Origin: Candidatus Limnocylindrales bacterium
GTDB lineage: Bacteria > Chloroflexota > Limnocylindria > Limnocylindrales > CSP1-4
Assembly (NCBI GenBank): GCA_035255225.1
Contig: DATEZX010000191.1
Location: forward strand, 1 to 30,797
Length of the DNA: 30,797 bases
Reading direction: 5' to 3'
Shown here: positions 1 to 30,797 of the stretch, in pieces
Numbering within the stretch: the first letter of the stretch is position 1
Layout of the letters: each line of letters starts with the position of its first letter
Notes under the pieces: generated by a model
The model's database searches: none
Seen by the model: the letters and a program-made list of their open reading frames with translations, nothing else
What the model was told of the DNA's origin: nothing
Made by a program: the position numbers and the translations under genes

Positions 1-2
1 GC

Positions 3-962
3 TCAGCCGGCGAGCTTGGCGACCGCCGCCGCCGTGGCGGCGTCGGTCACCAGGACGCGAACGATCCCCGAGCGGAGGGCTGCCAGGATCGCCGGCGCCT
101 TCGACGGCCCGGCCGCGACCGCGAACACGAGCGGGACCCGACGGAGTGCCTCGATCGGGATGGCCAGCGTCCTGGCCGACCACGATTCGAGGAACGTGCC
201 AGCCCGGCCCAGGAAGTGGCAGGCGATGTCACCGACCACGTCGAGCTCGGCGAGCTCGGTTCGCGCCTCCGCGTCGAGGCGATCGATCGCCGTCCGGTAG
301 CCCGGATGGGCATACGGCGCACCACCGATGCCCAGCACCGCCACGTCGAGCGCGTTCCACTCGGCCGCCACCGAGCCGATCGCGGAGTCCTTGAGCAGCG
401 CCTCCTTGGTCGCGGGGCTGTCGAGGACCGCCGGGGCATGGAGCGAGCGGGCCCGGGCGCCGAAGCGCTCGGCCATCCGCCGCGCCAGCTCGTTGCCGTC
501 GAAGAGCTGGTTCTGGATGTCCCAGCCGCCCACGACGGGCACGATCGTCAGGCCCGGGCGGCCGATCGCCGGCAGCGCCGACACGAGGGCCGCCACGGTA
601 TAGCCGGCCGCGATCCCGACCGTGCCCTCGTGCGGCAGGCGGGGAGCGAGATGGTCCGCCGCGGCGAGGCCCGCCAGCCGGGACGCCGCCGCGTCGTCGC
701 CGGCACCGCCAGGGGTGAGCTCGACCTGGACCCCGAACCGGGTCGCGAGCGCTTCGGCGGCCGCTGTGCGGCCGGCCTGCGGCGCCTCGACAGTGATCCG
801 GACGACACCCTGGTCACGCGCGGCGGTCAGGAGCCGCGAGACCTTGGAGATCGAGAATCCCGTGAGGTCGGCGATCTCTGGCTGGTTGAGTGCGCGCTCG
901 TAATACAGCTCCGCCACGAGGCGCATGATGTCCCGGTCCGCAGCCGGCTCGGCTCTGCTCAT
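3..962 (-). CDS. SorC/DeoR(B. subtilis)-family sugar-binding transcriptional regulator, 319 aa
   Basis: N-terminal HTH MRLVAELYYERALNQPEIADLTGFSISKVSRLLTAARDQGVVRITV, then a sugar-phosphate-binding domain (DVAVLGIG, GDIACHF, VAAGPSKAPAILAAL). ATG at 962 follows a GGAGG SD. The 554-aa ORF-track extension upstream is antisense to EIIA and was discarded. Confidence 0.93.
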   Translation of the reverse strand: MSRAEPAADRDIMRLVAELYYERALNQPEIADLTGFSISKVSRLLTAARDQGVVRITVEAPQAGRTAAAEALATRFGVQVELTPGGAGDDAAASRLAGLAAADHLAPRLPHEGTVGIAAGYTVAALVSALPAIGRPGLTIVPVVGGWDIQNQLFDGNELARRMAERFGARARSLHAPAVLDSPATKEALLKDSAIGSVAAEWNALDVAVLGIGGAPYAHPGYRTAIDRLDAEARTELAELDVVGDIACHFLGRAGTFLESWSARTLAIPIEALRRVPLVFAVAAGPSKAPAILAALRSGIVRVLVTDAATAAAVAKLAG

Positions 963-1014
963 CGCCGCCTCCCAACGGCTTCGCGCCGCGCGGCTGTCCG
1001 GGGGTCGCGGAATC

Positions 1015-1044
1015 TTGACAGGCCGCGCGGCTGGACGGTACAAC
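1015..1044 (+). promoter_or_regulatory. Candidate sigma70-type promoter of the PTS operon (TTGACA-N18-TACAAC)
   Basis: Perfect -35 TTGACA at 1015-1020 and imperfect -10 TACAAC at 1039-1044, about 70 bp upstream of the EIIA start. Confidence 0.55.
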
Positions 1045-1059
1045 AGCGGGTGCGCGGGC

Positions 1060-1086
1060 TGCAAACATTGGCCGCAATTTCTTGCA
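1060..1086. promoter_or_regulatory. Operator-like 27-bp imperfect palindrome, copy A (TGCAAACATTGGCCGCAATTTCTTGCA)
   Basis: AT-rich dyad in GC-rich DNA, located between the predicted promoter and the EIIA SD. It matches copy B at 9209-9235 in register. Confidence 0.7.
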
Positions 1087-1112
1087 CCGATGGCAGCTCG
1101 TTGAGGAGAACG

Positions 1113-1520
1113 ATGCGGGGCTTCCGGATCGTGGTGGCCGCCCATGGCGATCTCGCGCCCGGCCTCGTCTCGGCCGCGCAGCTGATCTGCGGCCAGATCG
1201 CCGACCTCGTCGCAGTCAGCCTCGAACCGACCGACTCCCCGGAATCGTTCGCCACGCGGCTGGCCGACGCCGCCCCGGATCCTGACGAGCCGTTGCTCCT
1301 CCTGACCGACCTCGTCGGCGGCACGCCCCACAACGTCGCGTTCGCCCTCGTCCGCCGACGCCCATCGGCGGTCGTCATCTCCGGCGTCAATCTCGCCGTC
1401 CTCATGGAGGCGGCGATGACCGACGAAGCGCTCGGTCCGGCGCTCGTCGAGCGGCTCGTCGAAGCGGGTCGCTCGGCGCTCTCGGACGGAGCCAGCCTGG
1501 TGGCATCCAGGAGCTCGTGA
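1113..1520 (+). CDS. PTS mannose/fructose/sorbose family EIIA, 135 aa
   Basis: IVVAAHGDLA (phospho-His), LTDLVGGTP, GVNLAVLME motifs; GAGGAG SD before ATG 1113. Confidence 0.93.
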   Translation: MRGFRIVVAAHGDLAPGLVSAAQLICGQIADLVAVSLEPTDSPESFATRLADAAPDPDEPLLLLTDLVGGTPHNVAFALVRRRPSAVVISGVNLAVLMEAAMTDEALGPALVERLVEAGRSALSDGASLVASRSS

Positions 1521-1625
1521 GGCCGACCACCGGTCGCACTTGGAGGTGTGCGGACCGGGCCCGTCGGAGCCCGCGACGGCAGGTCTACTAGCGAAGCGGA
1601 TCAGGCATCCGCAGCGGAGGGTTGG

Positions 1626-2102
1626 ATGACCCTGAAGCTCGTCCGCGTGGACGATCGGCTGATCCACGGCCAGGTCGTGGCCATCTGGCTCAAGGCGCTC
1701 GGCGCTCGCCGGATCGTCATCGTCGACGATCGCACGGCCCGCGACGACTTCCTTCGGGAGATCCTCGAGCTGGCGTCACCACCCGGCGTGCCCGTCGAGG
1801 TCCTCGAGGTCGAGCCCGGGATCGCGCGCGTCCGCGGCCTGGTCAACGATCCCGAGCCGGTGTTCGTGCTCATGCGGTCGCCCGTGACCGCCGTCCAGCT
1901 GCGAGAGGCGGGCATCGAGTTCCCGCTGCTCAACGTGGGCGGCATCGGCGCGGGGCCCGGTCGCAAGCCCCTCTACCGCAACATCTCCGCCTCCCCGGAG
2001 GAGATCGCGGCGATGCAGCGACTGGAGGCGATGGGCACGAAGGTCGAGCTCCGGATCGTCGAGAACGACCGGCCCGTGATGTTCTCGTCGGTCAAGGTCT
2101 AG
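1626..2102 (+). CDS. PTS mannose/fructose/sorbose family EIIB, 158 aa
   Basis: RVDDRLIHGQV (phospho-His) and LNVGG motifs; GGAGG SD before ATG 1626. Confidence 0.95.
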   Translation: MTLKLVRVDDRLIHGQVVAIWLKALGARRIVIVDDRTARDDFLREILELASPPGVPVEVLEVEPGIARVRGLVNDPEPVFVLMRSPVTAVQLREAGIEFPLLNVGGIGAGPGRKPLYRNISASPEEIAAMQRLEAMGTKVELRIVENDRPVMFSSVKV

Positions 2103-2133
2103 GAGGTACGGAGGTGTCTCGGAGGTGCAATTC

Positions 2134-3036
2134 ATGCAACCCGTGAACAGCTCGGTCCGAGCTCGTCGGGTTGCCGCCCTGGTAACGCTCGGGGTCCTGG
2201 CCAGCCTCTTCGTGGCCGCCCCGACGATGGCCGCCGACGGCTCTGCGCCGACGGCCGGCATCATCCAGGCGGCGCTCGTGGGACTCGGCTATTACCTGAG
2301 CAACAGCCCGTGGCTCTTCGGTAACGGTGGCTTCTTCGGCCTCTACCGGCCGCTCGTCGCGGGCCTCATCGTCGGCTTCATCTTCGGCGATCCGGTGAAG
2401 GGCGCCGAGATCGGCGCCTCGATCAACCTGCTGTATATCGGCTTCATCTCGGCCGGTGGCTCCATCCCGGCCGACCCGTCGGTCGCCGGCTGGGTCGGCA
2501 CCGCGCTCGCGATGGCGGGCGGTCTCGACGCCTCGTCGGCCATCGCCCTCGGCGTCGCGATCGGCCTGCTCGGCACGATCATCTTCTTCACCCGGATGAG
2601 CGTCGATGCGGTCTTCGCCCACTGGGCGGATGCCCGGGCCGAGGCCGGCGACATCGGCGGGGTGTCCCGGATGAACTGGGTGCCCTCGCAGATCTTCCTG
2701 TTCATCATCAGCTTCATTCCCGCGACCGTCGCGGTCTACGCGGGGTCCCAGGTCGTGGCCGACTGGATCAGTTGGCTCAACACCAACGCGCCCTGGGTCC
2801 TCCACGGCTTCCAGATCGCGGGTGGTCTGCTGCCGGCCCTCGGCATCGCGATGAACATGCGGTTCATCTTCCGGGGAACCGTCGCGGCCTACTTCTTCAT
2901 CGGCTACCTCGTCTCGGTCGCCTCGGCCGGTGGGGTCAACATCGTGATGCTCGCCGTCATCGGCGTTGCCCTCGCGATGCTCCACATCGCGTTCCTTGGC
3001 ACCCGGCCCATGGCACCAAGGGGGGCTGAGGCATGA
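2134..3036 (+). CDS. PTS mannose/fructose/sorbose family EIIC with a signal-peptide-like N-terminal extension
   Basis: RPLVAGLIVGFIFGD, GASINLLYIG-GG-PAD and GGLLPALGIAM motifs; highly hydrophobic. ATG 2134 follows GGAGG; GTG 2125 is an in-frame alternative. Confidence 0.93.
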   Translation: MQPVNSSVRARRVAALVTLGVLASLFVAAPTMAADGSAPTAGIIQAALVGLGYYLSNSPWLFGNGGFFGLYRPLVAGLIVGFIFGDPVKGAEIGASINLLYIGFISAGGSIPADPSVAGWVGTALAMAGGLDASSAIALGVAIGLLGTIIFFTRMSVDAVFAHWADARAEAGDIGGVSRMNWVPSQIFLFIISFIPATVAVYAGSQVVADWISWLNTNAPWVLHGFQIAGGLLPALGIAMNMRFIFRGTVAAYFFIGYLVSVASAGGVNIVMLAVIGVALAMLHIAFLGTRPMAPRGAEA

Positions 3037-3962
3037 CCATGCCCGAGCAAGGCGGGAAGGTCTCCCTGACCCGTGGTGACGTCCAGCGGTCGTTCTGGCT
3101 GTGGACGTTCTTCAGCCATGCCAACTACAACTACGAGCGGCTCCAGGGGACGGCCTTCGCCCAGGCGATGACGCCGATCATCCGGAAGCTCTACAAGGAC
3201 CCCGACGAGATCAAGGCCGCCCTCAAGCGGCACCTGATCTTCTTCAACACCGAGCCGAACGTCGGCGGCGTGATCCACGGCGCGGTCATCGCCATGGAGG
3301 AGGAGCGCGCCAACGGCGCGCCGATCGACGACGACGCGATCAACTCGGTCAAGACCGGGCTCATGGGTCCACTCGCGGGAATCGGCGACTCGATCAGCCA
3401 GGGCACGATCACCCCGATCCTACTCTCGATCGGCATCTCCCTCGCCGCGAGCGGCAACATCCTCGGGCCGGTCCTGTACCTCGTGCTCGAGGTCGGGATC
3501 ATGCTGGCCCTGGCGTACTTCATGTGGATGCAGGGCTACGACCGCGGCCGCACCGGGGTCATCGACATGCTCCGCAGCGGGACGCTCGACCGGTACCTCA
3601 CCGGTGCCGGGGTCCTCGGCAACCTGGTCATGGGCGCCCTGGCCTACCAGTTCGTCCACTTCTACCTGACGTGGACGATCGGGATCGACGCTGGTGGCGG
3701 CAACGTCACCCGGTTCGACCTGAACGCCGACTTCTTCGCCAAGATCATGCCGGGACTCCTGCCGCTGGGCTGGGTCCTGCTGACCTGGTACCTCATCGCC
3801 CGCCGACGGGTCAGCCCGCTGTGGGTCCTGGTCGTCTACATCATCTTCGCGATGATCGCGGCGTACCCGTTCTTCAACGCCGACGCGAACAACCCGTGCG
3901 CGTCGCTCCTCAACCCGTTCTTCCAGCCGGCGGCCGGCTGCCCGCCTCCGGCGCCGCAGTGA
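3033..3962 (+). CDS. PTS mannose/fructose/sorbose family EIID, 309 aa
   Basis: NYERLQG, RHLIFFNTEP and KTGLMGPLAGIGDS motifs; ATGA overlap with the EIIC stop. Confidence 0.95.
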   Translation: MTMPEQGGKVSLTRGDVQRSFWLWTFFSHANYNYERLQGTAFAQAMTPIIRKLYKDPDEIKAALKRHLIFFNTEPNVGGVIHGAVIAMEEERANGAPIDDDAINSVKTGLMGPLAGIGDSISQGTITPILLSIGISLAASGNILGPVLYLVLEVGIMLALAYFMWMQGYDRGRTGVIDMLRSGTLDRYLTGAGVLGNLVMGALAYQFVHFYLTWTIGIDAGGGNVTRFDLNADFFAKIMPGLLPLGWVLLTWYLIARRRVSPLWVLVVYIIFAMIAAYPFFNADANNPCASLLNPFFQPAAGCPPPAPQ

Positions 3963-3990
3963 CCTTCGGCTAGGAACCTCGCTCGCGAAA

Positions 3991-4017
3991 GCGGCCCGGG
4001 CCACCGGCCCGGGCCGC
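3991..4017. other. Perfect 12-bp GC-rich intercistronic stem-loop after EIID
   Basis: GCGGCCCGGGCC-ACC-GGCCCGGGCCGC with no U-tract; could act as a stabiliser or weak terminator. Confidence 0.6.
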
Positions 4018-4081
4018 CGTCTGTCCGGCCGGGCGGCCGCGGCGCCGTCCGGCGCGCCACGTCGAACCTCGGAGGTCCGCC

Positions 4082-5110
4082 ACGCTCCGCCTCGGGATCG
4101 GCGAGCGCTGGGCGATCGCCAGCGCCCTTGCCTACACGATCGTCAACATCACGCTCCGGGTTGCCGCGCCGCACATCGACCCGTTCCTCGGGTCGTTCGT
4201 GCGGCTGCTGCCGCTCGCGGCGCTGTCCTGGCTGGTGGTCCTGCGCTCGGGCGCCCGCGAGGTCCGTCCGTCCCACGCCGCGTTCCTGTCCTGGCGCCTG
4301 ATCGGCTACCTGCTCGCCGGCGGGGCGGCCAGCCTCATCATCGGCAACGTCTTCTATTTCCAGGCCCTGACGAACGGCGGCCTCGGGATCACGATCGGCG
4401 GCGTCCAGGCCGGCTCGATCCTCGGCGGGTTGTGGCTCGGCCTGCTCCTCAACCGTGATCGGCCGACCACCGCCCAGCTCGCAGCCGCGGTCCTGATCGT
4501 GGCCGGCCTGGCCGGGATCGCGATCGCCCAGACCCAGCAGTTCGGCGACCTGTGGTGGCTAGGCCTGGCCTTCGCGATCGGCGCCGGGACGACCTACGCC
4601 CTGGCGAACGTCTTCAGCCGGACGGTCCAGCGCGAACGACCCCTGTTGTTCGTCAGCCAGGCCGTCTCGATGGTCGGCGGCGGCGTCCCGCTGGCGCTGA
4701 TCCTCGTGGGCCGAGTCGCCGCGGGGGAGTCCATCCCGATCGACGGCGGCTCGGTTGCCGCGGTCCTGCTGGCCGGCTGCTTCAACGCGGTGGCCCTGCT
4801 GACCCTGACCCTCGCCGTGCGCGCGGCGACGGTCGCGACCGTCAACACGATCGGCTCGTCGACCGTGGTCCTGAGCTTCATCGCCTCGGTCACGCTGTTC
4901 GGCGAGACGAGCAGCGCACCGATGGTCGCCGGGATCGCGCTCGTGACGGTCGGGATCGTGGTCGCCCAGCTCCGGCGCCGGGCCTCGAGGGGGTCGGCGA
5001 CGGCCCTCCCGGAGGCTGCCACCGCGGAGCCCGCCGCGACCGAGCCCTCGGCGGCTCCCGAGCCGGCCGTGACGGCTACGGAGCCGGCGTCGCCGCCAGC
5101 GGCGAGGTGA
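4082..5110 (+). CDS. EamA/DMT-family transporter; probable non-canonical ACG start (first canonical start is GTG 4199)
   Basis: About 10 hydrophobic segments in two repeats (WAIASALAYTIVNITLR; AFAIGAGTTYALANVFSR); GGAGG SD 6 nt before the in-frame ACG at 4082; Pro/Ala/Glu/Thr-rich C-terminal tail. Confidence 0.8.
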   Translation, partial: TLRLGIGERWAIASALAYTIVNITLRVAAPHIDPFLGSFVRLLPLAALSWLVVLRSGAREVRPSHAAFLSWRLIGYLLAGGAASLIIGNVFYFQALTNGGLGITIGGVQAGSILGGLWLGLLLNRDRPTTAQLAAAVLIVAGLAGIAIAQTQQFGDLWWLGLAFAIGAGTTYALANVFSRTVQRERPLLFVSQAVSMVGGGVPLALILVGRVAAGESIPIDGGSVAAVLLAGCFNAVALLTLTLAVRAATVATVNTIGSSTVVLSFIASVTLFGETSSAPMVAGIALVTVGIVVAQLRRRASRGSATALPEAATAEPAATEPSAAPEPAVTATEPASPPAAR

Positions 5111-5564
5111 TCCGCAGGAAGTAGCCGTCCGGGTCGGCCAGCCGGAAGTCGGTGCAGTTCCACGGCCGGTCCTGGAGGCCCTTCACGATGCTCAGCCCCG
5201 CACGGGCCGCCGCGGCGTGGACGGCATCGACGTCCGAGACCTGGACGACGATCTCGACGCCCGTGCCGCGCGGGATTCGCCCGATGTCGGGCGTGAAGTA
5301 GTGCGGCCCGGCCGAGACGTGGTCGTCGAGCTCGAGGCGGATCCCGACGCCCTCGCGCTCCATCCAGGCGCCCTTCGTCCAGGCGTTGGTCGCCCGGAAG
5401 CCGAGGGCCTCGTAGAACGCCCGGCTGCGGGCCACGTCGCGGACGAACAGCTCGACGATGACCGGGAAGCGCGGCGCCGGCCCGCCGCCCGGCGCCGGCT
5501 CGCCGCCCGGCGCCGGCTCGGGCGACGCAGCGGCCGCGGGCGACGGCGCGCCGTGGAGCGTCAC
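5076..5564 (-). CDS. VOC/glyoxalase/bleomycin-resistance family protein, about 162 aa
   Basis: VELFVRDVARSRAFYEALGF and DRPWNCTDFRLADPDGYFLRI motifs; GTG 4 nt after the ALDH stop; low-complexity N-terminus. Confidence 0.85.
   Translation of the reverse strand: MTLHGAPSPAAAASPEPAPGGEPAPGGGPAPRFPVIVELFVRDVARSRAFYEALGFRATNAWTKGAWMEREGVGIRLELDDHVSAGPHYFTPDIGRIPRGTGVEIVVQVSDVDAVHAAAARAGLSIVKGLQDRPWNCTDFRLADPDGYFLRITSPLAATPAP
5484..5519. repeat. 18-bp perfect tandem duplication encoding EPAPGG x2 in the VOC N-terminus
   Basis: gccgcccggcgccggctc occurs at 5484-5501 and 5502-5519. Confidence 0.8.
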
Positions 5565-5568
5565 CGGG

Positions 5569-7095
5569 TCACCGCCCCGCGTCGGCGATCCGGAACACGA
5601 TCTGCTTGTGCTGCTGGTACTTCTCGATCCCGACCCCACCGTAGCCCGACTGCTTGTAGCCGTGGCCGGGCGCCTCGAGGACGCCGGTCGAGAACCACTG
5701 GTTGACGTAGACCTGGCCGGCCTTGAGGCCGCGCGCCAGGCGCCACCCCCGGTCGAGGTCGCGGGTGAAGACGCCCGCGGAGAGGCCGTAGGTCGTGTCG
5801 TTGGCGATCGCCAGGGCCTCGGCCTCGGTGTCGAACGGCAGGATCGTCGCGACCGGGCCGAAGATCTCCTCGCGCGCGATCCGGCACGTCGGCGTCGCGT
5901 CGACGAAGACCGTCGGCGGGATGTACGCGCCCTTCGAGCGGATCGGGTCGGTGTAGCGAGTGCCGCCGGTCCGAAGCGTGGCCTCGCGCTTGCCGATCGC
6001 GATGTAGTCCCAGACCTTGGCCGCGTGGCTGGCGGCGATGACCGGCCCGAGCTCGGTCGAGGGATCGAGCGGTTCCCCGACCTTCATCGCCTCGGCCTTC
6101 GCGACGAGCGCGTCGACGAAGCGCTCCTGGATCGAGCGTTCCACGAGGATCCGCGAGCCACAGACGCAGATCTGGCCGGTGTTGCCGAAGGCCCCGAGCG
6201 TGCTCCAGAAGACGGCCGTGTCGAGATCCGCGTCGGCGAACACGAGATTCGGGTTCTTGCCGCCGAGCTCGAGCGAGATCCGCTTCACCTGCGAGGCGGC
6301 TGCCTCGAGGATGCGCGAGCCGGTCTCGATGCCGCCGGTCAGGCTGATCATGTCGACCCGTGGGTCGGCGACCAGGGCCTCACCGACGGACCCACCGGGC
6401 CCGGCGAGGACGTTGACCGCGCCCGGCGGGAGGTCGGCCTCCACGAGGAGCTGGGCGACGCGCATGAAGCACAGCGATGCCATCTGCGCGGGCTTGACGA
6501 TCGCGGCATTGCCCGCGGCGAGGATCGCGGCCATGCGCTGGATGCCGGTCCACAGGGGACCGTTCCAGGGCAGGATCTCGACGACCACGCCGAGCGGCTC
6601 GATGAGCTCGTGGTGGACGACCGACGCGTCCGGCATCTCGGCCACCGCGCCGCGGGTCGTCCGGGCCCGGCCGCCGAAGTAGCGCAGCGAGTCAAGGCTG
6701 ATCGAGAGATCCGAGTAGTGGACCGAGCTGATCGGCTTGCCGGCATCGATCGTCTCGAGGAACGCCAGCTCGTCGGCGTGCTTCTCGATGAGGTCGGCGA
6801 TCCGGAGGAGGGCGGCCGCCCGGTCGCGGGCGGTCGTTCGGCCCCACGGCCCCTCGTCGAACGCCTGGCGGGCCGAACCGACCGCGGCCGCGACGTCGTC
6901 GGGGCCGGCCTGCGAGATCTTCGCCACCGGCTCGTTGTCGCGCGGGCTGATGGCCGGGAAGACGGCGCCGTCGGCCGCGGGGGCGAGGCGCCCGCCGATG
7001 AGCAGGGGATAGGGGTCCCTGCTGACGCTCGCCCAGCGCGGGTCAGCGGCCGGATCGAAGGTCGTCGTGGTCGTGGTGGTCGCGTGGGTCTCCAT
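5569..7095 (-). CDS. Aldehyde dehydrogenase, 508 aa, substrate unknown
   Basis: PWNGP, ELGGKNP (catalytic Glu), GQICVCGSR (catalytic Cys) and EEIFGPV motifs; GGAGG SD; poly-Thr N-terminus. Confidence 0.95.
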   Translation of the reverse strand: METHATTTTTTTFDPAADPRWASVSRDPYPLLIGGRLAPAADGAVFPAISPRDNEPVAKISQAGPDDVAAAVGSARQAFDEGPWGRTTARDRAAALLRIADLIEKHADELAFLETIDAGKPISSVHYSDLSISLDSLRYFGGRARTTRGAVAEMPDASVVHHELIEPLGVVVEILPWNGPLWTGIQRMAAILAAGNAAIVKPAQMASLCFMRVAQLLVEADLPPGAVNVLAGPGGSVGEALVADPRVDMISLTGGIETGSRILEAAASQVKRISLELGGKNPNLVFADADLDTAVFWSTLGAFGNTGQICVCGSRILVERSIQERFVDALVAKAEAMKVGEPLDPSTELGPVIAASHAAKVWDYIAIGKREATLRTGGTRYTDPIRSKGAYIPPTVFVDATPTCRIAREEIFGPVATILPFDTEAEALAIANDTTYGLSAGVFTRDLDRGWRLARGLKAGQVYVNQWFSTGVLEAPGHGYKQSGYGGVGIEKYQQHKQIVFRIADAGR

Positions 7096-7185
7096 CTCGG
7101 ACCTCCGATCGGGCAGCGGGGCGCGGGGGACGCTGCGGTGGCGAGGCTACGGCAGATCGCGGGCTGGGGCGCGTGACGATGGTTC

Positions 7186-7224
7186 GGCGCCCGGGCGCGG
7201 CTCCTGGGCCCGCGCCCGGGCGCC
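7186..7224. other. Perfect 15-bp GC-rich intercistronic stem-loop between aldolase and ALDH
   Basis: GGCGCCCGGGCGCGG-N9-CCGCGCCCGGGCGCC, 6 bp downstream of the aldolase stop; no U-tract. Confidence 0.65.
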
Positions 7225-7230
7225 TCGAGA

Positions 7231-7998
7231 TCAGCTGTGGACGAGCTGGCCCGCGGCCTCGAGCGCCTCGTCAACCGAGGCGTCGCCGTGGATGATCGCG
7301 GCGAGGCCCCGGGTGATCCCGGCCGGGTCGGGGTCGCGCCAGATGTTGTTGCCGATCGCGACGCCCGCGACGCCGGCGAGGTTCACCGCGTCATAGACGT
7401 CCTGGTACAGCTCCCGGACGGAGCCCTTCTTGGCGCCGCCGAGGATGACGACCGGGACCATCGCGTACTCGACGACCACCCGCATCGTCTCGGGATCGCC
7501 GGTGTAGAAGGTCTTGATCATGTCGGCGCCGGTCTCGGCCGAGATCCGGGCACCCGCCGCGATCTTGTCGGGCGTGTGCATGTCCATTGCCGCGAAGCCA
7601 CCGGGCACCGACTCGGCGATGTATGGCAGCCCGAACCGGTCCGCGTCGGCCGCGAGGCGGGCCGCCTGGCGGATCGACTCGTCGCCGGTGAACGGGTAGA
7701 GCATCGACTTCACCGCGTCCGCCCCGACCGAGAGGGCGCGCTCGACCGCGACCTCGAGGAAGGGTGGGGTGGTGTCGAACGAGGCGATCGCCGCTGCCGG
7801 GCCGATCTGGTCGCCGAAGGCGATGATCGAGCCGATCGGCGACAGGAAGGCATCCGCGCCGGCCGGGACGACCGAGGCGCACGTCTGGCCGTACTTCGCC
7901 AGCCCGTCGACGGGCGCGTCCATGAACGCGGTGTGGTCCATCGCGACGATGAGGATCCGGCCGTCCTCCTTGAGGAGCCGATGCATCCGGCGCTTCAT
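7231..7998 (-). CDS. Class I (Schiff-base) aldolase, DhnA/LsrF-like family, 255 aa
   Basis: IVAMDH (Asp), GADMIKTFY (Schiff-base Lys), VVILGG, AIGNNIW motifs; GGAGG SD. Confidence 0.88.
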   Translation of the reverse strand: MKRRMHRLLKEDGRILIVAMDHTAFMDAPVDGLAKYGQTCASVVPAGADAFLSPIGSIIAFGDQIGPAAAIASFDTTPPFLEVAVERALSVGADAVKSMLYPFTGDESIRQAARLAADADRFGLPYIAESVPGGFAAMDMHTPDKIAAGARISAETGADMIKTFYTGDPETMRVVVEYAMVPVVILGGAKKGSVRELYQDVYDAVNLAGVAGVAIGNNIWRDPDPAGITRGLAAIIHGDASVDEALEAAGQLVHS

Positions 7999-8040
7999 TC
8001 GCTGTGCCTCCAGTGTGTCGTGCGTCCTGGGTGGGGTCGG

Positions 8041-9114
8041 TCAGATCTCGACGATGACGCGGTACGTGCCGGGCTTGATGGCCTCCTCGAGGGCGGCGGT
8101 CAGCTCGGCGAGCGGGTAGCGGACATCGATGAGCGGGCTGAGGTCGACGAGGCCGTAGCGGACGAGCCGCGCCGCGGTGTAGAAGTCCCGCTTCTCGCCG
8201 GACAGCACGCCGAACACCCCGGTCTCGCGGTTGTGGGTCTCGTTGGGCTTGATCGTGAACTCGGGCTCGGGATGGGCCGCCGCGAAGAGGACGAAGCGGC
8301 CCTTGTCGGACAGCATCGCCCAGCCCTGGTCGTTGGCGCTCTTGTGGCCGATGGCCGCGATGACGGCCTCGGCGCCGCGCCCCTCGGTCAGCTCCTTGAC
8401 CCGGGCGACCGGGTCCTCCTTCGAGCCGTCGATCAGCTCGTCGGCGCCCATCCGCCCGGCCATCGCGAGGCGGCCGGGATCGATCTCGCTGACGATGACC
8501 CGGGCCCCGTGCTGCTTGGCTGCGATGACGTTCATGAGGCCCATCACGCCGGCGCCGAGGACGACGACGTCCTGGCCGACGTAGAGGTCGAGGAGCCGCG
8601 TCGCGTGGATCGCGCAGGACAACGGCTCGGTCAGCGCGGCGACGCCGTACTCGGCATCACCGACGCGGTAGACGCCGTCGGCGGGATGGGTCTTGTACTG
8701 GGCGAAACCGCCCGGCCCCCAGGCCTCGCCGTACTTGACCGAGCCGGCGTAGTGGAGCTTGCAGGCCCGATCCTGACCGGTGTAGCACCAGTGGCACTTG
8801 CCGCACGACGACGAGCCGACGGTCACGCGCTCGCCGACCTTCAGGTCGGTGTACGTCCCCGGGCCGATCGCCGCGACCTCGCCCGCCATCTCGTGGCCGC
8901 CGACGAACGGGAACTTGTTCGCCTGGGCGCCGCTGTAGCTGCGCTGCTCCCAGGTGCAGATCGCGGTGGCGTGGAGTCGGACGAGGATCTCGCCTGGGGC
9001 CGGCTCCGGGATCGGCAGGTCCTGAATCGAGAGGTCGCGGATCCCCGCCATGACCCCGACCTTCATGGTCTCCGTCGTGCCCGCCCGAGGGGCCTCCAAC
9101 ACCGGAGTCGTCAT
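8041..9114 (-). CDS. Zn-dependent medium-chain alcohol/polyol dehydrogenase (sorbitol/iditol DH-like), 357 aa
   Basis: ICTWE, GHEMAG, structural Zn site C-x2-C-x2-C-x7-C (CGKCHWCYTGQDRAC), EPLSCAIH, GAGVMG. ATG 9114; alternative ATG 9066. Confidence 0.92.
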   Translation of the reverse strand: MTTPVLEAPRAGTTETMKVGVMAGIRDLSIQDLPIPEPAPGEILVRLHATAICTWEQRSYSGAQANKFPFVGGHEMAGEVAAIGPGTYTDLKVGERVTVGSSSCGKCHWCYTGQDRACKLHYAGSVKYGEAWGPGGFAQYKTHPADGVYRVGDAEYGVAALTEPLSCAIHATRLLDLYVGQDVVVLGAGVMGLMNVIAAKQHGARVIVSEIDPGRLAMAGRMGADELIDGSKEDPVARVKELTEGRGAEAVIAAIGHKSANDQGWAMLSDKGRFVLFAAAHPEPEFTIKPNETHNRETGVFGVLSGEKRDFYTAARLVRYGLVDLSPLIDVRYPLAELTAALEEAIKPGTYRVIVEI

Positions 9115-9208
9115 GCTCCCCACCCTCCCGGCGCCGCCGCAGCGAATCGTGTCGACGCGGTCCGTCCGCGAGTACGCCGTGCGCGGTGCCGCGGTCCTGC
9201 GGTGCCAG

Positions 9209-9235
9209 TGCAAATCCTTGCAGCAAGGAATAGCA
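9209..9235. promoter_or_regulatory. Operator-like 27-bp palindrome, copy B (TGCAAATCCTTGCAGCAAGGAATAGCA)
   Basis: 11 of 13 arm positions are complementary. Same TGCAAA...GCAA...GCA register as copy A. Immediately downstream of the minus-strand extended -10. Confidence 0.75.
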
Positions 9236-9247
9236 CGCTGCCTGCGG

Positions 9248-9256
9248 ATGATAGCA
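9248..9256 (-). promoter_or_regulatory. Extended -10 promoter (TGnTATCAT) of the dehydrogenase-aldolase-ALDH-VOC operon
   Basis: Minus strand reads TGC TATCAT; the predicted start near 9241 is just upstream of operator B. Confidence 0.6.
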
Positions 9257-9355
9257 GGCTCTTCCAGCGGTCCCGCCATGCCGAACGGCCCGTTTCTCCG
9301 GCGGCTTCGAGGAGTCAGCCCGGCGCGGCGGCGATCGATGGCTCGTCGGGGTCGC

Positions 9356-9384
9356 TTGACGGCCAGATCGCGGGTCCCTAGGAT
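9356..9384 (+). promoter_or_regulatory. Housekeeping promoter TTGACG-N17-TAGGAT, leaderless geometry
   Basis: The -10 ends 8 nt before ATG 9393 and no SD is present. Confidence 0.7.
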
Positions 9385-9392
9385 AGTTGCGT

Positions 9393-9794
9393 ATGCAACA
9401 AGTCATCGATCCGCGGGTGACGCGTGCACTCGCGCATGGCCAGACCATCGACATCACGACCACCGGCCGGCTGACGGGCGCGCCACGCCGCATCGAGATC
9501 GTGTTCCACAACCTCGATGGCCGGATCTACATCTCAGGCATCCCGAACCCGCACCGACAGCGAGCCTGGCTCCGCAACCTGCAGGCAGACCCGCGCCTGA
9601 TGTTCCATCTCAAGGGGCCCGTCGCTGTCGACCTCCCGGCCACGGCCCGCGTGGTCTCGGACCCCGACGAGCGGTGGCCGATCCTCCAGCGGATCGCCCG
9701 AATCTGGCGCCGGGATCCTGAGCCGATGCAGGCCTTCAGCCCGCTCGTCGAAGTCGAGATCGAGGGCTACACCCCGGCCGCGGCGGTCGCCTGA
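9393..9794 (+). CDS. Nitroreductase/deazaflavin(F420)-dependent oxidoreductase family (split beta-barrel), 133 aa
   Basis: IDITTTGRLTGAPRRIEI and WLRNLQADP motifs. Confidence 0.8.
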   Translation: MQQVIDPRVTRALAHGQTIDITTTGRLTGAPRRIEIVFHNLDGRIYISGIPNPHRQRAWLRNLQADPRLMFHLKGPVAVDLPATARVVSDPDERWPILQRIARIWRRDPEPMQAFSPLVEVEIEGYTPAAAVA

Positions 9795-9883
9795 TTCACC
9801 CCGACCCGGTCCCCCGACCGGCGCCGGAGCACGCGGGCACGTTCTCAGAATCCGATTCGGCCAGGGCCCGCATACTCCGTGCC

Positions 9884-10474
9884 ATGGGCTGGCAGCGTTT
9901 CCTCGGGCTTCCGACACGGGGCACTGGCGACGACTCGGGCGCGACCGCTTCCGGCGGAGCTCCCGGCCGGCCCATCGACGAGGCCGCCGACACCGAGACG
10001 GTGCGTCGAATCGTGGGCCGGCTCGAGGCGATGCCGCGCGACGAGGCCCGTTTTCTGGCCGGCTTCGCCTACATCCTGACTCGCGCCGCCGCGGCGGACC
10101 TCGACATCGACGACGCCGAGGAGGGGGTCATCGAGCGCCTCGTCGCCGAGCACGGGCACCTTCCCGAATCGCACGCCGTGCTCGTCAGCCAGATGGCGAA
10201 GAGCCAGTCGCTCCTGTACGGCGGCACCGAGGACTACCTCGTGACCCGCCAGTTCCGGGAGCTCTCGACGGCGCAGCAGCGGCTCGATCTGCTCCGTTGC
10301 TGCTACCTCGTCGGCGCCGCGGACGACGACATCAGCATCGCCGAGTCGGACACGCTCCAGGAGATCGCCGCGGAGCTCGACGTCGATCGCGCCTCGATCA
10401 ACGCCATCCGCCACGAGTTCGAGCCGAAGCTCTCGACGATCAAGGCGATGCTCCGGATGCGCGAGGGGCCCTAG
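9884..10474 (+). CDS. TerB-family (tellurite resistance-like) protein, 196 aa
   Basis: Two TerB-like helical repeats (AAAADLDIDDAEEGVI; VGAADDDISIAESDTLQEIAAEL); CATACT 7 nt before ATG, no SD. Confidence 0.8.
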   Translation: MGWQRFLGLPTRGTGDDSGATASGGAPGRPIDEAADTETVRRIVGRLEAMPRDEARFLAGFAYILTRAAAADLDIDDAEEGVIERLVAEHGHLPESHAVLVSQMAKSQSLLYGGTEDYLVTRQFRELSTAQQRLDLLRCCYLVGAADDDISIAESDTLQEIAAELDVDRASINAIRHEFEPKLSTIKAMLRMREGP

Positions 10475-10501
10475 GGTCGGGAGGGTCGCGCGGGGGATGG
10501 G

Positions 10502-10795
10502 TCAGGCTGGTCGAGCTCGGTCCCCGAGAGCCTCGTCCAGCTCGTCGTTCGAGGGCTCGCGCAGGATCCGGAACGGCGCCGTCGGATCGCCGAACAGGAT
10601 CGTGGGCGTCCGCCAGCCCCCCTCGTTGAGGCGTCGGATGTGGGCGTCGGCCGCCGGGTCCTCGTCGACCCTGCGGTACTCGAATGGCACGCCCCGCGAG
10701 TCGAGGTGGGCGCGCGAGCGTGTCGTGTCCTCGCAGGTGTCGCGCCCGAGGACGAGGATGGGCGGGTAGCCGGGCTGCCGAACGTCGTCGGTCAC
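10502..10795 (-). CDS. Glutaredoxin/mycoredoxin-like protein with a CxxT (CEDT) motif, 97 aa
   Basis: Trx-fold spacing (VLGRDTCEDT; GVPFEYRRVDED; RTPTI with cis-Pro); GGAGG SD. Confidence 0.75.
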   Translation of the reverse strand: MTDDVRQPGYPPILVLGRDTCEDTTRSRAHLDSRGVPFEYRRVDEDPAADAHIRRLNEGGWRTPTILFGDPTAPFRILREPSNDELDEALGDRARPA

Positions 10796-10852
10796 GGGTT
10801 CCTCCGGGCTCGCAGGGGCTGAGGGGTCGTGGCGGCGCGGGACGCGGTCGGC

Positions 10853-11713
10853 CTAGTTCGGGCGGCCGCTGCCGCCGAGCTCGTTGCCGCGCTCGCGGAG
10901 GAATCGCTCGATGTCGGCGATGAGGTCGTCGCCCTCGGGCAGGCGCGCCTCGTCGGTCATCGATTCGAGGCGCTCGACGTACTGGCGAGTGCTGTCGTCC
11001 GAGGCGGTCGCCGCGTCGAGCCGCTGGCGCAGGAGCATCGCCTCGTTGGCGAGCGCGCCGGGCGGGACCTCGATCTCGAGGTGTCGGTTCAGGGCTCCGA
11101 TGAGGGCCAGGGCGCCGGTGGCATACGGCCCGTTGACGTAGTGAGGGATCTGGGCGAAGTACCCGACCGACGGGATCCCGGCCTTCGAGACGGCGATGTC
11201 GAGGACCGAGATGCACGCGGCGGGGACCCGCAACAGGCCCGTCGGGCCGGCGTGGACGTCGCCCTTCAGCAGGTTCGGCTTGGAGGCCGTGCCGAGGATC
11301 GGCACCGGGCGGGTGTGCGGCACGGCCGCGGGGATCGCCCCGAGGCTGATCCACTGGACGACGCCGAGCCGCGCGGCCAGCGCCGCGAGCTCGCTCGACA
11401 GCTGGCGCCACCGGAAGTCCGGCTCCGCGCCCGTCAGGACGAGGATGTCCCGTGCGCCGTAGTGCGAGCGGGTGAGGGTGAGCTTCGACCAGGTGAGGGT
11501 CCGCGGCCGCCCGTCGCGGATCTCGAGCGCCGGCCGGCGGGCCCGGTAGTCGAACAGGACGTCGCCGTCGAACTCGGCGATGACCTTCCCGCCCTCGGCC
11601 ACGCGCTCCGCGGCGTTGGTCGCGGCCGAGCCCGCGTCGACCCAGCCGTCGAGCGCGACGAGCATGCTCGGCTCGCGCAGATCGTCGGGCTGGTCGAGGT
11701 GATACAGGGCCAT
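10853..11713 (-). CDS. PAC2 (proteasome assembly chaperone-like) family protein, 286 aa
   Basis: ALDGWVDAGSAA, FDYRARRP, GAEPDFRW, GAIPAAVPHTRP and AQIPHY motifs; TAGACT 6 nt before ATG. Confidence 0.88.
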   Translation of the reverse strand: MALYHLDQPDDLREPSMLVALDGWVDAGSAATNAAERVAEGGKVIAEFDGDVLFDYRARRPALEIRDGRPRTLTWSKLTLTRSHYGARDILVLTGAEPDFRWRQLSSELAALAARLGVVQWISLGAIPAAVPHTRPVPILGTASKPNLLKGDVHAGPTGLLRVPAACISVLDIAVSKAGIPSVGYFAQIPHYVNGPYATGALALIGALNRHLEIEVPPGALANEAMLLRQRLDAATASDDSTRQYVERLESMTDEARLPEGDDLIADIERFLRERGNELGGSGRPN

Positions 11714-11736
11714 CGCCGAAGTCTAGGGCCGCGCCG

Positions 11737-13167
11737 CTACCGCAGCCGACGGGCCGCCGAGCGCGCAGCGTGGAAGCCCGCCATGCCATGGACCCCGCCG
11801 CCGGGAGGGGTCGAGGCGGAGCACAGGAAGATCGCCGGGTTGGGCGTCGAGTACGGGTCGTAGAACCGCAACGAGGGCCGGGTGAAGACCTGCGACAGGC
11901 CGTTCCAGCCGCCCGCGATGTCGCCGCCCACGTCGTTCGCGTTGTAGGCCTCGAGGGCCGCCGGGCCCGAGGCTGCGGTCGCGAGGATCCGGTCGCGGAA
12001 CCCCGGTGCGAAGCGCTCGACCTGCCGGAGGATCGCGTCGGTCATGTCGGCCGCCGAGCCGTTCGGGACGTGGCAATACGCCCACACCGTGTTGCGACCC
12101 GCCGGGGCCCGGGAGCCGTCGAACAGGCTCAGCTGGGCCAGCAGGACGAACGGCCGCTCGGGGACCTCACCGCGAGCCACGGCTGCCTCGGACGCCGCGA
12201 TCTCCTCGAACGTGCCGCCAAGGTGGACGGTCCCCGCCCGGGCGAGCTCCGCCGCCTGCCACGGGATCTGGCCGTCGATCGCAAGGTCGAGCTTGAAGAC
12301 GCCGGGGCCGTACCGGAAGCGCGACAGCCGTCGAGCGAACCCGGCGGGGAGGCGATGCCCGGCGATCGCCACGACCTGGCGGGGCGTCGTGTCGAAGACG
12401 GCCACGCCATGCGCCGGCAGCTCGTCGAGGTGCCCGACGGGGTGGAGGACGTCGATGTCGCCGTGGAGCGACAGGAGCTCGTCGGCCATCGCGACCGGGA
12501 GCGTGCCCGCGCCCCCGGCCGGGAACGGCCAGCCATCGCGGTGGGCGCTGCCGAGCATGAGCAGGGCCGACGCGCCGCTGACGGGCGCGCTGAGAGGCAG
12601 CAGCGCATGGGCGGCCGCCCCTGCGACGAGGGCCCGGGCGCGGGCGTCGACGAAGCGGTGGGCGAGCCACGTGGCCGGCTGCAGGGCGTGGGCTCCGAAC
12701 CACGCCCAGCGCGCGAACCGCCGCGGCCAGAGCGGCACGTGGAACGGCGCCAGGACGTCCGGCAGCAGCTCGTCGAAGCCGTCGACGAGGGGCTCGAACA
12801 GCCGCCGGTACTCGTCGCCGTCCCGCCCGAGCCGGGCCGCGGTTGCCTCGACGTCGCGCTCGACGAGAACCGCCGTGCCGTCGTCGAGCGGATGCCCGAG
12901 GGGGGCCGGCGCCTCGAGCCACCGGACGCCCCGTCGCTCGAGCCAGCCGCCGGCGAAGAACGGCGCGATCCGCCCGAACGGGTAGACGGCGCTGCAGATG
13001 TCGTGGACGAAGCCCGGCAGCGTCCGCTCGCCGGATCGCGCGCCGCCGCCGACGCTGCTGGCGGCTTCGTAGAGGTGGACGCTGTGGCCCTCGCGCGCCA
13101 GCTCGATCGCGGCGGCCAGGCCGTTCGGCCCACCGCCGATGACGATCGCGTCGACGAGCGCGGTCAC
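11737..13167 (-). CDS. FAD-dependent oxidoreductase, phytoene desaturase (COG1233)-like, 476 aa
   Basis: IVIGGGPNGLAAA (GxGxxG), PGFVHDICSAVYP, LCSASTPPGGGVHGMAGFHAA motifs. Confidence 0.9.
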   Translation of the reverse strand: MTALVDAIVIGGGPNGLAAAIELAREGHSVHLYEAASSVGGGARSGERTLPGFVHDICSAVYPFGRIAPFFAGGWLERRGVRWLEAPAPLGHPLDDGTAVLVERDVEATAARLGRDGDEYRRLFEPLVDGFDELLPDVLAPFHVPLWPRRFARWAWFGAHALQPATWLAHRFVDARARALVAGAAAHALLPLSAPVSGASALLMLGSAHRDGWPFPAGGAGTLPVAMADELLSLHGDIDVLHPVGHLDELPAHGVAVFDTTPRQVVAIAGHRLPAGFARRLSRFRYGPGVFKLDLAIDGQIPWQAAELARAGTVHLGGTFEEIAASEAAVARGEVPERPFVLLAQLSLFDGSRAPAGRNTVWAYCHVPNGSAADMTDAILRQVERFAPGFRDRILATAASGPAALEAYNANDVGGDIAGGWNGLSQVFTRPSLRFYDPYSTPNPAIFLCSASTPPGGGVHGMAGFHAARSAARRLR

Positions 13168-13283
13168 GTCGCCGGCTCCCTGAGCCGGATCGAGCTGCCG
13201 TCGGCCCCGGCGCCGCTCGCCGCGAGCCCTGGCTCGACGAGGAGGCGCCCGACGATGTCGTCCGGCGCGCTGAGCTCCGGCAT
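13164..13283 (-). CDS. Putative 39-aa small protein MPELSAPDDIVGRLLVEPGLAASGAGADGSSIRLREPAT (not in the ORF track)
   Basis: 37 of 38 non-start codons end in G/C; stop overlaps the oxidoreductase start (GTGA); CACCAT 6 nt upstream of the ATG. Confidence 0.55.
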   Translation of the reverse strand: MPELSAPDDIVGRLLVEPGLAASGAGADGSSIRLREPAT

Positions 13284-13369
13284 GACGCTATGGTGCCGCC
13301 TCGGCCCCGGCCCGTCAGGCGGTCGGTCCCGTCACAGACCGCCGTGCGTGGCTGTCTCGCTCCAGCAAC

Positions 13370-15049
13370 ATGGACAGGCTGGACGGCAGGGACCGTGATC
13401 GGACCGTGGGTCCCTTGACGGGCCGGCGGGCGTCGCCCCAGAGTGCGGCCATGCGGTTCGTCGCGGCAGGCCTGCTCAGCCTCGTCGTGCCGGGCGCCGG
13501 CCACGCGCTCCTCGGCCGGCGACGCGCGGCACTCGTCTTCGCCATCCCGTTCCTCGCCCTCGTCGGCGCCGTGGTCGCGATGTACGCGAGCGGCGGCGCG
13601 ATCGGCCTCCTGGCGTTCGCCGTGACGCCGGGCGTCCTGCCGGCCCTCGCCGTCGTCAACGTGATCCTGGCGTTGTGGCGCCTGGCGGCCGCATTCGACG
13701 CAACCCGGGGCGCTCCCCGCCCGGCAAAGACGCTCGGCGCCGTGGGCGCGGCGGCCCTCCTCCTGGTCCTCGCTCCACACGCCTGGGCTGGCGTCACGAT
13801 CTCGTCGACGAACGACTTCATCGACTCGGTCTTCGCGCCCGAGGAGTCACCCGGCGTCGCCGCCGAGGAGCCCACCGATGCGCCCCTCCCGACCGACCCC
13901 GGCCGCGACCCGGTCGCCCACAACCCATTCATCATCACGCCGGATCCGACCGCTCCGCCGACCTCGGCCCCGCGCGGCTCGGCGACCTCGGGGACCTCGG
14001 GGACCGGGACGTTGCCCGGCCTCGGCGTCGCGGTGCCATGGCAACGTCCGGGGGCGATCCCGTGGGGCAGCGACGGCCGGTTCGACCTGCTCCTGCTGGG
14101 CTCCGACGCGGGCACCGATCGCTGGAGCCGGCGGATGGACGTCATGCTCCTCGTCGAGGTCGACGTCGCGAGCGGCAAGGTCGCGATGATCGGCCTGCCA
14201 CGAAACCTCTACGGGGCGCCCTTCCCGCCGGGCAGCGCCGCCGCCAACGCCGTGGCGTGCGGCTGCTTCAACGACCTCCTGAACGCCATGTACGTCGAGG
14301 CCACGGTTCGTCATCCGGGCCTCTGGCCGGGCACCGGAGCGGCGAAGGGCATCGGCGCCGTCCGCGCGATGGTCGGCACCCTCACCGGACGGCCGATCGA
14401 CGCCGTGCTCGTGGCGGACCTGTGGGGCGTCATCAAGGTCGTCAATGCGATGGGCGGCGTCGACGTCAACGTCCCGTACGCGGTTCACGACGACCACTAC
14501 CCCGATCCGGTCTACGGCTCGATGGTCCTCGACATCTCGGCCGGCCAGCACCACTTCGACGGCCGGATGGCGCTGGCCTACGCCCGCAGCCGCCACCAGG
14601 ACTCCGACTACGGCCGGATGCAGCGCCAGCAGGTCCTGCTCCTCGCCATCCGCGACCAGATCGGCCCGGCCACCATCCTCAGCGCGCCGTCGCTCGCTGC
14701 GGCGGCCAAGGGCTTCGTCTGGACCGACCTGCCGCGCGAGGCGCTGCCCAACCTCGTCGACCTATTCGGCAGGGCCGCCACCGCGTCGGTCAAGCAGCTT
14801 CGGATCGTGCCGCCGACGTATCCCGCCTACCTCACGAAATCCGAGATCACGAAGATCCGGAACGACATCGCGAAGCTCCTCGGCGTGCCGCCGCCACCGA
14901 CACCTTCACCGGCGCCGTCGCCGACCACCGCTCCGTCGCCGACCACCGCTCCGACGGCCACGACGACCCCGAGCGAGGCCTCGACGCCGCCACCCCCGAC
15001 GGGCGGTGCTCCGCCGACCGCGGAGCCCTCGCCGGCGTCATCGCCGTAG
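13370..15049 (+). CDS. LCP (LytR-CpsA-Psr) family wall-polymer ligase with N-terminal TM helices and Pro/Thr tail; start uncertain (13370-13451)
   Basis: LLLGSD...RRMDVMLL, IGLPRNL and ALAYARSRHQDSDYGRMQRQQ motifs. Confidence 0.9.
   Translation: MDRLDGRDRDRTVGPLTGRRASPQSAAMRFVAAGLLSLVVPGAGHALLGRRRAALVFAIPFLALVGAVVAMYASGGAIGLLAFAVTPGVLPALAVVNVILALWRLAAAFDATRGAPRPAKTLGAVGAAALLLVLAPHAWAGVTISSTNDFIDSVFAPEESPGVAAEEPTDAPLPTDPGRDPVAHNPFIITPDPTAPPTSAPRGSATSGTSGTGTLPGLGVAVPWQRPGAIPWGSDGRFDLLLLGSDAGTDRWSRRMDVMLLVEVDVASGKVAMIGLPRNLYGAPFPPGSAAANAVACGCFNDLLNAMYVEATVRHPGLWPGTGAAKGIGAVRAMVGTLTGRPIDAVLVADLWGVIKVVNAMGGVDVNVPYAVHDDHYPDPVYGSMVLDISAGQHHFDGRMALAYARSRHQDSDYGRMQRQQVLLLAIRDQIGPATILSAPSLAAAAKGFVWTDLPREALPNLVDLFGRAATASVKQLRIVPPTYPAYLTKSEITKIRNDIAKLLGVPPPPTPSPAPSPTTAPSPTTAPTATTTPSEASTPPPPTGGAPPTAEPSPASSP
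14915..14950. repeat. 18-bp perfect tandem repeat encoding PSPTTA x2 in the LCP tail
   Basis: ccgtcgccgaccaccgct occurs twice in tandem. Confidence 0.8.
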
Positions 15050-15093
15050 CGTCGAGCCGGCGCTCGTCCCGGCCGACGGCGCCGTCGGCAGGG

Positions 15094-16566
15094 TTAGTGG
15101 AGGGTGACCCAGATCGTCTTCTTCTCGGTGTACTGCTCGAGCGCCTCGAGGCCCTTGTCCCGCCCGCCGAAGCCGGACTGCTTGTAGCCGCCGAAGGGCG
15201 TCGTGATGTCGCCCTCGGAGTAGGCGTTCACCCCGACCGTGCCGGCCCGCAGTCCACGGGCGACCCGGAACGCCGCATCGAGATCGCGGGTGTAGACCGA
15301 GGCCGCCAGGCCGTACGAGGTCTCGTTGGCGAGCCGGACGCCCTCCTCCTCGGTGTCGAACGGGATCGTCGAGAGGACCGGCCCGAAGATCTCCTCGCGG
15401 GCGATCGCCATGTCGTTCCGGACGCCGTCGAAGATCGTCGGCGCGACGAAGTAGCCGCCGCTGGCCTCGAGGGTCCGGCCGCCGCCCGTGGCGATGCGAG
15501 CGCCCTCGGCACGGCCCCGCTCGATGTAGCCCAGGACCTTGTCGAGATGCGGCCGCTCGACCATCGGCCCGATCCGCGTCGCCGGGTCCATCGGGTCACC
15601 GACCGGCCAGGCCGCGAGGCCGGCGACCAGTCGCTCGACCAGCTCGTCCTGGACCGAGCGGTGGACGATGAGCCGTGAGCCGCACGAGCAGTTCTCGCCC
15701 ATGTTCATGAGCGCCGCGAAGAGGACCTGCTCGGTCAGGACGTCCCAGGCGGGTGGATCGGCGAGGACGAGCTGGGGCGACTTGCCGCCGCACTCGAGGG
15801 TGACCTCCTTGAGGTTGCTCTCGGCGCTGTAGCGGAGGAACAGCCGGCCGACCTCGGTCGAGCCGGTGAACGTCACCTTGTCGACGGCCATGTGGCGGCC
15901 GAGGGCCGCGCCGGCGGTGCCCCCGGGCCCGGGCACGACGTTGAGGACGCCGTCGGGCAGGCCGGCCTCGCTGGCGAGCTCGGCCAGGCGGATCACCGAG
16001 AGCGAGGTCAGGCGCGACGGCTTGACGACCATCGAGTTCCCGGCCGCGAGTGCCGGGGCGATCTTCCAGGCCGCCATGAGGAGCGGGAAGTTCCACGGCA
16101 CGACGGCGCCGACGACGCCGATCGGCTCACGGACGATGAGCCCGAGGGCGTCCGGCCCGGTCGGGGCGACCGCGTCGAAGACCTTGTCGATGGCCTCCGC
16201 ATACCAGCGGAACGTCTTGACCGTATCCGGCAGGTCGACGTCGCGCGTGTCGGTGATCGGCTTGCCGGCCTCGAGGGCGTCGAGCGTCGCGAGCTCGTCG
16301 GCGTGGGACTCGATCGCGTCGGCGACGTCGAGCAGGATCTTCTTCCGGTTCGCCGGCGCGAGGCGCGACCATCGCCCGTCGTCGAATGACCGGCGGGCCG
16401 CCGCGACCGCGACATCAACGTCGGCTTCGCCGCCGGCGGCGACGTGCGTCAGGACCTGCCCGGTCGCGGGGTTCTCGGTGGCGAAGGTCTCGCCCGAGGC
16501 GGCGTCGACGAACCGGCCGTCGATGAACGCCCTGGTCCGGAAGGTGGGTCCCGCCGCGATGGCCAT
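15094..16566 (-). CDS. Aldehyde dehydrogenase, PuuC (gamma-glutamyl-gamma-aminobutyraldehyde DH)-like, 490 aa
   Basis: VVPWNFPL, FTGSTEVG, LECGGKSP, GENCSCGSR and FGGYKQSGFGGRDKG motifs. Confidence 0.9.
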   Translation of the reverse strand: MAIAAGPTFRTRAFIDGRFVDAASGETFATENPATGQVLTHVAAGGEADVDVAVAAARRSFDDGRWSRLAPANRKKILLDVADAIESHADELATLDALEAGKPITDTRDVDLPDTVKTFRWYAEAIDKVFDAVAPTGPDALGLIVREPIGVVGAVVPWNFPLLMAAWKIAPALAAGNSMVVKPSRLTSLSVIRLAELASEAGLPDGVLNVVPGPGGTAGAALGRHMAVDKVTFTGSTEVGRLFLRYSAESNLKEVTLECGGKSPQLVLADPPAWDVLTEQVLFAALMNMGENCSCGSRLIVHRSVQDELVERLVAGLAAWPVGDPMDPATRIGPMVERPHLDKVLGYIERGRAEGARIATGGGRTLEASGGYFVAPTIFDGVRNDMAIAREEIFGPVLSTIPFDTEEEGVRLANETSYGLAASVYTRDLDAAFRVARGLRAGTVGVNAYSEGDITTPFGGYKQSGFGGRDKGLEALEQYTEKKTIWVTLH

Positions 16567-16615
16567 GCCCTAGTCTGGCACGCCCGGACCGGCCTCCGCG
16601 GCCCCTGGGATCGGG

Positions 16616-18379
16616 CTACGGAATCGGGCTCAGGTTGAAGAGCGTGTTCCGCATGACCGGGTCGGCCCCCGTCTCGCTGTTGAAGACCGCGATGAAGACG
16701 CCGCCCGAGACCTTCTTGGTCGTGCCGTTGGCGCCGTAGAGCGTGACGCTGATGAGGCGGCCCGAGACGCCACGGTTCCGGAGGTCGAGCCCGATCAGCG
16801 TCCCGACGTTCGTCCGGCTGTCGCCGGCGAAGACCGCCTGGATCTGGGCGAGCGTGTAGCTCGCGGTGTGCCAGGCTGCGTAGGGCGACGCCTTGTCGTA
16901 CGAGCTGCCGTCCGGCGCCCGGTCCGAGACGCCCCGCAGGTAGCTGACCTTGCCGGACGTGACGGCGCCGGTCGGCGAGACGAAGACGTTCTCGCTGTTC
17001 TCGGTCCAGCCGCCATCGGACGAGTGGTACAGCGTGTCGGCGAGGTAGCCCGTGCTCGTCCGGACGACCTTGCCGGCCGTCGCGCCGATGGCGCTGTTGG
17101 TGCTGCTCTTCTCGGCGAGATAGCCGCGGTAGACCTGCGACCGCGTGTCGTCGTAGACGTCCCACGTGCCGGACGTCGGGTGGAGTCGGTAGGCGGCGTA
17201 CGTGCGCGCGGCGATCGCCTGGCTCTTGAGCGCCTCGCCTGGCCACGATGCCGGCATCTCCGCCGGGACGGCACCGCGGAGGTAGGTCTCCAAGGGCACC
17301 GTATTGACGACGTTCAGGGTCGCGCTCGACGTCGCGATGACCCGCAGCGTGCCGCGGTAGTGGTCGTAGTACGACGGCTTCGAGTAGAGCTGCAGGACGG
17401 CGCCCGAGCCCGGCCGCACGTAGAACGAGGACGAGGGTGCGCCGGCGTTGTAGAGCGTCGTGCCGTTGGCCGCGGTCACCGCGATCCGCCAGCCGGTGGT
17501 CGTCGTCAGGTCGCGCGTCACCTTGAGCTGCGCATCGACCGGGAAGGTCGCACTGACGCCATCGATCGTCCAGCTTCCGAGCCGGCCGTAGATCCGAAGG
17601 GGGTTGCTCGTCGTGCCGGAGAAGCCCGACAGGACGAGGACCCGGACGTTGGCGTTGGCGACCGTCCCGAGGGTCGTGCCGGTGTAGTAGTGGGCGAGGA
17701 TCGTCGCGGCGGACTGCCCGGCGCTGGCTCGCCCATAGGCCCCGTACTGCGACAGCCCGACGCCATGGCCCCAGCCACGTCCGAAGAACTGGATCGTGTC
17801 ACCCAGCGGCGTCACGCCGTCGGGCAGCGGTGACGTCGACGGCGAGGGGGACGGCGTGACCGACGGCGCGGCCGACGGGCTCGAGCTCGGATCCGCCGAC
17901 GGCGCGCTCGACGGCGGGGCGGACGGCGCGGTTGGAGCAATCGGGGGGGCCGCGGTCGGCGAAGCGCTGGCCGCCGGGGCGACGGTCGGGCTGGGTGTCG
18001 GGGTCGGTGCCAGGACGGCCTTGTAGACCTTCGACGCGCCGTAGACGTACGTCACGCCGTAGAGCGACATGACCGACCGGCCGTTGACGGCACTGATGCG
18101 GTACCAGCTCGAGCCGTAGACCATCGTCACGCAGGTCGTGCCGTAGCTCCCGCCGCTGACCGTGGCGACGACGGTGACCGTCGTGCCGAGCCGGATCGAG
18201 GCCTTCTTGGCGTACGTCGTGCTGGGCCCCGTCCGGAGGCTCGCGTAGTCGCACCTCGGCGTCATCGTGGTCGCCCCGGCGGCGACGTCCGTCGTCAGGC
18301 CCGAGAGCAGGAGCGCGGCGAGGATCGCCCCGACGAGGGCGGTCGCGGGCAGGCGAGGGCGCAGGGCGTCGGATCGCAC
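16616..18379 (-). CDS. SpoIID/LytB-domain secreted protein with an N-terminal SH3-like domain and Pro/Ser linker, 587 aa
   Basis: Signal peptide; ASLRTGPSTTY (SH3b-like); GRGWGHGVGLSQYGA, YLRGAVPAEMPASW, ALKSQAIAARTYA and DDTRSQVYRG motifs. Confidence 0.9.
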   Translation of the reverse strand: MRSDALRPRLPATALVGAILAALLLSGLTTDVAAGATTMTPRCDYASLRTGPSTTYAKKASIRLGTTVTVVATVSGGSYGTTCVTMVYGSSWYRISAVNGRSVMSLYGVTYVYGASKVYKAVLAPTPTPSPTVAPAASASPTAAPPIAPTAPSAPPSSAPSADPSSSPSAAPSVTPSPSPSTSPLPDGVTPLGDTIQFFGRGWGHGVGLSQYGAYGRASAGQSAATILAHYYTGTTLGTVANANVRVLVLSGFSGTTSNPLRIYGRLGSWTIDGVSATFPVDAQLKVTRDLTTTTGWRIAVTAANGTTLYNAGAPSSSFYVRPGSGAVLQLYSKPSYYDHYRGTLRVIATSSATLNVVNTVPLETYLRGAVPAEMPASWPGEALKSQAIAARTYAAYRLHPTSGTWDVYDDTRSQVYRGYLAEKSSTNSAIGATAGKVVRTSTGYLADTLYHSSDGGWTENSENVFVSPTGAVTSGKVSYLRGVSDRAPDGSSYDKASPYAAWHTASYTLAQIQAVFAGDSRTNVGTLIGLDLRNRGVSGRLISVTLYGANGTTKKVSGGVFIAVFNSETGADPVMRNTLFNLSPIP

Positions 18380-18543
18380 GGGCCAAGGGTCGTCGTCCCG
18401 GACCCCACCGAACCATGACCCAATGGTGCCAGCGCGCCACGGCCCGGAGGGACTACGGGCGCGAGTGCGCTTCGGGGCTCAGACCGGTCGAGGCTCAGTG
18501 AGGGTGAGCCGTCCGAGGCGCCGCGTCCGGGGTCGGGTCCGGC

Positions 18544-18993
18544 TCAGTTCTGGCGCTGCGGGCCCGGCTCATTCGGGCGTGCCGCGGGCTCCGGCCCGGT
18601 GTGGATCGCCTGGAAGCGGGACCGCGCCAGCTCGACCCCGCCGACCGACGCGACCGCCGAGTACTGACCGGGCGCGGGCACGTTCAGCGGCCCGTTGACG
18701 GCGAGGACGATCCGGAGCTCGGCGCCGGCAATCGAGCCCGGCGGTCGGCCGGCCTCGAAGTCCGCGCCGATGTGCGGGTCCATCTCGTGACCGTCGGCGT
18801 CCTCGAAGTGGATGTCGAGGTGGTGACGGCGGTTCGTCTCTGTCCAGTCGACGTCGATCGCGACGGCGATCCCGACCATGACCGATGCCGGGAAGTCGGC
18901 GAACCGGAGCATGTTCCAGGCGCCACCCAGGATGTAGAGCTTGCCGTCGACCGCCTGGGCGTTGTCGGACAGCAGGAGAGCGTGGATCTGCAC
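18544..18993 (-). CDS. Conserved hypothetical beta-rich protein (DUF6941-like), 149 aa
   Basis: LLSDNAQAVDGKLYILGGAW N-terminus and PGQYS motif; TAGGCT 6 nt before GTG. Confidence 0.75.
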   Translation of the reverse strand: MQIHALLLSDNAQAVDGKLYILGGAWNMLRFADFPASVMVGIAVAIDVDWTETNRRHHLDIHFEDADGHEMDPHIGADFEAGRPPGSIAGAELRIVLAVNGPLNVPAPGQYSAVASVGGVELARSRFQAIHTGPEPAARPNEPGPQRQN

Positions 18994-19119
18994 GCCCGAA
19001 GCCTACGCGCGTCCGGGGGCGCGTGAGGTCGCGGATTGCGGTCCGAGGCCTGCCCGCCGAAATGCCCGGCCCCTGGGCGACGAGTCACGCCTTCGCGCAA
19101 AGCCGCTATCGTCCGGGCC

Positions 19120-19902
19120 GTGACCCGGCGACTCGGTTCGGTCGTCATCCTCGCGAGCGTCCTCGTCATCGCCGGTTGCGGCACGACCAGCAGCGGGTCG
19201 CCCGGCACGGGCAGCAGCACCTCGTCGTCGACGTCCACGGGCGGCCAGACCTCGACCAGCCAATCGACCGGGTCGTCCACCGCGACCGGGCCGGCCTCGA
19301 GCTCGATCCCGGGCTTCGACGGCTGGCGCACGATCAACCCCACCGCGCTCGACATCGGCCCGACGCAGACCGGCTTCGGGATGACCCTCAAGAAACGGGC
19401 TGCGTGGTCGGGCACCAGGCTGGGAGTCCTGTTCTACACGACGATGGATGGCGACTTCCGGCTGACGGCGACGGTCCGTGCCAGCCGCACCTCGGACTCG
19501 TCGAAGGATCCCGGCGGCGACGGCTCGATCCAGATGGCCGGGCTCATGGTCCGCCGCGAGAGCTCGACCGAGAGCTGGGTCCTCCTCGAGGTCGGCGGCG
19601 ACGCGACGGGTCTCGCCGTCGCGACCGGCTCGACCGTCGATGGTGTGGGCCGCCTGGTCGCGAGCCGATGGACGGACAACGAGGCCGACCTGAAGATCTG
19701 CCGGACCGGCACGACGTTCACGTACTGGAAGCGCACGGCCGATTCCGACAACGACTGGACGGCGGCCGGGCATGTGGAGCGGAAGGACCTCGGCGGCAAC
19801 GTGCAGGTCGGGGCGAGCCTGTCGGCCGACGCGACCCCCGACCTGACCGCGTTCTTCGACAACCTGACGCTCGAGCCGATGGACCCCGGCGAGGCCTGCT
19901 GA
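19120..19902 (+). CDS. Putative lipoprotein: Ser/Thr-rich linker plus a ConA-like (DUF1349-like) beta-sandwich, 260 aa
   Basis: Signal with lipobox IAGC; S/T-rich linker; GDFRLTATV...MAGLMVR...LKICRTG fold pattern; TATCGT 7 nt before GTG 19120. Confidence 0.7.
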   Translation: MTRRLGSVVILASVLVIAGCGTTSSGSPGTGSSTSSSTSTGGQTSTSQSTGSSTATGPASSSIPGFDGWRTINPTALDIGPTQTGFGMTLKKRAAWSGTRLGVLFYTTMDGDFRLTATVRASRTSDSSKDPGGDGSIQMAGLMVRRESSTESWVLLEVGGDATGLAVATGSTVDGVGRLVASRWTDNEADLKICRTGTTFTYWKRTADSDNDWTAAGHVERKDLGGNVQVGASLSADATPDLTAFFDNLTLEPMDPGEAC

Positions 19903-19938
19903 CCCAGCGATCGCGGCGGGGCGCCCCCGGGGCGCGGA

Positions 19939-20295
19939 CTAGCCCGTCTGGAAGAGGCCGATGACCGCGACGCCGAGCAGGACGTAGCCCGCGAGCCAGA
20001 CCCACGCCTGGCGCCGCGGGGCGACCATGCTCAGGTACCGGGTGACGGGGATCGCGATGACCGACAGCCCGGCGAACAACGGGTGGGCGGGTTCGGGCGT
20101 GCCACCCGAGCCCTGCCTGAACGCCCCGGTGATGGCCTCGACGACGGTGAGGGCGACCACCGCGTAGCCGAACCAGGCCAGGAACCTGCCGTTGAGGGCC
20201 TTCGACGGCCGGAGCGCGACCCAGGCGCACCAGGCGATGCCGACGACCGCCCCGCCGATGGCCACGAACCCGAGGACCTGGTGCAGCAGCTGCAT
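19939..20295 (-). CDS. Hypothetical 4-TM membrane protein, 118 aa
   Basis: Four hydrophobic segments; GGAGGGAG SD before ATG 20295. The 892-aa ORF-track extension is antisense to two real genes. Confidence 0.7.
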   Translation of the reverse strand: MQLLHQVLGFVAIGGAVVGIAWCAWVALRPSKALNGRFLAWFGYAVVALTVVEAITGAFRQGSGGTPEPAHPLFAGLSVIAIPVTRYLSMVAPRRQAWVWLAGYVLLGVAVIGLFQTG

Positions 20296-20526
20296 CCGCT
20301 CGCTCCCTCCAGTCGCCTCGTACGCCCGACGCAGCCAGCCCGCGACCTCGGCGTGGCCCTCGTCCAGGACGACCTCGTCCGGATGGTAGCGAGGCCGCCC
20401 GAGGGGGACTGTCGGTGGGCGCAGAGGCGACCAACGGGCTAGGCGGTGCCGACGTGCACCCACCCTAGAGTGGCTCGCGGCCCACGAGAGGCCGCGGGTC
20501 GCGCATGGGAGGGCAGCACCGAGGCG

Positions 20527-21864
20527 ATGGACACCCTGATCTTCCGGGTCTCCACCGATCGAATGAGCCTGGTCGGCGGCAGCGGCCGGGGCGCCGGCTG
20601 GATGGGTATCGTCGACCTGCCGCTCGAGGGCGAGCCGCTCTCCGCGCGGGTCATCCAGTCCAGCCGGCCGACCCGGCTCGACAGCGGTACGGAGCCGGTC
20701 CGCGTCGTCGGGCCGTACTGGGCGAGCCACGCGTTCGCCGTCCCGGTGGGCGTGGACCACCTGGTCGTGTTCGGCGGCCACGAGCCGCTCCTCGAGTCCG
20801 AGGCCACGCTCGTGCCGGCCGCCGCCCGGCTCGTCGCCGAGCTCCAGCAGGTCCCCCCCGAGAAGCTGCTCGCCGCCGAGCTCGAGGTCGTCCAAGCCGT
20901 CCGAGGCCTGATGGAGTGCCAGACGGGGAGCGTCGAGGAGACCGCGCGGCACATCGCCGAACGCTCGGCCGATCCACTGTCGTGCGAGGTGGGAGCGGTC
21001 CTCGTGCGCTCCAACGGCCGCCTCGTCGCCGAGATCGTGACCCGCGACTGGCCGGCCCGGATCGACGCACAGGCGATCCGCGGCACGCTCGTGCGGCTGT
21101 TCGGCCGCGTCGAACGTGGAGCGCTCCTCGAGCCCGAGCTGGAGAGCGAGGCCGACGACGCCCTCGGGCGCGACGCCGGGCTCGTCGCTCGCTTCGCGGT
21201 CCCGATCGGCCACCCGACGCCGTTCGGCGTCCTGGTCGTCGCCCATGCGGCGACGCGGCCGCGGGGCTTCACGAACCTCTGCCAGCGCATCGGCCACGCC
21301 CTCGCCGACGCGGCGTCGCCGCTGCTCCAACAGGCCATCTCCCGCGAGGCCCTGACGACCGAGCGCGACCGGTTCGCGCGGGAGGCGCGGACCGACCGCC
21401 TGACGGGCCTCGACAACAGGACCGCCTGGGACGAGATCCTCGCCTACGAGGAGGCGCGGCGGAGCCGCTACGGGGAGGACGTCTCGATCGCCAGCGTCGA
21501 CCTCGACGGGCTCAAGGCGATCAACGATCGCGGCGGTCATGCCGCGGGAGACCGCGCCATCCGCGCGGCGGCGGACCTCCTCCGCCACACGGCACGAGCC
21601 GTCGACCGAGTCGCTCGCGTGGGCGGTGACGAGTTCGTGGTCCTCCTGCCAGTCACCGACGAGAAGGGAGCGGCGAGGTTCGCCGAACGCCTTCGGGCCG
21701 GCGCCGCGAAGCGCCTGCCTCGGGCCGGGGGCCTGCGCCTGTCCGTCGGGGTGGCGACGAGCCGGCCGGGCGAGCGCCTGACCGAGACGCAGCATCGCGC
21801 CGACGCGGCGATGTATGAGGCGAAGGCCGGGCGACCGCGGGCGATGCGAGGCGGGACCGCCTAG
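20527..21864 (+). CDS. Sensor (GAF-like)-GGDEF diguanylate cyclase; start uncertain (20446-20563)
   Basis: TDRLTGLDNR, DLDGLKAINDRGGHAAGD, intact GGDEF, and an RxxD I-site (RAVD) five residues upstream. Confidence 0.92.
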   Translation: MDTLIFRVSTDRMSLVGGSGRGAGWMGIVDLPLEGEPLSARVIQSSRPTRLDSGTEPVRVVGPYWASHAFAVPVGVDHLVVFGGHEPLLESEATLVPAAARLVAELQQVPPEKLLAAELEVVQAVRGLMECQTGSVEETARHIAERSADPLSCEVGAVLVRSNGRLVAEIVTRDWPARIDAQAIRGTLVRLFGRVERGALLEPELESEADDALGRDAGLVARFAVPIGHPTPFGVLVVAHAATRPRGFTNLCQRIGHALADAASPLLQQAISREALTTERDRFAREARTDRLTGLDNRTAWDEILAYEEARRSRYGEDVSIASVDLDGLKAINDRGGHAAGDRAIRAAADLLRHTARAVDRVARVGGDEFVVLLPVTDEKGAARFAERLRAGAAKRLPRAGGLRLSVGVATSRPGERLTETQHRADAAMYEAKAGRPRAMRGGTA

Positions 21865-21915
21865 AGGCGCTCGAGCGTCACCCCCGGAGCGGCTCATACC
21901 GGTTACGCTTCCGGG

Positions 21916-23187
21916 GTGAGCGCTGCGTCCCGCGTCCCCCTCGGCGTCTCCCGCGACGTCGCCCGGCGTTTCCTCCTCGGCCGCCAGGGCCTGTGGCCGG
22001 GCCGGCGCTGGCAGGGCCTCGGCGGCACCGAGAAGGCGATGCGGGCGATGGGCGACCTGCAGCTCGATCCGCTCCGGGTCGTCGCGCGGGCACACGACCT
22101 CGCACTCGCGAGCCGCGTCCTCGGCTACCACGAGGACGACTGGGCCCGCCTGACCTACGACCACCGGAAGTTCTTCGAATACGGTGGCTGGCTCGCGGTC
22201 CGGCCGATCGAGGAGCTCCCGTACTACCGGGTCCTCATGCACCGCTCCCGCGGTCGCCGCTGGGTCAACTGGGTGGTCGACGATCATCCCGAGGCCGTCG
22301 CGGAGATGCGGGCGCTGCTGGCGAAGGGCCATGAGCTGAGCAACCGCTCCTTCGCCCAGGGCGATCGGCGGCGGGTGGACTCCTACCGCGGCCGGAAGGA
22401 CAGCGCCGTCGCCCTCTACTACCTCTGGCGGACCGGCGAGGCCATGGTCGTTCGCCGGACACCGACCTTCGAGCGCGTCTACGCCCGGACGAGCACCGTG
22501 GCGCCGCGGCGCCACCTGCGGGAGGTGAGCGAGGGCGAGGCCGACGACTTCCTGCTCCACAAGGAGATCCAGACGTCGGGCTTCTCGAAGCTCAACGGGA
22601 TGAACAACCTCCTCCATCGCGAGGAGCTGACCCGCAAGGACGTCGACGCCTGGAAGGCCCGCCAGCTGGATGCCGGAACGGTCGTCGAGGTCGAGGTCGA
22701 CGGCCTGACGGGCCGCTACCTGATGATGGCCGGCGACGTCCCGACCCTCGAGACGCTGGCCGCCGGTCGCCTGCCTCGTGGCTGGCGGCCGATCGGGCCG
22801 ACGACGAGCGAGGAGGTCACCTTCCTGTCACCGCTCGATCCCGCGATCCATCACCGCGAGCAGACCCGCCGACTGTGGGACTTCGACTACAAGTGGGGCG
22901 TCTACGACAAGGTCGAGAAGCGCAAGTTCGGCTACTACGACCTCCCGATCCTGTGGGGCGACCGCCTCGTTGGCCGGACCGACCTGCGGCTGGACCGTCG
23001 GACCGGCGAGCTCGCGACGCTCGGCCTGTGGCATGACGACGAGGCGGTGGCTTCCGACCCGGCCTACCGCGACGCCCTCGGCCGAGGGATGGAGCGCCTC
23101 CGCGGGGTCGCCCGGCAGGCCTCGGCGGGCGACCCTGGCTCGCCTGACGGCGACGACGGCGCGTCGGCGCCTCGCCCGGTGCGCTGA
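21916..23187 (+). CDS. YcaQ/AlkZ-like (HTH_42) crosslink-repair DNA glycosylase family protein, 423 aa
   Basis: LQLDP (QxD), LSPLDP and KRKFGYYDLPILWGDRLVGR motifs; TACGCT 6 nt before GTG. Confidence 0.88.
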   Translation: MSAASRVPLGVSRDVARRFLLGRQGLWPGRRWQGLGGTEKAMRAMGDLQLDPLRVVARAHDLALASRVLGYHEDDWARLTYDHRKFFEYGGWLAVRPIEELPYYRVLMHRSRGRRWVNWVVDDHPEAVAEMRALLAKGHELSNRSFAQGDRRRVDSYRGRKDSAVALYYLWRTGEAMVVRRTPTFERVYARTSTVAPRRHLREVSEGEADDFLLHKEIQTSGFSKLNGMNNLLHREELTRKDVDAWKARQLDAGTVVEVEVDGLTGRYLMMAGDVPTLETLAAGRLPRGWRPIGPTTSEEVTFLSPLDPAIHHREQTRRLWDFDYKWGVYDKVEKRKFGYYDLPILWGDRLVGRTDLRLDRRTGELATLGLWHDDEAVASDPAYRDALGRGMERLRGVARQASAGDPGSPDGDDGASAPRPVR

Positions 23188-23217
23188 CCCGACGACACCC
23201 GGCCCGCCCACGTCGGT

Positions 23218-23290
23218 TGGCGGTGCCCTCGCAGGGTGGCCGCGCCCTCGCGGAGTGGCGGTGCCCTGGCAGGGTGGCGTAGCCATCGCA
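23218..23290. repeat. Four degenerate ~19-bp intergenic tandem repeats (TGGCGGTGCCCTCGCAGGG-like)
   Basis: Units start at 23218, 23237, 23256 and 23275; units 1 and 3 differ at one position; unit 4 is truncated. Confidence 0.7.
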
Positions 23291-23348
23291 TGGCGGCGGT
23301 GCCTGCGCCACCCGCGGCCGTCTACGATGCGCCCTCGAGGGGTGACGG

Positions 23349-24149
23349 ATGTCGGGCTCCGAGGTGTGGGTCTGTCGGTACTGCCGGTCGGTCAACACCG
23401 GTCGCGCCGAGCGCTGCTACCGCTGCCACACGCCCCGCGAGGTCGCCCTTGCGGCGCCCGAGGAGCTCAGCGTCCACCACGAGGAATCCATCCCCGAAGC
23501 CGCGGGCGTCTACCGGAGCTCTGAGCTGCGGGCGGTCGGGCTGACGATCGCGACGTTCGTCCTCGTCCTCGGCACCATCCTCGGTCTGTGGATCGCGGTC
23601 CAGGTCGACCAGCTGCGGCTCGCGGGAGAGGCCGACGCCGCCGACCAGCTCGTGGCCGCGTGGCTGCCGGTCCTCGCCGCGGTGCCGCTCCTCTCGGTGC
23701 TGACCCTGCTCAGCTACGCGCTCTGGATCAGCCGGCTCGTGGCGAACCTCCCGGCGCTGGGTCTCGGCTACTCGCGGGTCAGCCCGAGGTGGGCGTTCTA
23801 CGAGCCCTTCATCCCGGGTCGCAACCTCTACTCGCTCCCCGCGCGGACCGCCGAGGTCATTCGGAAGCTCGACGAGCGAGCCCGCGACAACCTCCTCATC
23901 GGCGTGGCCTGGGCGCTGGTGGTGGCCCCGATCCCGCTGTTCGCGATCCTCGTCCGATTCGCCTACTACCTCGGCAGCACCGCGGACTTCCTCGAGATCG
24001 CGGGCTTCGGGGCCCCGGTCGTCTTCGCCTTCCAGTCCGTGGGCCTCGTGGTGGCCCTGATCGTGGTCTGGCACGTCGAGGCGCTCCAGCGCGCCAGGGC
24101 GGCCACGCAGGGCGTGGGGGTCGCGAGCCCCGCGCCATCGCAGGGGTAG
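23349..24149 (+). CDS. Membrane protein with an N-terminal RanBP2-type Zn finger and DUF4328-like domain, 266 aa
   Basis: W-x-C-x2-C-x3-N-x6-C-x2-C; 4 TM segments; RVSPRWAFYEPFIPGRNLYSLP motif; GAGG SD. Confidence 0.75.
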   Translation: MSGSEVWVCRYCRSVNTGRAERCYRCHTPREVALAAPEELSVHHEESIPEAAGVYRSSELRAVGLTIATFVLVLGTILGLWIAVQVDQLRLAGEADAADQLVAAWLPVLAAVPLLSVLTLLSYALWISRLVANLPALGLGYSRVSPRWAFYEPFIPGRNLYSLPARTAEVIRKLDERARDNLLIGVAWALVVAPIPLFAILVRFAYYLGSTADFLEIAGFGAPVVFAFQSVGLVVALIVVWHVEALQRARAATQGVGVASPAPSQG

Positions 24150-24153
24150 GAGC

Positions 24154-24171
24154 GTCACCTCGAAAGGTGAC
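24154..24171. other. 7-bp perfect hairpin GTCACCT-CGAA-AGGTGAC after the upstream stop
   Basis: 4 bp downstream of stop 24149; lacks a U-tract; overlaps the first XRE operator. Confidence 0.45.
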
Positions 24172-24213
24172 AAAGGTCCTTTACACGTCGCCTGATGTCA
24201 AGCTACCTTGACA
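24168..24213 (+). promoter_or_regulatory. Promoter TTTACA-N18-TACCTT overlapped by two 18-bp operators (perfect TGTCAAG-CTAC-CTTGACA at 24196-24213; imperfect TGACAAA-GGTC-CTTTACA at 24168-24185)
   Basis: The palindromes cover the -35 and -10 boxes directly upstream of the XRE gene. Confidence 0.75.
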
Positions 24214-24215
24214 CC

Positions 24216-24416
24216 GTGCAGAACGATGTCCGGCGGCTTCGCGAGGCCCTCGGCCTGAGCCAGGGCGAGCTGGCCGCGAGGCTGTCGGTGTCGCGCCAGA
24301 CCGTCAACGCCATCGAGACCGGCCGCTACCTGCCGTCGCTGCCGCTGGCCTTCGCCATCGCCCGGTTCTTCGGGAAGCCCATCGAGGAGATCTTCCATGC
24401 AGTCGATCGCACGTAG
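24216..24416 (+). CDS. XRE/Cro-C1 HTH transcriptional regulator, 66 aa (leaderless GTG; ATG 24195 lies inside the promoter)
   Basis: LSQGELAARLSVSRQTVNAIETGRYLPSLPLAFAIARFFG motif. Confidence 0.9.
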   Translation: MQNDVRRLREALGLSQGELAARLSVSRQTVNAIETGRYLPSLPLAFAIARFFGKPIEEIFHAVDRT

Positions 24417-24783
24417 CCCGGTCCTGGCAGTCGGGCTCATCGTCGGGTTGGTCATGGGCGCGTCGGAGGTCGCTGCCGGCGGCTCGCCGATCCAGATCCT
24501 CCTCGGCGGTGGGATCCCGATCGCGTACGCGATCGTCGTGACGCTCGTCGCCCCGCGCAGCGAGACCGTCAGCGTGCTCGCCGGCCGGCCCGTCGACGAG
24601 CGCTGGATGCAGTTCAACCTGACCGCCTCGACGTGGGCGTTCGGCGTCTCGGCGATCGTCGTGCTGGCGGCGTTCGTGGTCGCCCAGGCCAGCGGCGGCG
24701 ACTACCTGCCGTATGCGTTCGTCGCCATGGTCATGGCCGTGGCGTACTTCGGCTCGCTGGTCCTGATCAGGCTCCGCGACTGA
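24397..24783 (+). CDS. Small 4-TM membrane protein (DUF2178-like, DER motif), 128 aa
   Basis: Hydrophobic with PVDERW; overlaps the XRE gene by 20 bp. Confidence 0.75.
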   Translation: MQSIARSPVLAVGLIVGLVMGASEVAAGGSPIQILLGGGIPIAYAIVVTLVAPRSETVSVLAGRPVDERWMQFNLTASTWAFGVSAIVVLAAFVVAQASGGDYLPYAFVAMVMAVAYFGSLVLIRLRD

Positions 24784-25666
24784 CCGTTCCGAGGTCGAGC
24801 CGGGCGAGTCGTTCTGGGTCGAAGAGAATGTCGATCTCGGAGATCCTGCCTCCGGCGAAGTTGAAGCCGAGGACCGCGTAGCGCCGCTCGCCGACGAAGA
24901 CGACGAAGCCGGCGGACCCGTTGACGAGCGCCCGTCGAGCGCCGGGCGCCAGCCGGGCGAAGCCCATCGCCGTCCGTCCCACGAGCTCGGCGCCGTCGAG
25001 CCGGCGGACCGTCCCGAGCGGGCTCGGCGCGGCGCCCGGGTCAACCCGAGCCACGACCTCGGGATCGAGCACCTGGAGGAGGGCCGCGAAGTCGCCGTTC
25101 CGGGCCGCGGCAAGGAAGGCGTCGACGAGCTGCCACTGCCGCGCCAGCGGAACCTCGGTCGAGGTCGTCGAGCCACGGACCCGGCGGCGAGCGCGGGAGG
25201 CGAGCTGGCGCGTCGCCACGGGCGTGCGTCCGAGGATCGGCGCGATCTGGTCGAACGGCAGGGCGAAGGTGTCGTGGAGGACGAACGCCAGGCGCTCGGC
25301 AGGGGTGAGCGTGTCCAGGACGATGAGCATCGCCAGCCCGACCGAGTCGGCCAGGAGGGCCTCCTGCTCGGGATCGACGCCCTCGGCCGGGGAGATGACG
25401 GGGTCGGGGACGGCGAGACGCTCCTCGAGCGAGTCCTCGCGGCGGGAGGCGCGGGTCCGGAGGCGATCGAGGCATAGCCGCGCGACGATCGTCGTCAGCC
25501 AGCCGACGAGGTTGTCGACCTTCGTGGCGTCGGCCCGGCTGGCGCGCAGCCAGGCATCCTGGACGACGTCGTCGGCCTCGGCCAGCGAGCCCAGCATCCG
25601 GTAGGCCACCGCCCGGAGATGGGGACGGTGGGCCTCGAAGCGGGCGGCGAGGTCTGGATCAGCCAT
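24767..25666 (-). CDS. ECF sigma factor of the ECF41/SigJ type with a C-terminal SnoaL-like extension
   Basis: HLRAVAYRMLGSLAEADDVVQDAW (region 2), LTPAERLAFVLHDTF (region 4), and LVDAFLAAARNGDFAALLQVLDPEVV. ATG 25666 or TTG 25675. Confidence 0.92.
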   Translation of the reverse strand: MADPDLAARFEAHRPHLRAVAYRMLGSLAEADDVVQDAWLRASRADATKVDNLVGWLTTIVARLCLDRLRTRASRREDSLEERLAVPDPVISPAEGVDPEQEALLADSVGLAMLIVLDTLTPAERLAFVLHDTFALPFDQIAPILGRTPVATRQLASRARRRVRGSTTSTEVPLARQWQLVDAFLAAARNGDFAALLQVLDPEVVARVDPGAAPSPLGTVRRLDGAELVGRTAMGFARLAPGARRALVNGSAGFVVFVGERRYAVLGFNFAGGRISEIDILFDPERLARLDLGTVSRGA

Positions 25667-25680
25667 CTGCGTCAAGCATC

Positions 25681-25707
25681 GGTCACGTCCTCCGGCGCGG
25701 GTCCGTC
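25681..25707 (+). promoter_or_regulatory. Candidate ECF41-type promoter GGTCACG-N16-CGTC
   Basis: Matches the recalled ECF41 consensus TGTCACA-N16-CGTC at 5/7 and 4/4 with exact spacing; faces the divergent oxidoreductase gene. Confidence 0.65.
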
Positions 25708-25756
25708 ACCCGATTGACGTGCGCACCTGCGCCAATCGTGACCGAGGACCAGATTG

Positions 25757-26227
25757 ATGACGAACCAGCTGTCCCAGGCTCCGGCCCTGATCCGCATCTC
25801 GAACCCGCTCGCCAATGCGCTGCTTCGCGGTGGCATGCCGATGGGCCCGAACACCCTCGTCACCATCCGAGGCCGCACCAGCGGCCTGCCACGCTCGATG
25901 CCCCTGGCCGTCATGGAAGCCGACGGCCGGCGATGGATCATCGGCGCGTACGGCGACGTCAACTGGACGCGCAACCTCCGGGCGGCCGGCGAGGCCGACA
26001 TCCACGTCAGCGGCGAGACGCTCCACGTGACGGCCACCGAGCTGCCTCGCGAGGCCGCCGAACGATTCTTCAGCGAGACCCTGCCGGCCTACATCCGTCG
26101 CTTCCCGGCGGCGGGCCGGCTCTTCGCCCGCGTGTTCTTCCGGCTCGTCGCGCCCGACATCACCCGCGACCCGGTCGGGGCCGCGTCCCGTCATCCGGTG
26201 TTCGAGCTCCGCACCACCGAGGCATAG
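25757..26227 (+). CDS. Nitroreductase/deazaflavin(F420)-dependent oxidoreductase family protein, 156 aa
   Basis: LVTIRGRTSGLPRSMPL and AYGDVNWTRNLRAAG motifs; GAGGA SD. Confidence 0.85.
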   Translation: MTNQLSQAPALIRISNPLANALLRGGMPMGPNTLVTIRGRTSGLPRSMPLAVMEADGRRWIIGAYGDVNWTRNLRAAGEADIHVSGETLHVTATELPREAAERFFSETLPAYIRRFPAAGRLFARVFFRLVAPDITRDPVGAASRHPVFELRTTEA

Positions 26228-26280
26228 CCCGGCGCTGCGAGCGTCTTCAGGCGGCCGCGCCGCCTCGCAGGGGCGACCCG

Positions 26281-26823
26281 TCAGGGCGCGGTCGGGACCC
26301 AGAAGCGGAGTGTGCCCCTCCGCTCGTCCTCGAGGACCCCGCCGTTGCGCTCGATGACCGTCCGCGAGCCGACGTTGTGGACGGCGCACGTCACGAGCGC
26401 ACGCTCGATCCCCAGCCCACGCGCCACGCGAAGCGCCTCCCCGAGCATGGCTGTGGCATGACCTCGCCGACGGGCCGAGGGCCGGACGTCGTAGCCGATG
26501 TGGCCGCCCTGCTCGAGCAGGCGGGGCGTCAGCCTGTGGCGGATCCCGATCCGGCCGAGGTATTCATCGCCGTCCACGTACCACAGCTCGGTGTCGGGCA
26601 CGATGCCGGTCGGGCGGGGCGTCTCCTCGAGCCGCTCGGCCCGGATCGCGGCGCAGAAGGCGGCGAAGGCCTCGTCCGACGCCCAGGCCTCGGCCTGCTC
26701 GCGGATGTAGTGGCCGATGACCGTCCGGTCGTCCCCGGCACCGCGGCCCTCCGCCGCGAACTCGGCCATCGCGGCGGCGAACGAAGCGCGATAGCGAGCG
26801 TCGGGCGGGACGAGCTCGGGCAT
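26281..26823 (-). CDS. GNAT family N-acetyltransferase, 180 aa
   Basis: YLGRIGIRHRL, GGHIGYDVRPSARRRGHAT (acetyl-CoA motif A), NVGSRTVIERNGG motifs. Confidence 0.9.
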   Translation of the reverse strand: MPELVPPDARYRASFAAAMAEFAAEGRGAGDDRTVIGHYIREQAEAWASDEAFAAFCAAIRAERLEETPRPTGIVPDTELWYVDGDEYLGRIGIRHRLTPRLLEQGGHIGYDVRPSARRRGHATAMLGEALRVARGLGIERALVTCAVHNVGSRTVIERNGGVLEDERRGTLRFWVPTAP

Positions 26824-26861
26824 TCGGCCATTCTCGTCGGTCAGGGCGAGCCGGGCTGCGA

Positions 26862-27467
26862 TCAGGAGCGGCGAACGCCGTAGCGGAGGTGCGTCACCCG
26901 CGCGCCCTCGAGCACCACGTGCGGCCCATCGAGGAGGATCGGCGCGGCGCTGAGCTGCTCGAAATAGCGCACGCCGCTTCCCAGCAGCACCGGGGCCAGG
27001 TCGATCGAGATCTCGTCGAGCAGGCCGAGCTCAAGGCACTGGCTGGCGATCTTCCCGGCCGTGACGACGACGTCCAGGTCGCCCGCGATCTCGCGCGCTC
27101 GCTGGATCGCGCGCGGGAGCCCATCGGTGACGAACGTGAACGGCGCGTCCGGATGCGCGGCGATCCATCCCTCCGGCGCCGAATGCGTCACCACGACGAT
27201 CGGCTTGTCGAACGGGTGGACACCGCCCCAGCCGTCTGTCAGGTCGAACCCCCGACGACCGATGACGAACGCGCCGGCACGCTCGGCGAACTCACGGAAG
27301 TACGCGTGGTCGGTCGCCGTCAGCCGGAAGCCGACGTTTGGATTCGCGCTCGGGAACTCGACGTCGCCGCCGTTCATCCACGCGAACAGGTGCTCGAAGC
27401 CGGTCTCGTTCGGCCCGGCGATGTAGCCGTCGAGCGAGACGGTCCCGCCGGTGACCACCTTGCCCAT
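26862..27467 (-). CDS. Dihydrofolate reductase-like (RibD C-terminal) family protein, 201 aa
   Basis: VSLDGYIAGP, IGRRGFD, GLLDEISIDLAPVLLGSG and VTHLRY motifs; GAGGAGG SD. Confidence 0.88.
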   Translation of the reverse strand: MGKVVTGGTVSLDGYIAGPNETGFEHLFAWMNGGDVEFPSANPNVGFRLTATDHAYFREFAERAGAFVIGRRGFDLTDGWGGVHPFDKPIVVVTHSAPEGWIAAHPDAPFTFVTDGLPRAIQRAREIAGDLDVVVTAGKIASQCLELGLLDEISIDLAPVLLGSGVRYFEQLSAAPILLDGPHVVLEGARVTHLRYGVRRS

Positions 27468-27477
27468 CGCTGCCTCC

Positions 27478-28365
27478 TCAGGCTGCGGCGCTCAGGACCT
27501 CGCGAAGCTTCGCCGCGAAGGCGTCGGGCTCGCCGGTCTGGCCGTACTCGCCGCCGAGGAAGCCGGCGTGATCGCCCGGGAAGACCGCCGCCTCGAGCCC
27601 GAGCTTCTGGGCGATCGTCCGCGCGGCCCTCGCCGCCATGGTCTCGCCGGACGCCTCACCAACTGCCAGGACGATGCGCGTCGGGGCCCGGCGCAGGGCG
27701 TCGAAGTCCGGCACGTACGCTGGGCAGGACGGCATGTTCTGCCCGACGAGCGGGTCGTCGCGCGAGCCGTCGTCCTGGGTCGGCAGGCCGAACATGGCCG
27801 GATCGGGCGCCGGTCGATCGAGGTAGTCGTGCGGGATCGGGCCCTGGAACATGACCAGGGCGATGAACTTCGCCATCGCCGGCCCGAAGCCACGCTTCAG
27901 GTAGGTCTCGTGCAGGTCGCGGCACGCGGCTACCGCCGCCTCGCGATCGGGGAGCACCGAGGCGGACGGAGGCTCGTGGGCGATGAGGATACGGACGTCC
28001 TCGGGGTGCCGGGCCACCCAGGCGAGGGCGTTCACCGCGCCGCCACTGTTCGCGAACACATCGACCGGACCGCCGCCGAGCGCCTGGATGACGCGATGGA
28101 GGTCGTCGGCGTGCTCCTCTGGCGTCGACTCGGCGGCATCGTCGTTGCGCTTGCTGCGCTCGGCGCCGCGGGGGTCGTAGGTCACGACCGTGCGATCCGA
28201 GAAGTGGCTGGCGAGGGTGACGAACCCGCCGGCGCCCATCGGCGAGCCGAACAGCAGCAGCGGCGGCTCGATGGTGGCGTCATTGGGACGGACGTCATAG
28301 GTGATCCGCGCGCCCGGGGCGTCGATCGTGTGGGTCGTCGGCTGGGTTGCGGTGGTTGCGGTCAT
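27478..28365 (-). CDS. Alpha/beta hydrolase, 295 aa
   Basis: VVTYDPRG, nucleophile elbow ANSGG, AHEPP, FPGDHAGF (His); AAGGAG SD before ATG 28365. Confidence 0.88.
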   Translation of the reverse strand: MTATTATQPTTHTIDAPGARITYDVRPNDATIEPPLLLFGSPMGAGGFVTLASHFSDRTVVTYDPRGAERSKRNDDAAESTPEEHADDLHRVIQALGGGPVDVFANSGGAVNALAWVARHPEDVRILIAHEPPSASVLPDREAAVAACRDLHETYLKRGFGPAMAKFIALVMFQGPIPHDYLDRPAPDPAMFGLPTQDDGSRDDPLVGQNMPSCPAYVPDFDALRRAPTRIVLAVGEASGETMAARAARTIAQKLGLEAAVFPGDHAGFLGGEYGQTGEPDAFAAKLREVLSAAA

Positions 28366-28393
28366 CGCTGCGCTCCTTCCAAGTTCGGTTGAC

Positions 28394-28433
28394 TCTACCC
28401 AGACGTCGGACGAGCGGGCCTTACATCGACATC
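28394..28433 (-). promoter_or_regulatory. ECF42-type promoter, copy 1 (TGTCGA-N17-CGAC)
   Basis: Minus strand reads GATGTCGATGTAAGGCCCGCTCGTCCGACGTCTGGGTAGA. Confidence 0.7.
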
Positions 28434-28517
28434 GAAGTCGCACCAACCGGCGCTTCGATCATCACGACGTGATGCCATGAAGGCCGTTGGGTCCGCTGTG
28501 GCGGCCACAGGTCCCGA

Positions 28518-28910
28518 TCAATCGCCGGTCGGGACGATCCCCGCGCCTTCGATCATGACGACGACGGTCCGCTCGGCCGCGCGCGGCCGATGGCGAACCC
28601 CACGCGGCACGACGATCCCCTGGCCGGGCTCGAGTCGCGTCGGGTCGCGGTCCTCGGCGTCCAGCTCGAAGGCGCCGTCGAGGACGAAGAACAGCTCGTC
28701 CTCGTCCTCGTGTCGGTGCCACGGGTACTCACCGCGGAAGACCCCGAGTCGGAAGACACAGTCGTTCACCCGGGCGAGCGTCTGATTCCACCAGGGCAGG
28801 GCGTTGGCGTCGGCCATCGCGGAGGCGTCGAACCGCTCGAGCGGTCCGAACTTCACGTCGACGAACGTCCCCCATGGGTTGGCCGGATCGACACGTGCCG
28901 TCTCGTTCAC
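28518..28910 (-). CDS. Cupin-domain protein, 130 aa
   Basis: WHRHEDEDELFFVLDG and VPRGVRHRP metal motifs; GAGGAGG SD. Confidence 0.9.
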   Translation of the reverse strand: MNETARVDPANPWGTFVDVKFGPLERFDASAMADANALPWWNQTLARVNDCVFRLGVFRGEYPWHRHEDEDELFFVLDGAFELDAEDRDPTRLEPGQGIVVPRGVRHRPRAAERTVVVMIEGAGIVPTGD

Positions 28911-28942
28911 GGGGCACCCTCCTCGACGCGAACGCCGTTGCG

Positions 28943-28982
28943 GATGTCGATCCCCGCAACGCTCGTTCGACGTGTTCGTAGG
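28943..28982 (+). promoter_or_regulatory. ECF42-type promoter, copy 2 (TGTCGA-N17-CGAC)
   Basis: GATGTCGATCCCCGCAACGCTCGTTCGACGTGTTCGTAGG. Confidence 0.7.
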
Positions 28983-29014
28983 ACCCTAGACCGATCCGAG
29001 AAGGAGCGTCCCGT

Positions 29015-29917
29015 ATGACCACCGAGCCCATCGCCTCCGCCGCCCCGGCGGATGCCGCCGGAGTCGCATCCAAGACGGCCGACGCCTGGGTCGCCACGAA
29101 GCGCGGCGACGGCGCCTACGCCGACGTCAACGGCGTGCACCTGTACTACGAGACCTTCACCCCGCCGGCGCATGGGGCCGCCGCGCCGCTGAGGACCCTG
29201 ATCCTGCTCCACGGTGGTCTCGGCTCGGGCGAGATGTTCGACCCGGTCATCCCGGCCCTCGCCGAGGATCGTCGGGTCATCACCGTCGATCTCCAGGCCC
29301 ATGGCCGGACCGCCGACGTCGACCGCCCGATCGACCCGCGGGCGATGGCCGAGGACGTCGCCGAGCTCATTCGACATCTCGGCCTCGCGAAGCCGGATGT
29401 GCTCGGCTACTCGCTCGGCGGCGGCGTCGCGCTGCACCTTGCGGCCGCCCATCCCGAGCACATCGGTAAGGCGATCATCGTCTCGGCCCACGCCTACCGC
29501 GACGCGACCTATCCGGAGCTGCGAGCCCAGTCCGCCCGGCTCGGCGCAGCGGCAGCCGAATTCATGCGGGGCACGCCGATGTACGAGCTCTACCACCGGG
29601 TCGCGCCGCGGGCCGAGGACTTCGGGCGCTTGCTCGACAAGATGGGCGCCTGGATTCGGAGCCCGTTCGACTACCGCGCCGAGTACGCCTCGCTCCGGGT
29701 GCCGACGCTCATCGCCTGCGCCGACGCCGACGGGGCCCCGCCGCGCCACTACGTCGAGCTCTTCGAGTCGCTCGGCGGCGGCCAGCGGGACGGCAACTGG
29801 GACGGCTCCGGCCGGCCCGATGGCGGCCATGCCTTCGCGGTCATTCCGGGGGAGACCCACTACTCGATCTTCGCCTCGCCGCAGCTCGTCGCGGCCGCGA
29901 AGGCGTTCCTGGGCTAG
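29015..29917 (+). CDS. Alpha/beta hydrolase, 300 aa
   Basis: LLHGGLG, VDLQAHGRT, GYSLGG (Ser), ADADG (Asp), GETHY (His); AAGGAG SD. Confidence 0.9.
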   Translation: MTTEPIASAAPADAAGVASKTADAWVATKRGDGAYADVNGVHLYYETFTPPAHGAAAPLRTLILLHGGLGSGEMFDPVIPALAEDRRVITVDLQAHGRTADVDRPIDPRAMAEDVAELIRHLGLAKPDVLGYSLGGGVALHLAAAHPEHIGKAIIVSAHAYRDATYPELRAQSARLGAAAAEFMRGTPMYELYHRVAPRAEDFGRLLDKMGAWIRSPFDYRAEYASLRVPTLIACADADGAPPRHYVELFESLGGGQRDGNWDGSGRPDGGHAFAVIPGETHYSIFASPQLVAAAKAFLG

Positions 29918-29999
29918 TCCGCCTTCGCCTCGCGGAGCTCGGCCTCCCACGGGCGAGCACGAGGCTCACGCGCCGGGCAGGCTCACCGGGCCGGCGGGT

Positions 30000-30458
30000 T
30001 CACGACGCGCGGCGCGAGGGCCCGGACGCGATCGGCGGGATCACCTCACCGACCGGTGGCCCGACGAGCGGCGTGGCCGCCGCGCGAGCGAGGTACCAGG
30101 TCTGGAGCCACGTGTCCGCGTCGTCATAACGCTGGAGCGGCAGGTCGTGGCTGATCGAGACGAGCGCGCCGCCCTGCCGAAATGAGGCGAGCGTCGGTCG
30201 GCCGACGAACGCAATGTCGAGTCGCTCGGCCCAGCCGGGCTCTCGGACCGCGAGCCGGTCCACGAGGCCTGCCAGGACGCCGAAGTCGAGGTCATCGACC
30301 GACCGAGCCGTCACGACGACGAGGTCGAGGTCGCTGAACGCCGGCTCGAACCCGCCCGCCACGGCGGAGCCATAGAGGTATGCGCCGACGAGGTCGGCGC
30401 CGAGCGTCTGCCGCAGGTCGTCCAGGAACGCTGGCAGGAGCGTGGCGAAGGCCGGAAT
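30000..30458 (-). pseudogene. Probably degraded Pol-beta-type nucleotidyltransferase (AadA/DUF4111-like architecture)
   Basis: In-frame LGADLVGAYLYGSAVAGGFEPAFSDLDLVVV (GS...DxD). No in-frame ATG/GTG/TTG between the upstream gene and the motif; the frame stops shortly after VIPPI. Confidence 0.6.
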
Positions 30459-30555
30459 GCGCCGCCACCGGTCGGCCGCCGCTCCGCCGCCTCGAACGAG
30501 AGTCCCCTCGCCGGCGCCAGCGTATCCGCGGCGCCGGCGAGGACATTCGTCGGGC

Positions 30556-30795
30556 TCAGTAGGCGGTCCAGCCGTCGCGGACCGCCCAGACCGTGACCTG
30601 GGGCGGACCGTCGAACAGCGACGCCATCTCGGCCTGGACGGCCGGGTCCTGGAGTGCCGCGAGCGCCTCCTCAGAGTCCCAGCGGTCCATCGCCAGGAAC
30701 TCGCGGGGATCCGCGGCGTTGGCGAAGACCATGTGGCCGGTGCCGCCCATCGGCTCGAGCTTCGGGCGGAGCCTGGCGACGATGGCGTTGTGGCG
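30556..30795 (-). CDS. Partial (5' end beyond the window) dimeric alpha/beta-barrel, ABM-like small protein
   Basis: Open frame runs to the window edge: HNAIVARL...HMVFAN...FLAMDRWDSEEAL...DPAVQAEMASLFDGPPQVTVW. Confidence 0.6.
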   Translation of the reverse strand, partial: RHNAIVARLRPKLEPMGGTGHMVFANAADPREFLAMDRWDSEEALAALQDPAVQAEMASLFDGPPQVTVWAVRDGWTAY

Positions 30796-30797
30796 GG

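Follow-up and report, generated by a model that had tools for sequence, protein, structure and literature searches.

A conserved catabolic module with a mannose-family PTS, a DhnA-type aldolase and two dehydrogenases in a soil Chloroflexota genome

Gene content and layout

The window, a 30,797-nucleotide stretch of Candidatus Limnocylindrales DNA, carries at positions 3-9256 a genuine conserved catabolic module. The source is a Chloroflexota genome from soil with an assembly of 2.4 Mb that is 86% complete. The gene content, its conserved linkage and a common operator are established, and the phosphorelay and catalytic residues are in place. There is about an even chance that the module is self-contained and serves a single compound of carbohydrate-like nature, most likely a polyol or a ketose, which would pass from the PTS to an MDR dehydrogenase, an aldolase and an ALDH in turn.

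A regulator gene is divergent from the PTS operon, IIA-IIB-IIC-IID-EamA, which converges on a second operon whose genes lie in the order VOC-ALDH-aldolase-MDR on the minus strand. This list, with its order and orientation, had been proposed in a sequence-only reading of the window and was borne out in full by Pfam and NCBIfam. The same reading remarked on the absence of a kinase, isomerase, deacetylase, deaminase or glycosidase, and no such domain was found within 1-9400. The content of the 12 kb beyond the module is unrelated. The reading's judgement that the gene set is unlike the sor, dga, gfr, aga and lsr loci also held: none of the module proteins met an NCBIfam equivalog cut-off, and no paper describing the module was found in the literature. 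The rtl gene set likewise showed no match.

PTS subunits and phosphorelay

The PTS genes lie on the plus strand. The IIA gene (1113..1520), located by translating the plus frame, encodes a mannose-family EIIA of 135 aa with NCBIfam matches to AgaF and EIIA-man. Its His11, in an AAHGD motif, faces the H of the SHG/AHG motifs in PDB alignments, and it is the only PF03610 match in the genome. IIB (1626..2102; 158 aa) belongs to the mannose/sorbose family (PF03830, E=3e-40). Its best PDB match is the sorbose-specific IIB of Klebsiella pneumoniae, 1NRZ (E=1.5e-30), and the histidine motif DDRLIHGQV is identical in the two. IIC (2125..3036; 303 aa; PF03609, E=4e-59) has an N-terminal extension of ~45 aa, and its orthologues are 318-339 aa long. 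IID (3033..3962; 309 aa; PF03613, E=2e-85) is the subunit specific to the mannose family; its NCBIfam subfamily and equivalog scores are all under the cut-offs. The locus therefore holds a complete mannose-family PTS, and no further EII was found in the assembly (86% complete).

EI and HPr had been said to lie outside the window, and a check of the genome for ptsI and ptsH found both on another contig, C205. This contig and the window start map collinearly onto a same-genus genome with a gap of ~600 nt, and by this synteny C205 would abut the left edge of the window. Of 61 genomes sampled in the genus, 17 have IID, and every one of these has HPr too, mostly ~5 kb from IID. Since the PTS is the sole EII found, HPr accompanies IID in the genus and C205 abuts the window, the phosphorelay appears to be a dedicated one.

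Regulator, promoters and operators

The regulator (3..962, minus strand; 319 aa) is of the SorC/DeoR type, with PF04198 (E=2e-47) and an N-terminal HTH. Its best NCBIfam matches, Bacillus subtilis DeoR and LsrR, are both far under the cut-offs. The gene adjoins IIA in every complete related locus.

A promoter-like element of the PTS operon can be read at 1015..1044 (plus strand): TTGACA at 1015-1020, a spacer of 18 nt and TACAAC at 1039-1044. A simple consensus scan missed it because the -10 ends in a base other than T. Orthologous intergenic regions keep a TTGACA-N18-TATACA layout. Operator A (1060..1086), 16 nt downstream of the -10, consists of a TGCAA half-site and the palindrome GCAA-N4-TTGCA, with the core GCAATTTCTTGC at 1074. 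Operator B (9209..9235) is a perfect palindrome, TGCAA-N4-TTGCA, with an adjoining GCAAG half-site, and sits downstream of a -10-like TATCAT (minus strand, 9248-9253).

The full palindrome of operator B occurs nowhere else in the assembly. The core GCAA-N4-TTGC occurs twice in the entire assembly, at 1074 and 9210, against ~15 occurrences expected by base composition. Among related loci, 35 of 41 have the core ahead of the MDR gene and 12 of 21 have it ahead of IIA, compared with 1% of shuffled sequences; the half-site plus palindrome layout is kept upstream of MDR in 33 of the 41. An operator-like motif common to both operons, as first suspected, is thus confined to these two promoters and retained in orthologues. 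The SorC-type regulator would be the protein that binds both operators. It would repress both promoters through these TGCAA-N4-TTGCA-type sites just past the -10 elements, presumably to be released by a phosphorylated intermediate.

Conservation and linkage

The full set is syntenic in two genomes of the same genus, and the synteny extends to ~20 further Limnocylindria MAG species, where aldolase identity falls as low as 59%. At one of these loci, for which neighbouring genes are listed, the flanks are unlike those of the window. Actinomycetota MAGs carry one co-directional operon, IIA-IIB-IIC-IID-EamA-MDR-aldolase-ALDH-HPr-EI, with the regulator adjoining. A gene-neighbourhood search, proposed with the sequence-only reading, thus found the IIC/IID, aldolase and MDR combination to recur in both phyla. 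Together with the genome-unique common operator, the synteny and the single operon uphold the view that the two convergent operons form a single functional and co-regulated unit.

More distant MDR and aldolase pairs adjoin an FGGY kinase. One such kinase-linked locus, L097, has the pair with no ALDH listed nearby. An aldolase with 67% identity has as neighbours a Gfo/Idh/MocA oxidoreductase, an FGGY kinase, and ABC and MFS transporters. The kinase-linked pairs suggest that the PTS probably stands in for a transporter and a kinase, and both arrangements point to a common logic of dehydrogenase, phosphorylation and aldolase.

Enzymes of the second operon

The aldolase (7231..7998, minus strand; 255 aa) is a class I, Schiff-base enzyme of the DeoC/DhnA type (PF01791). 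[quoted passage not shown] It shares with them the fold family, the Schiff-base Lys162, the Asp21-His22 pair, the Gly-Gly phosphate loop (Gly187/188) and Gly216. In contrast, the catalytic Tyr is Val131, the neighbouring Arg is Gly133, and the Arg of the GRN motif is Asn217, a position that is Asn or Thr throughout the subfamily. Glu129, where T. tenax has Trp144, is invariant across the subfamily, and a role may be proposed for it. The subfamily is an atypical one. The context also differs from that of FBPA and ADH synthase, being catabolic rather than glycolysis or aromatic amino acid biosynthesis.

The Tyr-Pro-Arg (Y-P-R) segment of archaeal FBP aldolases is missing, but the phosphate site is largely kept, as is the Lys that forms the Schiff base. 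LsrF also lacks this segment and acts on a monophosphate (PMC2728841). Of the phosphate site known for the fold (PMC2728841), the module's aldolase retains the His, the Gly-Gly and the Gly. These features, with the absence of a kinase from the module, point to a monophosphate substrate. The enzyme might catalyse a different reaction, since the Tyr proton donor and the GRN-motif Arg are missing.

The Zn-MDR (8041..9114, minus strand; 357 aa; PF08240 and PF00107) belongs to the polyol/threonine-dehydrogenase group. Its best NCBIfam matches, tdh and IolM, are under the cut-offs, and its PDB matches are TDH and sorbitol DH. The Cys/His/Glu ligands, a 4-Cys structural site and GAGVMG are present. 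The RBS and the orthologue lengths of 352-362 aa make ATG 9114 the most likely start. Threonine and sorbitol dehydrogenases act on unphosphorylated substrates, and that these are its nearest kin counts against a step on a phosphorylated one. When the MDRs linked to a PTS were set against those linked to a kinase, the Arg, His and Lys positions that looked PTS-specific were only suggestive. The ALDH (5569..7095, minus strand; 508 aa; PF00171, E=2e-146) is NAD(P)-dependent and has the Glu of ELGGKNP and the Cys of GQICVCG. BADH, HpaE and ABALDH are its best NCBIfam matches, no equivalog cut-off being met, and its PDB matches are generic.

Proposed pathway and alternatives

A plausible route runs from a phosphorylated polyol or sugar through a ketose phosphate to aldol cleavage and aldehyde oxidation. 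Phosphate from PEP would pass through EI and HPr, encoded just left of the window, to His11 of IIA and His14 of IIB, and the IIC/IID permease would import and phosphorylate the substrate. The Zn dehydrogenase would oxidize the imported, phosphorylated substrate, and the ketose monophosphate thus formed would be cleaved by the atypical aldolase to dihydroxyacetone phosphate and an unphosphorylated aldehyde; the ALDH would oxidize the aldehyde to an acid. EamA might move the acid outward or carry a related compound across the membrane, and the VOC protein would be an optional helper, perhaps in carbonyl detoxification. Here we infer which reaction follows which, the class of substrate, the dihydroxyacetone phosphate product and which way EamA transports. 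A mannose-type PTS that takes up a polyol, ribitol, has a precedent in Bourand et al. 2013, judging by its title in PMC6717177.

Alternatively, no polyol would be involved: a ketose, either sorbose-like or 6-substituted (deoxy, sulfo or amino), would be imported by the PTS with phosphorylation at C1 and then cut directly as the ketose-1-phosphate by the aldolase, the aldehyde being either oxidized by the ALDH or reduced by the MDR, and the acid or diol excreted by EamA. This we consider unlikely as a whole. The sorbose PTS of Klebsiella phosphorylates C1, and a sorbose-specific IIB is the closest solved structure to the IIB. The module has neither isomerase nor kinase, it nearly always includes a transporter whose family consists mostly of exporters, and lactaldehyde in Escherichia coli fucose catabolism has such alternative fates. 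The MDR, however, adjoins the aldolase in all contexts, even in kinase-linked ones where no ALDH is listed (L097), so that supplying the aldolase with its substrate fits it better than a redox side branch; its group moreover acts on secondary alcohols and is not one of aldehyde reductases. In a further scheme, which is quite improbable, a terminal alcohol on the phosphorylated substrate would be oxidized first by the MDR to an aldehyde and next by the ALDH to an acid, and the aldolase would cut the phosphorylated keto-acid so formed or act earlier. The ALDH substrate would then not be an aldolase product. MDR and ALDH pairs that oxidize primary alcohols to acids are common, and the gene order MDR-aldolase-ALDH leaves the reaction order unfixed. 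Against it, L097 has no listed ALDH, the MDR looks like secondary-alcohol (polyol, threonine) dehydrogenases, and the DhnA-type enzymes characterized to date take ketose phosphates of the DHAP type or P-HPD.

Lsr-like processing is very unlikely: here an AI-2-like diketo compound would be phosphorylated by the PTS, and the aldolase homologue, controlled by an LsrR-like repressor, would be a CoA-dependent thiolase of the LsrF type. NCBIfam does pair the regulator with LsrR (E=3e-23) and the aldolase with the LsrF model (E=3e-24), and the Y-P-R segment and Tyr donor are missing from this aldolase just as they are from LsrF. Yet both matches are far under the cut-offs and are outscored by the DeoR and ADH-synthase models, and LsrK, LsrG and the LsrACDB transporter are missing from the module. 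The core ALDH and MDR would be superfluous to an acetyl-CoA-forming thiolase route, and the phosphate-binding Arg254 and Asp251 of LsrF are not conserved. That the operons are unrelated neighbours sharing a motif by chance is barely credible: that they are separate convergent transcription units here is all that favours it, and it is contradicted by the ~20-species synteny with differing flanks where neighbours are listed, by the single operon in Actinomycetota, and by an operator core found at these two promoters only and kept in orthologues.

Relation to known systems

The sor operon of K. pneumoniae and Lactobacillus casei is similar in that a SorC-family regulator gene diverges from the genes of a mannose-family PTS whose IIA and IIB are separate, in the relation of the IIB to 1NRZ and in a Zn-MDR encoded alongside, SorE being an MDR sorbose-1-phosphate reductase. 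It differs in that the module lacks an SDR-type glucitol-6-phosphate dehydrogenase (SorD/SorF), reaches no equivalog level, and counts among its core members EamA, an ALDH and a class I aldolase of the DhnA type, none of which is known to be part of sor. In the utilization of ribitol by L. casei the later steps are reportedly an epimerase and a phosphoketolase, neither of which was found in the module; a class I aldolase and an ALDH lie downstream instead. The logic proposed for the module is that of the D-ribitol locus of strain BL23 (Bourand et al. 2013, cited in PMC6717177), where a polyol enters through a mannose-type PTS and is next worked on by a polyol-phosphate dehydrogenase.

The lsr system of E. 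coli and Salmonella has a SorC-family, LsrR-like repressor and a DhnA-fold enzyme that lacks Y-P-R and takes a monophosphate. Uptake and phosphorylation there depend on the LsrACDB ABC transporter and the FGGY kinase LsrK, whereas the module has a PTS, an ALDH and an MDR. In the fucose/rhamnose and sulfo-EMP 'half-molecule' routes a ketose-1-phosphate is split into DHAP and a C3 aldehyde, which goes to an ALDH, the product possibly leaving by a dedicated exporter. The likeness is one of overall pathway logic: the enzymes are non-orthologous, phosphorylation here would be made by the PTS, and the module has no kinase, no gene for a sulfoquinovosidase and none for an isomerase of SQ, fucose or rhamnose.

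EamA, VOC and transcripts

Between IID and EamA lies a GC-rich hairpin, GGCCCGGGCC-ACC-GGCCCGGGCC (3993..4015, plus strand), without a T-run; two same-genus loci have comparable hairpins at the equivalent position. The EamA/DMT-family transporter (4082..5110, plus strand; PF00892) lies in an open frame of 3974-5110. Its first canonical start is GTG 4199, but the first helix (GERWAI...), conserved in the orthologue alignment, is encoded upstream of it. Orthologues begin with ATG or GTG six codons ahead of GIGERW. No canonical start is found at this position in the window; the equivalent codon is ACG 4082, with GGAGG ahead of it at 4071-4075. The EamA family includes both importers and exporters, and export of the acid is a guess.

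The VOC/glyoxalase-family protein (5076..5564, minus strand; PF00903, E=1e-13) has an uncertain start and a Pro/Ala-rich N-terminus. The gene was undetected by tblastn in six related loci and lies on the opposite side of the MDR gene in two others, so it appears to be an accessory member.

Contigs assembled from environmental metatranscriptome libraries, in which DNA carry-over is possible, give a faint hint that both operons may be expressed. These short contigs, from soil, map to both operons and leave the regulator gene nearly bare.

Gene content of the module

The contig that carries the module, C191, belongs to a 2.4 Mb MAG that is 86% complete and has a G+C content of 72%. Near-identical proteins in public records come from Chloroflexota/Candidatus Limnocylindrales MAGs, and soil metagenomes contain the window DNA. 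Real reading frames were picked by codon-position G+C and named by Pfam and NCBIfam. A SorC/DeoR-type regulator is encoded on the minus strand at 3-962. On the plus strand there follow EIIA-Man (1113-1520; PF03610-type in Pfam, with NCBIfam agreement), EIIB (1626-2102; PF03830), EIIC (2125-3036; PF03609), EIID (3033-3962; PF03613) and EamA, whose frame is open from 3974 to 5110. The convergent minus-strand operon encodes a Zn-dependent medium-chain dehydrogenase (MDR; 8041-9114), a DhnA-type class I aldolase (7231-7998), an ALDH (5569-7095) and a VOC protein (5076-5564). Domain searches with Pfam and NCBIfam over 1-9400 recovered the gene list and order of the sequence-only reading and found no kinase, isomerase, deacetylase, deaminase or glycosidase encoded there, as that reading had stated. 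Genes in the 12 kb beyond the module have no relation to it; their products are TerB, glutaredoxin, PAC2, an FAD oxidoreductase, LytR, a second ALDH, SpoIID and a GGDEF protein. Thus the earlier description of the module is correct.

None of the ten proteins could be assigned at equivalog level by sequence searches of NCBIfam and PDB, and public records label them as hypothetical or generic. No cultured carrier was found among the exact and near matches, all of which are MAG or metagenome proteins. Rfam had no match to an RNA element in 1-9800.

The two operons as one unit

The two convergent operons are one unit, as is evident from synteny, fusion and a shared operator-like site, which together exclude a chance neighbourhood. 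The same-genus genomes G002 and G006 carry the whole gene set in collinear order. Species-representative genomes were scanned with an aldolase profile, and the loci were then mapped by tblastn with eleven query proteins. This gene-neighbourhood search, of the kind that the sequence-only reading had proposed, recovered the set in about 20 further Chloroflexota species and in three Actinomycetota MAGs. In the Chloroflexota, MDR-aldolase-ALDH(-VOC) is convergent with EamA-IID-IIC-IIB-IIA, with the regulator beyond, and this synteny is retained at aldolase identities down to 59%. One such locus (L035, aldolase 61% identical) has neighbouring flank genes unlike those of the window. The Actinomycetota MAGs have a one-direction order, IIA-IIB-IIC-IID-EamA-MDR-aldolase-ALDH; in the two that were studied closely, HPr and EI directly follow ALDH and the regulator is divergent upstream. 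VOC is the sole variable member by the tblastn map, being absent from several loci and located on the opposite side of the MDR gene in two.

At 10801-11124 of L042, a locus on a long Chloroflexota contig, tblastn placed IID almost directly behind ALDH and matched neither EamA nor VOC. Judged from this map, the arrangement may be a deletion derivative of the module.

Regulator and operator-like sites

The regulator matches the sugar-phosphate-binding domain PF04198 (E=2e-47) in its C-terminal part, with an HTH match N-terminal of it, the architecture of the SorC/DeoR(Bsu)/LsrR/CggR family. In both promoter regions, TGCAA/TTGCA half-sites lie a short distance downstream of a -10 element: site A (1060-1086) at the PTS-operon promoter and site B (9209-9235) at the MDR-operon promoter. 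The core GCAA-N4-TTGC has just two occurrences in the whole assembly, at 1074 and 9210, where about 15 are expected from composition, and the perfect TGCAA-N4-TTGCA has one, at 9209. Of 41 related loci, 35 have the core upstream of the MDR gene; two of the six loci without it are Actinomycetota, in which the MDR gene lies inside the operon. The region upstream of IIA contains it in 12 of 21 related loci, and the other Chloroflexota IIA loci have a related TGCAAGAAT...ATTCT arrangement. A shuffled-sequence control gave the core in only 1%. The operator-like motif that had been noticed in both operons is a genome-unique core at both promoters, conserved in relatives. Regulators of the SorC family bind operators at their target promoters and come off in response to a sugar phosphate; the SorC-type protein of the module is predicted to bind at and repress both promoters. 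No third operator was seen upstream of HPr on C205, another contig of the same assembly, and a genome-wide screen that demanded three exact half-sites per cluster was too stringent to be informative. The predicted two-operator regulon is very clean and would offer an inducible switch that is ready for use, along with an easy read-out in ligand screens.

A different palindrome, TGTGAAAATTCTTTCACA, replaces TGCAA-N4-TTGCA in the regulator-IIA intergenic region of the Actinomycetota locus L071, and two tandem TGCAAG-N3-TTGCA palindromes are found in L075. The regulator there is only 33-35% identical, and the operator sequence seems to have diverged along with it.

PTS components and the phosphorelay

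IIA, IIB, IIC and IID, the four components that mark a mannose-family PTS (TC 4.A.6), are encoded consecutively at 1113-3962; IID occurs in no other PTS family. The putative phospho-acceptor histidine of IIA lies in AAHGD, aligned to the SHG/AHG of solved IIA proteins. In IIB the acceptor is likewise His, not Cys, and its motif DDRLIHGQV is identical to that in 1NRZ; the nearest structure is sorbose IIB. The HPr and EI that such a system requires had been placed outside the window, with a check for ptsI/ptsH in the genome proposed. Both were found on C205, where the EI gene runs off the contig. Placed on the G002 locus, the end of C205 and the beginning of C191 are collinear and leave about 600 nt between them, approximately the length needed by the missing 3' end of EI. 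Thus the local order is very probably HPr-EI -> <- regulator -> IIA and onward, as aligned on that relative.

Among 61 sampled genomes of the genus, HPr is present in all 17 with IID and in only 6 of the 44 without it, and in at least 11 genomes one contig carries both genes, about 5 kb apart. No other EIIC, no EIIA(Fru/Ntr) and no second EIIA-Man were found in the 86%-complete assembly. Since the EII of the module is the only one found in the lineage, the whole phosphorelay seems to serve one substrate in these soil bacteria. PTS sugar uptake is uncommon in Chloroflexota, and IID is rare there (25/401 sampled genomes).

Comparison with known systems

Judged by its domains, the module belongs to the mannose-family PTS and uses a SorC-family regulator. 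It is not a sor, L. casei ribitol, lsr, dga, gfr or aga locus, because each of these has defining enzymes that the module lacks, and the module has others besides. The sor system (L-sorbose) uses a sorbose-1-P reductase (an MDR) and a glucitol-6-P dehydrogenase (an SDR) to form fructose-6-P, whereas no SDR gene is found in the module or its conserved relatives. The lsr system combines LsrF and LsrR with the LsrK kinase, the LsrG isomerase and the LsrACDB transporter. In contrast, no FGGY kinase, ABM-fold isomerase or ABC transporter was found in 1-9400 or in related loci, and the LsrR and LsrF model scores in NCBIfam are far below cut-offs. The dga (glucosaminate), gfr (Amadori compounds) and aga (GalNAc/GalN) systems are distinguished by the DgaE deaminase/dehydratase, the SIS-domain deglycases GfrE/F, and AgaA/AgaS with a class II aldolase, respectively. 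Pfam found none of these defining domains in the module, and Aga-type NCBIfam equivalogs scored well below cut-offs. The lack of a match to the sor, dga, gfr, aga and lsr loci, as stated in the sequence-only reading, holds on inspection. No published description of this gene set was found in the literature searched. The module is a PTS-linked catabolic operon with an atypical aldolase, its PTS and regulator belonging to families already known. It is conserved across two phyla and has been found solely in uncultured organisms.

An atypical DhnA-type aldolase

The nearest relatives of the aldolase are M. jannaschii ADH synthase, T. tenax FBP aldolase and LsrF. Its Schiff-base Lys162 (IKTFY, strand 6) and Asp21-His22 (AMDH) align with MJ0400, the T. 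tenax enzyme and LsrF and are invariant in the subfamily, as expected of the DhnA-type (class IA) Schiff-base Lys and of the general-base Asp in the D-H motif. The Tyr proton donor and the Arg of the Y-P-R segment, which FBP aldolase and ADH synthase have, are missing; the window enzyme has V-P-G in its place, and the subfamily as a whole has [VI]-P-G. LsrF likewise has no Y-P-R segment. The Tyr serves as proton donor in the archaeal enzymes only, and LsrF, also without that Tyr, acts on a monophosphate (PMC2728841). Glu129, at the position of T. tenax Trp144, is invariant and may take over the acid/base role. In the DhnA fold a single phosphate is bound by a His, a Gly-Gly pair, a Gly and an Arg (PMC2728841). 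Of the phosphate-site residues, the window enzyme keeps His22, Gly187, Gly188 and Gly216. At the position of the GRN Arg it has Asn217; most subfamily members have Asn or Thr there, and one has Arg. These site features and the absence of a kinase from the module fit a ketose monophosphate, rather than a bisphosphate, as the probable substrate.

Aldolases that are 40-47% identical occur elsewhere paired with an MDR and an FGGY (xylulokinase-like) kinase. Such MDR/DhnA-type aldolase/FGGY triads lie at 7957-11172 of L097 and 9001-12382 of L098; the carriers are Ferruginivarius sediminum, a cultured alphaproteobacterium in which the non-PTS version would be open to study, and a Limnocylindria MAG. 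Positions 1-10768 of L038 and L099 hold a conserved cluster in the order Gfo/Idh/MocA oxidoreductase, MFS, FGGY kinase, second DhnA-type protein, Opp-type ABC transporter and an aldolase 67% identical to that of the window. From its gene content this cluster appears to be an equivalent of the module that handles a related substrate by way of a kinase and an ABC transporter. The MDR-FGGY-aldolase and oxidoreductase-FGGY-aldolase contexts make a dehydrogenase, a phosphorylation step and this aldolase a recurring triad.

Proposed pathway

The MDR is nearest to threonine and sorbitol dehydrogenases in NCBIfam and PDB. It has the catalytic Cys/His/Glu and four Cys for the structural zinc, and an acidic residue follows its GxGxxG; its start is most likely ATG 9114, from the RBS and orthologue lengths of 352-362 aa. 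Comparison of PTS-linked with kinase-linked MDRs for phosphate-binding residues, using six outgroup sequences only and without coordinates, gave candidate Arg, His and Lys positions specific to the PTS-linked enzymes. The ALDH, a generic enzyme of class 1/2/9 type, has the Glu in ELGGKNP and the Cys in GQICVCG.

The best reading of these data is the scheme of the sequence-only reading, which is inferential as to substrate, reaction order and EamA function. The PTS would supply both transport and PEP-dependent phosphorylation of the substrate. The MDR would turn the phosphorylated polyol or sugar into a ketose monophosphate, which the aldolase would cleave to DHAP and an unphosphorylated aldehyde, and the ALDH would convert the released aldehyde to an acid. 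A precedent is L. casei ribitol utilization, in which, going by the title of Bourand et al. 2013 as cited in PMC6717177, a mannose-type PTS takes up the polyol ahead of a polyol-phosphate dehydrogenase. The main rival is a direct ketose route in which the MDR and the ALDH represent alternative fates of the aldehyde. It is made less likely by the constant adjacency of the MDR and aldolase genes, seen even in a locus without a listed ALDH. It is also possible that the two enzymes act in series, MDR then ALDH, to oxidize a terminal alcohol. An Lsr-like thiolase route is unlikely because LsrK, LsrG and the ABC transporter are missing, the ALDH and the MDR would be left unexplained and LsrF-specific residues are not conserved.

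A more far-reaching reading, held to be unlikely, is a PTS-driven "split-substrate" pathway. The Man-family PTS would phosphorylate a polyol or a 6-substituted (deoxy, sulfo, amino) ketose, and the phosphorylated site would be next to the carbon that becomes the keto group. The aldolase would represent a new DhnA subfamily, with Glu replacing the Tyr donor and no second phosphate site, and would yield DHAP and an unphosphorylated aldehyde. The ALDH product would be excreted by the co-transcribed EamA, and the complete package with its own HPr and EI would have spread between Chloroflexota and Actinomycetota. If true, the pathway would resemble half-molecule catabolism of the fucose or sulfoglycolytic type, but in a PTS-dependent form. 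With the substrate identified, mannose-family PTS would gain a new specificity and possibly a link to a new ketose-monophosphate aldolase chemistry. A function could then be given to a sizeable subfamily of DhnA aldolases, and a carbon source that abundant soil Limnocylindria use would be indicated.

Expression and the EamA gene

Assembled contigs from three soil metatranscriptome libraries (X16, X18 and X19) match IIA-IID, ALDH, aldolase and MDR at 90-99% identity. The regulator gene and the EamA-VOC stretch are almost uncovered by them, unlike in a DNA run of the source study. Because the contigs carry no strand information and such libraries may contain DNA, they agree only weakly with transcription of both operons in soil.

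EamA orthologues start six codons upstream of a conserved GIGERW. Inspection of 4071-4199 in the window found no ATG, GTG or TTG at this position; the equivalent codon is an in-frame ACG at 4082, preceded by GGAGG at 4071-4075. The first canonical start is GTG 4199, use of which would remove the conserved first helix. The reading frame would be explained by initiation at ACG, by damage to the gene in the genome or by an assembly error. Between IID and EamA lies a GC-rich hairpin, GGCCCGGGCC-ACC-GGCCCGGGCC (3993-4015), without a T-run; similar hairpins occur at the equivalent place in the same-genus loci L029 and L030. The hairpin may be an attenuator or an mRNA-stability element setting the level of EamA.

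Flanking genes

A gene of the F420H2-dependent quinone reductase family (9387-9794, plus strand) adjoins the MDR promoter region and has a sigma-70-like promoter, TTGACG-17-TAGGAT, at 9356-9384. A simple promoter scan listed only this promoter and missed both proposed promoters of the module. No homologue of the gene was detected in the remaining mapped loci beyond the G015 locus (L032/L041), in which it lies about 1 kb from the MDR gene, and L042, in which it is several kb away. The second, unrelated ALDH gene (15094-16569, minus strand, 491 aa) lies 6 kb downstream of the module, amid genes of cell-wall and signalling function (LytR_cpsA_psr, SpoIID and GGDEF).

Follow-up and report, generated by a model that had tools for sequence, protein, structure and literature searches.

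The window, that is, the whole stretch of 30,797 nucleotides that was analysed, comes from a 2.4 Mb metagenome-assembled genome (MAG) of Candidatus Limnocylindria, a Chloroflexota class known only from metagenomes. Genome and window both have a GC content of 72%. The genes and features considered here are the following, in order of position.

3-962, minus strand: gene of a SorC-family regulator of the SorC/DeoR subfamily (Pfam PF04198, fold match to SorC, 2w48)
1015-1044, plus strand: predicted promoter of the phosphotransferase system (PTS) operon (TTGACA at 1015-1020, 18-nt spacer, TACAAC at 1039-1044)
1060-1086, plus strand: site A, 27-bp candidate operator in the PTS leader (conservation and genome-wide matrix match)
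1113-3962, plus strand: mannose-class PTS genes (Pfam PF03610, PF03830, PF03609, PF03613)
1113-1520, plus strand: PTS component IIA
1548-2102, plus strand: PTS component IIB
2125-3036, plus strand: PTS component IIC
3033-3962, plus strand: PTS component IID
4199-5110, plus strand: EamA-family transporter (Pfam PF00892, E = 1.2e-10)
5569-9114, minus strand: enzyme operon of three genes (Pfam and NCBIfam)
7095-5569, minus strand: aldehyde dehydrogenase (ALDH), enzyme operon
7998-7231, minus strand: DhnA/DeoC-type class I aldolase, enzyme operon
9114-8041, minus strand: Zn-dependent dehydrogenase (ADH), first gene of the enzyme operon
9209-9235, plus-strand register: site B, 27-bp candidate operator in the enzyme-operon leader (conservation and genome-wide matrix match)
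9248-9256, minus strand: predicted extended -10 of the enzyme operon (TGnTATnAT type, read from sequence)

The PTS operon and the dehydrogenase-aldolase-ALDH operon are convergent, and the regulator gene is divergent from the PTS operon. Judging by its strand and position, the EamA transporter gene probably closes the PTS operon. Start codons at 962, 1113 and 9114 are consistent with the ends of orthologue alignments, and sites A and B both lie outside coding sequence.

A preliminary description of this locus had proposed that the same 27-bp palindromic operator stands behind both promoters. Both 27-mers were found where it had placed them, about 8 kb apart and letter for letter as described, and they are indeed AT-rich in GC-rich DNA, each having 44% GC against 72% for the window. 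Aligned in register, they are identical at 17 of 27 positions; self-complementarity amounts to 18/27 in site A and 22/27 in site B. The promoter elements claimed upstream of the two sites are present as well. Site A starts 15 nt past the -10 of the TTGACA-N18-TACAAC promoter, an estimated position of roughly +8 to +35. On the other side, the minus strand carries the extended -10 TGCTATCAT (9256-9248), and site B starts 12 nt later. A consensus promoter scan flagged neither the PTS promoter nor that of the enzyme operon. In the PTS -10, TACAAC, the usual final T is missing, and no conserved -35 accompanies the enzyme-operon promoter in this clade.

Taken by themselves, the two sites could be no more than a chance likeness between AT-rich patches close to promoters. 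Of 200 shuffles, 191 reached the highest 27-mer identity between the intergenic regions, 17/27, which favours such a reading; a composition-weighted score for A/T matches in GC-rich DNA, reached in 3 of 200, is only modestly unusual. A shuffle test of the originally proposed pattern is circular, the pattern having come from these very two sites, and it was therefore replaced by matrices built from other genomes. Since raw identity between A and B is not significant, significance rests on conservation and on genome-wide specificity.

Orthologues were surveyed in 66 genomes of the genus. The regulator is present in 17 of them and the ADH in 18; the two co-occur in 15 genomes, the exceptions being incomplete MAGs. 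All 16 orthologous loci with available upstream DNA have an A-type site downstream of the PTS promoter, and all 18 orthologous ADH loci have a B-type site downstream of the extended -10. The sites are thus kept in 34 orthologous promoters amid otherwise variable intergenic DNA, and their conservation spans regulators down to 53% identity. In intergenic profiles, conservation reaches 90% or more in no blocks other than the -35, the -10, the 27-mer and the ribosome-binding site. The -35 and -10 of the PTS promoter reach at least 90% conservation across 15 loci of the genus, with a variable spacer between them, and both blocks are kept in other genera too; the extended -10 of the enzyme operon is conserved in 18 loci. 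Conservation upstream of orthologous operons, on which the preliminary description had made its proposal depend, is therefore found genus-wide for both sites and both promoters.

Genome-wide specificity was assessed with matrices made from the sites of other genomes, leaving out the site of the genome under study (G000), and 4.79 million positions were scanned with each. The A matrix gave 36.6 bits for site A and then 18.0 bits for site B, the best score elsewhere being 8.6 bits. With the B matrix, site B reached 48.0 bits, followed by site A (18.4 bits) and by a best value of 7.4 bits elsewhere. The matrix scan of the genome that had been suggested earlier hence returns A and B as reciprocal best loci. 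Five relatives, 88-94% complete, each contain two copies of an 18-nt core, TGCAA-N6-GCNGCAA, one per promoter; a single extra match, in G079, is at the level of reversed-pattern controls.

These results confirm that the observed relationship between A and B is real. Reciprocal best matches with independent matrices, conservation in orthologous promoters and one core copy per promoter in near-complete genomes refute chance likeness, which is extremely improbable. The claimed direct link between the transport and enzyme operons draws on the same reciprocal matches and core copies, and at the level of sequence the original interpretation, a shared operator type behind both promoters that ties the two operons into one regulon, is supported. 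No third regulon member was found in this genome or in the five near-complete relatives, and the regulon appears, from these scans, to consist of these two operons only.

Comparison of orthologous sites allows the element to be dissected. Near-invariant are TGCAA at positions 1-5 and GCNGCAA at positions 12-18 of the 27-mer. The right arm (23-27) reads TTGCA in B sites and in clade-1 A sites; in clade-2 A sites it is either replaced or displaced by about 3 nt. In B sites, the pairs 2, 5 and 10-13 are the only ones palindromic throughout, and part of the inner dyad, formed by 7-9 and 19-21, is lineage-specific. Clade-1 sites can be read as a palindrome of 27-29 bp, whereas a 13-bp direct repeat is a good description of clade-2 A sites. 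A further reading splits the 27-mer into a tandem pair of 13-bp units, each TGCAA-N4-TTGC in form, and so into four TGCAA-like pentamers (positions 1-5, 10-14, 14-18 and 23-27); pentamer centres are spaced by 9 bp and 4 bp, with 13 bp between units. Two tandem units, each a pair of pentamers, describe the site better than one simple 27-bp palindrome does. Such an arrangement of two adjacent half-operators with paired recognition signatures is that expected of SorC-family operators.

The layout extends beyond the genus. In all of about 70-76 Limnocylindria loci the regulator gene is divergent from the PTS operon, and a related element lies downstream of a conserved promoter in all 76. Several other genera have the same 27-bp layout; in other Limnocylindrales genera the conserved block is about 41 bp long, corresponding to roughly three units, while conservation in the genus studied here is limited to 27 bp. 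The best-conserved unit in those genera is a 14-bp palindrome, TGCAA-N4-TTGCA, or a TCTCA variant of it. Next to the two sites lie GGCAG (1092-1096) and CTGCC (9238-9242), which look like the third unit seen in other genera; as candidates for such a unit they are unconserved in the genus profile, and their spacing and orientation are inconsistent.

Both sites are probably transcribed, and clade-1 A sites can form a hairpin with arms of 6-10 bp, so that the element might instead act as RNA in the 5' leaders, be it as a hairpin, a protein-binding RNA site or a riboswitch-like structure. Orientation argues against this. In every genome having both core copies, the two lie on the same DNA strand despite the operons being convergent, and they are therefore inverted relative to transcription. 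Mean A-B identity is 18.4/27 on the same DNA strand versus 14.3/27 in the same transcriptional orientation, so the plus-strand register first proposed for both sites is the better one; in the second clade the corresponding values are 19-20 versus 12-13 of 27. Folding gives a similar answer. A and B have no consensus fold (0.0 kcal/mol), within either class the sense strand folds weakly and the antisense strand about as weakly or better, predicted structures differ among orthologues, and the invariant bases would fall in the loops of predicted hairpins. A search of the element against Rfam gave no match. A terminator scan pointed to a weak 5-bp terminator-like stem within site A, a structure that is not conserved and was discarded. 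Structured 5'-leader RNA was likewise rejected, given the lack of a common fold, the inverted orientation and the Rfam result; action as RNA is very improbable. Best matching on the same strand at convergent operons, together with the absence of a common RNA fold, leads us to read the element as a site in double-stranded DNA.

Next, we considered the protein that might recognize this site. The regulator carries a SorC-type effector domain, its SorC sugar-binding domain (PF04198) spanning residues 64-314 (E = 4.5e-48). Its best structural match, over the full length, is Klebsiella SorC (2w48, E = 1e-26), followed by LsrR, DeoR and CggR; the match to the CggR structure is weak (E = 4e-8). The SorC/DeoR subfamily is distinguished by a short helix-turn-helix (HTH) of about 50-60 residues, versus the winged HTH of about 100 residues in CggR (PMC11229326). 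A short N-terminal HTH is what we find here, with an effector domain starting at residue 64 and a 2w48 alignment that begins at residue 12 and spans the HTH. The NCBIfam equivalog model for DeoR scores 130 bits against the regulator, below its cutoff of 420 bits. By sequence comparison, the protein is not an orthologue of DeoR, LsrR or CggR.

We consider it likely that A and B represent one operator type and that the adjacent SorC/DeoR-subfamily protein binds both, thereby co-repressing the two operons. That this protein is the binder is inferred from adjacency and co-occurrence, features that any locus-specific factor would share. Another transcription factor, either a global carbon regulator or one encoded elsewhere, might accordingly occupy a genuine shared operator, the more so as the tie between protein and site rests on sequence context, and as three genomes (G058, G061 and G010) possess the ADH operon and a B site with the regulator undetected. 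These three are incomplete MAGs, 73-81% complete, and G010 has a fragment of the regulator at a contig end. Restriction of the site to two promoters per genome fits a global regulator poorly, the regulator gene always adjoins site A, and Pfam annotation of the window genes revealed no second regulator gene between the two operons. We therefore regard a different binder as unlikely. If the SorC-family protein is the one that binds, the data assign a candidate binding site, and a regulon of two operons, to an uncharacterised regulator of Candidatus Limnocylindria.

The direction of control can be judged from the position of the sites. Placement just past the -10 fits repression, and operators that begin 12-15 nt past the -10 would let a bound repressor block the open complex or early elongation. 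The protein could instead bind and activate transcription, or exert dual control by both activation and repression: Klebsiella SorC is reported to act in both ways, the -10 of the PTS promoter lacks its final T, and the ADH promoter has no conserved -35. Still, the sites would overlap the initiating polymerase, the usual position for repression, and CggR, too, acts from a downstream operator. Activation or dual control is thus quite improbable, more so than binding by another factor.

In the mechanism favoured here, that of a repressor shared by both operons, the regulator encoded at 3-962 would bind each operator copy, probably as a dimer of dimers, with one dimer per 13-bp unit, a unit being a pair of TGCAA/TTGCA-like pentamers. 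Once bound, it would prevent the open complex from forming, or halt early elongation, at both operons until released by a phosphorylated sugar that the pathway produces, so that the PTS operon and the dehydrogenase-aldolase-ALDH operon would behave as one small regulon. The oligomeric state, the sign of control and the effector are all inferred. Two features sit uneasily with this model: the 13-bp spacing of units corresponds to a non-integral number of helical turns, and the 27-bp element falls short of the 39-45 bp found in those SorC-family operators that have been characterised.

Two Bacillus subtilis regulators offer close comparisons. The DeoR tetramer binds a 39-bp operator of TTGAA/TTCAA pentamers located at -60 to -21, and CggR binds cooperatively, also as a tetramer, to the 45-bp tandem operator of gapA at +32 to +77, whose halves are of unequal strength, one being much stronger; both proteins are released or loosened by sugar phosphates (PMC11229326). 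Like DeoR, which controls dra-nupC-pdp, the regulator described here combines a short HTH of about 60 residues with a SorC sugar-binding domain, its gene lies beside a regulated operon, and AT-rich pentamers occur as a palindromic pair with further copies (TTGAA/TTCAA for DeoR, TGCAA/TTGCA here). The DeoR operator is read by a dimer-of-dimers tetramer, a mode that by analogy may apply here. Unlike that of DeoR, the present operator is 27 bp long instead of 39 bp, lies downstream of the -10 instead of at -60 to -21, has 4 nt instead of 6 nt between paired pentamers, and uses another pentamer sequence. The two-part tandem structure recalls CggR, whose operator lies downstream of the transcription start, as is predicted here, and the unequal halves have a parallel in the fact that, across genera, one unit is much better conserved than the other. 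In contrast, the HTH of CggR is winged and about 100 residues long, as opposed to the short HTH of the present regulator, and the CggR operator is made of GC-containing repeats. By analogy, then, this operator would work like those of DeoR and CggR, in a more compact form and with its own pentamer.

If so, a new operator variant would be added to a family in which only few operators have been defined. Our understanding of SorC-family regulation is left unchanged, the finding being an ordinary, well-supported regulon prediction. A bolder reading can be based on the pentamer spacing of 9 and 4 bp, the 13-bp units and the fixed strand polarity at convergent promoters, namely that a SorC/DeoR-subfamily tetramer adopts a more compact geometry than in the DeoR and CggR complexes and controls an undescribed PTS-linked dehydrogenase/aldolase/ALDH route; we hold this combination to be doubtful.

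With regard to gene content, the locus resembles the L-sorbose (sor) operon of Klebsiella pneumoniae, the source of the closest solved structure (2w48), whose sequence identity to the regulator is low. Common to both are a SorC regulator, a mannose-class PTS of four components and a Zn-dependent dehydrogenase. Unlike in sor, the enzymes are encoded here in a separate, convergent operon together with a DhnA-type aldolase and an aldehyde dehydrogenase, neither of which is known from the sor operon. Among the papers searched, none ties Limnocylindria to a phosphotransferase system. Shared control through sites A and B would be an independent argument for placing the mannose-class PTS in one pathway with the dehydrogenase-aldolase-ALDH operon.

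Site B, the predicted 27-bp operator in the leader of the ADH operon, also faces a gene on its far side, and the following features of the window bear on its assignment.

5569-9114, minus strand: ADH operon, encoding a Zn-dependent dehydrogenase (ADH), a DhnA/ADH-synthase-like class I aldolase and an aldehyde dehydrogenase (ALDH)
9356-9394: promoter-like TTGACG-N17-TAGGAT, preceding a gene that resembles deazaflavin (F420H2)-dependent oxidoreductases

Only 9 nt separate the end of the promoter-like sequence from the ATG of the oxidoreductase-like gene, so that its transcript would be nearly leaderless. Since the sequence flanking the B site on its upstream side varies from genome to genome, site B is part of the ADH operon rather than of the oxidoreductase-like gene.

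On the minus strand, the word TGCTAT occurs twice within 9229-9256, the copies lying 21 nt apart. One copy forms the extended -10 and the other the left end of site B, and the same duplication is present in relatives of clade 1, the group whose PTS-side operators have TTGCA as their right arm. The ADH promoters of clade 2, in whose PTS-side operators that arm is replaced or shifted by about 3 nt, carry a second CGGAATYC box at the -35 position, approximately 39 bp upstream of CGGAATTCC, the left end of their B operator. This box, described from the L021 locus (genome G006) in the stretch from about 130 to 20 nt before the ADH start, was also identified in G002, G043, G057, G079, G041, G010, G077 and G081. 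It could represent an auxiliary half-operator or simply a -35 element.

For the three enzymes taken together with the mannose-class PTS and the EamA transporter, no named pathway model scored above cutoff. A weak match to Actino-pnp RNA at 7178-7235, between the aldolase and ALDH genes, reached 23 bits (E 0.28) against a gathering score of 47.7 and is probably due to chance.

Regulators with 53-61% identity to the SorC-family protein of the window were found on contigs labelled Sulfomarinibacteraceae (L064), Deferrimicrobiaceae (L067) and Patescibacteria (L116). L064 and L116 bear the 27-bp predicted operator typical of the genus downstream of the PTS promoter, and the L067 locus lacks upstream DNA. 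These taxon labels probably result from mis-binning or mislabelling. In one actinobacterial MAG (Micrococcales, L120), the regulator (37% identity) is divergent from PTS IIA-IIB-IIC-IID genes, as in the window, and the intergenic region matches the operator motif weakly; this locus could be a distant homologue or the product of a transfer. In three long-read MAGs (L121, L122 and L123), the regulator match is spread across two or three frames, reflecting either sequencing frameshifts or pseudogenes.
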